Source: Candidatus Poribacteria bacterium
GTDB lineage: Bacteria > Poribacteria > WGA-4E > PCPOR2b
Direction of reading: 5' to 3'
NCBI GenBank assembly: GCA_965208325.1
Contig: OZ242326.1
Coordinates: forward strand, 3,552,001-3,616,000
Length of the DNA: 64,000 nt
Made by a program: the position numbers and the translations under genes. Of the stretch, positions 1-64,000 are shown piece after piece. The notes beneath the pieces are model-generated. The model searched no databases and was not told where the DNA came from. It saw only the letters and a list, made by a program, of their open reading frames with translations. How positions within the stretch are numbered: the first letter of the stretch is position 1; each line of letters opens with the position of its first letter.

Positions 1-258
1 GCCGGCTTCAGATGTGACCTCGCTAAATTTTAGGTCAGCCCGCGTTGGCAGCACGGAACACCGAAAGAGCAGAACGCAAATCAAAAAATGTACCGCGGTT
101 TGTAGTATGTACCGCGTAGCAGTTAAAGCAGCGAACGGATGTTTTTGTTTCTTCTCCCTCTGTTCCTTGTGTACACAATTCACAACTGTAACGAATCCTT
201 CCCTGCGTATCGTTTGGACATCTGCCAATTTCGAACTCGTTCTATTGCTTCCGTCCAT
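1..258 (-). CDS. 5' part of a secreted CRTAC1/ASPIC-UnbV (FG-GAP) family-like protein, truncated by the window edge
   Basis: Not in the ORF track. ATG at 258 opens a frame running to position 1: MDGSNR...a hydrophobic stretch (HFLICVLLF), then ADLKFSEVTSEAG, the typical 'F.dVt..aG' start of this family. Confidence 0.5.
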   Translation of the reverse strand, partial: MDGSNRTSSKLADVQTIRREGFVTVVNCVHKEQREKKQKHPFAALTATRYILQTAVHFLICVLLFRCSVLPTRADLKFSEVTSEAG

Positions 259-738
259 ACTTCATATCTCTTTCGCAGTGAAATTGAGGGTTTTAATCTG
301 CTTCCGGTTTGAGGCGAGATTATAACAATCGTACTCTCTGTTGTCAAGGTATGGTGAGAAGCAAATAATTTGCCCCTAGGGACCGGTACAGAGTGATGAA
401 ACTCCCTTAAAATGGACTTTCTTTTCAGAATGGCATCAGGTATACTCTTACAATAACGCCGCTTCTCCGTTCATCTGCAGTCTGCGTGACTGACCCACCA
501 AAGTCCTGTGGAACCCAGATGACGGTGACTTGCGTTTCCTAACAGCCAAGTAAAACAGATTAGCGCCCTGCTTCGAGAGCGTCAAGCAAGTCCAAATCGA
601 AGTGCTCCACGTGAGATTGAACGGATCGTTAATTCACCTGCCATCAGTTTCAAGCGTCTGAATTTTGTTTCTGTTGTGGCAGGGTCATCATATAACTGTT
701 TCAACCCGTCGGTGCATGGGTGAAAGGATTTCTGAAAC

Positions 739-2109
739 TTGAAGGTCTGGCGAATGAAGAGAACAAAATTGCGAGTTGTCGTGCTAACGTGGACGGTGGT
801 AGGACTTTTCGTTGGTTCGATGAACTCAGAAGCGAGTGCAGCATACATTATTCAGGAAGGAAATACGATGGTCAAGACCAGGATTAAAGTCGCACGATCA
901 CCTAATCTCCTAGATAACCGTATTGGCGGGGATTACGGCAGCGATCCCAATGTAACCGAACACATCTTTGATATAGGACTCAAATGGGTTCGACTGGGAT
1001 TCTGGAACAGCGGACTTAACTGGCAACGCGTTCGTAGGGCGCCGGGAAGCTATTCAATCGACACAGCGCCGGATAATTTTGTGACTGATCTCGCTGAGGG
1101 CGGTGTAACGGTTGTAATGACGATGGGTGTTGGCGATGGTCGATCCCGCGGGGACGATATGTGGCGGTTAACACCGTCAGTGATGAACGACTACCGAGAA
1201 TACGTGCGAACGCTCGTTCAACACTTCAAAGACCGCGTCCAGTATTTCGAGATTTGGAACGAACCAGATACCGGTACTGATTGGGGCCGCATCCCTCCGA
1301 TTGACTATGCGAGGCTTGTTAGGCATGTTGCACCGGTGATACGCAAAGAGGCGCCAGAAGCCAAGATTGTCATCGGCGCAATCGGCGGCTGGTGGCAGCC
1401 GAAATTCCCTGGATATGGTAACGCAAGCCGCTACACGCTTCACCGCGAATACTTGGAAGAGGTGCTCTGCTCCGGCATTGCTCCACTCGTTGATGTAATC
1501 TCTTGGCATCCGTTTTACGGGCATCGACCGGACGATCCTTACTACCAGAATTACACTAAGATGGTTGAGGAAATACGGCACCTGGCTGCCGTTCAGGGTT
1601 TTAAAGGGGAATACCTTGTGGAAGAAGCGCTATGGCGTGTCGAGAGCGCCGATGAACCACAGGGGCCAGTGTCCGCCATAGTTTCCGCCAAATACATCGC
1701 ACGTACCATAGTTATGCACCGGGGCATTGACATAACGGTGACGGTAAGCGGCATGTTTCCGGGCAAATGCCCGGAGGTGGCTCGGCGCCTGTGCACCATC
1801 CTTGCGGGCGCTGAAGCGGATGACTTCACGGTTGTGTTGCATACCGAGTCGTCTGAGATTGTCCATTACGGATTTCAACTGCCAAATGGCGATCTACTGG
1901 TAGCCCTGTGGTCCAATGGAGTAGCGGTGGACGACGACTCCGGCATAGTTGCCGATATTACGTGCCAGCTGCCTGTCAGCGGTGCAATCGGGATGGACGT
2001 GCTGCACGGCTATCAACAAGACTTGGATATTGAAGGCGGGGTTGAAAACACTCGAATTCGCGGTCTGTACGTACCCGATTATCCGATGCTCATCCGGCTA
2101 CAAAGATAA
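739..2109 (+). CDS. Secreted clan GH-A glycoside hydrolase (GH5/GH39-like)
   Basis: N-terminal signal-like segment; FEIWNEPD acid/base motif; DVISWHPF; later 'VEE' at the nucleophile position. Confidence 0.7.
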   Translation: MKVWRMKRTKLRVVVLTWTVVGLFVGSMNSEASAAYIIQEGNTMVKTRIKVARSPNLLDNRIGGDYGSDPNVTEHIFDIGLKWVRLGFWNSGLNWQRVRRAPGSYSIDTAPDNFVTDLAEGGVTVVMTMGVGDGRSRGDDMWRLTPSVMNDYREYVRTLVQHFKDRVQYFEIWNEPDTGTDWGRIPPIDYARLVRHVAPVIRKEAPEAKIVIGAIGGWWQPKFPGYGNASRYTLHREYLEEVLCSGIAPLVDVISWHPFYGHRPDDPYYQNYTKMVEEIRHLAAVQGFKGEYLVEEALWRVESADEPQGPVSAIVSAKYIARTIVMHRGIDITVTVSGMFPGKCPEVARRLCTILAGAEADDFTVVLHTESSEIVHYGFQLPNGDLLVALWSNGVAVDDDSGIVADITCQLPVSGAIGMDVLHGYQQDLDIEGGVENTRIRGLYVPDYPMLIRLQR

Positions 2110-2578
2110 CAGGGCTTCCGTCGGACGTTCAGACATTTTTAGGACGATAGTTTTATTCCACGGTATGTGAAGTTCTTTTCCCTTCCAACTGACATTGAAA
2201 TTCCTCATCTGATGCCATAGCAGTCTGCGATCGAATCGTTGTTACATCCCTGAATTGTCGAAAAATGGATCCACCATTGTTTTTCTCTTTTCTCATTGGC
2301 AGAACTGAACAGCCTTCAGCTAGCCACGGAAATCTATTGACAACTCGTAAGGATTTGTGTTACTGTTACTCATGTTGCTACTACCGAAAGTTCCTGACAT
2401 CATTGGGCGCTTCTTTTGTCCTAGCGGTGTACCGATTCGATAGCATTAACTGAACGGGGTCGGACATTCAGAATAGTCTACTTTTAGGAAGTTGCAACCT
2501 GAAATATAAAGGGAAATGTAGGTTTTACAAACAGCGAAAGCGGCTTCGAATCGGAGTCTCGCCTAACTTCGACAAAGA

Positions 2579-3772
2579 TTGGAGTCTTATTGGATGAACA
2601 CGTCCGATTTCAAAAATAGTTCACAACAAATTCCAAACCGCCTTCTCCTTGGACCTGGACCTAGTAATACCCCGCCGCGCGTACTTACAGCAATGAACCA
2701 ACCCATGCTCGGATATTTGGACCCTGTTTTTCTGGAATTGATGGATGAGACCATGGAACTGCTTCGCGGCGTGTTTGGCACCGAAAATCAGTTGACGTTC
2801 CCAGTGTCAGCAACAGGGAGTGCTGGCATGGAAGCTACCTTGTGCAATCTGATTGAACCGGGTGATGAAATCATCGTTTGCGTCAACGGTTTTTTTGGCG
2901 CGCGAATTGCTGATATTGTGAAACGATGCAGGGGAAAACTGCATGTTGTTGAAGGGGATTGGGGAAACATTATTGACCCTGAAGATGTTGAAAACAAGCT
3001 AAATGCAGTAAACGCCAAGATTGTGTGCATTGTTCATGCAGAAACGTCCACGGGTGTCTTACAGCCTTTAGACGATATTTCCGCCATGGCAAAACGCAAT
3101 GATGCTCTCTTACTCGTAGACTGCGTGACTTCATTGGGCGGAGTTCCTGTCAATCTGGATGCGTCAGGTATTGATGTAGCTTATAGCTGTACACAAAAAT
3201 GCCTGGGCGGCCCGCCAGGGCTTTCTCCGGTGAGTTTTAGCGATCGGGCGGTCGAGATTATACACAAACGGAAAACAGAAATACAGAGTTTTTACCTTGA
3301 TATGCGGCTGCTTTCGAACTACTGGGGCAAAGAGCGAGTTTACCACCATACCGCGCCTATTTCAATGAACTACGCCATCAATGAAGCACTGAAACTAGTC
3401 GAAGAAGAGGGGCTAACTCAGCGATACCACCGCCATCAATTGCATTCGCAGGCACTAGCGGCTGGATTGGAATCAATCGGAATTGAGCGGATTGCGCAAG
3501 AGGGACACCGTGCCCCAATGCTGACTTCCGTGTCTATCCCCGATGGTGTGGATGATGCCGGCATCCGCCGCCGGTTGCTGGAAGAATATAATATTGAAAT
3601 TGGTGGTGGACTCGGCGTTTTTAAAGGAAAAGCGTGGCGAATCGGGCTGATGGGTGAGTCTTGCCGCAAAGAGAGTGTCATTCGTCTGCTCTCCGCACTT
3701 GAGGACCTCTTACCTGACGTTACACAGTTAGCAGGCGTAGAGGCAGCCGAAAGGGTTTACGCCGCCGAATAA
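2579..3772 (+). CDS. Alanine-glyoxylate / serine-pyruvate aminotransferase (class V PLP)
   Basis: LLLGPGPSN, HAETSTG, VDCVTSLGG, SCTQKCLG (PLP lysine), YHHTAP, WRIGLMG. Confidence 0.93.
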   Translation: MESYWMNTSDFKNSSQQIPNRLLLGPGPSNTPPRVLTAMNQPMLGYLDPVFLELMDETMELLRGVFGTENQLTFPVSATGSAGMEATLCNLIEPGDEIIVCVNGFFGARIADIVKRCRGKLHVVEGDWGNIIDPEDVENKLNAVNAKIVCIVHAETSTGVLQPLDDISAMAKRNDALLLVDCVTSLGGVPVNLDASGIDVAYSCTQKCLGGPPGLSPVSFSDRAVEIIHKRKTEIQSFYLDMRLLSNYWGKERVYHHTAPISMNYAINEALKLVEEEGLTQRYHRHQLHSQALAAGLESIGIERIAQEGHRAPMLTSVSIPDGVDDAGIRRRLLEEYNIEIGGGLGVFKGKAWRIGLMGESCRKESVIRLLSALEDLLPDVTQLAGVEAAERVYAAE

Positions 3773-4008
3773 TACCGCAAGATTACCCTTACGGATGTTC
3801 GCGCTACGACTTTCCGTTTGAAGCAGCACACCGCTAACCGCGCCAAGAGTTTCCAGAACATGAATTTTGCAAGGTGAACGCGAAATGCCGCATATATTCC
3901 AGTCGGTCAAAAACGACATCTATTGGAGGCGCAACATTCCGTAAGACCACTTTGTCAGAATTAATATGAATCCGTTTGTGACGAAAATTGCGTTTGCCGG
4001 CGATATAA

Positions 4009-4608
4009 ATGAACCGGGTACCAATACAACCATTTGAGCGATTTCTTCAACAACAGGGTTATCACCGTATTGCGGGGGTTGACGAAGCTGGACGAGGTGC
4101 TTTAGCGGGGCCAGTCGTTGCTTCCGCCGTTGTCCTTCCGTTCAACTGTTCCATCCCAGGGCTCACGGATTCAAAACAGTTGACACCCAAGCAACGCGAC
4201 GATTTGTTTATTGAAATTGAGAAATCAGCGGTGGCTGTCAGTGTCGGCTGCGTAGGAAATGAAGAAATCGATCGAGTGAATATTCTCCAAGCAACACTGA
4301 TAGCAATGAGTGAAGCCATCGAACGTATTTCCCCTTTACCCGATTTTGTTCTCGTTGATGGCACACAACTTCCTCCCATCTCCGTTCGCGCTCACGCCAT
4401 TCCAAAGGGAGATTGTCTCTACCAATCAATTGCCGCGGCATCTATCATCGCAAAAGTTAAACGGGACCGCTTCATGATTGAGTTAGGCAAGGTTTATCCA
4501 CACTACGGATTTCAACGGCACAAAGGATACGGTACAAGGCAGCATCGGCAGGCAATTTCTAAAGTTGGAGTGTGTCCGATACATCGGCGTAGTTTTAAAC
4601 TTCAGTAA
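4009..4608 (+). CDS. rnhB: Ribonuclease HII
   Basis: GVDEAGRGALAGPV, DSKQL, IAAASIIAKVKRD, HKGYGT, HRRSF. Confidence 0.97.
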   Translation: MNRVPIQPFERFLQQQGYHRIAGVDEAGRGALAGPVVASAVVLPFNCSIPGLTDSKQLTPKQRDDLFIEIEKSAVAVSVGCVGNEEIDRVNILQATLIAMSEAIERISPLPDFVLVDGTQLPPISVRAHAIPKGDCLYQSIAAASIIAKVKRDRFMIELGKVYPHYGFQRHKGYGTRQHRQAISKVGVCPIHRRSFKLQ

Positions 4609-4609
4609 C

Positions 4610-4990
4610 ATGAGCAACTCGAACATAAAGATTGGCAAGATTGGCGAAGCGTTTGCCGTCGATTATCTTAAAGCACAGGACTATTGGATACTTGAGCGGA
4701 ATTACCGCCTGCGTTTCGGTGAAATTGACCTCATCGCTCGCCAAGGGAGGCGAACCGTATTCGTTGAAGTCAAGACACGTCGAAGTCTCAAGTTTGGCGC
4801 ACCGCAGACCGCCGTGACGCCAACCAAGCAAAAGCAGATTTCGAAGGTCGCTTTGAGTTACTTGCAAGAACACAATCTTCTGGATGGCGCTTGCCGATTC
4901 GATGTTATCGCAGTATACCTCTCGTTAAAATGCGAGCTCATCGATCTCCAACACATAGAAAATGCATTTGAGTTTCGTACGAATGCTTGA
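4610..4990 (+). CDS. yraN: YraN family (UPF0102) putative endonuclease
   Basis: GKIGEAFA, ERNYR..GEIDLI, FVEVKTR, RFDVIAV; directly follows rnhB; ATG at 4610. Confidence 0.92.
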   Translation: MSNSNIKIGKIGEAFAVDYLKAQDYWILERNYRLRFGEIDLIARQGRRTVFVEVKTRRSLKFGAPQTAVTPTKQKQISKVALSYLQEHNLLDGACRFDVIAVYLSLKCELIDLQHIENAFEFRTNA

Positions 4991-5034
4991 TGCTTTGTCA
5001 TCAACAGCGTGGGTAAAACACAGAAAGGCGATGG

Positions 5035-5721
5035 TTGATGCAAGCTATTATTTTATGCGGAGGGCTTTCGACACGGCTTGGTGACCTAACAAAAAGGGTG
5101 CCGAAAATTCTGCTAGATGTACGCGGGCGGACGGTGCTTGAATGGCAAATTGAACTATTGAAGCAAGCCGGCGTGGATGAAGTCATCCTTGCATCAGGTC
5201 ACTTGCATGATACGCTAGTAAAAGCAGTTGGGACGAGGTGCAATGGCGTATCCATGCAATACGCCAGAGAGGAAACAAGGTTGGACACGGGCGGCGCAAT
5301 CAAACATGCGATGCAGTATATTTGCGCGTCGCCCTTTTTTGTGCTGAATGGCGATGTGTTGTTGGAAGGTTTTGCTCTGTCCGCGATGTTGAATTGCTCT
5401 CATCGAGAGGCAGTGGGCATTTTACTTGGTGTGTTGGTTGATGATGTCAGTGCTTACGGTGAGATTGATTCGGACGATTGGAATAGGATTACAGGATTCC
5501 GTGAAAAGCAACGGATTCAGCGGTCTGGATTCATCAACGCAGGCGTGTATCTATTCAATCAGTCAATGGCAAATTACTTCCCCAATCAAGACGTGTTTTC
5601 TATTGAGAAAGATGTCTTCCCTTACGTGCAAAATCTTTATGTGCACAAAGCGGCAATCAATTGGATTGATGTCGGCGATCCAAAACGCCTTGCGTACGCC
5701 CGCGAGTGCTTTGGTACGTAA
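5035..5721 (+). CDS. Sugar-phosphate nucleotidyltransferase
   Basis: AIILCGGLSTRL...PK, LDTGGAI, VLNGD, INAGVY, WIDVG. Confidence 0.9.
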   Translation: MMQAIILCGGLSTRLGDLTKRVPKILLDVRGRTVLEWQIELLKQAGVDEVILASGHLHDTLVKAVGTRCNGVSMQYAREETRLDTGGAIKHAMQYICASPFFVLNGDVLLEGFALSAMLNCSHREAVGILLGVLVDDVSAYGEIDSDDWNRITGFREKQRIQRSGFINAGVYLFNQSMANYFPNQDVFSIEKDVFPYVQNLYVHKAAINWIDVGDPKRLAYARECFGT

Positions 5722-5869
5722 GCCATCGCGTTGAATTTAGGTTGACTATTTTTTGCCCGAAAACACCTACAAAATGTATTTCAATGGAAAAACCGATTGG
5801 TACAGTTTTTTCGTAAATTCTGATTTCACACCAAATTTTTTTTGATTTTCAAACTTACTGGAGGAATTT

Positions 5870-8347
5870 ATGAAAGTCAGACTTTTTATAGCATTTTCAA
5901 TGCTTGTATTGTTTGCTTTTTCCCTTAAAGCAGAGGAGACGACAACTTCAATAGAGTTAGAAGAGATTATCACCGTCGGTACGCGCGTGCCGGAGCGGAG
6001 TAGGCTTGATTCGCCAGTGCCGGTTGATGTCATTAACGAAGACGCAATCCGGAAGACAGGACATACTGAAGTTGGCCGTGTACTGCAGACATTGGCACCG
6101 TCATTCAACTTTTCGAGTTCATCAATTAGCGACGGTACGGATGCGCTGCGGCCCGCGACACTCCGAGGCTTGGGCCCCGATCAGGTACTTGTGCTTGTGA
6201 ACGGAAAACGGCGACACGGAAGCGCATTGATTCACGTAAACACTTCTGTCGGCCGCGGTACGGCGGGCGTGGATATGAATGCGATTCCCGCTAGTGCCAT
6301 CAAACGAATCGAGATTCTGCGCGATGGTGCGTCGGCGCAATACGGTTCAGATGCGCTCGCTGGAGTCATCAACCTTGTGCTAAAAGATGACAACGAAGGA
6401 GGATTAGGATACTCTTACGGCTCTACTTTCGCCGGCGACGGTGAAACGTTCACACTAAACGCCCATAAAGGGTTCAAATTCGGAAATGATGGTACTATTC
6501 ACGGCGCAATTGAGTACCGAGACAGACAACCCACTAACCGTGCTGGCTTGACGGGCGTGATTCAATACCCCGGCAGCGAAGTTAAAGAGGGTAGTCCTGT
6601 CCAGCTAGTAAATGACGCCGGCAACAAAGAGCATAGCTTTGACCGCCAAAATTTCCGTCTTGGCGACGCGGAATCTCGCCAAGGTGCCGTAGTATTGAAC
6701 TTGGACAAGCCGATTGACAGCATTTGGCAAGGCGCCGCTTTCTACAGTTTCCTTGATTATTCTAATCGACAGAACACCAGCGCAGGATTCTACCGAAGAG
6801 CCAATCAACTTGACCGTAACCCGGAAGGATCGGACTATCCCGATGGATTCCTTCCGTTAATCAACACAAGTGTACTTGATTACTCTATTGGGGTGGGAAT
6901 CAAGCAGAAGTTCAACAGTGGCCTGCGGATGGATGCGAGCGTCGTCACGGGCGGCAATAGCTTTGCGTTCAACATCAGCAATTCACACAACGCCTCGCTT
7001 GTCGCTGCGGATGGCTCAAGCCCATCATCCGCTGACGCAGGCGACCTGCGGTTGTTCCTCAACACGGTGGACCTCGATTTTTCACTTCCGACGGACTGGG
7101 GAAACGTTGCAGTCGGAGGCGGATTTAGGAACGACATCTACCAAATCACAGCAGGTGAGGAAGTTTCGTACAGAGATTATGATGGTCCCGGCGGCGCTTC
7201 AGGCGGCATCCAGGTTTTCCCTGGCTTCCAGCCCTCAAATGAAGTGAACGAACTGCGTACGGCTTTCGCATTCTACACGGATGTAGAGCTAAATCCCATT
7301 GAGTCGGTGTTCATCAATCCTGCTGGGCGGGTTGAGAACTATAGTGACTTTGGATCAACCGTGAACGGAAAGCTGGCGCTGCGCTATGAACCGATTGAAG
7401 AGCTAGCACTGCGTGGTTCAGCAAGTACGGGATTTCGCGCGCCCTCTATGCAGCAACTGTATTTCAACAACGTAAGCACGCAATTCAATACGGTTGACGG
7501 CCAGTCGGTCGCCCAAGAAATTGGCACATTCCGAAACGATAGCGGTATCGCAAAAGCTGTCGGTATTCCGGAGTTGACGGAAGAGACCGCGGTGAATGTC
7601 AGCAGCGGATTTATCCTCCGTCCGCTTCCGCGCTTGACGCTCACGGCAGATGTCTACCGGACAACCATTAGCGACCGCATAATCATTAGTGGACGCTTGG
7701 CGAGCGGCAATGAAGGGATTCCGTCAGAGATAAGAAAGAGTCTCGCCGATTCAGGCGTTGCAGGCGCGCAATTTTTCATGAACGCAGCCGATACTCAAAC
7801 ACAAGGCGTAGACGTTGTGGCGTCCTATACGTACCCGGTGTTCGAGCAAGGAAGACTCTTACTTAGCTTCGCCGCAAACTATACGGAAACCGAGATTACC
7901 GACGTAAATCTCCCCGCGAATCTCCCTGAATCCCTCTTCACTGAGCAAGACCGCTCAATCATTGAGACGTGGCAACCGAAAGACAGGGTTTCTATGTCAA
8001 CCCGATATACGAACGGTTCACTAGGGGTGGACTACGCAGTCCATCGGTATGGTGAATACACCGTGATTGATGGCGGTAAAAGCCAAACTTTTACACCGAA
8101 GTATCTTACCGACATTCAAATTAGTTACGGGGTGGGCGAGTACGGCCGAATCAAAATCGGTGCGAATAACTTGTTCAACGTCACGCCGGATGAAAACCAT
8201 ATTGGGCAATCGCGGGGCGGGAAAATCGTGGATCCGTGGGGTAACGTGATTGTCGATTCGCCGGGCGTTTTTACCTATTCGCGGCGTTCTGCACCGTTTG
8301 GTTTCAATGGCGGGTTGTATTATATCGGCTGGGAGAATACGTTTTAA
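5870..8347 (+). CDS. TonB-dependent outer-membrane receptor
   Basis: Signal peptide; TonB-box-like EEIITVG; plug motifs LRGLG..VLVLVNGKR and IEILRDGASAQYGSDALAGVIN; GFRAPS; C-terminal Phe. Confidence 0.95.
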   Translation: MKVRLFIAFSMLVLFAFSLKAEETTTSIELEEIITVGTRVPERSRLDSPVPVDVINEDAIRKTGHTEVGRVLQTLAPSFNFSSSSISDGTDALRPATLRGLGPDQVLVLVNGKRRHGSALIHVNTSVGRGTAGVDMNAIPASAIKRIEILRDGASAQYGSDALAGVINLVLKDDNEGGLGYSYGSTFAGDGETFTLNAHKGFKFGNDGTIHGAIEYRDRQPTNRAGLTGVIQYPGSEVKEGSPVQLVNDAGNKEHSFDRQNFRLGDAESRQGAVVLNLDKPIDSIWQGAAFYSFLDYSNRQNTSAGFYRRANQLDRNPEGSDYPDGFLPLINTSVLDYSIGVGIKQKFNSGLRMDASVVTGGNSFAFNISNSHNASLVAADGSSPSSADAGDLRLFLNTVDLDFSLPTDWGNVAVGGGFRNDIYQITAGEEVSYRDYDGPGGASGGIQVFPGFQPSNEVNELRTAFAFYTDVELNPIESVFINPAGRVENYSDFGSTVNGKLALRYEPIEELALRGSASTGFRAPSMQQLYFNNVSTQFNTVDGQSVAQEIGTFRNDSGIAKAVGIPELTEETAVNVSSGFILRPLPRLTLTADVYRTTISDRIIISGRLASGNEGIPSEIRKSLADSGVAGAQFFMNAADTQTQGVDVVASYTYPVFEQGRLLLSFAANYTETEITDVNLPANLPESLFTEQDRSIIETWQPKDRVSMSTRYTNGSLGVDYAVHRYGEYTVIDGGKSQTFTPKYLTDIQISYGVGEYGRIKIGANNLFNVTPDENHIGQSRGGKIVDPWGNVIVDSPGVFTYSRRSAPFGFNGGLYYIGWENTF

Positions 8348-8513
8348 TGGGTTATAGCACAAAAATGGGAATTTGGCTGAGGTGGAGAAACCCCGCCTCA
8401 GCCAGTTAATAAATGGAACGAAATCATCCGGCAAGTTCTGCCGATAGGTTCACCAAAAAAGCTACGGTCGGGAGAATGCCGTTGTAAGATAATTTCTATA
8501 TTTGAGTCAGTGA

Positions 8514-8801
8514 GTGAACATTCGCATTGACATCGATCCGGCAAACGGCTTGCCTCAAAATTACCACCATGATGTTGATGAAAAGGAAAATGAGGAGGTG
8601 TTACGGAATCCGGGGGAGTATCGAGACGGGCGTGAAGAATCACGCGTTGCTATCGGTCAGACGCAAGCAGGACGCTACTTACGAGTCTTTTACGTTCCAG
8701 ATCCGCAACCTGATAGCGTGTTTGTAGTTACGGCATACGCATTGAAGGGCAAACCCTTAACGGAATATCAAAGAAGCCAACGAGGGAGAGGACGACGATA
8801 A
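8514..8801 (+). CDS. Putative type II toxin (DUF4258/BrnT-like)
   Basis: 95 aa; EEVLRNP...IGQTQAGRYLRVFY...VFVVTAY pattern; its stop overlaps the start of the next small gene. Confidence 0.65.
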   Translation: MNIRIDIDPANGLPQNYHHDVDEKENEEVLRNPGEYRDGREESRVAIGQTQAGRYLRVFYVPDPQPDSVFVVTAYALKGKPLTEYQRSQRGRGRR

Positions 8802-9016
8802 ACCAGAACAAATTTCCCCTCAACTGGAATGAAAAACGGGTTCAGAAGGTCGTCACCCATTACGAAAAACAGGCGGCGGATGAAGCCACGGCCGAAGATG
8901 AAGTTGCATTTGCGGATTCATCTCAAACAGTTATACAAATTCCTCAAGAATTAATTCCAATTGTTAGCGAACTAATTGCCAAGCATTCAGGTAATAAAAC
9001 CGTACAACCTAGTTAA
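8798..9016 (+). CDS. Putative cognate antitoxin with an ATA start (possibly a pseudogene)
   Basis: Not in the ORF track. Open frame (I/M)NQNKFPLNWNEKRVQKVVTHYEKQAADEATAEDEVAF...LIAKH; the junction reads ATAA where an ATGA coupling is expected. Confidence 0.55.
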   Translation: MNQNKFPLNWNEKRVQKVVTHYEKQAADEATAEDEVAFADSSQTVIQIPQELIPIVSELIAKHSGNKTVQPS

Positions 9017-9257
9017 CGAAGCGTGGCAGCTTTCTAAGTCTCAAGCTGTTGGAACGCTTGCTAAATGTAGGCACCAGCCGATTCACCAGGAGGAACCTTG
9101 AAAAAATAGGAGGTTTTCTACACTAGCGAATGTCCAAAGTATACCGACCGATAAGCCTATTCCGTCTATCAATCGCCGGTTAGCTTAGGTAAGCGTAGTT
9201 TGTTGCAAGTGTTGATTCGGGTTGTTGGGTGCAAGTAGGGGCATCACTAAAGGGGCA

Positions 9258-9962
9258 ATGGATCTTCAGGAAGCCAAAATTCAATTAGACGATGAAGGTT
9301 TTTGCGTATTGGAAGACCAGATCGATGCGCACGAAGCCGATTACCTTAACATGCGAGCGTGCGACCTGATGGAGTCTACTCTAGGGCAGGGAACGTATCT
9401 TAGCTTGGAGGGTTCATTGGACCTCATTCCTGAACTCGCGCCGCTATGCATCCATCCCTCTATTCTTGAATTGGCAGAAACGGCGCTGGGGGAAAATTTT
9501 ATCCTTGCAAACAATGTCGCTATGAAGTTGTGTAAACCCGGGGCGGGATTGGGAGGATTACACGTGGATTGGCCGTTACCGAGTATCCCGAAGCCTTGGC
9601 CAATTTCGCCCACAGGATTGGCGGCGTTCTGGATGCTCACGGACTTTACAGCGAAGAACGGTGCGACTGCGGTGATTCCGTTTAGCCATCATACGCGGCG
9701 AGATCCTATTTCCAACCGTACATATCAACATGAAGTACCTGTCGTCGGGAAAAAGGGATCGGTGTTAGTTTTTGTCAACGGAATTTGGCATCGCAGCGGC
9801 GCAAACACTACCCAGAATGAAAATCGTATGGCCGCCAGCGTATTTTATGTGCCTTCTTTTATCTACCGCCCCAGAGATGGCTGGCCAATTATGAAGCGGC
9901 ATGTCTACGATAAATTCCCGCCACAATTGCAAATACTGTTGAAACGGTCGGTTGAAGAGTAA
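9258..9962 (+). CDS. Phytanoyl-CoA dioxygenase (PhyH) family Fe(II)/2-oxoglutarate oxygenase
   Basis: LDDEGFCVL, HVD iron motif, WMLTDFTAKNGAT, WHRSGAN...R. Confidence 0.9.
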   Translation: MDLQEAKIQLDDEGFCVLEDQIDAHEADYLNMRACDLMESTLGQGTYLSLEGSLDLIPELAPLCIHPSILELAETALGENFILANNVAMKLCKPGAGLGGLHVDWPLPSIPKPWPISPTGLAAFWMLTDFTAKNGATAVIPFSHHTRRDPISNRTYQHEVPVVGKKGSVLVFVNGIWHRSGANTTQNENRMAASVFYVPSFIYRPRDGWPIMKRHVYDKFPPQLQILLKRSVEE

Positions 9963-10006
9963 CGCGGCGAGTGAATGATATTGAACTATGCGGAGAGCAG
10001 AAGAGA

Positions 10007-10720
10007 ATGGAACTGAAAGAAGCCAAGAGGCAGTTGGATGAGCAAGGCTATTGTATATTGGAAGATTTGCTAGATCCCGATGAAGCCGGTCATCTTGATG
10101 CCCAAGCGCGCTCCTTCATGGGTCATCAGAACGCGCATATCTGGGGTACAAATGGATATCTTAGTCTGGAAGGGGCATTAAATCCCATACCGGAGTTGGC
10201 TCCGCTGTGTACGCATCCCACGATTCTTGAATTGGTGAAGATGGTACTCGGCGATGATTTTATCCTAGCGAACAACGTAGCAATGAAGTGGTGTAAACCC
10301 GGTGCAAAGGCAGGGGGTCTCCATTCTGCTTGGGCGGCAAGGGAGAGATCTCATACGTTTGTGGATTATTCGATTGATCTCCAAGTCTTCTGGATGCTTA
10401 CGGATTTTACGGCAGAAAATGGTGCTACGATGGTCGTGCCTTTTAGTCACCATTCGCGCCGTTCCCCGACACAAGAGCGCTACCCGCAGGAAATTCCCGT
10501 GGTTGGGAAAAAAGGCTCGGTGTTCGCGTTTTACGACACACTCTGGCATCGCAGCGGCGCCAACACCAGTAACGACCAGCATCGCATGGCTGCCAACATG
10601 CTTTATCTCCCTTCGTACATTTATATCCACACGGGACAGTGGCCGCCGATGAAACGTGAGCTCTACAATCAATTATCGACCCGCTTGCAGGAGCTACTAT
10701 CACGGTCGGTTGAAGCATGA
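10007..10720 (+). CDS. PhyH family paralog with an HxA iron motif (candidate halogenase or altered oxygenase)
   Basis: Tandem paralog of the previous gene; GGLHSAW aligns with GGLHVDW; distal WHRSGAN and the Arg are retained. Confidence 0.85.
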   Translation: MELKEAKRQLDEQGYCILEDLLDPDEAGHLDAQARSFMGHQNAHIWGTNGYLSLEGALNPIPELAPLCTHPTILELVKMVLGDDFILANNVAMKWCKPGAKAGGLHSAWAARERSHTFVDYSIDLQVFWMLTDFTAENGATMVVPFSHHSRRSPTQERYPQEIPVVGKKGSVFAFYDTLWHRSGANTSNDQHRMAANMLYLPSYIYIHTGQWPPMKRELYNQLSTRLQELLSRSVEA

Positions 10721-10967
10721 TGGCGGCGGTTTAGTCATCAGTTCCCCAAGATTTGATGATGTGTTACACCTTTTCCTTCGACCCGCGCACGCACCTAAAC
10801 CCGTACAGACTATTCCTGCCCCCCAGTTCTTTGTTGATTGAATGAAATCTCATGCCATTGACGTAAAAGTTTACTTTGCCATTTGCAGTGCGTTATGCCG
10901 CCGGTTTGGCTAACAAGACATTCAAAAACCTGCCCCAATAACAGATACCTGAAGGTTGGAGGACATT

Positions 10968-12776
10968 GTGAAAACTGAAGAGACTGGCGGGTTACCGTCG
11001 TGGGATCTGTCGGACCTTTATTCAGGCATAGAAGCCCCGGAGCTAGAAAAAGATTTGACGTCGATGACCGCTAAAGCGGCGGCATTTGAACAGGAATACA
11101 AAGGGTGTATTGTCCGACGTGATGTAACCGCCGATTTACTCCGATCGGCGTTGGAAGCCTATGAAAAATTACTGCAGGCACAGTACAAGCCCGGTGCATT
11201 TGCTAGCCTGCTGTATTCAACAGATACCGTAGATAGCCGCCGCGGTGCACTACTACAACGAACACGGGAGGTTGGTTCAGCTGCGGCAAAGCATTTAATT
11301 TTCTTCGAACTCGAAATTGGAAACATCCCGCAGGACACTTTCGATGGTTTAATCGGTCAACCGCAACTCGAACCATACCGTCATTATCTTCAACACCAAC
11401 GTGAGCTTGCAAAACACAACTTAAGCGAGGCGGAGGAAGGGATTTTAGAGGAAACCGCCAATACACGCGGCCGTGCATTTGAACGGTTATTCACCGAGAT
11501 AACATCACGTCAAATTTACCGCCTTGGCGCAGAAGAGCTGACTCAAAGCGAGCTGCTTGCGCGCTTCCACGACCCCGTCCGTGAAACGCGTAAGGCCGCC
11601 TCAACCGCCTTAACACATGCGCTCAAAGAGGGCGCCCACATACTGACATTTATCTTTAATACGCTGCTTCACGAAAAGCAGGTAATTGACCGTTTGCGCG
11701 GCTTTTCGACGCCAGAAGCAACACGTCACCTCGACAATGAGGTAGACGAGGCAGTTGTCAATATGGTTGTGGACGTGTGTGTGGACAATTATGGAACCGT
11801 CGCCGACTATTATCGCTGCAAGCGCGAGTTGCTAGGGCTGGATGAGTTGACCCACTACGATCGGTATGCTCCTATAACGAGCAAGCGCACTAAGTTCTCG
11901 TTCGAGGAAGGCAAAGACATCGTGCTCGACGCCTTTGGACGATTTTCAACGAAACTCACCGAAATTACCGAACCGTTTTTCAGCAGACGTTGGATTGATG
12001 CTGCCCTGCGAACCGGTAAACAGGGCGGCGCATACTGTGCCGCTATCACACCAGATTTACATCCATATGTTCTCATGAATTACACTGGCGAGCCGCGTGA
12101 CGTGATGACGTTAGCGCACGAATTGGGACACGGCGTTCATGATGTCCTTGCCAGCGAACAGAACTTACTTAATTACTACCCTGTCCTACCGCTGGCAGAG
12201 ACCGCAAGCACCTTCGGTGAAATGCTGGTCTTTGACGCGCTTCAAGCTAAGCTGTCTTCGCCGCATGAGCGGCTGGCTCTATTGTGCGGGAAGATTGAAG
12301 ACACTTTTGCGACTGTGTTTCGTCAAATTGCAATGTACCGCTTCGAGCGAGAAGCGCATCGCCTACGGCGTGAACAGGGCGAGCAGCCTACCGAAGCCTA
12401 CTGTGAACTCTGGCAGCAGACGATGCAGGAAATGTTCGGCGACTCACTGACGTTGGGCGAAGAACACCAGTGGTGGTGGCTTTACATCCCGCACATTAAC
12501 CAAAGTCCGTTTTACGTCTATGCCTATGCATTCGGCGAGTTGCTGGTGCTGTCACTTTATGCGAAGTATCAACACGAGGGCGGAGCGTTTGTGCCCGCCT
12601 ACTTTGAATTGTTGCGCGCTGGTAGTTCTGCGCCGCCTGCAAAATTAATCGCTGACATGGGAATTGACATCACATCTTCTGACTTTTGGCAAGGCGGATG
12701 CAATTTGATTCTCGAAAAAGTCAAACAGGCGAAGGAACTGGCAAAGACTATTAGCGTGGATAATGGCAGGTATTGA
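10968..12776 (+). CDS. pepF: Oligoendopeptidase F (M3B family)
   Basis: WDLSDLY, GKQGGAYC, HPYVLMNY, TLAHELGH, AETASTFGE, PFYVYAYAFG. Confidence 0.92.
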   Translation: MKTEETGGLPSWDLSDLYSGIEAPELEKDLTSMTAKAAAFEQEYKGCIVRRDVTADLLRSALEAYEKLLQAQYKPGAFASLLYSTDTVDSRRGALLQRTREVGSAAAKHLIFFELEIGNIPQDTFDGLIGQPQLEPYRHYLQHQRELAKHNLSEAEEGILEETANTRGRAFERLFTEITSRQIYRLGAEELTQSELLARFHDPVRETRKAASTALTHALKEGAHILTFIFNTLLHEKQVIDRLRGFSTPEATRHLDNEVDEAVVNMVVDVCVDNYGTVADYYRCKRELLGLDELTHYDRYAPITSKRTKFSFEEGKDIVLDAFGRFSTKLTEITEPFFSRRWIDAALRTGKQGGAYCAAITPDLHPYVLMNYTGEPRDVMTLAHELGHGVHDVLASEQNLLNYYPVLPLAETASTFGEMLVFDALQAKLSSPHERLALLCGKIEDTFATVFRQIAMYRFEREAHRLRREQGEQPTEAYCELWQQTMQEMFGDSLTLGEEHQWWWLYIPHINQSPFYVYAYAFGELLVLSLYAKYQHEGGAFVPAYFELLRAGSSAPPAKLIADMGIDITSSDFWQGGCNLILEKVKQAKELAKTISVDNGRY

Positions 12777-14260
12777 GGCGAGAATCAGTGATTCGCCTCT
12801 TTCCAAAAGACGATTGTAGAAAGATGAAATTAAACAATCAACGGAATCGGTTTATAAACTACCTCGAATCAATCCCAATCCAATGTCTCGGCGCAGCTAT
12901 CTTCTTTTGGATTTACCACAAGTTCCTAGTCTATCTGATGATGGATGGGCTCAATCTTGGCGCTGTAAAATTCGACAGCCATGTTGCACCGCTCTATGCG
13001 GAACCACAACCCAACCTGAGTTTGTGGGTATTTCCGGCGTTAATTATCCTCGCGGGGTTCGTTCTAATTTGCCGAAAAATACTACTCCGTCAAGCTACTT
13101 CGCGCGCTCGGTTTTTTGCAATTTCAATCTTGAGTTTTCTAGTCATCGGCATCAGCGTTGCGATGATTGACGGTTATCAAGAGGTGGATGGGCAGCACAT
13201 ACCCGCCTTCCTCGAACCGTACACACGGACTAGCTTGGAATACTATGGGGATGTACCGAAAGTTGACGCGGTGGGCGTCGAATCCTTTCTGCGAGACTAT
13301 GCGAAACCGGAACTGTTCCAAACTTTATCGCTACATTCCCAAACTCATCCACCGGGCGGCATTCTGTTTCTATGGATGGCCAGTAAATGCTTTGGTTATA
13401 ATCTACTGTCCGCCGCCCTTGCGACCATCTGCTTTACGAGTATAACCGTAATTCCAATCTATTGGCTCGCGAAGGACTTATACGGTGAAGTTGTTGGACG
13501 GTACGCCACGGTACTATTCTTGATTATGCCCAACTTTGTCATGTTCACGACAACATCCATGGATGGGCCGTTCAGTGTATTTCCCATGGTTAGCGTCTAT
13601 CTATTTTACAAAGCCACGTCCACCAGATCAACGCTTTACGCTGCCCTAACAGGAATTTCACTCGGATTTGGGATGTTTATGACCTTTTCAACTGTTTTCA
13701 TTGGACTGTTTTTTGGTGTTGTGACACTGCTTACACTAATGATGGATCGCAAACGGTTCAAAGGTGTGTTGACAGCATTGTTCATTGCCGGCGCGGCATT
13801 CACCGGATTCTATCTTCTAATGTTTGCGCTCACTAGGTTCAACCTACTTGACGTGTTAATGGCTGCGATTGAAAAGGACGAGAATTTAATGGGGACAGGG
13901 TACGAATCAATTTCGCGGTACTTTCACGTAAGCATTGCGAACCTGTTTGCCTTTTTAATCGGCATCGGAATACCCATAACGATAGTATGGTCGAATCAGA
14001 CTCCACGGATGTTTCGGCGAAGAGACATCTATGCGATTGGCTATTTTATCTCGTTGCTCGTAATTGCTTTTTCAACGCTGTACACAATGGAGGTGGAACG
14101 CATCTGGCTATTCATGGCACCGTTTGTCGTGATTCCAGTTGCAAAGTACCTTCGAGATCTCTGCGACGATCAACGGAGCACATCTCCATTCTATTGGGTT
14201 GCGGGGTTGTTGTGCCTTCAATTGACTCTGTTTGAGGCTACACTGTATACGTATTGGTAG
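12773..14260 (+). CDS. Polytopic membrane glycosyltransferase (GT-C, GT39-like)
   Basis: Many hydrophobic helices; THPPG motif; MDG; EVERIWLF. The true start may lie slightly downstream. Confidence 0.6.
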   Translation: MRRESVIRLFPKDDCRKMKLNNQRNRFINYLESIPIQCLGAAIFFWIYHKFLVYLMMDGLNLGAVKFDSHVAPLYAEPQPNLSLWVFPALIILAGFVLICRKILLRQATSRARFFAISILSFLVIGISVAMIDGYQEVDGQHIPAFLEPYTRTSLEYYGDVPKVDAVGVESFLRDYAKPELFQTLSLHSQTHPPGGILFLWMASKCFGYNLLSAALATICFTSITVIPIYWLAKDLYGEVVGRYATVLFLIMPNFVMFTTTSMDGPFSVFPMVSVYLFYKATSTRSTLYAALTGISLGFGMFMTFSTVFIGLFFGVVTLLTLMMDRKRFKGVLTALFIAGAAFTGFYLLMFALTRFNLLDVLMAAIEKDENLMGTGYESISRYFHVSIANLFAFLIGIGIPITIVWSNQTPRMFRRRDIYAIGYFISLLVIAFSTLYTMEVERIWLFMAPFVVIPVAKYLRDLCDDQRSTSPFYWVAGLLCLQLTLFEATLYTYW

Positions 14261-14323
14261 GACGAATTTGGGGGCTCTCCGATGCAATCGACAATATTTG
14301 CGACCAGCTTATTGACTAATACA

Positions 14324-16078
14324 TTAAACATCAGCAATACGAACTGCTTTATTCCTTCTCCGCCTCTTCTTTGACTTTTTCGAAGTCGGAGCGATCCGCG
14401 GCTTTTCATGTTCCTGTTTGGCACCCTTTGGTAGCTGTTTCCCATGCGCAGCCGTCTTTTCCTGCGTTGTTATCCCCTTCTCCAATCGAACATGGGCTTC
14501 ATATTCAGCGTAAGTCCCGATGAATTGCTTAGCTGTGCCGTTCTCAAAAACTACCAGTTTGGTGGCGAGTTTGTTCAGAAAGTAGCGATCGTGGGAGATT
14601 ATCAGGATTGTTGCGGGATACGCCGCCAAGGCTTCCTCAAGCACTTCACGAGATGGGATGTCGAGATGGTTAGTCGGTTCATCAAGAAGAAGCACATTCG
14701 CGTTTTCCATGAGCAACTTAGCTAGCATAACGCGGCTCTGTTCGCCGCCGCTGAGATCGCCAACCCGCTTGAACACTGAATCACCGGAAAACAGGAATTT
14801 TCCAAGGTAATTGCGAATCTCTCCTTGGGTGTGCGTTGGGCGCAACTCCCAAATCTCGTCGATTACGGTGTTCGCTGGATTCAGCCCTCCCAGTTCCTGA
14901 TCGTAATATCCGAACTGAAGATTGTGCCCTGTCTTTAGATTTCCCGTGGTCGGCTGTTCCTGATTGAGAATCAGTCGGAAAAGCGTTGTCTTTCCAACCC
15001 CATTCGGTCCAATGACTCCGATGACATCTTCACGGTGCGCTTCAAAGTACAAGTTTTCAAAAATTGACACACCTCCATATCGTTTGCCCAAATTCTCGCA
15101 TTGTAAAATGTCATTTCCGCCGCGCTCAGCCAGCGTGAAGTTGAGGTTCATTTTTGGTGTTTTGGTATGGGGCTTTTCGATTCGCTCTAACCGATTCAAT
15201 AGTTTCTGCCGCCCTTTCGCTTCGCGTGTGCGTTGCCCAGCGATGTTACGTTGAATAAACTCTTCCTCGTGAGCGATGTGCCGTTGCTGTTTTTTATACT
15301 CGCGTTCTTGGGTCAAAGTCTCGAGGTTTTTGGTTTCGAGATACTTGGTGTAATTTCCGCGGTACGTCTTAATCTTGTGATTATGGAGTTCCACAATTTT
15401 TCCAACAACGCGATCCAAAAAATAGCGGTCGTGTGAGATGACGATTGCCGCTCCTTGGTATTCAGTATTCAGGAAATATTCCAACCACTCAATCGCCTTG
15501 ATGTCAAGATGGTTGGTTGGTTCATCAAGAAGGAGTAGATCGGGCGCTTCAAGCAGCAATTTAGCTAGTGCGGCTCGGCTTTTCTGGCCACCGCTCAAAA
15601 TACCGCATCTTAGGTGAAAATCAGCATCACAGAACCCTAGCCCTCCCAGCGTTTTGTTAATCCGGTGCTCATAGCCGTAACCGCCGATGTTTTCATGCTG
15701 TTCCTGCATCCGGGCATATTCCTCTAATATCACCGGGTTATTCCTGTCGTCCTCCAGCCGTTCGCTTAACAAGAGAAGCCGATCTTCCAGATCTCGCTGT
15801 GCTTGAAATACCTTCAGCATCTCCTGGCGTAACGTACAGTCGGGATGTAAGTCGGTCTCTTGGCTGAGGTACCCAATCCTTGTCTTTTTCCCATGAACGA
15901 CCCTCCCTCGAAAATCTGGGATTAAACCCGATATAATTGAAATTAACGTGGTTTTACCGCTGCCGTTCGGACCAATGAGTCCGATCCGATCCCGATGTTC
16001 AATTGATAGAGATATATCATCAAGGATGAGGTAAGGGTCATACGATTTTGTGACGTGTTCCAATCTGACTAAAGACAT
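14324..16078 (-). CDS. ABC-F family ATPase
   Basis: Two ABC domains (GPNGSGKTT, GPNGVGKTT; LSGGQ/LSGGE; LLLDEPTNHLD twice); no transmembrane segments. Confidence 0.95.
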   Translation of the reverse strand: MSLVRLEHVTKSYDPYLILDDISLSIEHRDRIGLIGPNGSGKTTLISIISGLIPDFRGRVVHGKKTRIGYLSQETDLHPDCTLRQEMLKVFQAQRDLEDRLLLLSERLEDDRNNPVILEEYARMQEQHENIGGYGYEHRINKTLGGLGFCDADFHLRCGILSGGQKSRAALAKLLLEAPDLLLLDEPTNHLDIKAIEWLEYFLNTEYQGAAIVISHDRYFLDRVVGKIVELHNHKIKTYRGNYTKYLETKNLETLTQEREYKKQQRHIAHEEEFIQRNIAGQRTREAKGRQKLLNRLERIEKPHTKTPKMNLNFTLAERGGNDILQCENLGKRYGGVSIFENLYFEAHREDVIGVIGPNGVGKTTLFRLILNQEQPTTGNLKTGHNLQFGYYDQELGGLNPANTVIDEIWELRPTHTQGEIRNYLGKFLFSGDSVFKRVGDLSGGEQSRVMLAKLLMENANVLLLDEPTNHLDIPSREVLEEALAAYPATILIISHDRYFLNKLATKLVVFENGTAKQFIGTYAEYEAHVRLEKGITTQEKTAAHGKQLPKGAKQEHEKPRIAPTSKKSKKRRRRNKAVRIADV

Positions 16079-16209
16079 GATAAGCGTTTCACTTGAAATT
16101 AGGTTTCTGCGCTTGATGTTGCAGCGGCAACATTAGGTTGAGCGAAGATTGACTTTCTCCGAAAAACTGTGATACCATTCCGAAATATTGTCTCTAAAGG
16201 ACGTAAAAA

Positions 16210-17163
16210 ATGTCCATCGGAAATTATCTCTATCTGACAAGTGTCCCCAATCAAGAGGCAGAGCTGGTAAACGCTGAATCCGCGATTTTAACGGGTCACG
16301 CCCCAAATGCTTGCGGGATAACAATCTCAGAAAGATGTGTTGATGTCACACGTGGCGCCTATGTGAAGTCTTGCATGGAAATTCTGTTCGAAGGAGAAGA
16401 TATCCCAGAGGTTTGCGAACAGATAGAAACCTCAGGATTATACGCTGAAGATTTTCGTGTGTCGGTCGTCAAACGACCGCGCCGTCTGGCAGTGGACACA
16501 ATGAAAATCGCTCATCTCATTGGCGGAGTCATTGAGGGTGCAGTGTGTTTGGCACGACCGCGAGTGGTGTTTTTGGCCGTAATCACGAATGAAAAAGTCT
16601 GGTTGGGAAGGCTTTTGTCTGAATCGGACGGCTGGTGGCTTGTCCACCGAAAGCGTCCGTACATGACATCAAGCGCGCTTCCAACAAAACTCGCAAGAGC
16701 GATTGTCAACCTGATTGCCGACCCTTGCGACCGGCTTGTTGATCCGTGCTGCGGAACAGGTACAATTGTGTTAGAAGCCGCGCACATGGGGATTCGGGTC
16801 GTTGGGTATGACATCAATCCCAAGATGGTCAAGGCAACGCAGGGGAATTTGGCGCATTACAATTTGGACGCCAGTGTTTTACTCGGCGATGCGCGTCAAA
16901 TTAGCGAGCCGTTTGACGCCTTAGCGGCGAACCTACCTTACGGTATTATGCTGGATCGCACCCCGGTACAAGACCGGGAGATTTTGCAGAATCTCAATAA
17001 CGTAGCGCCCAAAGCTGTGTTTGTTGCAATCCAAGACCTAAGCAAACCGCTTGAAGATTTGGGGTATCGAGTTCGACAGATTGTGCACGCTCCCAAACAA
17101 AACATGGTGCGACGAATCTATATCACGGACACTGGATTTACGAGTAGAAGCATTGGAGAGTGA
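16210..17163 (+). CDS. RNA methyltransferase (Trm11/UPF0020-like)
   Basis: LARAIVNL, DPCCGTGT, GYDIN, NLPYG. Confidence 0.8.
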   Translation: MSIGNYLYLTSVPNQEAELVNAESAILTGHAPNACGITISERCVDVTRGAYVKSCMEILFEGEDIPEVCEQIETSGLYAEDFRVSVVKRPRRLAVDTMKIAHLIGGVIEGAVCLARPRVVFLAVITNEKVWLGRLLSESDGWWLVHRKRPYMTSSALPTKLARAIVNLIADPCDRLVDPCCGTGTIVLEAAHMGIRVVGYDINPKMVKATQGNLAHYNLDASVLLGDARQISEPFDALAANLPYGIMLDRTPVQDREILQNLNNVAPKAVFVAIQDLSKPLEDLGYRVRQIVHAPKQNMVRRIYITDTGFTSRSIGE

Positions 17164-17290
17164 TGCGTGGAAAGTTAAGACTATCACACTCACTATCCGT
17201 AGGATTTATTTATTAGCTCAGTTGACCGCTCAACCCAACCTACATTAACCAGATAGCGTGTCACCGAGCAGTTACGGAAAGACAGCGAAT

Positions 17291-18067
17291 TTATTCGTCG
17301 GCGCCGCGATACATTTCCTGCATCACTTCGCAGATATCTGGAGCATCTGCGAGGTATTGATTCTCTACCAGTTCTTTAAACTCATTGGGAATGCCGTGCA
17401 GCGCCTCGGCGATGGGACCTGCAATTGCGGCGAGCGTGTCGGCATCGCCGCCCAGCGAAATTGCATTACGCACTGCGTCTTCAAAACTCTCAGATTCCAG
17501 TGCACATGTGATTGCCTCCGGCACCGTTCCCTGACAGGTCTCGTCAAAAGAATAACCGGGACGGATATCGTCCACGGTTCGGCTCAGGTCGTAGCCGTAT
17601 TTGATAGCGATAGTTCGGCGAATGTCGGTTGTTGTCTCCCCTTGATACGCGAGCCAGATAGCGTGTGTTGTTGCCCGTGCGCCCTTCATCCCTTCTAGAT
17701 GGTTGTGAGTGATTCCCGTCACACTGTCGGCGGCATTTAGGGCAGCGTCAAGGTCGCCTCGGTTGAGGAAAGCGGAAGGCGAGACGCGCATTGCGGCTCC
17801 GTTGCCGTAACTTTCATAGGGTTCTGGTTCCCAATAAATCCACTGACCAAAAAATCCTCCGTATCCACGGCCCGGATGCCTGCGGCACCACTCCTGCATC
17901 GACTGCGCTGGTGGGAGGTTATTCATCAAGATATGAGCAACAGCCGCCGTGCAAACCGAATCATCTGTGAAATCGCATTGCGGGTCGAAGAATGAAAATT
18001 CTTTGGTTTTTATACGGTTCCACTCGTAAATTGATCCGACAATGTCGCCAATAATCGCACCTAGCAT
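17291..18067 (-). CDS. ADP-ribosylglycohydrolase (DraG/ARH family)
   Basis: MLGAIIGDIVGS, FTDDS, SYGNGAAMRVSP, ITHNH, GGDADTLAAIAG. Confidence 0.93.
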   Translation of the reverse strand: MLGAIIGDIVGSIYEWNRIKTKEFSFFDPQCDFTDDSVCTAAVAHILMNNLPPAQSMQEWCRRHPGRGYGGFFGQWIYWEPEPYESYGNGAAMRVSPSAFLNRGDLDAALNAADSVTGITHNHLEGMKGARATTHAIWLAYQGETTTDIRRTIAIKYGYDLSRTVDDIRPGYSFDETCQGTVPEAITCALESESFEDAVRNAISLGGDADTLAAIAGPIAEALHGIPNEFKELVENQYLADAPDICEVMQEMYRGADE

Positions 18068-18094
18068 ATCTCCTCCAGGTTACATTCAGTGTCT

Positions 18095-18529
18095 TTAATT
18101 CTCCTCTTCATCGTAAAAATCTGTTTCGCCAACGTATTCATCGTCTTCGAGTTCGTCTTCCTCCTCGTACTCTTCGTATTCATCGGACCCCATCAAGATA
18201 TCGAGTTCTCTAGGTCCCTCTATAGTCATCTTACAGATCCAACCATCTCCCTCCGGCGAACGATTGATTAGATCTGGATTATCTTCAAGGGCGACGTTCA
18301 CCTCGATAATTTCCCCTGTAACTGGGGCATACACGGGAAAAGTACCTCCGTCGGCAACTTCAATCCTGCCAAATGTGTCTTCCTGCTCAAGTTCGTCTCC
18401 AACCAACGGAAGTTCCACAAATACAATGTCGCCATAGGCCTGTTGGGCACGTTCGGTGATGCCAACAACCCCTTCTGAGTTAATAACCTCAATCCATTCA
18501 TGTGTGGTCGTATATTTTACTTCACTCAC
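18095..18529 (-). CDS. Glycine cleavage H-like protein lacking the lipoyl lysine, with an acidic tail
   Basis: YTTTHEW, VGIT, GDIVFVELP, YAPVTGEIIEVN, P.LIN..P.G.GW; the ESVK motif is replaced by EVAD. Confidence 0.85.
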   Translation of the reverse strand: MSEVKYTTTHEWIEVINSEGVVGITERAQQAYGDIVFVELPLVGDELEQEDTFGRIEVADGGTFPVYAPVTGEIIEVNVALEDNPDLINRSPEGDGWICKMTIEGPRELDILMGSDEYEEYEEEDELEDDEYVGETDFYDEEEN

Positions 18530-18764
18530 GGTTCAGCCTCCCGAAGTTCCAAATCCCCAGTATTCACGTATTTTTTACGGGGTAGATAACTTCAATACCT
18601 GAACGGATGTTCTGCTTATGCTGAAATATGTCCTCATGGTAGCGTATTCAATTTGCTTTCGTGCAATGTCTTTTTGCTATGCGGTGCAAAATAAATAAAC
18701 CATCGCCTGTCTTTTGAGATAACACCATTGTGAAAATCCCTCCGAGTCGCATTCCGCTGTCGCG

Positions 18765-19535
18765 CTAGTATTTGGCGGCAAACACTGCGAGTTTCCCAGG
18801 GTTTTCCCATGCGAGCTGAACGCCAGAAAAACCCGCTTCTCGAAGCAACCGGTTCTGGGTCGCTACAGAAAGCGTAATGTCGTAGTTCCATTCAGCACGA
18901 TTTCCACCGGGGAGATTGGAGATCCATCGGTTGAACCAGTATAAGGTCTCAATTTCACCGTCAGGAGAATTCGACTGATCGCCCTCAATGTACAAGCCGG
19001 TGGGACGCAGCGCATTTCTCACTTTTTTGTAGACGCGAACCTTCTGCTCGGGTGGTAGATGGTGCATGGTAAGGGTTGAGATTGCATAGTCATATTCGTC
19101 CTCACCCAGTGGCAGGTCGAGTAACGACCCTTGAACGAGTTTCAATTGAGCGGCAACACTGTCAAACTTAGACTTCAGTTGCTCAAGCATTTTGGGAGCC
19201 AGGTCAATTGCAGTTACCTTAGCATTAGGGGCTTTGGCAAAAACGAATTCGAGTTGTATGCCAGTGCCGCAACCAAGATCTAGAATGTCCACCTCTGCTT
19301 GAGTCATTGGGATTGGACGCGCAACAGCTTGGTAAAACGGGTCATCTGACTCGACACCGAACTTCTTGTCCCATATGTCGGCAGTGTCATTGAAGCATCC
19401 GTACAGTTCCTCAATACCGTCGCACATCCACTCTGGAACGTCATCACCAGCTGGTCCCGGCGCGATACGGAGTTCCTCTTTCCTCCGCAGAAACTCCTCG
19501 TCTACTTTGTTCGCCTCGTACGTTTGATTAGTTAT
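18765..19535 (-). CDS. Class I SAM-dependent methyltransferase
   Basis: ILDLGCGTG, AIDLAPKML, TMHHL. The frame stays open upstream of the track start (19427) to an ATA at 19535 that follows AAGAGGAG. Confidence 0.85.
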   Translation of the reverse strand: MTNQTYEANKVDEEFLRRKEELRIAPGPAGDDVPEWMCDGIEELYGCFNDTADIWDKKFGVESDDPFYQAVARPIPMTQAEVDILDLGCGTGIQLEFVFAKAPNAKVTAIDLAPKMLEQLKSKFDSVAAQLKLVQGSLLDLPLGEDEYDYAISTLTMHHLPPEQKVRVYKKVRNALRPTGLYIEGDQSNSPDGEIETLYWFNRWISNLPGGNRAEWNYDITLSVATQNRLLREAGFSGVQLAWENPGKLAVFAAKY

Positions 19536-19603
19536 GGTAATGCTCCTCTTAGCTCATCTAGTATGTGTTATTCTTGCTTTGGTTCACATTGCTATAGTTC
19601 TTT

Positions 19604-20716
19604 TCAGTGACTCCGACCGATTGAAAAATAATACACCGATTGTCCTCGATCGATTCGTATTTGCTCCGAGGTATTGGCTTGAGGTTTAATCTGAGGCATG
19701 TAGGCAGCGTTGATATTCATCGTTCCCAGATTCATCCCCATTCCGACGGTCAATCCTTCCATTTTCCAAAGGCGGTATTCAACTTCAGTATCTTCTGTCT
19801 CAAGATTGAATATCGAACCAATCCGGTTTTCGGTATGGCGCAGATAGCCGATTCGACCTGCAATACGCCCACGATACCACACTTCTGCCCCGAAGCCGGT
19901 ACGGATGCCGTCTTCAAAGGGGGGATTGAGATCGAACGCAACGTGCACGGTGACATCTTTATGATGCCGCTGATAGGCTGCACCAAACAGCACATCACGG
20001 CGAATTTTATCTGGTATCGAATCATCAGAGAAGGACAAACCGTTGCTGAGATTTCTGACTAGAATCCCAAATCGGAATTCTTTACCAACTTGTTGTATCG
20101 CCCCCAAGTTGTAAGCGTATCCGTGTCCGATGTGTCCTCGGTACTCAGACTCATGTACTTTAGATCTAATCCACTTCGCGTCTCCGCCGATAAACAATTC
20201 ACCGATCAGGCGTTTTCCGTAACCAACTCCAATTGCTAGGTTATTCGCTGGGAAATTGTTTGTGGATTTGCCAAGGTGGTTGACACGGCTAAACTGCCCT
20301 TCATATTCAAAGGTGACATCAAAACCGACGACACCGCCGTTATCCATGGGCTCAATATAATTTATCGACTCAAACCCCGACGCGCGGAGGTCATACCGTC
20401 CATAATCTTCATGCCGTTCAACGTCATTCACTTTGGAAACCACCGCGACTGTGCGAGGGAATCTCGCGGCGTGGGCAACAAATCGATTGCCCTCAATTAA
20501 ACTAATTCCCGCCGGATTACCATTCAGCGCATTTGCACCTGTAATCGAACCGACAAAGCTGCCGCCCATGCCCTGATGCGGCGCTGCGGTTAACCTCCGC
20601 AGAAATACGTCGGCTGCAGATTGAGCTGCGCCATTCACATCTGCCGCGGATGCTAGGTTGAATGCGTCCAAAAGACAAAACGCCAGAATGAAAATGTTAA
20701 CCCGTTGGCATCTCAT
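19604..20716 (-). CDS. PorV/UPF0164-like outer-membrane beta-barrel protein
   Basis: Signal peptide; GMGGSF...NPAGI motif; alternating beta-strand pattern; C-terminal YFSIG. Confidence 0.6.
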   Translation of the reverse strand: MRCQRVNIFILAFCLLDAFNLASAADVNGAAQSAADVFLRRLTAAPHQGMGGSFVGSITGANALNGNPAGISLIEGNRFVAHAARFPRTVAVVSKVNDVERHEDYGRYDLRASGFESINYIEPMDNGGVVGFDVTFEYEGQFSRVNHLGKSTNNFPANNLAIGVGYGKRLIGELFIGGDAKWIRSKVHESEYRGHIGHGYAYNLGAIQQVGKEFRFGILVRNLSNGLSFSDDSIPDKIRRDVLFGAAYQRHHKDVTVHVAFDLNPPFEDGIRTGFGAEVWYRGRIAGRIGYLRHTENRIGSIFNLETEDTEVEYRLWKMEGLTVGMGMNLGTMNINAAYMPQIKPQANTSEQIRIDRGQSVYYFSIGRSH

Positions 20717-20973
20717 AACTATAGCAAAACCATAAATTTTTTATACACTGCGTTAGGTTCAGACTCCTAACCAATCCGGTATTTGTTCAATCCGCAGGCA
20801 CGGCTGGAAACCACGCCTACTTAGGTTAGAACTCTTATGTTAGGCGGTGTTTCCGACTGCTCTTATGCAGTGCGGATGATCGCCTCACCTACTGAAAAGT
20901 GTGTAGACTCTACGAATTAATCGAAGAGTTGTATTGTCAAATCGGCAGTTGTTTAATGGAATTCGTTATCAGA

Positions 20974-21405
20974 CTATTGCAATTCGCCCCAAAGGATGAC
21001 ATTAGCGACTGCGTAGTTGTCCGTATGTGCCAGCGTTACAAAGGTTTGGGACACACCCAGTGAATCTGCATGTTGACGTGCCCTACCGTTCAGGATTAAC
21101 TCCGGTTTGCCGAGTTCACCCGTGATGACTGACACATCGTGCCACCACATACCAGGCCTTAACCCGGTTCCAAGTGCCTTAAAGGCGGCCTCTTTCGCGG
21201 CAAATCTGGCAGCGAGCCTTTGATAGCGTATATCTGTGCCGCCGCAGTATTTTATTTCTTCCGGCGTGTAAATCCGCCCCTCAAATCGGTCTCCCCACCG
21301 CGAACTCGCGACTCTAATTCGTGAGACTTCAACGATGTCGATTCCCACGCCTCGAATCAATACAGGATTAGCGTAATTTGTGATGCTATTTAAAGCAGGC
21401 TTCAA
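20974..21405 (-). CDS. acpS: Holo-[acyl-carrier-protein] synthase
   Basis: GVGIDIVE, AARFAAKEAAFKALGTG, GKP, TLAH. Confidence 0.95.
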   Translation of the reverse strand: MKPALNSITNYANPVLIRGVGIDIVEVSRIRVASSRWGDRFEGRIYTPEEIKYCGGTDIRYQRLAARFAAKEAAFKALGTGLRPGMWWHDVSVITGELGKPELILNGRARQHADSLGVSQTFVTLAHTDNYAVANVILWGELQ

Positions 21406-21416
21406 ATTCTGGACCC

Positions 21417-22277
21417 TCAGGAAGAAATTGAATTTGCGCGGCGATAGATTGCGTCTGTCATTTGAGCAACTCGACGCATGGCTTTTACATTATGGACACG
21501 GACGACGTCTGCGCCTTGAGCAATTGCCCAAGCGACCGTAGCAGCGGTGCCTTCCATCCGGTCATTGACTGGAAGATCAAGTATTTTGCCAATGAAAGAT
21601 TTGTTGGAGGTACCAATTAGGATGGGCTTATTCAAGGGTTGAAAATCACGAAGCCGGCGTAAAATTTCCAAATTATGTTCAGTGGTTTTCCCAAATCCGA
21701 TGCCGGGATCAATTAAAATGCAATCCGGATGAATTCCATTTTTTTCTGCTTCCTCAATACGGTCTTGGAAGAATAGGCAAATCTCCGAGGTTACATTCTG
21801 GTAGGCGGGCGCGTGTTGCATTGTTCGAGGATTACCCTTCATGTGCATCAGGACTAATCCTGCGTGCATTTCGCTGACGACCGATGCCATGTCTGAATCG
21901 CCGTTTAGCGCCGAAATATCATTAACGATATGGGCTCCGGCTTGAAGCGTTAGGCGCGCGACATGCGCTTTGCAGGTGTCAATGGAAATGGGAACAGGGA
22001 TTTCGCTTGCGAGCGCTTCAACAACTGGCAGGATGCGGGCGAGCTCTTCATTGGCGGAAATTGATAATGCGCCCGGTCGAGACGATTCGCCGCCGATATC
22101 AATGATATCCGCCCCATCCTTAACCATGCTTTTGGCATGGGCAATAGCACTATCAACCTCAAAATAACGCCCGCTCTCTGAAAAGGAATCCGGCGTTACA
22201 TTCAACACGCCCATAATAAGCGTGCGTTGTCCAAATACGAGTTGCTTTCCGCGGCATTTCATAGATTGCAGCGCCAA
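21417..22277 (-). CDS. folP: Dihydropteroate synthase
   Basis: MGVLNVTPDSFS, DIGGESSRPG, IDPGIGFGK, VRVHNV. Confidence 0.97.
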   Translation of the reverse strand: MALQSMKCRGKQLVFGQRTLIMGVLNVTPDSFSESGRYFEVDSAIAHAKSMVKDGADIIDIGGESSRPGALSISANEELARILPVVEALASEIPVPISIDTCKAHVARLTLQAGAHIVNDISALNGDSDMASVVSEMHAGLVLMHMKGNPRTMQHAPAYQNVTSEICLFFQDRIEEAEKNGIHPDCILIDPGIGFGKTTEHNLEILRRLRDFQPLNKPILIGTSNKSFIGKILDLPVNDRMEGTAATVAWAIAQGADVVRVHNVKAMRRVAQMTDAIYRRANSISS

Positions 22278-22279
22278 TA

Positions 22280-24151
22280 TTAGGTAGTAGAAACCTGGTG
22301 GCGAGGCCCGAGAATTTCCTCAATTTCGTCGCCAATGAGCGTTTCCCTTTCTAACAGAGCATCCGCAAGTTTTTTCAGCCCGTCAAGATTCGTCTCGATG
22401 AGATGCTTGGCTTGATTATAGCAACCTGTGATGATGTGATGAACGGCTTGATCGATTTCAACGGCAGTTTTTTCGCTATAGTCTTTGTGGTGGGCGATTT
22501 CCTTGCCCAAAAAGACCTGTTCATCGCGCCTGCCGAAGGAAAGAGGTCCAAGTTCGCTCATTCCCCATTGCGTAACCATCTTACGCGCCAGATCCGTGGC
22601 TTGTTCGAAGTCATTTTGTGCGCCCGTGGTCAGCTCGCCAAAGATAAGTTCTTCAGCGACACGTCCGCCAAGCGCTGTGGTAATGCCGGCAATGAGATAT
22701 TTTTTGCTGAAGTTACGGCGCTCTTCGAGCGGCAAACCCACCGAGACACCGAGTGCTCTCCCTCGTGGAATAATGGTAGATTTATAATGAGGGTCGTTGT
22801 CCGGAATGATATGCCGCAACAACGTGTGCCCCGCCTCATGATAAGCCGTAACCTGTTTGTCATCTTCGCTAATGACTAGACTACGGCGTTCAGGCCCCAT
22901 CATGACTCGGTCTTTGGCTTCATCAAAACAGCTCATGTCAACTGCATCTTTATCTTCCTTGGCTGCAAGCAGTGCAGCCTCGTTCACCATGTTTGCGATG
23001 TCGGCGCCTGAGAAGTATGGCGTTGCCCGCGCCAATATTTCTAAGTTTACATCCTCACCGACCTTAATCGGCGATGCAGCGTGCACTTTGAAAATTTCTT
23101 CGCGCCCTTTGATATCGGGGAGATCGACGACAATCTGGCGATCAAAACGCCCAGGACGAAGTAAAGCAGGGTCTAACACATCCGGGCGGTTCGTCGCAGC
23201 AATGAGAATGACTCCTTCGGACGTATCGAAGCCGTCCATTTCGACGAGCAGTTGGTTCAAGGTCTGTTCGCGCTCATCGTGTCCACCGCCGATGCCAGCG
23301 CCGCGATGCCTGCCTACAGCGTCGAGTTCGTCAATAAAGATGATGCACGGCGCATTCTTTTTTCCAGTCTCGAAGAGGTCGCGCACGCGGGATGCACCGA
23401 CACCTACGAACATCTCAACGAAATCAGATCCGCTGATGCTATAGAACGGGACGTTTGCTTCTCCAGCAACTGCACGCGCAAGCAAGGTTTTTCCTGTCCC
23501 CGGCGGTCCCATTAACAAAACGCCCATGGGGATACGCCCGCCGAGCCGCTGAAATTTCTTCGAGTCCTTGAGGAATTCGATAACTTCTTCTAAGCCGTCC
23601 TTCGCCTCATCGCATCCTGCAACATCTGCGAATGTCCTCTTGGGTTGGTTTTCAGAGTGGAGCCGCGCGCGGCTTTTTCCGAACGATAAAGCCCGATTTC
23701 CGGTTCCTTGTACTTGCCTTGAAAGGAAAATCATAATCCCAATAAAAAGCATAATTGGCAGTATTGATGTTAAAGAGATCATGATCCATTGCGGCATCTG
23801 CGACGGCGGTTCAACGTTGTACGGTATGCCCTGCTCCATCAATTTCTTTTCAAGTGGATACTCCGAATATATGTCGCGATAAATTCTGAATTCCCCTTTT
23901 GGATTTGCTTTTAATGGTGGGTTGTTGTCTTGCATAGCCCGCTCATTGAGTTGACCTTTAATCCACTCCTTGCCAATCGTAATTTCGTCAAAATAAGTCC
24001 TGCCATCGCCGTTTTCGATGAGTTGATAGAATTCAGAGGTCTTCGGGTCATTTTTCACGTTATCAACGGGGTTGATAAGGCGCCACATTACAATGGTAAC
24101 GATGGATGCCATGATTAGCCAAACCACTATGTTTTTTGCATTTTTGTTCAC
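22280..24151 (-). CDS. ftsH: ATP-dependent zinc metalloprotease FtsH
   Basis: Two transmembrane helices; [35 protein letters not shown]. Confidence 0.98.
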
Positions 24152-24467
24152 AACACATGAACCTTTCTTTTTAGTTCATCGGCAGAACGAGCTAAAAACA
24201 GCTTTAAATTGCAGGGTGCGACAGTTCTTTTACGCCACCATCCGGCATTGAGCCGAAGTCGGATAAAGCAGTCAGAAAAAGTATACCAAATCCTTTTTGA
24301 AATATCAATGGAAATTAGAGTATCCGCGAGTATGCTACGCTGGGCAACGGATTAAGCGCAGCTGCGGTCTTATAGCCGCTGAGCGCACCTAACTCCATAT
24401 GATTAGTTAGGACACTGAGCCGTTAAAGAAGGTTTATGCGGTTTCAACTTATTGGGACGATTCTGTG

Positions 24468-24788
24468 TTATTGGAGAACGGACTTGGGAGTCGCTTGTAG
24501 ACGTGTGATTACACTTCGCTCTCGATCAATCATGTTCGGAACATGGGGGTTAATTTCGTTTTTCCAGTAGTCGCTTTCGTAGACTGCTTGATACAGCTGC
24601 TGCCGCTCCTCTTCACTCTCGAAACGGCGAATCCAGACGAACAAATCGTCTTCTTCCAGCCCAACAAAACTCCCTAATACTACCATTCCCTGCGAGATTT
24701 GGAACGGGATAATCTTTTCTTCCATAAACTTCACCCAATTATCACGTTGACCGAGTTTTGTACGATACTGACGCAGTTCAAGAAACAT
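24468..24788 (-). CDS. NIPSNAP family protein
   Basis: ELRQY, FVWIRRFES, L..TP.S.L; typical size. Confidence 0.85.
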   Translation of the reverse strand: MFLELRQYRTKLGQRDNWVKFMEEKIIPFQISQGMVVLGSFVGLEEDDLFVWIRRFESEEERQQLYQAVYESDYWKNEINPHVPNMIDRERSVITRLQATPKSVLQ

Positions 24789-25282
24789 GTCAATCTCCTT
24801 TGTATTTTCAAAATGTTAACGCTTGCGTACGATGAATCAAATGACATCATTGTACATCTGCCTTTTGTCCCTGTGCATCTTTTTGGATTAGGATTCTTGG
24901 GAGAATTACCTGGATAACACCACTAATCCACATTTACGGCCGGAAATTCAGAGGTATCGCCGCAGTAAATTCTACCATACATCCGTCTTGTGGTGTAGAT
25001 GATTGGTTCGCACCGCGTACGAAAAACTCCGACGCACGTTCATGCCAGTCTCCGTCTTCAGGCGTTCGGTGTGTGTACGCCGCAATGGATACGATCCTCC
25101 GGAGACGAAGCGCGCAAAGAGAAATGTGCTTGAAACTTTGCCGATTTTCAGATAATATTGACGAATTAGAGAGTATTTAAATTAACATCATTTGGAGGCA
25201 GTTCATCCGCCTCCTTGCATAATGAGGCTCACAGCAGTAGGCGAAATCAAGCGCCACCGGAGATTCCTCAAGGAATAGTTGG

Positions 25283-25777
25283 ATGCCGATTTACGAATTT
25301 TATTGCAAAGCATGTCATACGGTCTATCAATTCTTCTCCAGAACGGTTAACACAGAGAAAAAGCCGGGTTGCCCGAGATGCAAAAACACCGAGTTAAAGC
25401 GCAACGTGTCGAAGTTCGCCACAATTTCCGTTAGGAACGGCGAAGGCGGCGATGGCGCAAATTTGTCGCAGATGGACGAAGCAAAAATGGAGAAAGCCAT
25501 GGCGATGCTTGCCAGCGAAGCGGATAACATCAACGAAGATGACCCGCTCCAAGCAGCCGACCTGATGCGAAAGCTCTCCGATGCAACCGGACTGGACATG
25601 GGATCGGGGATGGAAGAAGCCCTGAGCCGCCTTGAGCAGGGAGAAGATCCCGCCAAGATTGAAGAAGAGATGGGCGATTTGCTCGGAGCGGATGAACCGA
25701 AATTGTTAGAAGCACGCTGGAGGAAGGGCAGCAGCGAATCTAAGCCGGATGTCGATGAGACACTCTATGAGCTATGA
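25283..25777 (+). CDS. FmdB-family zinc-ribbon protein
   Basis: MPIYEFYCKAC...CPRC followed by an acidic helical C-terminal region. Confidence 0.85.
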   Translation: MPIYEFYCKACHTVYQFFSRTVNTEKKPGCPRCKNTELKRNVSKFATISVRNGEGGDGANLSQMDEAKMEKAMAMLASEADNINEDDPLQAADLMRKLSDATGLDMGSGMEEALSRLEQGEDPAKIEEEMGDLLGADEPKLLEARWRKGSSESKPDVDETLYEL

Positions 25778-25911
25778 GCGGAAGAACGTGGATGGCGTTG
25801 ACATATCGCTCATGATTTGCTAGAATCGAATTCTGACGTTCGACACATTGGAAACAAGAGTTGATGCCTTAAACTCAGGCGAACATATTCATACCAAGGT
25901 GTAAAAGCAAA

Positions 25912-26238
25912 ATGAAGAAAATTCAGCTCCGAGAAATCTGCCATTCTAGGTCCGGCGACAAAGGCGATACAGGAAACATCGGACTCATCGTTTATGACAA
26001 AAAACATTACGAATTGATTAAGCGGGAAGTCACTGCGGAACGCGTCAAGGATTTCTTTAAGGGAAGTGTCAAAGGAGACGTGGAACGATACGAGTTGCCG
26101 CGAATGGGAGCGCTCAACTTCGTGCTCTATAATGCGCTGGATGGCGGCGCCACCCGCACGCTAACAATGGATGCCTATGGCAAGGTATTGAGTTCCGCTC
26201 TGCTGGCGCTAGAGATTCAAGTGCCCGATGACTTTTAG
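25912..26238 (+). CDS. AtuA-related (acyclic terpene utilisation C-terminal-like) protein
   Basis: HSRSGDKGD, VERYELP, ALNFVL, LDGG...D.YGK. Confidence 0.8.
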   Translation: MKKIQLREICHSRSGDKGDTGNIGLIVYDKKHYELIKREVTAERVKDFFKGSVKGDVERYELPRMGALNFVLYNALDGGATRTLTMDAYGKVLSSALLALEIQVPDDF

Positions 26239-26497
26239 ATTTACGTTGTTCGAATTGGCAAACGCGGCGAAAACGCGAGTGGGAAAGCACTAGTAGAAAC
26301 GGTGTAAATGACGGGAAGACATTTCACAGTTTTCACAGTAAATTGAAACGAATCGGACATCGGATTGAAGTTCGGGAGGCGTTAAACGCAGTCTGGGACT
26401 GGCTCTCAATCTGTTATTTTCCGAGAATCGGATATGCTAACTGTGAAACTCCGACGATTCTCGGAGCAAGGAAAATTCAATGCTGGCACAAGTCTTC

Positions 26498-26766
26498 GTA
26501 GGGTGGGTCGATTGGTGCGGGTGAATCACGTAAATTGTAAAAATGGGATTCGATTGATTGAATGCGTTCGTGAATATTCACGTGTAACGTAACCCTACGC
26601 TATTTGTCGTTTCGATGTTTGTATTGGCGTGATTCACCGAATGGTCATTTCGGAGATTTAAAAACGTTGGGTTTCCCACATGCTTTTTGAATGTGAAGCG
26701 GTATCGCCTTACGGAGATGAATTGGAATTCGAGGCGTCTTCATTGAATCCGGTCTCCCCAACCTAC
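26498..26766. repeat. REPIN-like inverted pair of about 102 bp GTAG-REP-like elements
   Basis: 26498-26599 (GTAGGGTGGG...AACCCTACG) faces 26665-26766 (CGTTGGGTTT...CCCCAACCTAC). Confidence 0.65.
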
Positions 26767-26943
26767 AAGTAATTGCCGCCCATTCAGATTTGAAGCGGGA
26801 ACTTAGGTTGGGAGACCCAGCCCCTACGAGCGTTGGTGTATCTGTGCGCTGCACTTGATTGTCGGGTTTCAATGATGAGTCAGCAGAACCTACCAGTTTG
26901 AAAAGCGTTGGGTTTGGTGTCAACTAAGTTGAAAGGAACGCCA

Positions 26944-27450
26944 ATGGGTATTAGGACATATTTTGCGTATGGTTCCAACATGTCTTTGAAGAGAATCAAA
27001 AAAAGGGTACCGTCCGCCAAGCCGATTGGAGCGGGAATACTCCGTTGCCACCGTCTTGAATTTCACAAGAAGAGTAAGGATAAATCCGGCAAGTGCGATA
27101 TTGTACTTTCATCAGCGGCTGATGTGGTATGGGGACGCGTGTTTCACATTAATAGTAAGGAGAAGGAAACCCTTGATTGTTATGAGGGATTGGGACGCGG
27201 GTATTTTGAGAAATACGTTACAGTCGAATTGGATTGTGGTTCTACCGTCCGTGCTGTAACTTACTATGCTAATCCCAAGAAAACAAAGCTAGGTCTAAAG
27301 CCTTATGCTTGGTACAAGAGGCATGTCTTGAAGGGGGTAAAGGAAGCGCATCTTCCTCCAGAATATATCAAGCGTATAAAAGCAATATACGCGAAGGAAG
27401 ACCGTTGCAAGGAGCGGGCGGCGAGAGAGCTTAAGATATACTGCTGCTGA
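26944..27450 (+). CDS. Gamma-glutamylcyclotransferase (GGCT/AIG2-like), copy 1
   Basis: YFAYGSNM, VWG, LDCYEG, P..WY; ends YCC. Confidence 0.9.
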   Translation: MGIRTYFAYGSNMSLKRIKKRVPSAKPIGAGILRCHRLEFHKKSKDKSGKCDIVLSSAADVVWGRVFHINSKEKETLDCYEGLGRGYFEKYVTVELDCGSTVRAVTYYANPKKTKLGLKPYAWYKRHVLKGVKEAHLPPEYIKRIKAIYAKEDRCKERAARELKIYCC

Positions 27451-27507
27451 ACACTTGTAAGGTGAGTTGAAGCATTGTAGGGATTATGTTTAGGGTAGAT
27501 TGAAAAG

Positions 27508-27611
27508 CGATGGGTTTCGCTGCATTCTTATTGAATTTGAAGCGGTATCGCCTTACGGGGATAAATTAGATATCGAAGCGACTTTCATTGAATCCGCTTA
27601 ACCCAACCTAC
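27508..27611. repeat. About 104 bp REP-like element, direct repeat of 26665-26766
   Basis: Shares TGAAGCGGTATCGCCTTACGG, TTCATTGAATCCG and CCCAACCTAC with 26665-26766. Confidence 0.8.
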
Positions 27612-27786
27612 AAGAACTTCTACAAGAACATGAAGACTTGAAGACCATCGCCCTCACTATTCGTTCGGTTGATCCGTCTCCCACGGAGGACGTTCTTGCT
27701 TGTTCATTCAATCATCGTTCCCCAACTTGCCGAGGAGGGGTTAGAGGAGGTCGTAAGTTGAGATTCGCCGTTGACGCAGCCCCAAC

Positions 27787-30700
27787 CTACATTCGCTTAT
27801 ATTCCGTCTCTAGCCTGATATTGCTAGGAGGTTTGTCGACAATGATGGTGTCTTTTAGGAATGCGTCCCAAGTCTGGCCGTTTAGCTTTACACAGCGCAA
27901 GCCCTTACCGCTGGGGCCGCGGACGTGTATCAGTAACCGACTGGGTTTGCGCTGGGGGCACAGTTGGACATCACCTCGAATCGTCGTCTGATTCGGGTCT
28001 GCGGAAAAATGATAGGTCACCCGTCCAAAGTGGCTCGGTGCGTTTTCCACGCCGATGGGTTCGGGTTGTGCGAGCCACTTACGCGGTGTGGCTGGGGCAA
28101 TATGGAGAATCTCCTCTTCGTCTTCAAGCAGCATCAGGTTGCGCAAGAAATGGATGTAGTTGGAGCAGGCTTCTGAATGCGGCGAATCGCCGCCACCCTT
28201 AATCCCTCGTCTCGGCGGAGTGAACTCGGAATACTTGACGTTGAGACTTTGTACCTCGCTCCAGTCGTGCGTGGTCGAGCCGTTGGCTAAAAAGGCGTAG
28301 AACAAATTGGCTGCACGATCCGGCTCGCCGCGATGAATATAGCCCAACGCCAGATCGACAAAGATATAGGGCCAAACCATTAACCCGCCGGTGGTGTTTC
28401 CGAGATATTCTCGAAACCGAAAGAAAGCGTCCATAAGCGGGTCGTGCGGTCCCATCACGCGGGAAGGATGGACGAGAATTCCGCCGAAAGCGGTTTCGAA
28501 GGTGCCCTCCTTTTGCGCTTCGCCGATTGCAACATTTGTGGGGATGGTGCCCGAAAAGTCGTTAAAGCGGACAAAACTCATTTCGATGGATCGATGAAGC
28601 GCCCGCTTCAGGTCTTCCGCTTGTTCCGCGTAGTAGGAAGCGTCTTGAGCCTTGTTCAACGTCCCCGCAGCTTTAGCCAACAACCGCAAACCCAGATATG
28701 CGAACGCATTGACGTAGAAACAGTGTCCGCCGCCGCCGCCTTCGCCGGACGATGGCGGCAGTAGTCCATATTCCGGCCTCTCAGGTTGGTTCAGGCGGTG
28801 GCATTCCGCTTCTCTCATGCGGATAACCCAATCTGCGCCGCGAGTGAGGGAGCGATAGTTTTGCGCAAGCCATTCGTTATCTCCGCTCAAAAGCCAGTAC
28901 TCAAGCGCGCACCATAGCGTTTGGCCTTGTGCATCGAACTGACGAGTCCGCGTCACCCAAATGCCGTCACGGCTAGGGTCGCCCGTACCCCACTGTCCTA
29001 GCGTCCATCGGGTTCGAGGGAGCTCCTCCCGCGGCGTTAGTACGGTTTGAACCAGGGCGCGGTGTTCATCGAGAAATCCGGCATATCCCATCGCAATATT
29101 TTGGTAAGCGCAGTCTCTTATAGTGTGATCCCAGTAATAGAAAGGGCCGCACATCATGAGCGGCAAATCCTTTTTGCCGAGATACGTTTGATGGAGAACT
29201 AATGTTGCAAGGTGGTGGCGATATGTGGCTTCAATGACCGGTTCCGGGGTTATGAATCGGGTTGAAGACGCAATGAAGCCGTTCCAATAGGATGAAACTC
29301 GGTCCAATGCCTCTTCCCAACGAATGTTTCGGGCGCTCTTTTCTTGTTCAAGCCAGAGTGTTATGGGTTTGGGGCCGTAGATTGCGTATTCGCCCGGGTT
29401 GCGATCAGGCGGCACATCTTCGCCATAGTCCGCCGGGTTATCGGGGTAGCGCGGTTCAAGATGCACGCGCCAACTTTCGCCAGTGTCATACGGGTGATAG
29501 GGATTACCGTAAGGCGCCGGTTCCGGACGGTCGATTGCCGGGACTCGCAATAGGTATTGGCGCTCTTCACCGGGCTGCAACGTGGGCGCATAGTGTAAGC
29601 GTTGGGAAAACGCAGTGAGGTCGACACCGAACGAATCGCGCAATCCCGAAATTCCATCGTTGAAATCACGGCCAACGTCCATCTCGTAGCGAAGCAGCGC
29701 ACCTATCATTTCTTGCGCGTCGGCATCCGACTTCACTTCGCGCAGGAACGCCCCGGGGCCGCCCGCGTGGTGTTCCGAATCGATGATATATTCGCCAATA
29801 GTTCCATCAACGTCAGCCTCAATCACGTCGGGTGTGAGTTCGACATCCGTTTTGTAGGCGCGAATCCAACTGAGCATGGCGGGCTGACGCGACTCTGGCG
29901 TCGATCGAACCGAAATTTTGATGTATCCATCTCCGTCCGTATCTTCTCCGACGAACCGCTGAACAACGTGTTTCAACCGTTCTAATTTAAGTTTTTGCGG
30001 GTTCGGATCGCCCTCGACTGACGCGATTATCTCTCTGGGCAATGGGGTATGCAGGTCACGGATGTCCGGTTCCATCTTATCGTAGGGTTCATCCCAATTG
30101 GGGGTAGTGATGTTCGGGACGCCGCTGTAGCCGAGAAACACTTGAAGTTTCTCGCCATTGTCAACCTTCATCACGTATTCGATCGGGGTGCCGTACCATC
30201 CGTTCCGGTGCCGCAGCCATATTGTGGTTCGCGGAGCATCGTGCTCCCAGGGTGCGGCGGGCGTGGCGCGGGGATCGACGCAGCCGATCGGGCGTGCGAT
30301 TCGCTCGGTTGACACGACAGGATCCATTATCACCATCGGCTTGCCCCGATCGGAGATAAGGCCGCCGTCAGGCTGCAGGGAGGGCGCGCCGTCGAGCGTC
30401 ACAATTAGTTTTCCTTTTTGCGGTTCGCTTGCTGTGTTCCTGAGCGAAATAGCGTAGAGGTCGAACGGCTGCGGGTCATTTGGAACCACAATGACGGAAA
30501 CGCTGTAATGCACCCCTTGATGGTCCCATTGGTTAATACAGCCCGGCATCCAGCCGCCGGGGGATTCCTGTTTGAAATTGTCGAGGACGTAGGGGAGAAC
30601 CTCTGTTCCGTCATCCGATAACAAGCCGAAACGCAGGTCAAATTCGCTATACCGGGCTCGCATCAAGTAACTGAATGGCAACGGAACGGTGCCGGGAATT

Positions 30701-30873
30701 CCAATCGTGGTTTGGTTGTTGATTGGTGCGTGGCGTCCGAGATTCGCCTCGTAGAAGGTCGTCTGATAATCGAGGGGTTGGTAACCAAACCGCTCTCTCT
30801 GCGCATCGTTGGGCGGCGGCGAAACACGAGTTCCCCAAGTTTCGCCAGTATCGACGTTTTTTTCATGTTCCAT
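27787..30873 (-). CDS. Large glycoside-hydrolase-like protein with a C-terminal (alpha/alpha)6 barrel
   Basis: IRDCAY, QFDAQGQTLW, YGLLP...EG, H.EACSNYIHFLRNL..., NAPSHFG pattern of six-hairpin glycosidases. Confidence 0.6.
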   Translation of the reverse strand: MEHEKNVDTGETWGTRVSPPPNDAQRERFGYQPLDYQTTFYEANLGRHAPINNQTTIGIPGTVPLPFSYLMRARYSEFDLRFGLLSDDGTEVLPYVLDNFKQESPGGWMPGCINQWDHQGVHYSVSVIVVPNDPQPFDLYAISLRNTASEPQKGKLIVTLDGAPSLQPDGGLISDRGKPMVIMDPVVSTERIARPIGCVDPRATPAAPWEHDAPRTTIWLRHRNGWYGTPIEYVMKVDNGEKLQVFLGYSGVPNITTPNWDEPYDKMEPDIRDLHTPLPREIIASVEGDPNPQKLKLERLKHVVQRFVGEDTDGDGYIKISVRSTPESRQPAMLSWIRAYKTDVELTPDVIEADVDGTIGEYIIDSEHHAGGPGAFLREVKSDADAQEMIGALLRYEMDVGRDFNDGISGLRDSFGVDLTAFSQRLHYAPTLQPGEERQYLLRVPAIDRPEPAPYGNPYHPYDTGESWRVHLEPRYPDNPADYGEDVPPDRNPGEYAIYGPKPITLWLEQEKSARNIRWEEALDRVSSYWNGFIASSTRFITPEPVIEATYRHHLATLVLHQTYLGKKDLPLMMCGPFYYWDHTIRDCAYQNIAMGYAGFLDEHRALVQTVLTPREELPRTRWTLGQWGTGDPSRDGIWVTRTRQFDAQGQTLWCALEYWLLSGDNEWLAQNYRSLTRGADWVIRMREAECHRLNQPERPEYGLLPPSSGEGGGGGHCFYVNAFAYLGLRLLAKAAGTLNKAQDASYYAEQAEDLKRALHRSIEMSFVRFNDFSGTIPTNVAIGEAQKEGTFETAFGGILVHPSRVMGPHDPLMDAFFRFREYLGNTTGGLMVWPYIFVDLALGYIHRGEPDRAANLFYAFLANGSTTHDWSEVQSLNVKYSEFTPPRRGIKGGGDSPHSEACSNYIHFLRNLMLLEDEEEILHIAPATPRKWLAQPEPIGVENAPSHFGRVTYHFSADPNQTTIRGDVQLCPQRKPSRLLIHVRGPSGKGLRCVKLNGQTWDAFLKDTIIVDKPPSNIRLETEYKRM

Positions 30874-30976
30874 ATTTTGTCCTCGCTTGGTTGGGGGGTA
30901 GGGATTCGCTACAGATGTATTGGATTTCTATCGCAGTGACTAGAACACTATCGCCTTCGCCATTCGCTCAGTAGAT

Positions 30977-31080
30977 CGATGGGTTGCGCTACGTTCTTGT
31001 TCGAGTTGATGCAGTATCGAATAACCGGGTTCAATTGGAGTGCGAGACATATTTCATTGAATCCGCGCTACCCAACCTAC
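30977..31080. repeat. About 104 bp REP-like element
   Basis: CGATGGGTTGCGC...TTCATTGAATCCGCGCTACCCAACCTAC. Confidence 0.75.
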
Positions 31081-31096
31081 GTTGCTACGTTACTCA

Positions 31097-32509
31097 TTAC
31101 TTACCCACCGCGTTGAGCATGTCGGAGAGGTTTACGAACTTGTCACGGACTTTTCCTGCTTTTTTCCCGTTCTCGGTCTCTAGGGAATCCAGTTTCTTCC
31201 AGTCTGCGAAAGTCAGATAGACGATGTTTCTGGAACTCAAGAGCCGTTCGACGGCTTGCGGCTGCATATTTTCGGACACCGGCGCGACTTTACCGTCAAT
31301 GTCCTCCATCATGCAGCGGACGGTCTCTGCTGAATCCGGTTTGTTGTCGCCCACGAGTCCTGAAGGACCGCGCTTCATCCAACCCACCACGTACTGTCCC
31401 GGTACGAATTTCCGGGTCTTGGGATCGATTACACGACCGCGTTCATTCGGGATAATTCCCCATTTCTCATGGAAGGGAACACCCGGCAGCGGGACACCGT
31501 GATATCCGACGGATCGGAAGACGGCGCCGCACGACAGGGTTTCGTATTCATCGGTTCCGCGAGGTCGGAGGCTGCCCGTGTCATCTTTATAAAGCACATT
31601 CTTCTCAATCTTGACGCCGGTCACCTTTCCATTTTCCCCTGTAATTTCGACGGGCGAACGCAGGAGTCGAAGGAAGACCTTTTTTGGATTCGTCCCCAGC
31701 CCTTCACCGGACTTTTCTGTAAGGTATGTGACATTCTGCCGCGCCTGTTTGCTATCAGTCAGTAATTTTCTGGAATCCTCGTCAAGTGCGACATCGGCGG
31801 GATCTACAACCAAGTCTACGCCTTCAAGCGCCCCAATTTCCTTTATTTCCTTCGGCGTGAAAGCTGCCTGTGCGGCGCCCCGGCGGCCGAGAATCACAAT
31901 TTCCTTTACGCGGCTTTTTCGCAAGGATTCCAGTGCGTAGTCGGATATATCGGTCTTTGCCAACTCATCGGTCGACTTTGCGAGAACGCGCGCTACATCC
32001 ATAGCCACGTTTCCAATACCCACGACGACTACGCGCTGATGATCCAGATTAAAGTGTGCATCCACGTAATCGGGGTGTCCGTTGTACCAAGCGACAAACG
32101 CGGTCGCGGTGTAACTGCCCTCGAAGGCTTCACCGGGAATATTGAGCCTTCGGTCTGTTTCATTGCCGACTGCAAATACAACCTGATCGTAGTGCGCCGT
32201 GAGGTCCTCCGCTTGCAGATCTCGTCCGAACTGGACGTTTCCGAAGAAACGGAATCGTGGATGCGCGGCAGTGCGTTCGTACACCCGAATCACATTTTTG
32301 ATTTTTTGGTGGTCTGGTGCTACCCCAAACCGAACAAGACCATACGGGGTAGGCAGCCGGTCAAAGATGTCGACATCAACAACAACGTCTTCTTGTTGGA
32401 GCAGCGCTTCTGCCGCATAAAAACCGGAAGGTCCCGAGCCGACAATGGCGGTACGAAGCGGTCTTTGCTCACTGCCCACAGGGTACTGATGATTTGTTAC
32501 CTCGGTCAT
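31097..32509 (-). CDS. Ferredoxin-NADP+ reductase (FprA/adrenodoxin reductase type)
   Basis: VGSGPSGFY, PTPYGLVRFGVAPDH, FVAWYNGHP, GIGNVAMDVAR, GWMKRGPSG. Confidence 0.93.
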   Translation of the reverse strand: MTEVTNHQYPVGSEQRPLRTAIVGSGPSGFYAAEALLQQEDVVVDVDIFDRLPTPYGLVRFGVAPDHQKIKNVIRVYERTAAHPRFRFFGNVQFGRDLQAEDLTAHYDQVVFAVGNETDRRLNIPGEAFEGSYTATAFVAWYNGHPDYVDAHFNLDHQRVVVVGIGNVAMDVARVLAKSTDELAKTDISDYALESLRKSRVKEIVILGRRGAAQAAFTPKEIKEIGALEGVDLVVDPADVALDEDSRKLLTDSKQARQNVTYLTEKSGEGLGTNPKKVFLRLLRSPVEITGENGKVTGVKIEKNVLYKDDTGSLRPRGTDEYETLSCGAVFRSVGYHGVPLPGVPFHEKWGIIPNERGRVIDPKTRKFVPGQYVVGWMKRGPSGLVGDNKPDSAETVRCMMEDIDGKVAPVSENMQPQAVERLLSSRNIVYLTFADWKKLDSLETENGKKAGKVRDKFVNLSDMLNAVGK

Positions 32510-33053
32510 ACTAAACTCCTAAAAACAGTAGCTTAATTTTATGGTCAATTCCATTCACGTTTACGCAAGTTTCGGCGGGTGCGGTTTCCAACTGCGCTTA
32601 TAAAATTTGATATAAACCGGTTCGGCTAGAAAACCGAACCTACTACGGTGTAAAAAAATAATGGGTGCATCTATTTTAATCACCTCTCACACGCCGGTCA
32701 ACGGAAATCTTAGCACGTTTGTGTTGGGATTTGTTGACATTTGACAAATTGAAGCACCACCAATCCGGTAGGTTTTGGGCGGGCACAAGACCCGTCCGTA
32801 GATTTTTTTGGCGAATTACACGGTCGATTGTTGCATTGGCAGCACCAAAATGTCAACACGCGCTATTCACGAGGATGGTTTACACATTGTGCTGGAATCA
32901 ATTAGGGCTTGGAAAACCAAATCGACAGATATGGAGTAGTGGTATCCATATATTGCTCCGTTACAGAAACAGAGTTTTTAAGAAAAAAAATTCTGTTTCA
33001 AGTTACATTCTGCGTTGCTTACACGGCTACCTTGTGTCGGCATAGCCAAGCCA

Positions 33054-33944
33054 TCAAACCTCAAATCGTGCCAATCGTTTTTGCGCGTAACCAGCTAAGC
33101 TCCGTGTCGGCGGTTCATGCAAATAGCCGACAGGTGAACAGATTGCGGTGACACTGCCAACCTGCTGATGGAACGGGAAATGGGAGTGACCAAAGAGCGC
33201 ATGGGTGACAAGCGTTTCATTTTGGCAGATTTCACCTAGCCCTTGACTGCCCATGAATGCACTAAAGAAATCCCACGGGAGTTTGCCGCGATAGCGCACG
33301 CAGGCCTGAAATGGAACGTGGTGGGTTACCACAACGATACGGCGAACTGAATCCTTAATTGTATTAATCTGACTTTGCAGTTCATTTTCAAATCGTTGTG
33401 CAACTTCTACGTCATCCGTTCCCCACTTTGCGAATTTCAAATCGTTCCAAACCGCCCCAAACAGTTGTTTTGCGGCGTATCTCTCTATCGGAATCTTGTA
33501 TGAGTCCTTTCGAAAAGAGTAGTCATACCATCCGATTGTCCCGCAAATCCCAACGTCGTTTACAACAAGCGGGTCAGTAGTGAGCGGGTGGAAACCGCAC
33601 TCGCGGCAAACCGTCTCAATGGCACAATATTTTTGCTGACTGGTGACATGTGGGCGTTCGGTAACCCAAATATCGTGATTGCCCGCCACGAATAACTTTG
33701 GACAAGCAAGACCTGACTCGGAGAATTCGGCAAGAATCTTGGCGAGTTCAAGCAGGTTGGCAGAGAGATCGCCGGCTAGGACGAATATGTCCAAATTTGC
33801 GTCTTCAGCCGCCTCAACGATATAGGGAAGTACCAGCTTATTCAGCGGGGAGGCATCGATATGAAGATCCGAAATGAGACCGATTTTCATTTGCTTCAAA
33901 ATCGGCTGATTATGAAATGTGGTTGGGTTAGGTTCACCGTGCAA
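33054..33944 (-). CDS. Calcineurin-like metallophosphoesterase
   Basis: SDLH, AGD, GNHD, THHVP, FGHSH; probable start at MKIGLISD. Confidence 0.9.
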   Translation of the reverse strand: MHGEPNPTTFHNQPILKQMKIGLISDLHIDASPLNKLVLPYIVEAAEDANLDIFVLAGDLSANLLELAKILAEFSESGLACPKLFVAGNHDIWVTERPHVTSQQKYCAIETVCRECGFHPLTTDPLVVNDVGICGTIGWYDYSFRKDSYKIPIERYAAKQLFGAVWNDLKFAKWGTDDVEVAQRFENELQSQINTIKDSVRRIVVVTHHVPFQACVRYRGKLPWDFFSAFMGSQGLGEICQNETLVTHALFGHSHFPFHQQVGSVTAICSPVGYLHEPPTRSLAGYAQKRLARFEV

Positions 33945-33952
33945 GCGAAGCG

Positions 33953-35383
33953 CTACATGGATTGAGATTCAATCTGGTCGAGTAATTCAGCGAGGAATGT
34001 GCCTAAGCCGCTATCTTCTTGAGGCTGCTGCTGTTGTGCCTGCAGGGTTTTTCGGAGCGCTTGGATTGAGACACTATCACCAATCCTGGCAATGGCATCA
34101 ACCACAGTCAGTTTAATGGTTGCATCAGTGGTAAGTCTCAGCGCGTCGATTAACACGTTTCGCGCTTTTTCTCCACCAATGTTACCGAGCGCCGACGCTG
34201 CGATGTCTTTGACACTGGCATCGCCGCCCTTAAAAGCTGCGATGAGGGCATCGACAGCGGGGGCGCCAATCTGACTGAGGGTGAGGCCTGCCTGAAAACG
34301 CACGCCTGGGATTTCCTCACCATCCTCCATCACAGCGATTAAATCTGCGATAGCGGACGAGGGTTTGAGGTTTCCCAGAATGGAGAGGCAAGCACGTCGA
34401 ATTTCTTGATCCGGTTCGACGACACGCTTGATATATTTTTTTGCCAACTCCACCATTCGCTCTGTATTTACTTTCTGGTGGAGTGCTACGGATCTGTGCC
34501 GAAATTGTGTACCGAATGGATTTGTAAGTACCGCCCGATTTTCCTCAAGGTCGACAGTGACCAGCCCAAGGATTTCAGCGGATTCACGTTGATGCTGAGA
34601 CAATTCATCCGCTGGAAGCTCGTCTGTACCCGCCCGCCTGAATTGCTGTAATAGATTGTCCAGATGCCCCAGTGTCACGAGGCGTTCCAGTGATTTGGCG
34701 GCGGGTTTCCGCAAAGAGATTTCCGGGCTATTTTCAAGGATTTCTGTTAAGTCGTCCACCGCCTGTGCATCGCCCAGATTTCCGAGGGCAATGACCGCTG
34801 CGATTTTCACGCCGATGAGTTCGGTTGTCCGGAATTTTACTTTGGAATCGTATTTGGCGAATTCACGCATTGCTTCCTTGTAGTCCTTAATTGTTTTGAT
34901 GTTTCGCTCATCAATTACGCTTTTGATGGTATCATTTACTTTAATATTGGCTATATCAGCGGGACTCCCGGGTTCGACTTTGCTGACCTGATTTCCATTG
35001 ACGGTTAAGCCGACCTTATCGCCTGTTCTTCGGACGGACATACGAATGTCTCTACCGTCCGTAAACTTCAGGATAAAATTATTGTCGTCTTTCATCGCCT
35101 TTTTCTCATCGTAGTCCCCGATTTCGTTGATGAATCGTTCGCCAATCACATAGGTGATCAGTTCGCCGGGTTCTAATTTCGCTCTGGCTGCGGGACCGTT
35201 TTCCTTGACATCAATTATTACTACCCCGGTTGTTGACCACCGGTTATCAAGGTCGCTGTCTAACTGCTGGACTTCCATTTGAAGTCGATTATCGTAATAA
35301 CGATTTTCTCCGGCGCAGCCGATCACAGACAGACAGATTAGCGTGCTTAAAAGCGCGTAAAGTTGTATTTTCCGAATCATCAA
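33953..35383 (-). CDS. Lipoprotein with two PDZ domains and HEAT/PBS-lyase repeats
   Basis: Lipobox VIGC; V..NGPAARAKL and V.PGSPADIANI PDZ motifs; repeated AA.ALG.IG. Confidence 0.75.
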   Translation of the reverse strand: MMIRKIQLYALLSTLICLSVIGCAGENRYYDNRLQMEVQQLDSDLDNRWSTTGVVIIDVKENGPAARAKLEPGELITYVIGERFINEIGDYDEKKAMKDDNNFILKFTDGRDIRMSVRRTGDKVGLTVNGNQVSKVEPGSPADIANIKVNDTIKSVIDERNIKTIKDYKEAMREFAKYDSKVKFRTTELIGVKIAAVIALGNLGDAQAVDDLTEILENSPEISLRKPAAKSLERLVTLGHLDNLLQQFRRAGTDELPADELSQHQRESAEILGLVTVDLEENRAVLTNPFGTQFRHRSVALHQKVNTERMVELAKKYIKRVVEPDQEIRRACLSILGNLKPSSAIADLIAVMEDGEEIPGVRFQAGLTLSQIGAPAVDALIAAFKGGDASVKDIAASALGNIGGEKARNVLIDALRLTTDATIKLTVVDAIARIGDSVSIQALRKTLQAQQQQPQEDSGLGTFLAELLDQIESQSM

Positions 35384-35483
35384 AATTCCTTTCCGAAAAT
35401 AGAGGTATTCGCCAAAGCCCTTGGCTTGAAATCTGGATGTTGGCGGGTATTACAGGTAACCGCGGCGTCATGAGACGATTTGG

Positions 35484-36488
35484 CTATCTCAACTCGGCAA
35501 CAACTTCTCGGCTGCCTTGTTCACCCAAAACATCCAACAGGGGCTTAACGGCTTTTTCATCTCCCAATTTTTCTAACGCTTGAATTGCGTCAACTCGCAT
35601 TGCCGATCCCTTGTTTTCGACGATTTTGACTAGCTCTTGTACGGCAGAGCCGCCAATTTTGCCTAATGCTTCAACCGCGAGCCGCCGAACTTCGGAAGCT
35701 TCTCTGTCTTCCTTGCGTTTGGCTGACCCGGAGTTGATTACCTGCACTAGCATCGGGATGGCACGCTCATCGCCAATTTCACCGAGTGCTTTGACTACAT
35801 TCAAGCGGGTTTCCATCCGTTTGTAATCCATCAATTCTTCGAGAATAGGCATAATTGTGTCTGGGTCTTGCTTTGCAATTGACGCCAATACCAACTGCGC
35901 ATCATGCCGGTCGCGATTGTCTTTGGATTTAATGGCTTTTTTTAGCGCCTTAAGAAGGTCATTCCGATCTCCCTGCGTGTAAACGAGATAGAGCGCTTCG
36001 AGCGCTGCATCTTGTACTTCGCGCGATTGGTGCCTTAAGGTTTCAAACACGAGGATTTCTAAGTATTTGCGCTCATCGTTCTGGTAGGCGATAAACATGT
36101 GCTTGCCTCGTTCTATAATAGAGGCTTTTATTATGGCTTGTGTTTGGTCTTCAGCATAGAAATCCTCAGAATCGTAATGACCGAGAAGATAGTGCGCCTC
36201 GGCGTTATCGGGCTCTTCAACAATTGCCGTTTTAAATCGCTCAACGGCGCGCGCTTCCTTATTCCGTTTTTCCGACTTGATGAGTTCTTTCCCTTTCGCA
36301 AGGTTTTCGTTTTGGCTGCCGCAGCCAATCAAAAGCATCCCAACTGGTATAAAGCACAGCTTGAAAAGTGTTTTGATCATTTTAAACTCCAAGTCCGTAA
36401 AGTGAAACATTAGGTATTTCGAATTGAGTGGACAGAATTTACGGTCAAACGACAATCCTTTACCGACTCGAACTGGGCGGCCTTTCAT
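35484..36488 (-). CDS. HEAT-repeat lipoprotein with a TPR-like N-terminus
   Basis: Lipobox LIGC; PDNAEAHYLLG; ALGEIGDERAIP, ALGKIG, ALEKLGDEKAV. The real start is probably MIKTLF. Confidence 0.75.
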   Translation of the reverse strand: MKGRPVRVGKGLSFDRKFCPLNSKYLMFHFTDLEFKMIKTLFKLCFIPVGMLLIGCGSQNENLAKGKELIKSEKRNKEARAVERFKTAIVEEPDNAEAHYLLGHYDSEDFYAEDQTQAIIKASIIERGKHMFIAYQNDERKYLEILVFETLRHQSREVQDAALEALYLVYTQGDRNDLLKALKKAIKSKDNRDRHDAQLVLASIAKQDPDTIMPILEELMDYKRMETRLNVVKALGEIGDERAIPMLVQVINSGSAKRKEDREASEVRRLAVEALGKIGGSAVQELVKIVENKGSAMRVDAIQALEKLGDEKAVKPLLDVLGEQGSREVVAELR

Positions 36489-36510
36489 TAACTCATTGCC
36501 GCGATATGGA

Positions 36511-38889
36511 CTACTTTAAGCTGACAACGATGTCGCTATCAGTAGGTTGTCCATTTTGACCGATTCGCAGTTGGCGTTCCGCATCCACTACGTCTCGATT
36601 GATATTATCAATACATCGACCAAGCTTGTCCAATAGCGCGGTGTGCCCGACCATCGCCCGGCGCATCTGTCTAAGGAGATCGATGACTAGGCGAAACGAG
36701 CGGACAAAATCGCCGTCAGCTAGGTTCACATATTGGTGAAGGTCTTCAAATTCACAACCTTGGCTCCACGCGAGGATGGCGGTACTCAATTTCGATTCCA
36801 ACTTGGGAATCTCCTCGACTACACGATGCTTCCTTTCCAATGTTTGAACGTGCTCGATTTCGCTGTCAACTTCCCGCACCATCTGTATTAATCGTTTGTC
36901 TTTCAGCTTCCGATAGTGATGAAGGTCCTTTCTCGATTCACAAACAATCGCCATGATGATTACATTGATTTCGTCTTCAACTGCGTCTTCAAAGAATCCC
37001 CTGAAAAGCAACTGGGTAATTTGAATTTCGTAACCGTAGATTTGGGAAGCAGCACGTCCTTTGGGTAGTAGTCCGGAACCATCAATGTAGCCAAGTTTTC
37101 CAAGCACTTTCAGTCGGTTGGCAATCTGGTTTCGTTGATAATTCTTGTAATATTCCCTCCGATCCTGGAGGTCACGTATGTGGTCGGCGGATTTCTCAAT
37201 TTTTTGGTACCGGGCAAGGCACACTTTTAGCTGAACACATTCGCAGCAGAGATTTTCACGTTTCGTGGATTCAATACTCCGAAGCTGCCGCTTAATACGT
37301 GTAAGTTTTTTCAAACGCAGCTTCTGACTTCCGCGTCCGCGCTGTTTTCGCTTTACCTCCGCGCGTTCCGTTCTCAAGCGGTGAGAACCTTCTTCAAGTC
37401 GGTCTAAGAGACGGTTATAACCGCTGATTTGCTCCGATGCATCAATGCCCTCATGAATGCACACGGGGTGCGGCAGCCGATTGAATTCCCGCTTTAGACC
37501 TTTCATTTCGGACTCAATTTCGCCGATTCGCTCGTAGTTCTGGAAATTACTCAGGCTTGAGGTACAGACATCATAAATTTCATCCCCGTATTTTTCATAT
37601 AGGTTCAGGATACTTGAATATGATAGATTAAACTGACTTTCGATGGGTTCAATTTTATCGGAGATGATACGCTGAATCTGATTGACATCTGCAAATCTTG
37701 GATTGACTCGCGCATAAACATAACCGACGGTATCGATTCCACGACGTCCTGCCCGCCCCGCCATCTGGTGGTATTCGCGCGCTTTCAGATATCGAAAATT
37801 AACGCCATCGTACTTTTCTAGGCTGTCGAAGACGGCAGTACACACCGGCATATTGATTCCGACAGCGAACGTCTCCGTTGTAAAAAGAAGTTGAATCCGT
37901 CCAGACGCAAACAGGTGTTCAACCACCTCTTTTAGGGTCGGCAGCATACCAGCATGGTGATATACTACGCCCTTTGAGACTAGATACCGAAACTCCTCAA
38001 TGTTCTTTTCGCCATGAATGTTGTACCGTGCGCAGAGCGAATCGAACACGCGAAGGATTTCATCGCGATTTTTAGCAGACAAAAAACTGTGGTTGGCATA
38101 ATATTCGGCGTTTTTCTCGCACCCTTTACGGCTAAAACAGAAATAGAGGCAAGGGAGTTGCCCCATCTTCTGAATATGCTGAATGAGGTCGGCGCGAATA
38201 ATCTCGGGAAATTTGGACGCGCCAATTTCGTCCACAGATTGATTGTGAAATCCTGCGTATGCAATCTCCTCCTGAATTCCGCGAAGATTGCCGATATTTC
38301 CAATTCCGTAACCCTCAAGGTAAAGGCGGTGTTGCAAAGGCACTGGGCGTTCAAGGTCTTCAACAACCTCGATTCTTCCCTCACGAACACTTCGCATCCA
38401 TTCCGCAAATTGATGGATGTTCGGGATGGTTGCGCTCAAGCAGGCGAATTTGATGTGTTGCGGTGCGAAAATGATGCTCTCTTCCCAAACCGTTCCGCGC
38501 TCAATGTCATTAATATAGTGGATTTCATCGAAGATAACATATTCGATGCCTTCTAATCGGGTGACGTCGTCGAAGATGGCATTCCGGAAAATCTCGGTCG
38601 TCATGAGTAACACTTGCGCCGATGCATTGAGCGTTACATCGCCTGTGACGATTCCGATGGCATTTCCGTATTGCTGATAAAAGTCGCGGTACTTCTGATT
38701 ACTTAAGGCTTTAATCGGAGCAGTATAGATTACGCGGCGTCCTAGCCGAATACACTTTTCGACGACATATTCGGCAATTACCGTCTTGCCGGCGCCCGTT
38801 GGCGCGGTAACGATGACGGAATGGTTTTGATCTATTGCATAGATTGCATCCTCTTGAAACCGGTCTAGCTTGAAACCTTTATAAATCAT
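36511..38889 (-). CDS. Ski2/HelY-like DExH RNA helicase
   Basis: APTGAGKT, PIKALSNQK, DEIH, SAT, TETFAVGINMP, QMAGRAGRRG, DSHCT-like C-terminus. Confidence 0.93.
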   Translation of the reverse strand: MIYKGFKLDRFQEDAIYAIDQNHSVIVTAPTGAGKTVIAEYVVEKCIRLGRRVIYTAPIKALSNQKYRDFYQQYGNAIGIVTGDVTLNASAQVLLMTTEIFRNAIFDDVTRLEGIEYVIFDEIHYINDIERGTVWEESIIFAPQHIKFACLSATIPNIHQFAEWMRSVREGRIEVVEDLERPVPLQHRLYLEGYGIGNIGNLRGIQEEIAYAGFHNQSVDEIGASKFPEIIRADLIQHIQKMGQLPCLYFCFSRKGCEKNAEYYANHSFLSAKNRDEILRVFDSLCARYNIHGEKNIEEFRYLVSKGVVYHHAGMLPTLKEVVEHLFASGRIQLLFTTETFAVGINMPVCTAVFDSLEKYDGVNFRYLKAREYHQMAGRAGRRGIDTVGYVYARVNPRFADVNQIQRIISDKIEPIESQFNLSYSSILNLYEKYGDEIYDVCTSSLSNFQNYERIGEIESEMKGLKREFNRLPHPVCIHEGIDASEQISGYNRLLDRLEEGSHRLRTERAEVKRKQRGRGSQKLRLKKLTRIKRQLRSIESTKRENLCCECVQLKVCLARYQKIEKSADHIRDLQDRREYYKNYQRNQIANRLKVLGKLGYIDGSGLLPKGRAASQIYGYEIQITQLLFRGFFEDAVEDEINVIIMAIVCESRKDLHHYRKLKDKRLIQMVREVDSEIEHVQTLERKHRVVEEIPKLESKLSTAILAWSQGCEFEDLHQYVNLADGDFVRSFRLVIDLLRQMRRAMVGHTALLDKLGRCIDNINRDVVDAERQLRIGQNGQPTDSDIVVSLK

Positions 38890-39383
38890 CTATGATTCCC
38901 CAGTGTTACACGCCATGATTATAACTGTTTCTGTGTTTTTTGTCAATTGCGAAATCTAATTGTGCGTTAGGCAGTGTATGTGCTAATCCGGCCACTTGTC
39001 GAAAATTTGCCTAATTACTGGGGGAATTCGCTTGCGGCTGAACTCAAACTGTGCTACATTTAAGACGTCAAGCGGCTGCATTAGGCGTCAAAATTGACAT
39101 TACCTCTAAATACCTGAGCGGCATTCCGAGCTGCCTTCATAAAACAACAGATTGCCCCTTCATCCGATGAGAACAGCGATTAGTGGTGAGTGACGAATGA
39201 TTCATGGCGAGTGAACCGTACAAGATAGCGCGAGGAGAACAAACGGCTCACCTTTATTTCATCAAGTGAATACCTTGACGCGTATGTTTTTTGCCCAATT
39301 TGTGTGGTGCATACATCAAGCATGATGATTATTTTCCATGCTACTCCTGTAATTTGCTGAAGCGAAGAAAGGAGGTTAAAATC

Positions 39384-39719
39384 ATGGACTTTGGCACATG
39401 GTCACCATCACACACAATGCTTGTGCTCGTAATTGTCGTGGCTTTCCTTGGACAAGTCGCCGTTTTGTTTTATCGCACTGCACAACTTGAGAAGCGGATG
39501 GACAAGCAATACAACGAATTACGAAGGTAAGGAGAACACCTCGAGAGTCGAATCGACAAACGCATTGATGAGGTCAGAGCTGAAATCAGTGATGTGCGAC
39601 CCGAAATTGCTAATCTGTGAACCGATGTTCAATCTGAAATCAATGATGTGGGAACTGAAATCAGCAAACTCAACCAGAACCACATTGAACACTTGAGGCA
39701 CCGCAACCACAGTGAATAA
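39384..39719 (+). pseudogene. Membrane-anchored coiled-coil protein pseudogene with two in-frame stops
   Basis: AGGAGG RBS and ATG at 39384; transmembrane helix; TAA at 39528-39530. The frame continues as heptads (IDEVRAEISDVRPEIANL*TDVQSEINDV...KLNQNHIEHL) to TAA at 39719. Confidence 0.7.
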
Positions 39720-40367
39720 CTTGAACGCTGATTTTATGGCTGTTTGGAGAATCGCATGAGACAACAAATTAAAATCCGCCCGGAATAATTGAGACGATAA
39801 AGAAATTAAATTTACGACATAAGAGAAGAGAAACGCCTGAATAATGATTGAAGGGAAAGGACCTACACCTTCCCCGTTCCTGATGAATTGTCTGATTGGA
39901 CAGAAAAATGTCACTTCCAATATCGTCCCGCCTTCGGAATCGTAAATCCTATCAAATCCCTTCATAAAGAAATCAGATTCACTGGCTTAATTCTGTTTAT
40001 GAACGCTGCTACGGCGCAATTCAGCAATTCGTGAGGATTCTCATAGAGTTGGGTTGCCTAGCCCTCGAATGGTATTTCCAAGATTGCCAGTCGATATGTG
40101 CGGGTCCACGTTTAGCCCCTTTAGACGTACAGTTAGAGGCATGTTTAGAACTACGTTTAGAAGTGCGGCAACTCACGCAGCGAATTGATGAATACTTTGC
40201 AGAGTTTCAGTGGAAACTAACACCTGAACGGCTACCGCTAGATGATGAAAAATGCCCCTCTAGCCGCAGGATGTTTTTCAGTTTCTTGAAGGCACTGGAC
40301 GCAGGCGCATGAAGAATGGGGGCGTTCTTCCGACGCACCCGACAAGACGATTAGTGTTTGGTGAAAT

Positions 40368-41357
40368 ATGTTCAAAAAAGCCTTGTGTATCGGCGAGTTG
40401 GTCATCGATTTTGTCTCAACAGCAACTGATAAATCCCTTGCAGAATGCGCCGGTTTCACCAAAGCGCCGGGCGGCGCGCCGGCGAATGTCGCCGTAGGAT
40501 TGTCTAGACTTGGGCTAGAATCGGGATTTATCGGCAAAGTTGGGGATGACCCATTCGGGAATTACCTGCGGAAGACACTCGAAGAGAACGGCGTGGATAC
40601 ATCGAGTCTCATATCGGGAACTGGTTGCCGTACAACGCTGGCATTTGTTGCGACGCGTTCCGACGGGATGAAGGACATTATCTGTTATCGGAATCCTGGG
40701 GCGGATATGCTTCTCACGCCTGACGAAATCAACGAAACCTACATTCAATCTGCAGATTTGTTCCACTACGGTTCGGTAAGTTTAAGCCATCAACCGAGCC
40801 GCAACGCTACGCTAAAGGCGATACAGTGTGCAAAGGACGCCGGTGCATTTATCTCCTACGATCCGAATCTGCGGTTGATGCTGTGGGATAGTCCGGCAGA
40901 TGCTAAACGCTGGATTTGGGAAGCCATGCAGTATGCAGATGTTGCAAAACTTGCCGAGGAGGAGTGGGAGTTTGTGACGGGCACATCGGATTTGCAACGC
41001 GGCAGTGAACGCATTCTGGAATCGGGCGTGGGTTTGGCCGTCGTGACACGGGGGGAGCACGGTTGTTATTTCAACGACGGTCGGATTCATGGATATTTGG
41101 ACGGGTTTCAAGTTGATGTAGCCGACCCACTTGGTGCAGGTGATGGGTTTGTTGCAGCGATGCTAGCGAAGCTGATGCAATCATTTGGCGCGGGGCGAGC
41201 GCCGGTGCAACTCGACGCGGACCAACTCCGAGAAATCATGACCTATGCGAATGCGGCTGGCGCATTGAGTACACAGCGGGTGGGGTGTATTCCGTCGCTG
41301 CCGACGGCATCGGAAATTGACGCGTTTTTGAGCTTACCTGCCGACCTCCCATGCTAG
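40368..41357 (+). CDS. PfkB family carbohydrate kinase (fructokinase-like)
   Basis: [30 protein letters not shown]. Confidence 0.93.
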
Positions 41358-41852
41358 ATGTTGCAATTCTGGACCGATGAGTTTCTCCCAGGCTAACTGC
41401 ACGGCTGCGGACGACCCCGGCGTCGAGATGACCACCTTCCCGCGGTACACGCCTGCTGTAGCGCGCGAGAGCATGGCTGCGGCGCCCACCTGATCGTAGC
41501 TAAACATCCGAAACAGCTCGCCGAAACCCGGCAGGGTTTTCTCAAGTTTCCGGCTCAAGACGTCAAAGGTATTATCGCGCGGAGCGATCCCGGTCCCCCC
41601 GTTGAACAAAATCACACGTGCGTCTCCGTCTGCCAACGTATCTAGCACCGCATTTACCTGTGTTGGTTCGTCCTTAATCAGTTGATACGCTGTTACCGTG
41701 TGTCCATCTTCTTTCAACCGCTGACGAAGATATGCCGCATTCTTATCCGTTTCCGGGGTTCGTGTGTCGCTAACAGTGACAATTGCCACGGGGACGGGAC
41801 CGTGTTCTTCAGCTAATTTTCTATGTTGTTCAGTGCTTGTTGAAGTTGCCAT
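41334..41852 (-). CDS. moaB: Molybdenum cofactor biosynthesis protein MoaB/MogA family
   Basis: [33 protein letters not shown]; 3' end overlaps the convergent PfkB gene. Confidence 0.88.
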
Positions 41853-41964
41853 TTTTTTCTCCGTCTGAGTGGAAAGGGCAACCACAAGGGTTGCCCCTAC
41901 ATGGAATAGGTCCAATATGTGGGCAGGTCTTGTACCTGCGCAATTACCATGCAATTTCGTCGGA

Positions 41965-42729
41965 TTACGCTTTTTCTTCTTCAGCGTTTGTTATAAACGG
42001 GGTCAGTAGATCGATTGGGATTGGGAAGACGAGCGTCGAGTTTTTCTCGGCAGCCACTTCGATGAGGGCTTGTAAGAAGCGAAGTTGGATTCCGGTCGGA
42101 TTCCTGCTCAATATTGTCGCCGCCTCTGTTAACGCTGTGGACGATTCCAACTCGCCCGCGGCGTGCGTCAGTTTTGCTCGTCGTTCTCTTTCCGCTTCCG
42201 CCTGTTTTGCCATTGCGCGTTGCATCTCCGCCGGGAGATCGACGTGCTTGATTTCCATTGCGAGGACGTGAACCCCCCAGTCTTGGCTGTGCTTCCGGAT
42301 AATTGCCTCCAAGTCTTGATTAAGTTTCTCGCGTTCAGACAGGAGTTCATCGAGTTCAGCTCGTCCGAGAACGCTTCGAAGCGTAGTCTGCGCTAGTTGG
42401 CTGATGGCAAACCCGAATTCTTCCACCTCAATGACTGCCTTATCTGCGTCAACGACCCGGAAAGACAGCACCGCGTTCACATTTACCGAGACGTTGTCTC
42501 GGGTGATTACGTCTTGGGGCGTGACATCTTGTACTATGGTACGCAGGCTGACTCGCTGCATCCGCTCAATCCAGAATGGAATCAGCAGAACGAATCCGGG
42601 ACCCCGCACGCCGCTTAAACGTCCGAGCCGAAAGACAACAGCTCGTTCGTACTCTTTGAGAATGCGAACGGAAGTTAGGATAAGCACCAATCCTACAACA
42701 ATAGCAATACCTATTTCTATTTGCGGCAT
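41965..42729 (-). CDS. SPFH/stomatin (slipin) family protein
   Basis: [38 protein letters not shown]. Confidence 0.93.
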
Positions 42730-42867
42730 TTACATCTCCTTGTGTTGAGTATATGTATTGAAATACGGTGCCAGTGTCCAGCGAACAGTAAATGCTAATC
42801 ACTGGTTGCTAGCTATAGCTCTTAAGAAGGGGGATTGCGCATAATCGTCCAAACCTAATCTGCGCGG

Positions 42868-43827
42868 TTATTGTAATCCTTCTTCGGCTTTTCTTGCGTA
42901 TATTGCCCACAGGACAAAGCTGGTTGTTTGCAAATTTGCCTTTGAACTCTCAAGCTCGATTGGCGTAGCACTGACAAAACTCCCATCTTCCTGCTGGACG
43001 CTCCGCAAATAACCGATAGCGACCTTGTCGGCGTTTAGGGGATCGCCGCCCGCAACTAGCGCAAGAATGGCGTATGCTGTAATTTCAGGATCACTCGGTT
43101 CATTCTTTCGCCTGCCGAATCCGCCATCCTCATTTTGCATCTGTTTTAACCATGCAAGTTGTGTGTCAATGTCGTAGACCAATGCTAAACCTTGCAAAAC
43201 CCATGCCGTTACGAGAATTTCGGATTTCGCACCTCGCGCCATCGACCAACCGCCGTCTAGGTTAATTCGTTTTTCGAGCCAACCGGCGGCTTTCGGTACG
43301 GGGGAAAAGTTTTGTTTGAATTTAAGTCTTCTAAGACCCGCCAAGACGGCGCCTGTGTAGAGGGGGTTACCGGGTTGGTGCATGCTGCGCCCCCAGCTCC
43401 CATCATCGTTTTGAACCTCTTTTATCCAATTGAGACCCTTGTATTGAGCCTCTGCATCCGTCCCCGCTTTAGCCAGCGCCATTAGAATGAAAATGGTGTG
43501 GGCTGTGTTAGCGTTCCAACTACCGTCTTGTTTCTGATGCTTTATCAGGTAGAGCACGCCTCTACGTATTACACTTGAACCCGTGCCCCAACCCTGAAAC
43601 ATCAACGCTTGCATAACAAACGCTGTGACCTCAACGTCGCTTTCGCCGCCGGCAATGATGGGCCAACCGCCATCGGCATTTTGCGCTTGTACCAGATATG
43701 ACGCCGCAATTTCAGTGGTCTCAAAGATAGATCGTGCGGCAGCGGCCTCTGTCGCGTTGAGGTTCAGGAGTAGTAGCAACGAAAACAGCCAGAAGCTGCG
43801 GAAATGAAAACAAAGATGTTTTTTCAT
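42868..43827 (-). CDS. Secreted prenyltransferase/squalene-cyclase repeat protein
   Basis: Signal peptide; six Q..DG(G/S)W/F-type repeats. Confidence 0.8.
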   Translation of the reverse strand: MKKHLCFHFRSFWLFSLLLLLNLNATEAAAARSIFETTEIAASYLVQAQNADGGWPIIAGGESDVEVTAFVMQALMFQGWGTGSSVIRRGVLYLIKHQKQDGSWNANTAHTIFILMALAKAGTDAEAQYKGLNWIKEVQNDDGSWGRSMHQPGNPLYTGAVLAGLRRLKFKQNFSPVPKAAGWLEKRINLDGGWSMARGAKSEILVTAWVLQGLALVYDIDTQLAWLKQMQNEDGGFGRRKNEPSDPEITAYAILALVAGGDPLNADKVAIGYLRSVQQEDGSFVSATPIELESSKANLQTTSFVLWAIYARKAEEGLQ

Positions 43828-43999
43828 TGGTATTTTCCGAGGAAAATCAAGCCTAAATCGAATCTCCCATGCTGATTTCTAAGTTTGAAGAGTTTTCAAG
43901 ATTTTTCAGGTTTATGATGGAAAAAGCGAACTAAAGGAGTATTTGCAAATTTCGGCACACGGCGTGTGCCTACTACTTTGGGCATTGGGTAAAAACCAA

Positions 44000-45154
44000 C
44001 TAACTAGACCAGATTGGCGTCAAGACCTTCGTCAATTGAAGAAGGCTTTTCAGGTTGTGAGCTGGCAAGAAATGGTCGACATGCAGCAAAGCGGTACGTA
44101 TTCCTCGACAGAGCGGTTGGTAACCTTCGCATCCAAGCAAGGGGTTCAGCCAAATCACTTTGTATGCGCGGCGATGCAACATCTCCATTGCCGTCCGCAG
44201 CAAATTCGGATCGCCTCGATCCCAACCATCACTGATCAAAATTACAACGGACCTGTAGGCTGAGAATGACGGTGCAAACTCCCGATAAAAGGCGATGAGG
44301 CTTTCACCAATTTTTGTTCCGCCTGACCAATCTGGCACGACCTGTGCTATCTCACGAAGTCCGTCTTCGACTGTTTTGCGCCGCAAAATGCCGGTAATGT
44401 TGGTCAGCCGTGTGCTAAAGATTGCCGCCTCGATTTCCACAATTTCTCGCTGCATCCCGAAAATAAACTGGATAAGAAATTTCGAGTAACAGTCCATGGA
44501 AGCGCTGACATCGCAGAGCAGCAAAATTTTGTTCTTCTTAACTTTCCGGCGCTTACGGATTAGCTTCAACGGTTCACCACCGTAGGCAATGTTTTTTCGC
44601 CAACTGCACCGAAAATCGATTGTATCCCCTTTGATGCCAACTTTCCGGCGGCGGCTCAATTTGGTCGCCAGGAGGGACGCAAATTTAGCGATGATTTGGC
44701 GTGCTTCCTCAATGTCGGCCGCTGTGTAATGACTGAAATCCTTTTGGGTCAAAACATCATTAGGACTATACGCGATTGCGTCCTCTTTATCTCTGTCTTC
44801 ATCCTCATCAACCTCCCCCCATTCTCCCAGATTAAACATTTTGTCATCATCAGCGAAACTCTGCGGATCGGATGTCGACTTGGCTTCAATTGCTTCAAGC
44901 GCCAATGCCTTCAAGTCGGGGCGCGGGTGTTGCCAGAACAGATTGAAAGCGGTATCAAAAAGCGCCCGATCTGATTCACTCGCGATCAGGTTTGTTCTGG
45001 CTGCGTGGTAAAAATCGCCGCGCTGCGTTATATCAATCCATTCAAGACTTCGACAAAAGCTAATTTGGTTTGTCGTCGTCACATTTACGCCTATCTGCTT
45101 AAGCAATCGACAGAACACGGCGATTTCTTGAAGGAGGGTGCTTTGATTAACCAT
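44000..45154 (-). CDS. coxE: CoxE-like VWA domain protein
   Basis: DVSASM, FSTRL, WSGGTKIG, ISDGWDRG, WLNPL. Confidence 0.88.
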   Translation of the reverse strand: MVNQSTLLQEIAVFCRLLKQIGVNVTTTNQISFCRSLEWIDITQRGDFYHAARTNLIASESDRALFDTAFNLFWQHPRPDLKALALEAIEAKSTSDPQSFADDDKMFNLGEWGEVDEDEDRDKEDAIAYSPNDVLTQKDFSHYTAADIEEARQIIAKFASLLATKLSRRRKVGIKGDTIDFRCSWRKNIAYGGEPLKLIRKRRKVKKNKILLLCDVSASMDCYSKFLIQFIFGMQREIVEIEAAIFSTRLTNITGILRRKTVEDGLREIAQVVPDWSGGTKIGESLIAFYREFAPSFSAYRSVVILISDGWDRGDPNLLRTAMEMLHRRAYKVIWLNPLLGCEGYQPLCRGIRTALLHVDHFLPAHNLKSLLQLTKVLTPIWSS

Positions 45155-46137
45155 TATAGATTGTTAAATACCCTCAACGACGCCGCTTGCGAGCGAACAG
45201 CAGATTTATCATCTCCAATTTTCTCAAAGATTGTGTCCGGAGGTAGTTTGGCTCTATTTACCAGTTCACCAATGTTAACTTCCCGTACACACTGAATGTC
45301 GTCCTGAAATTTGAAGATACAACCCAGCGTTTCCTCAACGACGTTTGAATCCAATCCATCCTTTCCCAGCGCGATGAGCGCCAGTCCCCAATCCAGCGTC
45401 TCCGCGATTCCCGGTTTTTTATAGTAGTCGCCTTCACGGAAGAACTGCATCATGTTGCAGAGCTGTTGAGCGAGTGCGTCATTGATGTGCGGCAGTTTAG
45501 TCTTGACAATCGACAATTCCTTCTCGACCGAGGGGTAATCAATCCACTGGTAGAGACACCGGCGTTTTAGGGCTTCGTGAACCTCCCGCGTTCGGTTTGA
45601 AGTCAAGACTACGCAAGGGATATGCTTCGCCTCGATAGTCCCGATTTCCGGGATTGTAATCTGAAAATCCGATAAGATTTCAAGGAGGAAAGCTTCAAAC
45701 TCGCTGTCACTTCGATCGACTTCATCAATGAGCAGGACTGGTGGAACTGCGCCATCACTCTGAATAGCTTCGAGGAGTGGGCGCTTTAACAAGAAAACCT
45801 CACTGAAAATGTCTACACCAATCCGATCCTTGTCAATTCCCCGCGCCTCGTCAATTCGTAGTTGAAGCATCTGTTTGGTATAGTTCCATTCGTACAGGGC
45901 ACTGTTCGCATCAAGGCCTTCGTAGCATTGCAGTCGGATAAGTTTCCCGCCTGTTGCATCCGCTAAAACGCGCGCCACTTCTGTTTTACCGACGCCGGAT
46001 TCCCCTTCAAGGAAGATTGGTTTGTTCAGATGACTGGCTAGGAAAACCGTTGTTGCTAACGCTCGGTCAGCAATATAGTGATGATTCGCAAGTGCGTCCT
46101 GTATTGCTTGGATGGAGTGGAACATAATTACGGCCAA
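45154..46137 (-). CDS. coxD: CoxD-like MoxR AAA+ ATPase
   Basis: GESGVGKT, RLQCYEGLD, LIDEVDR, TSNRTRE, ALKRRC. Confidence 0.9.
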   Translation of the reverse strand: MAVIMFHSIQAIQDALANHHYIADRALATTVFLASHLNKPIFLEGESGVGKTEVARVLADATGGKLIRLQCYEGLDANSALYEWNYTKQMLQLRIDEARGIDKDRIGVDIFSEVFLLKRPLLEAIQSDGAVPPVLLIDEVDRSDSEFEAFLLEILSDFQITIPEIGTIEAKHIPCVVLTSNRTREVHEALKRRCLYQWIDYPSVEKELSIVKTKLPHINDALAQQLCNMMQFFREGDYYKKPGIAETLDWGLALIALGKDGLDSNVVEETLGCIFKFQDDIQCVREVNIGELVNRAKLPPDTIFEKIGDDKSAVRSQAASLRVFNNL

Positions 46138-46194
46138 TCCTTCATGGTAATACGGTGCGTGTTACGCATTGCCTAATTCCTAACCGGTACCCTA

Positions 46195-46845
46195 TCAGCG
46201 CACAACCACGTCCCTTAATGCTTCCAAGTAATCTTCACGGTAGTCGATGTCTCTAATCACACGATCGGTATCGACAACGACGTAATGAATGTCGTGCGCA
46301 TACTTTCGAAAAAGCGATCTGACACCGCCGTTCTCCGGTTCAAGCGCGAGGATGTCGGCGGCGTAACGGCGATCGAAAATGACGGGATGTCCTCGTCGAT
46401 TGTCATAGCTCGGAAGCGTAATCCCGCGGTCAGTTTCTGCGTACGCGTCAACTACCAGATTAATTAGATTGGATGTGATGAACGGTTGATCTACGAGCGT
46501 CAGAGCGAAGGCTTCCGCTGAATCGGAAATCGAACGCACGCCGCACTGCGCAGAGGTCAGCATCCCGCTCCGATATTCGGTATTAAACACAATCTTGACC
46601 GGTTTGTGCTCAATGCACGCTTTAACCTTTTCCGCTTCATGCCCTATTACGACAACGACGTCGTCGAGTTTCGATCCCAGCAGGTTATCAGTTACGGTTT
46701 CGATAATGGTACTTCCCTCGAATGGCAGAAGTTGTTTCGGTTCGCCGATGCGAGTGGATAGCCCGGCTGCGAGGATAATTCCCGATATTTTGGGGTTCAT
46801 TTTTGTCAGAATACAGACATAATTCGGCAAAAATTCAGCGTGCAA
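46195..46845 (-). CDS. mocA: Molybdenum cofactor cytidylyltransferase (MocA-like)
   Basis: ILAAGLSTR..PKQLL, VDQP, GHPV, DID; adjacent to coxD and coxE. Confidence 0.85.
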   Translation of the reverse strand: MHAEFLPNYVCILTKMNPKISGIILAAGLSTRIGEPKQLLPFEGSTIIETVTDNLLGSKLDDVVVVIGHEAEKVKACIEHKPVKIVFNTEYRSGMLTSAQCGVRSISDSAEAFALTLVDQPFITSNLINLVVDAYAETDRGITLPSYDNRRGHPVIFDRRYAADILALEPENGGVRSLFRKYAHDIHYVVVDTDRVIRDIDYREDYLEALRDVVVR

Positions 46846-46878
46846 GATTTGTGCTGCGCGTTGTCAGATTCCGATACC

Positions 46879-47199
46879 TCATCGAATTTTGACGGCAGTT
46901 CCGCTCACTGACACCATCAACATGCCATTCCCCTCACCAAGCACTTCATAATCAATGTCAACGCCGACGACAGCATTGGCTCCACGTTCTGCCGCTTCCG
47001 ACTCCATTTCACGCAGGGCGGTCTCGCGGGCATTGACAAGTTTGTCCTCATACGCACCCGCTCTGCCACCAATTATATCCCGGATGCCGGCGAGGAAATC
47101 TCGAAAGATGTTTGCACCCATAATCGCTTCTCCAGTGACGATACCGAGATAGCCGGCAATCTGCTTGCCTTCGATGTTTGGTGTCGTTGTTGTAATCAT
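46879..47199 (-). CDS. UPF0145/YbjQ family protein
   Basis: [33 protein letters not shown]. Confidence 0.93.
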
Positions 47200-47376
47200 T
47201 ATTTTCCTTTAATGATGTGACTGGAACTCTAGGGTATAAACGACCAGTGCCGCCATCGCACATAGAAACCGAGTTTTTCCAAAAAACTCGGTTTCAGCCG
47301 ACTACTCCCCGCTGACATTGAACAACAGCGCAATAGTTTGGTTGATATGGGTTACCATTTAACAGTTCAATTCTGA

Positions 47377-48252
47377 TTAGGGACTGTTCCCGAATTTTGC
47401 AGCTAAGTTCTCGCCGCTACCGTTGCCTGATAGCACTCCGATTTTCTCGTCGTCGGTTGGAGGTTCTTCTTCCGGTAAGGCAAACCGATATATTCTGTCC
47501 TCATCTGGATTCTCCATTAGGCGGTCAATGTAGGCATAGGGAAGATTGGTTTGCTCTTGTATCTCCTCGCGATTCAAGCCGCTTTTTATCATACCGATTA
47601 CCTCCCCATCAACCCGTTGACGCGCCAAATCGTTTTTAATTTGATCTTCATCGAGGCGCGTTTGTCTTGTTATTTCGTCAAAGCTTTCACCCTCCCACAG
47701 CCTATCCCGGGCTATTTCAGGCCGTATTCGATTAGTGTATTCTTCTATTTCCGCTTGAATTTGCGCTCCTTCTTCGGCTTCCCTTTCTAAGGTTTCTTGC
47801 TCGGTTCGGGTAACGGGCGGATTGACGCTCTTGACGGCTTGAATTAGCGGCAGCAGTGCTTTTGGAAGAAGCGTTAGCCGTTCTTTTGGGCTAAGGGACG
47901 AAATCGTGGGTTCCAAAATGTCAAACGCGGCGTTCAATGCCCTCTCAGACTTGGATTCGAGTTGCCGGATGCGCTTTTCTCGCCCTTTAACATGATTAGC
48001 CTGCATTAGCCCATATTGCTTAGCCCGTTTTTCTGCGTTGTATCGGCTGTCGTTCGGGTTGACGGTGCAGACGGCTTCCTTTGCCCAGCGGTGGTCGGCT
48101 TTCGGATCGCCGGTTGAACGCTCCGGGTACCGAGCGACAAGCGCGTCTGCGACTTCGGCGGTGCTAAAGTCCTGCACAAACAGCACGAGCCATTCAGCGA
48201 GTTCGGATTGCGTTTGATGGTACGGGTTTTTGAAGCTTCGTTTTTCGCTCAT
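47377..48252 (-). CDS. Hypothetical protein with two C-terminal HTH-like repeats
   Basis: 291 aa ORF; GESFDEITRQTRLDEDQI and GLNREEIQEQTNLPYAYI. Confidence 0.55.
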   Translation of the reverse strand: MSEKRSFKNPYHQTQSELAEWLVLFVQDFSTAEVADALVARYPERSTGDPKADHRWAKEAVCTVNPNDSRYNAEKRAKQYGLMQANHVKGREKRIRQLESKSERALNAAFDILEPTISSLSPKERLTLLPKALLPLIQAVKSVNPPVTRTEQETLEREAEEGAQIQAEIEEYTNRIRPEIARDRLWEGESFDEITRQTRLDEDQIKNDLARQRVDGEVIGMIKSGLNREEIQEQTNLPYAYIDRLMENPDEDRIYRFALPEEEPPTDDEKIGVLSGNGSGENLAAKFGNSP

Positions 48253-48403
48253 TTTTTTTGCATTCCCGGGAATTTTGGTTCAATTTTGGGGGATTTTGTC
48301 TATTCGACGGTAAAAGTCATACTAGATATTGCGTTATGCAACAAACCATATTATATCACATTTTGGCTAAATGATGCAGGCAACTTTTTTGACAGAGGTT
48401 TGA

Positions 48404-48526
48404 ACCTAAACAGGAACGGAATGAGTAGTTTTGCAGTAGTAAGCGCAAGAAAAAAGCCGAGAACAGATGTTCCCGGCTAGAGGTGGTAGAAATAAATATC
48501 TTCTAGGTTACTGGTTGATTGTGAGA
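48404..48526. repeat. 123 bp direct repeat, copy 1 (copy 2 at 49677-49799)
   Basis: Both copies share ACCTAAAC, GAACGGAATGAGTAGTT, GCAAGAAAAAAGCCGAGAACAGATGTTCCCGGCT and GTTGATTGTGAGA. Confidence 0.85.
48450..48478 (-). terminator. Rho-independent terminator-like hairpin
   Basis: Minus strand reads AGCCGGGAACATCTGTTCTCGGCTTTTTT (stem followed by a U-tract). Confidence 0.7.
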
Positions 48527-48639
48527 CTGCGCCTGGTGGCGGTCACGCGCCAGATTGAGCGAACTAACATACTCAATCGTAGTTTTTCATGAATCCGAAA
48601 TGTCTTCCATGAATTGAATACCTCGCGAATAACCAAAAG

Positions 48640-48742
48640 CGTTGGGTTACGCGACATCATTACCGCTATGAAATAATTTAAACGTACGAACCGCTTACAA
48701 AATATTGCGCGCTTTTAATGATATCCGCTTAACCCAACCTAC
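48640..48742. repeat. About 103 bp REP-like element
   Basis: CGTTGGGTTACGC...ATCCGCTTAACCCAACCTAC. Confidence 0.75.
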
Positions 48743-48748
48743 AAGTGC

Positions 48749-49279
48749 TCAGCAGCAGTATTTCTCAAGCTCTTTCGCCTCCCGCTCTTTGCAGCAGGCC
48801 TTTTCGGTTTCATCAGCTTCTACTTCTGCAATTGCTTCTATACTCTTGATATAGTCTGCGGGAAGATATGCTTCCCGTGCTCCTTTCAATACATAATTCT
48901 TGTACCAAGAATACGGCTTCAAGCATGGGTCTGTCTTCTTAGGATTAGCATAGTAAGTTACCGCACTTATGGTGGAACCGCAGTCCAATTCCACCGTGAC
49001 GTATTTTTCATAATAACCGCTTCCTAATCCCTCATAACAATCAAGGATTTTTTTGTGTTTGTAATCAATGTCATACACGCGTCCCCATACCACGTCTGCC
49101 GCTGATGAAAGTACAATATCGCACTTGCCGGATTTATCCTTACCCTTCTTGTGAAATTCAAGACGGTGGCAACGGAGTATTGCCCTAGCTATCGGTTGGG
49201 CAGAATCTACTCTTTTTCGAAGTCTTTCTGAGGACATGTTTGAACCATACGCAAAATACTTTGTAGTACCCATTGGCAT
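48749..49279 (-). CDS. Gamma-glutamylcyclotransferase, copy 2
   Basis: YFAYGSNM; long identical stretches with 26944-27450 (e.g. DKSGKCDIVLSSAADVVWGRV); ends YCC. Confidence 0.9.
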   Translation of the reverse strand: MPMGTTKYFAYGSNMSSERLRKRVDSAQPIARAILRCHRLEFHKKGKDKSGKCDIVLSSAADVVWGRVYDIDYKHKKILDCYEGLGSGYYEKYVTVELDCGSTISAVTYYANPKKTDPCLKPYSWYKNYVLKGAREAYLPADYIKSIEAIAEVEADETEKACCKEREAKELEKYCC

Positions 49280-49676
49280 TCCTTTCTACTTTGTTGACAA
49301 AAAAATGTAGGTTTTGTCAAATGGATTCGATTCCGTGATGAAACACGGCTGCAATCCTCATAGGAGTTTCGCACTTTATTAGTAGTGAACGACTATTATT
49401 GTTCCTTAGAGAATAGAGAGATTTATGAGGTATTTAACCTTATAACTTATAATATTTGCGCCTTTTTAAGATGAATCGTCCGCAATGTAGTAGCCATATG
49501 CCGTACGCTGTAACGCTCGCCCTATGCTGCTGACGGGCTTCAAAGCAATAAATGCAAATTTCCGCACAAGGCGTATGCCTACTACTACGCCTTGAATGAT
49601 CAACTTCGTAAGTCCTAAACACATTAACATATTAGGGCTATTTTTTTGCAGGAATGGGGGTTAACACGGGTAAAGC

Positions 49677-49799
49677 ACCTAAACGAGAACGGAATGAGTA
49701 GTTGTGGAGTTGCAAAAGCAAGAAAAAAGCCGAGAACAGATGTTCCCGGCTGGAGGTGTCGGAGATAGATATTTCTCAGCTTCCTCGTTGATTGTGAGA
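49677..49799. repeat. 123 bp direct repeat, copy 2, containing a minus-strand terminator at 49723-49751
   Basis: Matches 48404-48526. Confidence 0.85.
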
Positions 49800-49815
49800 G
49801 TATGCCATACGGTGA

Positions 49816-50007
49816 TTACGCGCCAATTTGTGGTCTAAATTGGCTTGGCAATTTATTGTTATCTTTAGACTTGAGCGTATGTTTGGAATCCTTGTTCTTC
49901 TTCAGCAAGGCTTCCATAAACGGATCTTTAGGCGTAAGTCTTAGGAACCGGTCGCGGAGATATTCGTTGCGCGCCTCCTTTTTGCTTTTATTCTGTTTAT
50001 TTTCCAT
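49816..50007 (-). CDS. Small basic hypothetical protein (63 aa)
   Basis: AAGGAGGT RBS precedes ATG at 50007 (MENKQNKSKK...); followed by the terminator. Confidence 0.5.
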   Translation of the reverse strand: MENKQNKSKKEARNEYLRDRFLRLTPKDPFMEALLKKNKDSKHTLKSKDNNKLPSQFRPQIGA

Positions 50008-50174
50008 TAGTGGTGACCTCCTTTCATGCAATAGTGTACGATGTATCGCTACAACCCGCGCAACCATTATATCACATTCCTCCGCATTTGCCCAATTTGA
50101 TATTCGCATGGACTAGCGCAATATGCGGAGAATGAAGGGTATAAAGTAATCTGTTTTTACGGAGCACAGTTTCT

Positions 50175-50278
50175 GTAGGTTGAGTTAAGGGCGAATTACG
50201 CAAAACGGTTCACACGGCAATTACAGTTGCGAATGCCGAACGATTCGATTTGCATTACACGCCTACGGCAACTCAACG
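50175..50278. repeat. About 104 bp REP-like element, inverse orientation
   Basis: GTAGGTTGAGTTAAG...GCAACTCAACG. Confidence 0.65.
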
Positions 50279-50433
50279 ATTAATGTTGAACGCGAAGTGT
50301 GTTGCTGACCGGTGGTTGCGGAAGACTATCGTAGACGCTAGAAAACTAGTGAAGGCTTGAAAACTATCGCGCAGAGTTTACTATCGCCTTCCCTATTTGC
50401 TCAATTGATCGCCTTTAGTCGCCGTATGGGTTG

Positions 50434-51648
50434 TTACGCCCATTGACGAAACTTGGACTTTTTTAGTATCGACAAAAAGAACCCAGCCTCAACGGAATCA
50501 GGCAAAGGTTTCAATCGCCCTTTGTCAATTTTGTGAAGCACCTTCTTAACGTCGAGTGGTGCACCTTCCGTTAGAGGATCGGTGGAACCTGAAACTATAG
50601 CGTACAATAGCCAGTCCCGTTTCTGTGGGTCTAACGTCTCGTCCGTGCCTTCCACAAATCCTTCACTTGATGTTATCGTCGTGACAAGTTCGGCAGGACT
50701 GGCATTTTCACCTGTCGTGTGTGCTTCAATTAGACTCTTTATCCATGACCGTTCAACCTTGTTAAACGTTCTGTTACACCATTGTACGACCGTATCGGTT
50801 GCTAATTGACCGTCAATCCTTTTATTGATCTTCTTAACGTTCTCATTGAATTCGCGTTTGATTGTAGTGCGCCTCTTATTTGTCGCATCACGTATAACTT
50901 TGGATTCATGAGCAACAATGCCTTCAATCCGCGTTTTAAGTTCTCTGTCTATTTTGTTTAACACCCTCTGGAATGTTGTTCTAGTCGCGCGCATTTTAGC
51001 GTCAATATCTGAGATCGTTTCAATACCTTCTTTTTGAATATCGACAACCGTTCCGCGACCTGCTTTTTTCTCATTATCAATTACGCCTTGAATACGAAGC
51101 CTTGCAGCTCTCCGCGCTTCTTCGCGCTCAACTATCGTATTGGTTTCACGGTTAAGTTTTTTTATGGATTCGTCTTGCGCTATTTTCAGTCTATTGATAA
51201 CAGCATCCGTTTCCGCCTCGATTTCGCCAACTTTTGTTCTTGTCTCCTGCTCTGATAATCCCCGTTTTCTCTGCAACTCTGACAATTCAGCATCCCGTGC
51301 TGTTTCTGTATCAATTCTTAGGTTTTCGGCATCGGCTTTCGCTTGCGCAACTTCAGGACTGGTGTGTTTTATTGCTTTGAGATCTGCCAATAACTCATTT
51401 TCAAGTGCGCGTAAATCTTCATCATGTTTCAATTTAGCCTTGTAAAGTTCGGCATCGCGTTTCTTCTCGTAAGGTGCGCTAACCTCCTCTTTTGCTTCGC
51501 GGACAATCCGAACAATTTCGTCGCTGTTATTCCTTAGGAAGTTTCCTAAATCAGCTTCCGACATCACTCTGTCGTTCATAAGTTCACCAACAAATTCGTA
51601 AAGAACTCTAAACGTTTGGCCGATACCTTCGCGTCCATGTTTCGGCAC
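50434..51648 (-). CDS. Long coiled-coil hypothetical protein, possibly 5'-truncated
   Basis: 404 aa, rich in E/K/R/A helical heptads; weak start context. Confidence 0.55.
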   Translation of the reverse strand: MPKHGREGIGQTFRVLYEFVGELMNDRVMSEADLGNFLRNNSDEIVRIVREAKEEVSAPYEKKRDAELYKAKLKHDEDLRALENELLADLKAIKHTSPEVAQAKADAENLRIDTETARDAELSELQRKRGLSEQETRTKVGEIEAETDAVINRLKIAQDESIKKLNRETNTIVEREEARRAARLRIQGVIDNEKKAGRGTVVDIQKEGIETISDIDAKMRATRTTFQRVLNKIDRELKTRIEGIVAHESKVIRDATNKRRTTIKREFNENVKKINKRIDGQLATDTVVQWCNRTFNKVERSWIKSLIEAHTTGENASPAELVTTITSSEGFVEGTDETLDPQKRDWLLYAIVSGSTDPLTEGAPLDVKKVLHKIDKGRLKPLPDSVEAGFFLSILKKSKFRQWA

Positions 51649-52002
51649 AGGGATTTGAATAAATCAGTGACCTCAAGGAGATCTACGGGGCAGCGGTCAA
51701 AACATTAACAATCCATGTGATTCGTTTGCGGGTCACGACTTTGGAGGTTCCTTTAGTGATTGCGCCTGACCATTTTGCACCAGGCATTTTGCGTTACGTG
51801 TTAGGATCAATTGCCGTTTTCCCAAACGTAGACGACTCGTTGGGTCCCGATACGCAGGTACCAAACGTAGCACAAACGCCATGCTTTCAGTACCCTCTTT
51901 ATCTCTGTATTGCTTGTTTCCCTTTGATCGCCGCACCCAACCTCAAACGAAAACATCAGTTTTATATCGCCCATACCAAATTCATCACCGTTCACTTATT
52001 GG

Positions 52003-53814
52003 TTAAATGTCCCACAACAGCACTGTGCCATCGGTGCTTCCGCTGGCAAGCGTTTTTCCGTCTGGGCTAAATGCTACGCCATTCACTTGGGCCGTATGCC
52101 CGGAGAGCGTCCGGCGAGGTTTTCCCGTGCTGACATCCCATAAACGGACGGTGTTGTCCACACCCCCGCTTGCGATGTTGTGTCCATCGGGACTAAAGGC
52201 TACGCTCTCGACACATCCCTTATTCCCAGAGAGGGTGCGGAGGTGTTCGCCCGTACCAACTTTCCATAAACGGACGGTGAGGTCCCCACTCCCGCTTACG
52301 ATAGTTTGTCCATCGGGACTAAAGGCTACGCTCTCGACACGTTCCTGATGCCCAGAGAGTGTGCGGATTTGCTCGCCCGTGCTAACTTCCCATAGAAGGA
52401 TGGCGCCATCCGAGCTCCCGGTGGCGAGTGACTGTCCATCGGGGCTAAAGGCTACACTAGTGACGTGATTCTTAATCCATGTAAGTGTGTAAAGTTGTCT
52501 ACCTGTATTAACATCCCATATGATGGTTCTGGTTAAATCCCCGGTGGCGAGCATGTGCCCGTTGGGGCCAAACGCTATGTTATAGGCACTAATACAATCT
52601 CCGAGGGTGTGGAGGCGGTTGCCTGTGCTAACGTCCCATAAGATGATGTCTCCCACGCTCCCAGAAGCGAGTATCTGCCCATCTGGACTAAAAGCTACGC
52701 TCTCGACACTAGTCCGATGCCATGAAAGTGTGCGGCTGTGTCTACCCATACCAAACTCCCATAGATGAACTCTTGCGCCGAAATCACCCGTGCCCCCGCT
52801 AGCGAGCGTGTGTCCATCTGGACTAAAGGCGACACTCAGGACACTTTCCTGATGCCCAGAGAGTGTGTGGACGTGTTCGCCCGTGGCAACATTCCAAAAA
52901 CGGACGGTGTTGTCTGAGCTCCCGGTAGCGATAGTGGTTCCATCGGGACTAAAGGTTACGCTATTGACATCATGCGTATGCCCCGAGAGAGTGAAAAGAT
53001 GTTTCCCAGTGCCAACCTCCCATAAATAGATGATACCACGAGGGTAAGTTTGGCCTCCACTTGCCAGCGTGTTTCCATTTGGACTAAAGGCTAGGCTCAC
53101 ACTGTCTCCTGGAGGCCCAGAGAGGGTGTAGAGGTGTACACCGTCAACGCTCCATAAACATATGGAATTGTCCCTGCTTCTGCTAGCGAGCGTGTGTCCA
53201 TCCGGACTGAAAACTATACGTTTCAAATCGGAGGTATGCCCTCCGAGCGTGTGTATGAGTTTGCCCGTGCCAACATTCCATAAACGAACGGCATGGTCCC
53301 TCCATCCACCTGCGCTGGCGAGTGTTTCTCCACTGGGACTAAATGATATACTGACGACACCACCCGTATGCCCCGAGAGGGTACGGACGTGTCCGCCTGA
53401 GCCAACATCCCATATACGGATGGTACCGTCATGGCTTCCGCTAGCGATGATATTTCCGTCCAGACTAAAGGCTACGGTATTGACAATATCCGTATGTCCT
53501 GTGAGTGCACGGAAATGCCTACCCGTGTTGACATCCCAAAGACGGATACTTTCGTCCCAATTCCCGGTAGCGATTGTATTTCCATCCGGACTAAACGATA
53601 CGCTCAGGACATCACTCGTCGAATGCCTTGCGAGGAGAGCGAGCTCTTGACGGGTTTCAACATGATAAAGCCAAACGCCGATAGAGGTCGCGACCGCCAG
53701 ACGTGTATCGTCAGGAGAATACTGTATTTCCCTTATTATGCCTTTGCCCAAGCGGAGTTTTGCACTTTCGGGTAAACTGAATTGCGTATAGTCTAGTTCA
53801 AGCGGGTTATCCAC
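52003..53814 (-). CDS. WD40-repeat beta-propeller protein
   Basis: About 13 repeats of GH...V.SVAFSPDG..LASGS.D.TVRLW; N-terminal YTQFSLPESAKLRLGKG. Confidence 0.95.
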   Translation of the reverse strand: MDNPLELDYTQFSLPESAKLRLGKGIIREIQYSPDDTRLAVATSIGVWLYHVETRQELALLARHSTSDVLSVSFSPDGNTIATGNWDESIRLWDVNTGRHFRALTGHTDIVNTVAFSLDGNIIASGSHDGTIRIWDVGSGGHVRTLSGHTGGVVSISFSPSGETLASAGGWRDHAVRLWNVGTGKLIHTLGGHTSDLKRIVFSPDGHTLASRSRDNSICLWSVDGVHLYTLSGPPGDSVSLAFSPNGNTLASGGQTYPRGIIYLWEVGTGKHLFTLSGHTHDVNSVTFSPDGTTIATGSSDNTVRFWNVATGEHVHTLSGHQESVLSVAFSPDGHTLASGGTGDFGARVHLWEFGMGRHSRTLSWHRTSVESVAFSPDGQILASGSVGDIILWDVSTGNRLHTLGDCISAYNIAFGPNGHMLATGDLTRTIIWDVNTGRQLYTLTWIKNHVTSVAFSPDGQSLATGSSDGAILLWEVSTGEQIRTLSGHQERVESVAFSPDGQTIVSGSGDLTVRLWKVGTGEHLRTLSGNKGCVESVAFSPDGHNIASGGVDNTVRLWDVSTGKPRRTLSGHTAQVNGVAFSPDGKTLASGSTDGTVLLWDI

Positions 53815-53905
53815 GAGGTGAACTCTATTCTATCGCCTAATAAGTGGGCGGGTTAAAGATTTTGAGAAATTTTTACGCGGGACAGATTTGCAATGCGTCC
53901 AATAA

Positions 53906-54544
53906 TCATCGCGGTAGTGAGCCATATTTGGCAAACTCATTTGCCACCACCTCTGCAAGCTGCCGCACAATCTGTTCTGCATCATCAATGTCAGCTCTGG
54001 AATAAGAGGTTTCAACAAGGTTACTTGAATCAAGTTCTTGAATGCCGACCGCAAATTTATTTTCTGAACGGTGATAAAAGCGAGCCAATCCTCTTTGTAT
54101 CAGTGGCATACGCAACTCCTCTTCCCAACGAAGTGAAATTTCATCAAGGAGAATCGCACGGTATCCTTGGGGGGTCATATCAACTCGTAAGATAAATCCC
54201 CCCAAACTTAAATCATGACCTAAGTTGAATCGAAGACGAACGCGGGAGTCGATAGTCGTAATCTTTTCATTTTGGAACCAATTTATGTAAGCATCAAAAC
54301 GCGCTAGGGAGTTTTGAATCCTAGGTTTATTATTTAGTCTATAACTTTGAAACAACTTCTTGGTATACTCCCTAGCTTCTTGTAAATTCCCATCTCGGTG
54401 AAAGCGACAAATTCCTTCGCGGAGACAATGGTTGTAACTTGTTCCACGAAAAGTTGTATTAACTTGTTTTGAAACCCATTGGGACGGATTTCGCTGGCAT
54501 TGGGCAAGTTGACTGTGGCTGATTTTACTATGAGCGATTCTCAT
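53906..54544 (-). CDS. Degenerate RecB/AddB-like (PD-(D/E)XK fold) protein, last gene of the Qat-like operon
   Basis: ISHSQL..C..NP, GT..NH.L, L.G.I.RVD and ILLDE follow the RecB-family motif order but without DYK; ATGA overlap with the qatC-like gene. Confidence 0.45.
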   Translation of the reverse strand: MRIAHSKISHSQLAQCQRNPSQWVSKQVNTTFRGTSYNHCLREGICRFHRDGNLQEAREYTKKLFQSYRLNNKPRIQNSLARFDAYINWFQNEKITTIDSRVRLRFNLGHDLSLGGFILRVDMTPQGYRAILLDEISLRWEEELRMPLIQRGLARFYHRSENKFAVGIQELDSSNLVETSYSRADIDDAEQIVRQLAEVVANEFAKYGSLPR

Positions 54545-55842
54545 GACAGAAACGGGGTTAGGGCGGCATACCGACTGAGTACGGTCCGTGCTTCCCGTGA
54601 AAATCGTCTATACATTTCAATAACTTTATCAGCGTTAAGATTAAGCGAGTATAGTTCAGGCCACTCACTCATAATGTCTTCAGCTGACGATTCCTCGATT
54701 TTTACGACGAATTCCGTCAAATCGACGATGTTCCGCCGACCTATGTCCTCAGGGTCTATTTGACTGATTTTCTCTTCCCAACAATTTCTACCATATGCTG
54801 TCGAATCTTCAAAAATTAGGAATTCAACAGCGATACGCCGAATAAAGCATGGAATACATGCGCCGCAATGTGTGATACCAGCAGGAAGACGAGAATTACG
54901 CCAACAACTGTTTGTTATCGGAATTATGTCGGGAAAGAGGTTTATGACCTTCTTGACAACTTCTGCTTTCGTCAAATGAACATACGGATTTAAAATTTGG
55001 AACGGCGCATCGAGTGCTTCCGCCAAAAAGACCTCCATACCGACTAAAATGTCTGGATGGGCTGTATGTGTGGAGAATGCTCCAATTCGACCTTGCGTCA
55101 ACGGTAGATGAATAGCCATCTGTCCATTCTCCGCGAGATAGACTATTTCGACTTGCCCCGTTCGGCGCGCTACAAGCGCACCGAGCACAAGAAAGAGAAA
55201 CGAGCGTGTTCGTTGACTACTTTCTACGTCATGGTCCAATTGGCTTGGTCCGCCGTCCCGCGAAGAAACGAAAAATCGGTAGTGCGGGAGATTCAATCCA
55301 CGATTTTTTAGTTCTGCAGCTAAATTTATCTGTGCCTGCGCTGTTGCCCGATTTCGTGTTATGTGGCTTACGAGTTGTAGCGTTTTCTCCTTTTGGCCAA
55401 ACTCGATGGCGGCAGCAAGCGAGTCCAATCCTCCGGAAAAGAGAAGTGTTCGCCCGCCTCCTTGAGTAACCTGTATATTCTTTTCGGGATCGCCAGATAC
55501 TTGTCTCAAATTAACCCTCCAGGCGTCATTTGAGAGATTTCGGAGAATCTCTTCGATTCTCGAAGTGATTGGCTGTAAGCGAATAGAATTGACAACCGGT
55601 ATCTGTAGTTCAATTCGTCTGGAAATGTCCTCTCGGACACCACGGGCCGTGGCTCGGTCTGCCGCAAAGATGGACGCACCAATCAGCAACAAATCCGATT
55701 CCAAACTCGTCAACGATCCAAATACTTTCTCAAAACGATCTTCTCCTGTAGACAGGTTCTTTCCCACTTCAAGTATGTGATCGCATTTTCCATCCTCATT
55801 GCCTCCTCGACGGACAAAATATGAAATCATTGCGTACTCCAC
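54541..55842 (-). CDS. qatC: QueC-like protein of the QatC type
   Basis: N-terminal extension (DLL.I...IFAADR...R); PP-loop LFSGGLDS; QRTRSFLF; ENG; STHTAHP; NPY..TKAEVV; zinc motif SC..HCGACIPCFIRR. Confidence 0.8.
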   Translation of the reverse strand: MEYAMISYFVRRGGNEDGKCDHILEVGKNLSTGEDRFEKVFGSLTSLESDLLLIGASIFAADRATARGVREDISRRIELQIPVVNSIRLQPITSRIEEILRNLSNDAWRVNLRQVSGDPEKNIQVTQGGGRTLLFSGGLDSLAAAIEFGQKEKTLQLVSHITRNRATAQAQINLAAELKNRGLNLPHYRFFVSSRDGGPSQLDHDVESSQRTRSFLFLVLGALVARRTGQVEIVYLAENGQMAIHLPLTQGRIGAFSTHTAHPDILVGMEVFLAEALDAPFQILNPYVHLTKAEVVKKVINLFPDIIPITNSCWRNSRLPAGITHCGACIPCFIRRIAVEFLIFEDSTAYGRNCWEEKISQIDPEDIGRRNIVDLTEFVVKIEESSAEDIMSEWPELYSLNLNADKVIEMYRRFSREARTVLSRYAALTPFLS

Positions 55843-56399
55843 TCTCCGCTAAGGGATGCAATCACGGCAGAAATATAATTCCGCCATCCTCGTGGATTGG
55901 CGGTTATGGGGGCTACGGCTCTTGCGGCATCGCGTGCGATGTTACGCAGATTTTCTTTGAGAGCGATCGAATCGGTTGTTGTTTGAATACGCCCCGAAGC
56001 CCCGACGAAGGAAGGTAAATCGCGGGAAGCATAGTATGATATAGCTTCAGCAAAAAGTTCTGCAGCAAACCCAACGGAACCGCTTTCGGTTGCTGATGCA
56101 CGTGCCAACGCTCGTTTGGCCATATCAAAAGTGAGACCTACTGCGTACTGTTCATTCAATGAATGGTTAAATGATTGAACAGCGTTTGCGGGCGGTAACC
56201 TCTGCTCGGCAATTTCACACGCCGACGCTATTAATGGATTCGCCAACTCTTCAATCAATCGTCCATCTCGATCCATAACGGCCGATCGCCAGAGTTCCTC
56301 GCTCTGTCGCTCGACAGGCCAGTTCAAGTCGCCTAATACAGCTAGCACTGGTCGCCAGTTGGGTGTATTCGGGGATGATTGATTGCTCGATGTTCCCAC
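55827..56399 (-). CDS. QatB-like protein with an N-terminal MGTS motif
   Basis: GGAG RBS, GTG start, MGTSSNQSSP..W; helical; immediately upstream of and overlapping the qatC-like gene. Confidence 0.6.
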   Translation of the reverse strand: MGTSSNQSSPNTPNWRPVLAVLGDLNWPVERQSEELWRSAVMDRDGRLIEELANPLIASACEIAEQRLPPANAVQSFNHSLNEQYAVGLTFDMAKRALARASATESGSVGFAAELFAEAISYYASRDLPSFVGASGRIQTTTDSIALKENLRNIARDAARAVAPITANPRGWRNYISAVIASLSGEWSTQ

Positions 56400-56401
56400 G
56401 A

Positions 56402-57331
56402 CTAAACTCCGTTTTTTATACGTTCATCATCAACAGCCTGCAATTCTTTCTCAATGACGCTGAAATGAATACGTCCGCCCTTAAAAACTTGATTCCACCG
56501 GATACCATTACGAACGTCTGGTTTCCGTCTGAAAAGATTGACAGTTGCCGCAAGAACATTGGCATCAATAAAAGATAAGGGCACTTTGGCTTCAGCGCTA
56601 AATTCCAGACACAGTTCTAATAATCGAGCATCGTCCTGTTTAAATTCGGAAGAAGAGACAAGTGCCCCGTACAATTCCACATGACCACGCTGCCTGACGC
56701 GTTGCTGTTCAACATATTCAGCGAGCGGGCGTAACTTCGACCATACGACGTTAAAGCCGTCAGCAGATGCTTTTGTATCAACGACGAGGATCTGGCTTGT
56801 AGGTATTTGAGCCAGCATATCGCTGACACGACGACCACTTAAACGACCACCCAATCTTCTAACACGGCGTCCGAAAATAAATTCTAATCCGGAACAGACC
56901 AAATCCTCAAAAATTAACCACGCTTCGCCTTGTGTTTCACCAGCGGGCAACTGGTTCTTTGCGGCGGTTATCAAAGCTTGCTCGTACTCCGGGCTGAGCG
57001 CATGCCACGATGGAACCGCCCCACCAAGTGCTTCAGTAAAGTCTTCCCACGAAATTGTCTTTTCACTTGGTATGGGAGATACAATAACTGGGGTACGATT
57101 TTGATTTTGAGCGGAATGGTAAATGTCATCGATCTCCGGCTCAGACAGTTCATCAAGATCGGTGACAGCAATCAGGTATGGGATGCTCGCCCCAAGAATA
57201 TCTGTTCGTTTACATCGAATTTCGATATGACGAGGTTGCCTATGGCTACCCTCTATAGAATAGCCGGCAACGATTAGTGTCCGAGTAGCGGTTTGCGTTT
57301 GGGGGAAAGTTAAGTGACCGTCGTCCACCAT
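56402..57331 (-). CDS. PD-(D/E)XK restriction-endonuclease-like protein, first gene of the Qat-like operon
   Basis: C-terminal FEDLV...LEFIFG...LGG...VSD...VVDTK motif; probable start MVDDG after AGGA. Confidence 0.6.
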   Translation of the reverse strand: MVDDGHLTFPQTQTATRTLIVAGYSIEGSHRQPRHIEIRCKRTDILGASIPYLIAVTDLDELSEPEIDDIYHSAQNQNRTPVIVSPIPSEKTISWEDFTEALGGAVPSWHALSPEYEQALITAAKNQLPAGETQGEAWLIFEDLVCSGLEFIFGRRVRRLGGRLSGRRVSDMLAQIPTSQILVVDTKASADGFNVVWSKLRPLAEYVEQQRVRQRGHVELYGALVSSSEFKQDDARLLELCLEFSAEAKVPLSFIDANVLAATVNLFRRKPDVRNGIRWNQVFKGGRIHFSVIEKELQAVDDERIKNGV

Positions 57332-57570
57332 TTTATTCCTGCTTGATCGAATTATCCCTTTATTGCTAAGATTCGATTCCATTTGCAACACTCAATTTGA
57401 GACGTATTCATTACAGAGCCATTCAGAAAATCTGCTAGTTAGAGAAAGATTAGTGTTGGCAGCTTTCAGTTGGGTTTTTATCGCCATTGCTATTCGCTCG
57501 CTTAATTCGTTGGTAAGGGGGAGGATATACCGAACAGATTCAGAATTTGGAGCAGAGTTCATTTATTCTT

Positions 57571-58686
57571 TTATTGCGACCTGCCTCTGGCGGTGATTTC
57601 CCAGATGGATTCGACGGTGTCGTTTCGGAGGGCGTAGTAGCGGTTGTGGAGGTTTACGGTGGTGCAGCAGTGGGTGGGCACGATTTCGATTTTGTCGCCG
57701 GGTTGGAGATTAACGTCGCCTTGCGCGGTCATTTTGCCGTGTTCTTCAGAAAGCCCAGTCATCTCCAAGCCTGCAATCCCTGCGGGCTGCGGGATTCCGA
57801 ATTCTTTAGCCAGGACTTTCAGCCCAGCATCGACTATGACCCGCGACGGATTCGGACGACTCACGACAGCGGTCATTACCGTCAATGAACTGGCGAAGCG
57901 ATCGCCAATCCCTTCGACATCACCGTAAGTCGAATCCATGAAGATATAGGATCCCGCTTGGATTTCGGTCATTTCGGGGTGTGTGCCGGTAATTGCATAA
58001 GTGCCTGTGCCTCCGCCGCTCATAATCTTGACCGGTACGCCGTTACGTTCGAGTACGTCTTTGGTCTCAACGAGCAGCTCGACGGATTCGTCCGTCTGTT
58101 TTTTCCGTTCAGCGAATGACGGTATGGCGACGGTATGCCCCTCATAACCCATCAACCCTTCAAATTGAAGCCCAGTGGATTTCAGGACGAGACGCGCCAA
58201 GTCGAGCGTGGGTTTCCCGGGTTCCGTGCCGCAGCGGTTCATACCGGTATCGACTTCGATAAGTATTCGCAGCGTTACGCCTTTTGCTTCCGCGGCAGCC
58301 GAAAGTTGAGCGACGTTATGCGGGTCGTCGACAGCGACCATAATTTCCGAGTGACCGGCAAGGTTGACCAGACGGGCAATCTTCGCCGCACCAATAATCT
58401 GATTAGCGATGAGCACATCGCGGATGCCTGCGTGGACCAAGGCTTCAGCTTCACCGAGTTTGGCGCAGGTTATACCGATCGCGCCCGCTTCGATCTGTTT
58501 GTGTGCGATGATTGGGGTCTTGTGCGTTTTTGCGTGTGGGCGGAGATCTGCATTGACAGATTTGAAGAAGTCCGCCATCTTCCGGATATTCGCCTCCATA
58601 ATGTCCAAATCAATTAGCAGCGCCGGGGTGTCAATTTCCGATTTGGGGGCGCCAATGAGTGTATCGAGATGCGGTGACGACATCAA
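57571..58686 (-). CDS. DSD1 / D-threonine aldolase family PLP enzyme
   Basis: TPALLID, RPHAKTHK, YEGH, SGGGTGT, GSYIFMD, SEEHG, HCCTTVNL. Confidence 0.9.
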   Translation of the reverse strand: MMSSPHLDTLIGAPKSEIDTPALLIDLDIMEANIRKMADFFKSVNADLRPHAKTHKTPIIAHKQIEAGAIGITCAKLGEAEALVHAGIRDVLIANQIIGAAKIARLVNLAGHSEIMVAVDDPHNVAQLSAAAEAKGVTLRILIEVDTGMNRCGTEPGKPTLDLARLVLKSTGLQFEGLMGYEGHTVAIPSFAERKKQTDESVELLVETKDVLERNGVPVKIMSGGGTGTYAITGTHPEMTEIQAGSYIFMDSTYGDVEGIGDRFASSLTVMTAVVSRPNPSRVIVDAGLKVLAKEFGIPQPAGIAGLEMTGLSEEHGKMTAQGDVNLQPGDKIEIVPTHCCTTVNLHNRYYALRNDTVESIWEITARGRSQ

Positions 58687-58695
58687 TTCGTCTCC

Positions 58696-59703
58696 TTAGA
58701 GCTGTTTAACGGGATTGGAGAGTACGCCGAGTTCATCGACTTCGATTTGAACGACATCGCCGGGCGCCAACGGCAACTCATTCGGGACGATGATGCCGGT
58801 GCCGGTAGAGACTACGGTGCCGATAGGGATGGGGTTGTCTCGGCAGAGAAATTCGGTTAGTTCTTCAAACTTCCATTTGATTTGAGACGTGTTCACGTCG
58901 CCCTCGTAGAGCAACTCGCCGCCGCGGATAATGGTGCATTTGATATTCAGATTGTAAGGGTCGTCGATTTCGGACGGTGTGACGAACATGGGACCCAGCG
59001 CGCAGCAACCGTAGAATACCTTCGATGGAGGCAGGTAAAGCGGATTTTCACGTTCGATGTCCCAAGCGGAGACATCGTTACAGATTGTATATCCGACGAT
59101 TTCTCCGTCCGCGCCAAGGATATAAGCCAATTCAGGCTCAGTTGCGGTGAGTTTAGAGTCGCTCCGAATACCGATAAAGTCGTTGGGGCCGGCGCATCGG
59201 GACTTCGTTCCTTTGAAGAAGATTTCCGGGCGGTTTGAGTGATAGACGCGGCTGTAAATGTCCTGTTCACTGTCATCATCGCGCATTTCGGCGCTGCGTT
59301 TGTAGGTCACACCGCAACCCCACACCTCTGGCGGATCAATCGGCAGCAAGAGGTGAGGCACGTTCAAATCCGGCGTGGTGTTGAGATCTGATAGTTTGAG
59401 CGAATCTTTATCGCGGCTAGCCTGGTTAGGAAGAACGGCTTCGGTTGAGCCGCTAGCAAAATGATCTTGAATATCTGCCAGCAGAACGCCCATGCTGACT
59501 CCCTCTTTGTAGGAGAGTTTAATCAGTTCAAGGACATCCGGCGCTTCGCCGCTGGTAACATCAATAATTACTTCGTCGGGCTCTAACCGACGCGTCATCA
59601 AGCCGCGATCGCCGTCGCTGGCGATGTCGGTAGCCAAGTCGCCTCGCGTTACGATGCCGACGCGTTTGCCAAGGCCAGGTTGATAGAATTGTATCAGTTT
59701 CAT
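58696..59703 (-). CDS. Fumarylacetoacetate hydrolase family protein (2-keto-3-deoxypentonate dehydratase-like)
   Basis: EVWGCGVTY.RS, RPEIFFK, EPEL, NDVSAWDIE.ENPLYLP, TGTGI. Confidence 0.85.
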   Translation of the reverse strand: MKLIQFYQPGLGKRVGIVTRGDLATDIASDGDRGLMTRRLEPDEVIIDVTSGEAPDVLELIKLSYKEGVSMGVLLADIQDHFASGSTEAVLPNQASRDKDSLKLSDLNTTPDLNVPHLLLPIDPPEVWGCGVTYKRSAEMRDDDSEQDIYSRVYHSNRPEIFFKGTKSRCAGPNDFIGIRSDSKLTATEPELAYILGADGEIVGYTICNDVSAWDIERENPLYLPPSKVFYGCCALGPMFVTPSEIDDPYNLNIKCTIIRGGELLYEGDVNTSQIKWKFEELTEFLCRDNPIPIGTVVSTGTGIIVPNELPLAPGDVVQIEVDELGVLSNPVKQL

Positions 59704-59806
59704 CTTTTTCCTTAAGATTATGAGGAATTACGCAAATTGAACAGAGTTCGCTCAGTCGATACTATACGGTCGCTTGATTCCACCAAATCCCTTACTCCAG
59801 CATTGC

Positions 59807-59896
59807 GCGGGGCAAGATGCCCCGCCTACAGGGCGTGCTGGCGCGTGCGGGGCAAGATGCCCCGCCTACAAGGCGTGGTGGCACACGCGGGGCAAG
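59807..59896. repeat. Tandem REP-like palindromes with a 40 bp period
   Basis: GCGGGGCAAGATGCCCCGCCTAC at 59807 and 59847; partial third copy at 59887. Confidence 0.85.
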
Positions 59897-59997
59897 GAAG
59901 ATCTCTATCGCACGCGCACGGGATTTACTATCGCCTTCGCTATTCGCTCAGTTGATTCCCCATCTGGGGCTGTGTGAAATGAATTTCCAAATAGGTT

Positions 59998-60450
59998 CTA
60001 TCGTGTTGTTGCCGATTGTGCCAGTGTCTCAACGCCTTTAAAGAATTTGCCGATTGTCATTTTGGCTGCCCCAGTGATGATTCTTTGACCGACGCGGGCA
60101 AGTTTTCCGCCGACATTCAATTTTCCATCAAGTGCGACTCCGGTCTGATTTTGTTCGGTTTCCTTCAGTGTAAAATCGCAGAAGCCATTGATGAATCCAA
60201 TCTTGCTGGCGCCTTCGACGACGAGCCGGTATGCTAACACCGGTTGTTTGTTTTCCATCTTCACAATGCCGGTATACACGCCTTTGATTCCAGCAACGCC
60301 GACATTTAGTACCGCTTCGTAAGCGTCATCGCCAATCGATTTGAGTCCTTCACATCCTGGGATACACTGCTGCAGGTACTCAGGATGTGTAAGATACTCC
60401 CAAACTCTTGCAGGAGCCGCAGAAACTGTGTATTCGCCTTTGATTTTCAT
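59998..60450 (-). CDS. coxG: CoxG / SRPBCC family protein
   Basis: VWEYL..P..L..CIPGC, VGGKLA.VGQR. Confidence 0.88.
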   Translation of the reverse strand: MKIKGEYTVSAAPARVWEYLTHPEYLQQCIPGCEGLKSIGDDAYEAVLNVGVAGIKGVYTGIVKMENKQPVLAYRLVVEGASKIGFINGFCDFTLKETEQNQTGVALDGKLNVGGKLARVGQRIITGAAKMTIGKFFKGVETLAQSATTR

Positions 60451-60605
60451 GGTTACATTGCCTCAACCGGCACTGCAACTGATACCGGTATTGGCACCGG
60501 TTCATCCAATATCGCTAGATTGTATCTATCTTGGCGGGGAACTGCTAGTGCTTTCTCATACTGCTAAAGTTATCGGCTTCACTGGTGGATAGTGCAGTAC
60601 AAATA

Positions 60606-61463
60606 TCAAGAGGCGGCGCTTTCGATTGCACGATGGGTATACACTCTCGCCAAATTCTTGCGGTATGCCTCGCTGGCGTGGATATCTTCTAAAACATCAT
60701 CTACACCATCAACGGCTTTTTCTGCGGCTGCGGCAATGTTTTCAGCAATGAGGGCTTTGCCTCTCAAATCTGATTCAACGCTCGCCGCCCGGTAAGGAAC
60801 ATTAGAGACACCGGTAACGCCGACAGCAAGGTTTTGGCAAATATCTCCAACCTGCGAGAGGATAACCGCAACGCCAGTAAGGGCAAAGCCGGATGCAATC
60901 TGAGGCAGCTTCAGGTATGTCCCTTTAGTGTTTGCGCCGGGTATGGGCACGTGAATTTCAGTAATAATTTCTTCCGGCTCAATCGCGGTCGTATACAAAT
61001 CTTCAAAGAACTCGGACGCTTTAATTGAGCGTTCACCACCTTGGCCGACGGCTTTAATTTCAGCGTCGAGCGCGAGAACCGCAGCGGGCCAATCGGCGGC
61101 TGGATCGGCATGCGCAAGGCTGCCCCCGATGGTGCCTTTATTGCGAACCTGAACATCGCCAATCGCAGCCGCAGTTTGTGCAAGCAGCGGAATCTTCCGA
61201 TGCGCTAAATCTGACGTCTCAAGTTCATAGTGCGTCGTGAGTGCGCCGATAATCAATGTACCGCTCGACTCGGATATCCCCTTTAAGGCGCCGATTTGAT
61301 TCAGGTCAACGATTACATCGGGTTCAGCCAACCGCAACTTCATGGTTGGAATTAGACTATGTCCTCCGGCGAGTAGCTTTGCGCCCTCTCCATTTTCTTT
61401 CAAGAGCGCCAAGGCCTCATCAACTGACGTCGGTGCAATGTATTCAAAACTTCCCGGAATCAT
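60606..61463 (-). CDS. coxM: CO dehydrogenase-like FAD (medium) subunit
   Basis: LAGGHSLIP.MKLR, QVRNKGTIGGSLAHADPAAD, YR. Confidence 0.92.
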   Translation of the reverse strand: MIPGSFEYIAPTSVDEALALLKENGEGAKLLAGGHSLIPTMKLRLAEPDVIVDLNQIGALKGISESSGTLIIGALTTHYELETSDLAHRKIPLLAQTAAAIGDVQVRNKGTIGGSLAHADPAADWPAAVLALDAEIKAVGQGGERSIKASEFFEDLYTTAIEPEEIITEIHVPIPGANTKGTYLKLPQIASGFALTGVAVILSQVGDICQNLAVGVTGVSNVPYRAASVESDLRGKALIAENIAAAAEKAVDGVDDVLEDIHASEAYRKNLARVYTHRAIESAAS

Positions 61464-63820
61464 TACTCACTCACTCCTTTCTTTGCGTCTTCAATCACCT
61501 GCCACACGCGATTCGGTGTCAAAGGCATCTCAATATCCTTAACGCCCAATGGAGACAAGGCGTCCACAACTGCATTGACGATGCACGCCGTTGATGCAAT
61601 TGTTCCGGTTTCACCCACTCCCTTGACGCCCATTGGATTTGCGGGAGATGGTGTCACGGTGTAGTCATTTTCAACACTTGGCACTTGTGTGGCTTTAGGG
61701 ACAGCGTAGTCCATCAGCGATCCGGTCAGGAGTTGACCGTTTTCATCGTAAACCGCGCCCTCGTACAACGCCTGGCCTAACCCTTGTGCGATGCCGCCAT
61801 GTACTTGTCCGGTAACCAGCAGCGGATTGATGATATGTCCGATGTCATCCACTGCAACATACCTCTGAATGTCGATTTCCCCAGTGTCGGGGTCAACCTC
61901 AACAATCGCAATGTGGGCACCAAACGGGTTTGTAAATTTTTCCGGTTCAAAGAAATGCGTCGCTTCAAGTCCGGGCTCGATATCCGGCGGTAGATTCACG
62001 GCGTTGTGAGCCGCAGCAGCAACAGTTGCGAACTCGACAGCTTGCGCGGGCGAACCTTGGACGAAAATTTTTCCATTTTCGAACACAAGATCGTCGGGAT
62101 TCGCTTCCAGCAAATGCGCCGTGAGTTTTGCCATTTTATCCTTCACTTGGCGCCCCGCGACAAGCATTGCTGTTCCGCCGACGGGGGTTGCCCGGCTGCC
62201 GAACGTCCCGATTCCCTGAGGCTGCCGGCCTGTGTCGCCGTGGATAACCGCAATATCATCGATATCAACTCCCAACTCATCGGCCATGATTTGGGCAAAG
62301 CTAGTTTCCTGCCCTTGCCCGTGCGGCGAAACACCTGTCAAAACAGTTACCTTTCCGGTGCGTTCAATTCGAACGGTACTGCTTTCCCAGCCGCCGCCGG
62401 CTACGCCGATTGACGGCCCAAATCCGCTGATTTCCGCATAAGTGCAGATACCAATTCCCACGTATTTTCCCTGCTTGCGACGCGCCGACTGCTGGTCACG
62501 CAGGTCGTCATAATTGATAATTCCCAACGCCTTGTTGAAAGTTTCCTGATAGTTCCCGCTGTCGTAGATGATTCCAGTCGGAATTTCAAATGGAAATTCG
62601 TCCGGCTGCGGGAAGTTCTTGAATCGGATATCTTTTGGATCCATTCCCAGTTTTTGTGCGGCAAGGTCTACCATGCGTTCGATGATGTAGGTCGCTTCCG
62701 GACGCCCTGCACCGCGATAGGCGTCTGTCGCCATTTTGTTCGTTAAGACGCCAATCAATTCCAATTTGATATTGGGGATTTTATAAGCCCCCGGAATCAT
62801 GAGATATGTCAGAACAGGAATAATCGGTGTGAGCAACTGATAGTAGGCTCCCATATTGGCGAGCAGTTTGGCGCGAAGCCCTGTGATGGTCCCGTCGTTA
62901 TTGACTGCGATCTCAACGTAGTTGATTTGATCCCGCCCGTGAATGGTTGATGTGAAGTTTTCGCCGCGTTTTTCAATCCATTTCACAGGTTTGCCGAGTT
63001 GAATCGCCAAATATGCTACCACAGCCTCTTCCGCGTACACATTAAGTTTACTGCCGAAGGCGCCGCCTACCTCAGGCGCGATGACACGGATTCTGTGTTC
63101 AGGAAAATCTACAAGAAGCGACAGGAATGTTTTGAGATGATGCGGGATTTGCGTTGACGACCAGACAGTCAATGTCCCTTCTCCGCGGAGGTATTCGGCT
63201 AAAACCCCCCGCGGTTCCATTGCAATCGGGATAAGTCGTTGATTCACAAGGCGATGCGAAATTACGTGGTCCGCTTCGGCAAAAGCCTTGTCAACATCGC
63301 CGGCATCCAACGGCATGGTAAAAGCGATATTGTCACCAAATTCTTCGAAAATAACTGGCGAGTCTGGTTCGATAGCTTTATCCATATCTACGACAACCGG
63401 TAACTCTCGGTACTCAATTTCAATCAGATCCAACGCGTCTCGGGCGATATAGGGGTCAGTTGCTACGACCGCTGCAACAGGTTCACCAACGAATCGCACG
63501 CGTCCTACAGCTAGAGCGGGGTGATCGGGAATTTTAAGACCCTCAATTTCCGCGGCGCAGGGAACTGAACTGACTTTTTCCCTAATATCCTCTCCGGTGA
63601 TTACCGTAACAACGCCGGACAAACGCTTCGCCGCTTCCGTATCAATATTTTCGATTTCTGCGTGCGCGTAGTCGCTGCGGAGAAATGCACAGTGCAGCGT
63701 ATTTACCATTTTAAGGTCATCGACATAATGAGATAGCCCCTGGATTAACCTTGGATCTTCGCGCCGCTTAATGGGAGCGCCAATCAACCGGCTGGGTCCT
63801 GCTAGAGTCGCCATCAGCAT
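61463..63820 (-). CDS. coxL: Form II CO dehydrogenase-like molybdopterin (large) subunit
   Basis: RREDPRL, GGAFGSK, AYRGAGR (form II signature), GTFGSR, GQVHGGIAQG, KGVGE. Confidence 0.9.
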   Translation of the reverse strand: MLMATLAGPSRLIGAPIKRREDPRLIQGLSHYVDDLKMVNTLHCAFLRSDYAHAEIENIDTEAAKRLSGVVTVITGEDIREKVSSVPCAAEIEGLKIPDHPALAVGRVRFVGEPVAAVVATDPYIARDALDLIEIEYRELPVVVDMDKAIEPDSPVIFEEFGDNIAFTMPLDAGDVDKAFAEADHVISHRLVNQRLIPIAMEPRGVLAEYLRGEGTLTVWSSTQIPHHLKTFLSLLVDFPEHRIRVIAPEVGGAFGSKLNVYAEEAVVAYLAIQLGKPVKWIEKRGENFTSTIHGRDQINYVEIAVNNDGTITGLRAKLLANMGAYYQLLTPIIPVLTYLMIPGAYKIPNIKLELIGVLTNKMATDAYRGAGRPEATYIIERMVDLAAQKLGMDPKDIRFKNFPQPDEFPFEIPTGIIYDSGNYQETFNKALGIINYDDLRDQQSARRKQGKYVGIGICTYAEISGFGPSIGVAGGGWESSTVRIERTGKVTVLTGVSPHGQGQETSFAQIMADELGVDIDDIAVIHGDTGRQPQGIGTFGSRATPVGGTAMLVAGRQVKDKMAKLTAHLLEANPDDLVFENGKIFVQGSPAQAVEFATVAAAAHNAVNLPPDIEPGLEATHFFEPEKFTNPFGAHIAIVEVDPDTGEIDIQRYVAVDDIGHIINPLLVTGQVHGGIAQGLGQALYEGAVYDENGQLLTGSLMDYAVPKATQVPSVENDYTVTPSPANPMGVKGVGETGTIASTACIVNAVVDALSPLGVKDIEMPLTPNRVWQVIEDAKKGVSE

Positions 63821-63839
63821 AACCTCCTTTCATTCTTCA

Positions 63840-64000
63840 TTAACTCTGCATTTTTTGTGCAGCATATTGAACAGCATTAACGATATGCTGATAACCGGTA
63901 CAGCGGCAAAGATTTCCTTCTAATCCGTGCCGAATCTCGGCTTCCGTAGGATTGGGATTACGCTCAAGCAACTGACTTGCCGCCATAATCATGCCGGGTG
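63840..64000 (-). CDS. coxS: 3' part of the 2Fe-2S (small) subunit, truncated by the window edge
   Basis: Not in the ORF track; reads [44 protein letters not shown]. Confidence 0.92.

Follow-up and report, generated by a model that had tools for sequence, protein, structure and literature searches.

A candidate Qat-family defence cassette that combines a QatC-type enzyme and its QatB-like partner with a FokI-type nuclease and a RecB-fold protein

We describe a compact system of four genes in 3.4 kb (g1 to g4) that keeps the core of the Qat defence family, namely the enzyme motifs, the MGTS tail and the modelled complex between the two core proteins, and swaps the dispensable QatA and QatD for a nuclease and a probably dead RecB-fold protein. 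QatABCD itself was reportedly described as an anti-phage system by Gao et al. in 2020. Our preferred reading, to which we give a probability of about 0.58, is that the cassette is a horizontally mobile Qat relative in which the state of the g2-g3 pair would control the FokI-type nuclease g1. Judging by its family likeness and its genomic neighbourhood, its most likely role is defence against phage, with a nuclease as the explicit effector.

The ORF listing of the window, by which we mean the whole 64,000-nt stretch analysed, bears out the four co-oriented minus-strand ORFs at 53906-57331 recognised by the first-pass annotation. In order of transcription these are g1 (56402..57331), encoding a 309-aa two-domain nuclease, g2 (55827..56399), a 190-aa QatB-like partner with an MGTS start, g3 (54541..55830), a 429-aa QatC-type ATP-dependent enzyme of the QueC family with N- and C-terminal extensions, and g4 (53906..54544), a 212-aa protein of the RecB/AdnA/AddB/Cas4 fold. 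The 2-bp gap between g1 and g2 and the 4-bp ATGA overlap between g3 and g4 are as first described, but the 16-bp overlap given for g2 and g3 arises only from an alternative GTG start of g3 at 55842 (433 aa). The start used by homologues is the ATG at 55830 (MISYF...), which creates a second ATGA overlap at this junction, so that g2 and g3 probably overlap by 4 bp rather than 16 bp. An alternative in-frame GTG at 57391 would likewise lengthen g1 by 20 residues (ORF 56402-57391); the ATG at 57331 has AGGA upstream and agrees with the starts of homologues. The AT-rich character ascribed to the segment is real, though modest (GC 0.465, against 0.52-0.53 in the immediate flanks and 0.489 over the whole window). 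Promoter and terminator scans did no better than shuffled sequence (8 against 6.0 +/- 2.6 and 3 against 4.2 +/- 2.1, respectively). A 56-aa ORF upstream of g1 was left outside the cassette because it has no Pfam match and no relative at any locus.

Judged by sequence, the g3 product is of the QatC type and not a housekeeping QueC. It matches the PADLOC QatC model at 2.9e-55 and, in a PDB sequence search, the solved QatC 9zee_B at 3.7e-28 over residues 49-348, while QueC models match it weakly. Its score against the NCBIfam QatC equivalog, 207.7 bits, lies below the cut-off of 280, which marks it as a divergent subfamily; identity to 135 plasmid QatC matches is at most 33%, and in a quick tree the g3 relatives form one long-branched clade (SH-aLRT 100) beside canonical QatC. 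The PP-loop SGGLDS, the STHTAHP motif and the four zinc-site cysteines, which together with the N-terminal extension had suggested QatC from the start, are all present and are invariant in 28 relatives, within a wider invariant set that comprises SGGxDS, DxW, RxRxxxF, ENG, S-T-x-T-A-H-P, P-x4-TK and C...HCGxCxPCxxRR. The claim that no queD/E/F or tgt lies nearby also holds among the 14 neighbouring ORFs scanned; the host genome's own QueC, PTPS/QueD-type and TGT genes stand more than 0.6 Mb from the cassette. What did not carry over is the epithet 'deazaguanine-dependent', which is unproven: g3 has QatC's Thr-x-Thr where the Tyr/Asp that read 7-carboxy-7-deazaguanine would stand.

The proposed likeness of g2 to QatB holds for its N-terminal tag and fades beyond it. 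The tag reads MGTSxNxxSPxTxxW, with M1, G2, T3, S4, S9, P10 and W15 invariant in 29 sequences. MGTS with a downstream Pro and Trp are features given for QatB in PMC13279940, according to which the QatB N-terminal motif is essential for defence. Past the tag lies a domain conserved inside the family of g2 itself. Searches with g2 returned no QatB from NCBIfam (E<=1), from PADLOC (E<=10) or from the PDB, whether by single sequence (E<=10) or by profile, and hhalign against seven canonical QatB proteins gave a probability of 1.2%; the Pfam copy used holds no QatB model (PF28083), and three canonical QatB proteins get no match there. A weak lead came from the Atlas, at rank 15 with a score of 0.87, to a cluster with QatB in 15% of its members. 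At 190 aa, g2 is shorter than canonical QatB (224-296 aa). Its body is without detectable sequence homology to canonical QatB, so that a function can be carried over from QatBC only as an analogy.

A model of the g2-g3 complex scored 0.91, a value to which the modelling program's memory of the solved QatBC complexes may have contributed, against 0.01 for the best of three controls; of 157 solved complexes 116 come up to this mark, as do 2 of 215 mismatched pairs. At least 95% of contacts are common to the runs, and the partner pLDDT is at least 90. Residues 1-10 of the modelled g2 lie in the g3 active site, where they touch g3 residues 134, 234, 243-254, 256 and 325-327, and the C-terminal helices of g3 (355-396) touch helices of g2, contacts that agree with the published description of the QatBC interface. 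The model suggests that g2 may bind g3 with its N-terminal tail in the active site.

The g1 product, originally called a PD-(D/E)XK nuclease, can be assigned more sharply to the FokI type. Residues ~108-290 form a FokI-type PD-(D/E)XK cleavage domain whose E/D/DxK catalytic motif (E142, D171, D185, K187) is invariant, and before it, at residues ~7-103, stands a small alpha-beta domain of endonuclease-like fold with no conserved acidic residues. The PDB match to FokI came from the wider g1 profile and from a single family member, but not from the profile of a narrower g1 subset; neither PADLOC nor Pfam matched g1. At the other end of the cassette, g4 has a complete RecB/AdnA/Cas4 nuclease fold, and its description as a degenerate RecB-like protein proved apt. 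Its invariant or near-invariant columns in 30 sequences include a single Asp (D122) but lack Lys, Glu and Cys, and the same sequences contain neither a conserved D...(D/E)xK triad nor conserved Fe-S cysteines. We take D122 to fall in the motif II region of the RecB family, as placed by our reading of the alignment against the Pfam consensus. From this missing conservation, g4 is probably catalytically dead and not a nuclease. A search for longer relatives yielded no fused forms of g4, which is weak evidence.

The gene order, which the first-pass annotation had named as the test of its proposal, is conserved: the full four-gene order on one strand was found at 34 of 41 g3-anchored loci, across at least 12 phyla as judged by record titles. 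In a complementary scan of metagenomes anchored on a closer subset of g1, which covers relatives of ~39% identity or more, 80 loci were recovered, and where the contig left room 56 of 57 had g2 next, 36 of 42 had g3 and 29 of 35 had g4; eight of the exceptions were inspected and are truncated cassettes. The identities of g1, g2 and g4 follow that of g3 (Spearman 0.82-0.86 over 27 loci), and no fifth gene recurs around the cassette. Clustered at 50% identity, the g2 family alone has 370 representatives, so that we are not dealing with an oddity of a single genome. By gene order and shared divergence, the cassette is a self-contained unit of selection. Its flanks differ between loci, and the genes flanking it in the window, a housekeeping neighbourhood with a cox-type cluster and not a defence island, are absent from all 41 loci. 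Elsewhere, PADLOC models matched 21 of 115 flanking ORFs at 12 of 32 loci, a raw count in which many models are generic (methylases, helicases); the matches include type I RM, Lamassu-like, DISARM DrmD, TmtA, CapP/CapH and one QatD. Integrases adjoin two loci, one complete cassette lies on an IMG/VR contig, and one copy (locus L016) belongs to a genome that by its record title is a named strain, Granulicella sp. S156, and not a MAG.

From the gene identities, folds, motifs, synteny and the modelled g2-g3 complex, we infer a defence role, a chemistry and an order of activation along the following lines. g3 would bind g2, whose Gly2 would enter the ATP-dependent active site of QueC type. There g3 most likely couples the free amine of g2 to a small molecule that bears a carboxylate, as has been proposed for QatB-QatC; the attached molecule could be, but need not be, a 7-deazaguanine. 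Infection would then change whether g2 is tagged or not, and this state would control the g1 nuclease. g1 carries no domain of its own for recognising DNA, and it probably must pair up to cut, as FokI does; its cutting would destroy the DNA of the phage or, in an abortive infection, that of the cell itself. g4, translationally coupled to g3, most likely serves either as a sensor that binds DNA or DNA ends or as an adaptor or brake of the nuclease. A more specific version, attractive but in our estimate quite improbable, holds that the tag on Gly2 is a tethered nucleobase-like ligand, which g4 or the N-terminal domain of g1 reads, and that the tagged tail, by being bound or let go upon infection, licenses g1 to pair and cut; by analogy, this may parallel the reading of deazaguanylated CdnD by Cap10.

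There is an alternative to the effector role that we assign to g1. Since QatBC alone protects against lambda-vir, and deletions of QatA or QatD lose only some phages (PMC13279940), the g1 nuclease need not be the effector: g2 and g3 might constitute the whole defence machine, with g1 and g4 as accessory tuners of its range. The positions of the genes would suit this, g1 occupying the place of qatA and g4 that of qatD, and one locus retains QatD after g4. However, almost all intact loci have g1 and g4 together with g2 and g3, and the catalytic motif of g1 is invariant; such retention is stronger than that of qatA and qatD, whose co-occurrence with QatC-cluster genes is put at 34% in PMC13329287. 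We regard a purely accessory g1 and g4 as unlikely.

The patchy distribution over many phyla, the differing flanks, the integrases beside two loci, the copy on a viral contig and the several decayed copies could also be those of a mobile-element module with no defence role, serving either addiction, in a toxin-antitoxin-like arrangement with the nuclease as toxin, or the DNA processing of an integrative element. Genes for replication, transfer or recombination do not recur alongside the cassette, however, defence-type neighbours occur at 12 of 32 loci, and the g2/g3 core has characterised relatives only among anti-phage systems (PMC13279940; 10.1101/2025.04.06.647259). We hold this explanation to be distinctly improbable. 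Least credible to us is a Dpd-like or restriction-modification-like system in which g3 makes a 7-deazaguanine DNA base and g1 cuts unmodified DNA. It is prompted by the adjacency of a QueC-family enzyme and a restriction-type nuclease, and the QueC, QueD-type and TGT genes of the host could supply the pathway; yet the cassette contains no TGT/DpdA-type transglycosylase and no methylase, the g3 active site holds, in the model, the invariant Met-Gly tail of g2, the substrate-reading Tyr/Asp is replaced in g3 by the Thr-x-Thr of QatC (residue roles as given in PMC13279940), and QatC does not complement queC (PMC13329287).

The cassette shows that the Qat core is portable and can be combined with differing partners, and it bears on the nature of the group that QatC adds to QatB and on the way in which phage is stopped. 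DNA cleavage by g1 would offer an obvious readout for what the modification does, and the copy in the named Granulicella strain may make cloning practical. Were the tag on g2 indeed read by g4 or g1, a nuclease would be switched by a protein-nucleobase conjugate, and this would be the first explicit effector logic for the whole Qat family.

Among known systems, FokI and the BspD6I nickase/small-subunit pair (PDB 1fok/2fok, 2ewf, 2p14) share with g1 the cleavage domain with its D...D-x-K motif. Unlike Type IIS FokI, g1 lacks recognition domains, having only the N-terminal domain of ~100 aa, and sits in a Qat-type operon; no methyltransferase recurs beside the cassette, Type I MTase genes being near only 3 of 32 loci. 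g4 shares its fold with the RecB-family nuclease domains of AdnA, AddB, Dna2, Cas4 and the Argonaute-associated ACE1, and with the dead nuclease-like domain of RecC, but it is a stand-alone protein that conserves neither the catalytic Asp/(Asp or Glu)-x-Lys nor the four Fe-S cysteines that mark Cas4 and AddB. In Type IV CBASS, as described in 10.1101/2025.04.06.647259, a QueC-family enzyme modifies the N-terminal glycine of its partner and Cap10 reads the modified N-terminus, which makes Cap10 a possible analogue of g4 or of the g1 N-terminal domain. The enzymes differ, Cap9 being short (~185 aa) and keeping the Tyr/Asp substrate residues (PMC13329287) whereas g3 is long and QatC-like, and neither a CD-NTase nor a TGT-like Cap10 was matched by PADLOC or Pfam in g1, g2 or g4.

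The closest comparison remains QatABCD, for which three structural papers of 2026 (PMC13279940, PMC13376578 and PMC13639016), with structures 9zee/9zef and 9vlk/9vll, establish that a defence system of wide occurrence has QatB-QatC at its core. PADLOC and Pfam detect neither QatA nor QatD in the window, as first claimed; at the related loci, tblastn with canonical QatA found it at none of the variant loci and only in canonical ones, and QatD occurs at one (L017). The proposal that a QatBC core has been recruited to new partners in an undescribed arrangement holds up as well, in that PADLOC 2023 has no model for g1, g2 or g4 and the literature searched, which did not extend to the neighbourhoods in Table S2 of PMC13329287, yielded no account of the cassette. 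g3 shares with QatC the extensions, SGGxDS, the Zn Cys4 site and Thr-x-Thr; in both systems the partner gene lies directly upstream of the enzyme gene, is translationally coupled to it and starts with MGTS followed by nearby Pro and Trp; and the modelled g2 N-terminus enters the g3 active site, with further contacts through the long loop and C-terminal helices of g3. In place of the KAP NTPase QatA and the TatD-type QatD, the cassette has the gene of a FokI-type nuclease upstream of its core and that of a RecB-fold protein after it, and it is apparently an undescribed variant of the Qat family.

The four genes considered here, g1 to g4, predicted to encode a FokI-type nuclease, a QatB-like partner, a QatC-type enzyme and a RecB-fold protein, respectively, form one unit. 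In the g3-anchored scan, with one genome taken per species, 34 of 41 loci keep all four genes in unchanged order and on a common strand, so the synteny on which the first-pass annotation would have its proposal judged is indeed conserved across genomes. Of the seven incomplete loci, three run off their contigs (L005, L030, L038) and four are truncated or fragmentary (L019, L032, L040, L041). As labelled, the hosts belong to Poribacteria, where relatives of g3 are 75-78% identical to it, Gemmatimonadota, Acidobacteriota, Bacteroidota, Nitrospira, Dormiibacterota, Chloroflexota, Melainabacteria, Armatimonadota and Omnitrophota, together with a Symbiobacteriaceae member, a proteobacterium and one archaeon. 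None of the window's flanking genes recurs at any of the 41 loci, no recurrent fifth gene was found beside the cassette, and the identity of g1, g2 and g4 tracks that of g3 (Spearman 0.82-0.86, 27 loci). A search in the opposite direction, starting from g1 in metagenome contigs (80 loci; identity to g1 relatives at least ~39%), gave a matching picture: where the contig leaves room, g2 follows at 56 of 57 loci, g3 at 36 of 42 and g4 at 29 of 35. Since g1, g2 or g3 is truncated at the eight exceptions examined, these are decayed cassettes and not other architectures. Decayed copies (L077, L106, L109, L117, L120, L083, L129, L032) have g2 cut after 57-154 residues, or g3 cut at residue ~299 and followed by unrelated genes, which suggests that the cassette is often lost. 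At 50% identity the g2 profile retrieves 370 representative clusters, including 183 with E≤1e-30; the length is ~185-195 aa in nearly all. Between L026 (Anaerolineales MAG) and L030 (Omnitrophota MAG) the QatC-like proteins hardly differ (branch lengths 0.017 and 0.016), pointing to either recent transfer or a binning error.

In the window the four minus-strand ORFs abut end to end. The nuclease gene g1 occupies 56402-57391 if read from GTG, with an alternative ATG at 57331 that has AGGA upstream and agrees with the starts of homologues; g2 lies at 55827-56399, g3 at 54541-55842 from GTG or from an ATG at 55830 giving MISYF..., the start found in homologues, and g4 at 53906-54544. The 2 bp gap between g1 and g2 and the ATGA overlap between g3 and g4 are as annotated earlier; the 16 bp overlap between g2 and g3 holds for the GTG start and becomes another ATGA overlap with the homologue-type ATG. 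The AT-richness also noted then is real but mild: GC is 0.465 in the cassette, 0.489 over the whole window and 0.52-0.53 in the flanks next to the cassette. Scans for promoter and terminator patterns gave no excess over shuffles. A 56-aa ORF directly upstream of g1 (57392-57562, minus strand) is probably not a cassette gene, since it has no Pfam match and nothing related to it occurs in the fetched loci. The neighbours are otherwise housekeeping genes (a cox-type cluster, a D-serine-dehydratase-like gene and an FAA hydrolase), plus a 603-aa WD40-repeat protein on the minus strand (52003-53814, GC 0.529) 91 bp downstream of g4; clustering of flanking genes across loci yielded no recurrent WD40-type family. 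The cox-type cluster itself seems divided (44000-46845 and 59998-61463), one part holding CoxG and the FAD-binding subunit and the other the CoxE-like VWA, AAA ATPase and MobA-like genes; the AT-richer stretch between the halves (48.5-57.4 kb, GC 0.44-0.47), containing the cassette and other genes, may be an insertion.

By sequence comparison g3 is a QatC rather than a housekeeping QueC, in agreement with the first-pass annotation. It matches the QatC models of PADLOC (2.9e-55) and NCBIfam (2.6e-61; 207.7 bits, below that equivalog's 280-bit cut-off) and solved QatC chains (9zee_B, 3.7e-28; 9vlk_A, 3.6e-26), while Pfam QueC covers residues 266-338 only. Invariant among 28 relatives are the SGGxDS loop, DxW, RxRxxxF, ENG, S-T-x-T-A-H-P, P-x4-TK and the C...HCGxCxPCxxRR zinc site, the motifs given for the QatC cluster in PMC13329287. 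According to PMC13279940, QueC and Cap9 read 7-carboxy-7-deazaguanine by Tyr/Asp where QatC has two invariant and essential threonines, and g3 has the same two. Far from the window, the host also encodes a full-length housekeeping QueC (258 bits) of its own, PTPS/QueD-type proteins and a TGT; none of these genes is a neighbour of the cassette, as the first-pass annotation stated for queD/E/F and tgt.

The partner protein g2 appears, from its sequence, to resemble QatB at its tip only. Its MGTS start is kept as M/V/L-GTS in all relatives with an intact start, with residues 9-10 reading SP and residue 15 W (M1, G2, T3, S4, S9, P10 and W15 are invariant among 29 sequences). QatB likewise has an MGTS start with conserved Pro and Trp, and G2D or removal of the Pro/Trp stretch abolishes defence (PMC13279940). 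Past the tip no resemblance to QatB was detected: g2 has 190 aa compared with 224-296 aa for seven canonical QatB from annotated plasmid qatABCD operons, hhalign against these gave a probability of 1.2%, NCBIfam and PADLOC returned no QatB match, and PDB sequences gave nothing to single-protein or profile searches (the Pfam copy used has no QatB model). The predicted g3-g2 complex scored 0.91, the best of three controls 0.01, and the mark it reached is one that 116 of 157 solved complexes attain, as against 2 of 215 mismatched pairs. Contacts agree at ≥95% between runs with partner pLDDT ≥90: residues 1-10 of g2 contact the PP-loop, E234, the 243-254 loop, T256 and the zinc region of g3, and helices of g2 pack against C-terminal helices 355-396 of g3, mirroring the published QatBC interface. 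The model supports binding of g2 to g3 short of demonstrating it; because QatBC complexes are already solved, its success may reflect memorisation of them.

The outer genes bear out their earlier naming as a nuclease and a degenerate RecB-like protein. E142, D171, D185 and K187 of g1 are invariant in 28 sequences; 8 of 28 family members match Pfam FokI_cleav_dom (best 1.2e-6), and precomputed annotation assigns PF09254 to the window's own g1. The family profile reaches FokI at 4e-4, PDG...DTKAY of a member aligns with PDG...DTKAY of FokI, and the AF2 model (pLDDT 89.6) has FokI as top Foldseek match (6.8e-7). Homology and modelling together indicate a FokI-type nuclease lacking a recognition domain, in a family of at least 126 clusters at 90% identity, all unnamed or 'hypothetical'. 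The g4 model (pLDDT 95.0) matches RecB-family nuclease domains of several proteins along its entire length, yet only Y86, R120, D122, R145 and P147 are invariant in 30 sequences. As no Lys, Glu or Cys reaches 90% conservation there, neither an Asp/(Asp or Glu)-x-Lys site of canonical type nor an Fe-S cluster is conserved, and we read g4 as a putative catalytically dead nuclease fold. RecC of RecBCD, which carries a dead nuclease-like domain, is among the Foldseek matches.

By analogy with QatBC and with the type IV CBASS pair Cap9/CdnD (10.1101/2025.04.06.647259), g3 would bind g2 and, using ATP, couple some carboxylate-bearing molecule to the Gly2 amine; according to PMC13279940, the QatC reaction has yet to be reconstituted. 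The state of the g2 tail might then control g1, which, having no DNA-recognition part of its own, would need partners for placing and pairing, and g4 might sense DNA or DNA ends, or restrain g1. A serious rival is that g2 and g3 act alone, with g1 and g4 merely tuning range like QatA and QatD.

Around the relatives, 21 of 115 flanking ORFs at 12 of 32 loci match PADLOC models (E≤1e-5; a raw count, some models being generic), including type I RM, Lamassu-like proteins, DISARM DrmD, TmtA, CapP/CapH and candidate PDC systems. A tyrosine recombinase of the phage integrase family lies 208-457 bp downstream of g4 at two Bacteroidota loci (L006:4657-5637, L029:4001-4927), and one IMG/VR contig carries the full variant cassette. 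At a Melainabacteria locus a gene of the poly-gamma-glutamate hydrolase family (PF05908, 3e-39) begins at the g4 stop (L022:7940-8593), and one of the same annotated family name overlaps the qatA start of a canonical Delftia plasmid operon (L046:1-60); the recurrence may be due to chance, or Qat-type systems may have this accessory gene in common.

With regard to canonical Qat, QatA and QatD are absent from the window, as the first-pass annotation had it; at the examined loci QatA was never found with the variant cassette and QatD a single time. That exception is a five-gene hybrid of variant cassette and canonical Qat in a Gemmatimonadales genome, where a QatD-type TatD nuclease (L017:7918-8763; PADLOC QatD 1.4e-69) overlaps the g4 end. 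None of the 135 plasmid matches to g3 exceeds 33% identity, and those inspected are classic qatA-B-C-D operons. Ten IMG/VR contigs (L050-L059) carry QatC relatives 25-33% identical to g3; tblastn finds QatA and/or QatD on nine, L052 having neither, and therefore classic Qat occurs on predicted viral or proviral contigs. PADLOC-DB 2.0.0 holds no model for g1, g2 or g4, and full-text literature searches found no description of FokI-type or RecB-type proteins as partners of a Qat core. PMC13434339, on QatD, lists seven genomic forms, all subsets of qatA-D; the Pfam-based analysis in PMC13329287 has only ~34% of QatC-cluster genes adjoining qatA/qatD. We consider the cassette of solid interest for the defence-system field, introducing no new principle. 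A quick tree, its root placed with the host's own QueC, whose branch is very long, unites the 29 variant enzymes in a single clade (SH-aLRT 100), which a long branch sets apart next to seven canonical QatC.

Follow-up and report, generated by a model that had tools for sequence, protein, structure and literature searches.

A probable QatB equivalent with a short N-terminal tail in a compact four-gene Qat-like cassette of a Candidatus Poribacteria bacterium

The QatB–QatC pair and related N-terminal glycine chemistry

Three papers from 2026 put the QatB–QatC pair at the heart of the Qat defence system (PMC13279940, PMC13376578, PMC13639016). The QatABCD system consists of four genes coding for the KAP NTPase QatA, QatB, QatC and the TatD nuclease QatD, with the QatB–QatC pair in the centre, and only about one third of the QatC-cluster genes accompany qatA or qatD (Libby et al., PMC13329287). 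The MGTS start and the residues Pro16 and Trp18 (P. aeruginosa) are conserved in canonical QatB, and defence is lost with the G2D substitution or deletion of residues 16–22, as it is when the ATP-binding or catalytic residues of canonical QatC are mutated (PMC13279940). Removal of Met1 from canonical QatB has been shown by Edman sequencing. QatB and QatC form a 1:1 complex, and its solved structures have the QatB tail, unmodified, in the active site (PMC13376578; PMC13639016).

An earlier note on the DNA described here, made from its letters alone, took deazaguanylation by QatC to be established; this holds for Cap9, while for QatC the reaction stands as a proposal (PMC13639016, PMC13376578, PMC13279940). 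An NDG-modified GTSKAY peptide of QatB has been detected by LC-MS/MS, with the intact mass unshifted (PMC13639016). CDG gave no stimulation of the ATP pyrophosphatase activity of QatC, and the authors propose an unidentified first substrate (PMC13376578). Reconstitution of QatC activity in vitro did not succeed (PMC13279940; PMC13639016), including with CDG, ATP and QatB (PMC13639016). QatC also carries two threonines instead of the Tyr/Asp pair with which Cap9 and QueC read the deazaguanine (PMC13279940). In type IV CBASS, the QueC-family enzyme Cap9 is paired with CdnD, whose N-terminal Gly enters the active site after Met cleavage (PMC13279940; 10.1101/2025.04.06.647259); CdnD, modified by Cap9 at Gly2, there has the start MGGS. 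Our literature searches on QatC/QatB, deazaguanylation and QueC-like/MGTS proteins returned only these Qat and CBASS papers as relevant, and no paper in the collection searched pairs QatC with FokI; the neighbourhood table of PMC13329287 may list this context.

A short-tailed QatB-like protein beside a QatC-like enzyme

The window analysed is a stretch of 64,000 nt of contig OZ242326.1 from a Candidatus Poribacteria bacterium; coordinates below refer to it, and all features described lie on its minus strand. It contains a cassette of four genes encoding, in order, a 329-aa FokI-like protein, a 190-aa QatB-like protein, a QatC-like enzyme and a 212-aa Cas4-fold protein, with gene junctions that are 2-nt gaps or 4-nt overlaps. 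As in QatABCD, there are four genes with a QatB–QatC pair in the centre, but the FokI-like nuclease comes first, a degenerate Cas4-fold protein comes fourth, and the window cassette is without QatA and QatD. Our preferred reading, which we hold to be probable, is that the 190-aa protein takes the place of QatB in a compact four-gene Qat-like anti-phage cassette.

The third gene (54541..55842) encodes a QueC-family PP-loop enzyme of 433 aa if translation starts at GTG 55842, or of 429 aa from ATG 55830, which is the more likely start. The overlap with the 190-aa gene that the earlier note had pointed out exists for either start, being 16 nt with the GTG and 4 nt (ATGA) with the ATG, and the 4-nt ATGA overlap is the arrangement in homologous loci. 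The enzyme matches the PADLOC QatC model (2.9e-55), the PDB QatC chain 9zee_B (3.7e-28) and the NCBIfam QatC model, the last with 207.7 bits and thus under the 280-bit cut-off. It differs from canonical QatC in being only 27–33% identical to the 25 plasmid QatC matches listed and in having a Zn loop that is 7 residues shorter, and one branch with support 71/98 sets it apart from 7 canonical QatC proteins in a tree. An alignment of 17 sequences shows S136, D140 and S141 (S136-G-G-L-D140-S141), H160, R213, F217, T258, T260 and the cysteines C313, C326, C329 and C332 to be invariant. These align with S156/D160/S161, H180, R233, F237, T278/T280 and the four Zn cysteines of P. aeruginosa QatC (PMC13279940); every residue with a demonstrated requirement in that protein is invariant here, and T258 and T260 fall on the Tyr/Asp positions of Cap9 and QueC. 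The SGGxDS, T-x-T, Zn cysteine, RxRxxxF, HP and P(x)4TK features of QatC (PMC13329287) are all kept, and the stretch aligned with the QatB-contacting loop N265-H282 is gap-free. Sequence comparison therefore places the product of the neighbouring gene among the QueC-family enzymes of QatC type and shows its active-site signature to be intact; this specifies the QueC-like identity first given to it.

The 190-aa gene (55827..56399) is separated by 2 nt from the TAG codon that ends the 329-aa gene and opens GTG GGA ACA TCG AGC AAT CAA TCA TCC CCG, that is M-G-T-S-S-N-Q-S-S-P, as had been read before. This GTG is the earliest possible start downstream of the in-frame stop, and a GGAG ribosome-binding site (56407..56410, read from the sequence) lies 7 nt 5' of it, within the 3' end of the 329-aa gene. 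The Poribacteria loci L002–L004 keep GGAGTTTAG-N2 ahead of the start, and locus L001 has AGAG at the place of GGAG. Across 18 related loci, the aligned start codon is ATG in 12, GTG in 5 (together 17/18) and GCG in one (L018). An alternative true start was rejected, because there is no upstream in-frame start and conservation starts at this codon.

Family searches returned 184 homologues at E<=1e-3 and 243 cluster representatives, and every named homologue carries the label 'hypothetical protein'. The MGTS start is conserved among them: the N-termini of the 120 homologues listed read MGTS in 107, VGTS in 6 and LGTS in one case (114/120 [M/V/L]GTS), the remaining six comprising an MNTS and an MGHS start, an N-terminally truncated protein and three proteins whose called sequence extends upstream of the motif. 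A further 145 cluster representatives gave MGTS 105 times, VGTS 8 times and LGTS once (114/145); 26 of the other 31 are shorter than 180 aa and mostly start within the protein. An alignment of 46 family members shows no variation at G2, S4, P10 and W15, and the 228 members starting xGTS have S9 in 225, P10 in 217 and W15 in 221 cases, with P-x-W ending on W at position 15 in 174; the 190-aa protein itself has P13-N-W15. Its tail, M-G-T-S-S-N-Q-S-S-P-N-T-P-N-W (codons 1–15, 56355..56399), thus presents Gly2 as the proposed acceptor and S9-P10-x-x-P13-x-W15 as a proposed anchor.

Canonical QatB (PDB 9y01/9y02; NF041924; PDLC02211-02213; PF28083) likewise has MGTS, an invariant Gly2 and P-x-W, often as SPxxPxW, and its gene is also directly upstream of, and translationally coupled to, that of a QatC-type enzyme. 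The commonest canonical motif is MGTS-x9-SPxxPxW, found in most of the QatB sequences fetched or aligned (W20 present in 112/115), whereas the 190-aa family has MGTS-x4-SPxxPxW, a tail 5 residues shorter between the two elements. The canonical proteins fetched measure about 250–276 aa against 190 aa here, and their disordered linker of 30–90 residues (PMC13279940) is missing from the 190-aa protein, whose tail has about 15 residues. With a short tail and no such linker, the docking geometry would therefore have to differ from that of canonical QatB.

The AlphaFold2 model of the 190-aa protein has a mean pLDDT of 91.1. Residues 1–15 form a tail, helices begin at residue 16, and an all-helical domain extends from about residue 16 to residue 189. 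Mean pLDDT is 55 for residues 1–10 and 61 for residues 11–20, consistent with the flexible tail suggested earlier, 89–98 for residues 21–180 and 80 for residues 181–190. When this predicted, not experimental, structure was compared by VIA-align with the top 895 Foldseek chains in a second pass, it matched QatB 9y01_A with Z 10.0 (rmsd 3.7 A over 154 aligned residues) and 9y02_A with Z 9.3, in both cases over model residues 13–189, the best non-QatB chain reaching Z 4.0. Identity to QatB in the structural alignment is about 10%, and model residue 13 faces QatB residue 64. A Foldseek search of the PDB found nothing at E<=0.001, its best E-value being 0.63, and a wide VIA-align over 48,161 representatives gave none at Z>=5 (best 4.7); QatB was evidently missing among these representatives, since the second pass found it at Z 10.0. 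As modelled, then, the 190-aa protein has the all-helical globular fold of QatB.

Sequence models do not reach this relationship. None of 9 family members matched the QatB models NCBIfam NF041924 and PADLOC PDLC02211-02213 at E<=10, with canonical QatB controls matching in 2/2 cases, and precomputed Pfam PF28083 covers 0/120 listed homologues of the 190-aa protein against 120/120 listed canonical QatB. The protein itself has no match at E<=0.1 in Pfam, NCBIfam or PADLOC, and QatB was absent from the results of PDB sequence searches that used the protein or its family profile as query. Family comparison by hhalign gave a weak match (probability 43%, E 2.5e-4) over the same region as the fold match, and hmmsearch between the two families reached only E>=0.003, in tiny databases. 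Longer or fused forms of the protein were found in 0/6,815 candidates at E<=0.001, which is weak evidence.

The QatC-like neighbour, the QatB fold match and the tail motif together lead us to regard the 190-aa protein as a short-tailed remote homologue of QatB. The QatC-type enzyme next door, the fold (Z 10.0) and the MGTS and P-x-W elements make it the expected N-terminal-Gly partner and a likely candidate for the N-terminal-glycine substrate of the QatC-like enzyme. In this respect the earlier note is supported as to the partner; what it overstated was how firmly QatC deazaguanylation is established.

Nuclease-fold neighbours and genomic context

Two predicted nuclease-fold proteins are encoded beside the 190-aa gene and its enzyme partner, and a catalytic motif is kept only in the 329-aa protein. 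This first gene of the cassette (56402..57391) encodes a predicted C-terminal FokI-like PD-(D/E)xK cleavage domain, as judged from its motif and from ESM-Atlas. E162, D191, D205 and K207 (in VVDTKA) are invariant in 17 sequences and make up an E...D...D-T-K motif, for which type IIS-like PD-(D/E)xK nucleases, among them the FokI cleavage domain (PF09254), are the closest known comparison. In ESM-Atlas, the clusters nearest to the protein are annotated PF09254 FokI_cleav_dom (score 0.96; 210/256 features). A PDB profile search matched FokI weakly (E 0.53), with the DTK falling on the DTK of FokI. RmuC is weakly matched by 6 of the 17 family members (best 3.1e-4) and PADLOC REase_II by the 329-aa protein, again weakly (E 0.039); Pfam and NCBIfam gave nothing at E<=0.1, and Pfam nothing at E<=1. 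The cassette differs from FokI systems in being without a methyltransferase partner, and the N-terminal half of the 329-aa protein matches no known family. The protein is probably the nuclease effector of the cassette.

The fourth gene (53906..54544) encodes the 212-aa protein, for which AlphaFold2 and Foldseek point to a Cas4/RecB-like PD-(D/E)xK fold. Its model (pLDDT 91.0) matches the nuclease domain of AdnA (1.9e-7, TMq 0.70) and the Argonaute-associated Cas4-family protein ACE1 (7.7e-7), among 21 chains at E<=0.001 that include Dna2 and Cas4; in Pfam, NCBIfam or PADLOC, the 212-aa sequence has nothing at E<=0.1. The motif-II aspartate D122 is invariant in an alignment of 16 sequences, with motif positions set by eye from secondary structure rather than by structural superposition. 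Unlike the Cas4/RecB family, the 16 aligned proteins have no conserved (D/E)xK, the site varying between D134-E135-I136 here and a consensus LLGxIP, and no conserved (Fe-S) cysteine. The catalytic competence of the 212-aa protein is therefore doubtful; it is probably non-catalytic and may be a DNA-binding or adaptor subunit.

The genes for the 329-aa protein, the 190-aa protein and the QatC-like enzyme are adjacent at all 18 loci and the 212-aa gene is present at 16, so that all three partners of the 190-aa protein occur together at 16/18 loci, in five phyla. Four loci appear decayed: the 190-aa gene is interrupted by a stop at codon 4 in L011 and is without a start codon in L018, and the matches are split at L016 and L017. 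At a single locus, L012, a QatD/TatD gene lies directly downstream (PADLOC QatD 1.4e-69; Pfam TatD). The phyletic distribution is patchy, the GC content of the cassette is below that of its flanks, and transposases, integrases or ParA flank it at 6 loci. PADLOC models are matched within 6 kb by 8 of 92 flanking ORFs at 6/18 loci, as a raw count. The four sequencing runs listed, which all belong to one study, include none of RNA. Within the window, the cassette sits inside a cox-type dehydrogenase cluster and not in an obvious defence island. No NTPase family that would correspond to QatA was found in the four cassette proteins by Pfam, PADLOC and NCBIfam, a Pfam scan of the 16 flanking window ORFs contained no KAP family, and a QatD TatD-family nuclease is absent from the cassette proteins and these 16 ORFs.

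Pfam, PADLOC and NCBIfam likewise identified no CD-NTase, no Cap10 (TGT-like) and no cyclic-nucleotide effector among the cassette proteins. A reading of the cassette as type IV CBASS was rejected on the absence of CD-NTase and Cap10. The 190-aa fold is unrelated to CD-NTase, and the enzyme is QatC-type with Thr/Thr and not Tyr/Asp. What the two systems have in common is a QueC-family enzyme paired with a protein that would offer an N-terminal Gly after Met cleavage, with the motif MGGS in CdnD and MGTS in the 190-aa protein.

As for the supply of CDG, the host encodes QueC (211.8 bits against a cut-off of 150.3 bits), PTPS/QueD-like genes and a radical-SAM protein whose five best matches are all QueE models, the QueD-like and QueE-like proteins falling under the curated NCBIfam cut-offs. 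Going by these matches, QueD and QueE are likely encoded as well, and a host supply of CDG is possible.

Proposed mechanism and alternative explanations

We hypothesize that methionine aminopeptidase would take off Met1, as the rule for proteins with Gly in second position predicts, and that the short tail (G2-T3-S4 ...) would act as its counterpart does in the solved QatBC complexes, to which it is likened by homology. The QatC-like enzyme would spend ATP to adenylate a carboxylate first substrate, and the free alpha-amine of Gly2 would attack the adenylate, forming an amide adduct at the N-terminus. If Cap9 is a guide, this adduct might be 7-amido-7-deazaguanine derived from CDG; given that modification occurs, we put a deazaguanine adduct at somewhat less than an even chance. 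The tagged or untagged 190-aa protein could then control the effector, most likely the 329-aa FokI-like nuclease, with the degenerate Cas4-fold 212-aa protein perhaps serving as a DNA-binding or adaptor subunit. That the 190-aa protein gates the neighbouring nuclease, as the earlier note had suggested, is accordingly a plausible proposal.

The architecture and the acceptor glycine would both hold if the QatC-like enzyme linked another carboxylate, for instance a metabolite or a molecule derived from phage, to Gly2, an alternative that we regard as unlikely but deserving of serious weight. It would fit the invariant T258/T260 at the positions of the deazaguanine-recognising Tyr/Asp of Cap9/QueC (PMC13279940), the indifference of QatC to CDG and the unidentified first substrate proposed by the same authors (PMC13376578), and the failure of CDG, ATP and QatB to reconstitute QatC activity (PMC13639016); it fits poorly with the NDG-modified N-terminal QatB peptide seen in LC-MS/MS (PMC13639016) and with a host that encodes QueC and likely QueD and QueE. 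One could go further and suppose that Gly2 is never modified and that the tail serves as a non-covalent plug or a pseudo-substrate in the active site that regulates the enzyme or holds the complex together. The unmodified tail in the active site of the solved QatBC structures (PMC13376578; PMC13639016), the lack of any modification detectable by intact-mass analysis of QatB (PMC13639016) and the fact that in-vitro QatC activity is unreported (PMC13279940; PMC13639016) all speak for this. However, all ATP-binding and catalytic residues are invariant in the QatC-like enzyme, mutation of the same residues abolishes canonical Qat defence (PMC13279940), and a strictly invariant free Gly2 suits a nucleophile better. 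We judge such a plug to be improbable.

Hardly credible, in our estimation, is an M-G start that serves unrelated acylation or a degradation signal, with the adjacent QueC-like gene being incidental. The sequence M-G-x-x-x-[S/T/N] does resemble the eukaryotic N-myristoylation consensus, but to our knowledge bacteria are without N-myristoyltransferase. Moreover, the QatC-like gene adjoins the 190-aa gene at 18/18 loci, the 190-aa model has the QatB fold, and the SPxxPxW tail is common to the 190-aa protein and canonical QatB. Whether the cassette serves defence is a separate matter: its place in the cox-type dehydrogenase cluster, a PADLOC match within 6 kb at only 6/18 loci and two accessory proteins whose DNA-enzyme folds occur in repair as well would suit a DNA-repair, mobile-element maintenance or addiction module with a QatBC-type pair. 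We consider this quite improbable, since QatB and QatC, the nearest relatives that have been characterised, act in defence (PMC13279940), QatD has been added at L012, and the cassette is patchy over five phyla, with transposases or integrases close by and a GC content under that of its flanks.

Within the preferred reading of a Qat-like cassette with the 190-aa protein as its QatB, a bolder version would make QatB–QatC a portable N-terminal-Gly-tag switch, in which tagged QatB licenses the FokI-like nuclease and the dead Cas4-fold protein acts as a DNA-end sensor or tag reader; we consider it speculative and rather unlikely. A FokI-like nuclease may need dimerisation, and a Cas4-fold tag reader would resemble Cap10 in its role in type IV CBASS. 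If this version were true, the cassette would be more tractable than QatABCD for finding out which group QatC attaches and what the modification does.

The QatB fold and the MGTS...PxW tail reach well past what current models detect, and the QatBC core is also found without QatA and QatD, its partners here being a FokI-like nuclease and a Cas4-fold protein. The cassette explains part of the QatC-cluster genes that sit without qatA or qatD, and loci in Halolamina and Rhodococcus hint at further QatB-like families. The cassette provides an independent natural test of what is essential, in which Gly2, PxW and the T-x-T active site persist and the long linker, QatA and QatD can be done without, and its compactness and recognisable nuclease output make it suitable for biochemistry.

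The 190-residue protein and its N-terminal motif

The 190-residue protein is encoded on the minus strand (56399..55827) and begins with the residues M-G-T-S-S-N-Q-S-S-P, and the ORF coordinates bear out the GTG start and the overlap with a QueC-like gene described in the earlier note. The GTG codon (56399-56397) is the earliest start possible downstream of an in-frame stop, has GGAG seven bases to its 5' side, and is separated by two bases from the TAG stop codon of a gene for a 329-aa protein. At the 3' end, the overlap with the QueC-like gene amounts to 16 nt if the latter starts at GTG 55842 or to 4 nt (ATGA) if it starts at ATG 55830, the ATGA arrangement being found in homologous loci (e.g. 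L003, L005, L013, L014 and L015). Across 18 related genomic loci, the codon aligned to the start is ATG in 12, GTG in five and GCG in one (L018).

A word-indexed search with the protein yielded 184 homologs at E<=1e-3, the 120 listed being nearly all 185-193 aa long, and phmmer, run exhaustively against 1.84 billion cluster representatives, yielded 243 matches (187 at <=1e-10; 150 listed). The MGTS start, proposed earlier to carry the modified glycine, is conserved among these homologs: an [M/V/L]GTS N-terminus is present in 114 of the 120 listed (MGTS 107, VGTS 6, LGTS 1) and in 114 of 145 further representatives (MGTS 105, VGTS 8, LGTS 1). The six other listed homologs start with MNTS or MGHS, are N-terminally truncated (one) or have extra residues called before the motif (three), while 26 of the remaining 31 representatives are shorter than 180 aa, most starting inside the protein. 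Across 46 diverse aligned members, G2, S4, P10, W15 and ten body positions are invariant, and among 228 members with an xGTS start S9 is found in 225, P10 in 217 and W15 in 221; the start survey and the alignment conservation therefore give the tail motif MGTS-x4-S-P-x-x-P-x-W. Judged by these comparisons, the start codon and the motif are real. No fused forms were found in a search for longer homologs.

Relationship to QatC and QatB

The QueC-like gene (54541..55842) matches the PADLOC QatC model (2.9e-55), and its product scores 207.7 bits with the NCBIfam QatC model, under the curated 280-bit cut-off. The enzyme also matches the solved QatC chains 9zee_B (3.7e-28) and 9vlk_A (3.6e-26). In the 9zee_B alignment, whose numbering agrees with that used for P. 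aeruginosa QatC in PMC13279940, S136/D140/S141, H160, R213 and F217 align to S156/D160/S161, H180, R233 and F237, T258/T260 to T278/T280, and C313/C326/C329/C332 to the four zinc cysteines, and all these active-site and zinc residues are invariant in 17 cassette QatC-like sequences. The enzyme is gap-free opposite the QatB-contacting loop N265-H282, whereas its zinc loop is seven residues shorter than that of QatC. Of the QatC-cluster motifs given by Libby et al. (PMC13329287, section 7), it carries several, namely RxRxxxF, ExG, HP and P(x)4TK. In a tree of the 17 cassette enzymes, seven canonical QatC proteins and the genome's own QueC, one branch splits the cassette group from canonical QatC (support 71/98, 84% of bootstrap trees), a split that appears moderately supported, several canonical rows lying on long branches. 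The Acidobacteriota locus L006 has a longer QatC-like ORF of 477 aa (L006:6637-8070).

Whether the 190-aa protein is the corresponding QatB was addressed with sequence models and with structure. PDB sequences searched by phmmer and with the family profile gave no QatB match, and at E<=10 the NCBIfam QatB model and three PADLOC QatB models matched none of nine family members, whereas both canonical controls were matched. Likewise, precomputed Pfam PF28083 is assigned to all 120 listed canonical QatB proteins and to none of the 120 listed homologs of the 190-aa protein. When profiles were compared, the family aligned with canonical QatB at 43% and 42% probability (E about 2.5e-4), residues ~80-165 being paired with QatB ~103-219, a match that is suggestive only. 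The AlphaFold2 model of the protein (pLDDT 91.1, pTM 0.86) has nine helices, with low confidence confined to residues 1-20. Foldseek gave no significant match with this model, and a wide VIA-align run against structure representatives gave none at Z>=5. VIA-align on the top 895 Foldseek chains ranked two QatB chains first: 9y01_A, with Z 10.0 over 154 aligned residues (rmsd 3.7 A, 10% identity; residues 13-189 of the model on 64-285 of the chain), and 9y02_A, with Z 9.3. The entry after these had Z 4.0. Helical folds may attain such Z values through arrangement alone; the QatB match, obtained with a predicted model as query, stands six Z units above the rest and spans almost the entire domain, and QatB is the single protein foreseen from both the gene context and the tail motif. 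Canonical plasmid QatB proteins mostly carry MGTS-x9-SPxxPxW (W20 in 112 of 115), and those of Sulfuricurvum and Hymenobacter retain P-x-W only; the tail motif is shared with QatB, five residues shorter in the 190-aa protein. Model residue 13 is aligned to residue 64 of QatB, so the protein lacks the disordered linker of 30-90 residues that canonical QatB has. On the predicted model, the 190-aa protein is a QatB by structure, not by sequence models, and we conclude that it is a remote, short-tailed QatB homolog of a distinct family.

ORFs starting with MGT were also seen right upstream of divergent QatC-like genes on plasmids of Halolamina (L024:2482-3322, MGTATRGQSG...) and Rhodococcus (L025:2478-3328, VGTNSAFGGSGTAAW...). 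Both regions are annotated as two short hypothetical proteins, and the ORFs could encode additional QatB-like partners that have diverged or been split.

The cassette and its surroundings

The 18 loci were drawn from one-genome-per-species contigs, with genes located by tblastn, and were found via one peptide pattern, so the number is a lower bound. In all 18, the 190-aa gene has the 329-aa gene on one side and the QatC-like gene on the other, and a gene for a 212-aa protein is present in 16, being missing in L006, where tblastn found none downstream; the L017 contig ends within the QatC-like gene. Gene junctions are gaps of 0-3 nt or short overlaps. The hosts are Poribacteria (four loci, two in one assembly), Bacteroidota, Acidobacteriota, Nitrospira and Gemmatimonadales. 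The cassette is single-copy in the window's genome; another Poribacteria metagenome-assembled genome holds two copies on different contigs (L002 and L004), with 190-aa proteins that share 78% and 71% identity with the one in the window. Signs of decay are seen in four of the 18 loci (L011, L016, L017 and L018). In the 190-aa gene, codon 4 is a stop in L011 (L011:1119), the frame changes in L017, and L018 has GCG at the start-codon position (L018:5998) and offers no in-frame start downstream of the stop; in L016, matches are split in three genes.

In the 329-aa protein (56402-57391, minus strand), E162, D191, D205 and K207 are invariant. Its closest Atlas clusters are FokI-cleavage-domain families (0.96), its profile places DTK on the DTK of FokI in a weak match (E 0.53), and six of 17 family members have a weak RmuC match. 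Residues 1-130 have their own invariant R37, T38, L39, G43, E57, G67 and I74. This N-terminal half matched no recognized family and could be a sensor or partner-binding domain. The model of the 212-aa protein (pLDDT 91.0) has a Cas4/RecB-type fold, matching AdnA (1.9e-7, TMq 0.70) as well as ACE1, Dna2 and Cas4; its alignment is variable at the expected (D/E)xK position and contains no conserved cysteine. Neither QatA nor QatD is encoded in the window. In L012, from Gemmatimonadales, the 212-aa homolog is directly followed by a fifth gene (L012:8490-9338, plus strand) for a QatD/TatD nuclease (PADLOC QatD 1.4e-69; Pfam TatD_DNase 6.6e-47), which ties the cassette to Qat and makes this locus a hybrid of the cassette and canonical Qat.

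Flanking genes vary among the 18 loci, and the 32 nearest neighbors include transposases (L001, L003 and L006), integrases (L005 and L010) and ParA (L004). PADLOC matches, given as a raw count, occur in eight of 92 flanking ORFs, from six loci, and comprise CRISPR-associated PD-DExK, a DRT fragment, QatD, PDC-S45, PDC-S02, REase II and type I methyltransferase pieces. The window's cassette sits between the parts of a cox/xanthine-dehydrogenase-type molybdenum dehydrogenase cluster (44000-46845 and 59998-63820), with a CoxE-like VWA protein, an AAA ATPase and a MobA-like transferase on one side and CoxG, an FAD-binding medium subunit and a 785-aa ORF (61463-63820), read by eye as the putative large subunit, on the other. 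The GC content of the cassette is 0.42-0.49, compared with 0.52-0.54 on the upstream side (57.5-60 kb), and is mostly lower across 48.5-57.5 kb, a WD40 gene excepted; this stretch may be an insertion. The WD40 gene, just downstream of the cassette (52003-53814, minus strand), encodes 603 residues, almost all WD40 repeats, and is not kept beside the cassette in other loci. A charged, likely coiled-coil 404-aa protein (50434-51648, minus strand) has a weak PADLOC ZorA match (E 0.008), no Pfam family and no homolog among the 18 loci.

A proposed compact QatBC mechanism

In type IV CBASS, Cap9 attaches 7-amido-7-deazaguanine (NDG) to the CD-NTase at Gly2, which is exposed by cleavage of Met (10.1101/2025.04.06.647259). 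For QatABCD, PMC13279940 reports that a 1:1 QatB-QatC complex is enough for defence against some phages, that canonical QatB has a conserved MGTS, Pro16 and Trp18, and that QatB G2D or deletion of residues 16-22 abolishes defence; as described there, QatC has Thr278/Thr280 in place of the nucleobase-reading Tyr/Asp, and its activity was not reconstituted. Glycine is the N-terminal residue of QatB by Edman sequencing (PMC13376578, section 10), and the Discussion of that paper states that QatC is not stimulated by CDG and proposes an unidentified first substrate. According to section 9 of PMC13639016, LC-MS/MS detected an NDG-modified GTSKAY peptide, whereas intact mass showed no modification; QatD binding is also mediated by the QatB N-terminus (PMC13639016). 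The earlier note had called deazaguanylation established for both enzymes; on this published evidence that holds for Cap9, whereas modification by QatC stands as a supported proposal.

The best-supported reading is that the cassette represents the QatBC mechanism in compact form. Met1 would be taken off the 190-aa protein, SPxxPxW would anchor the tail and position Gly2 at the PP-loop site, ATP would be used to activate a carboxylate, and an amide would be made on the amine of Gly2, NDG being a candidate adduct here as in canonical Qat. We infer that the modified protein would act on the putative FokI-like 329-aa nuclease or on the 212-aa protein of Cas4 fold. The window's genome has PTPS/QueD-like genes and a canonical QueC, which at 211.8 bits exceeds its cut-off of 150.3 bits; for one radical-SAM protein the five best-matching families are QueE, but none of these five matches attains its cut-off. 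From this gene content, CDG supply in the host is therefore plausible, not proven.

Among the papers searched, none pairs QatC with FokI, and the gene architecture described in the Qat papers is ABCD only. Only about 34% of QatC-cluster genes accompany qatA or qatD (Libby et al., PMC13329287, section 7). The core logic, a QatB-QatC pair with an N-terminal glycine, is already known; what is new is the QatB family of the 190-aa protein and the accessory genes of its cassette.
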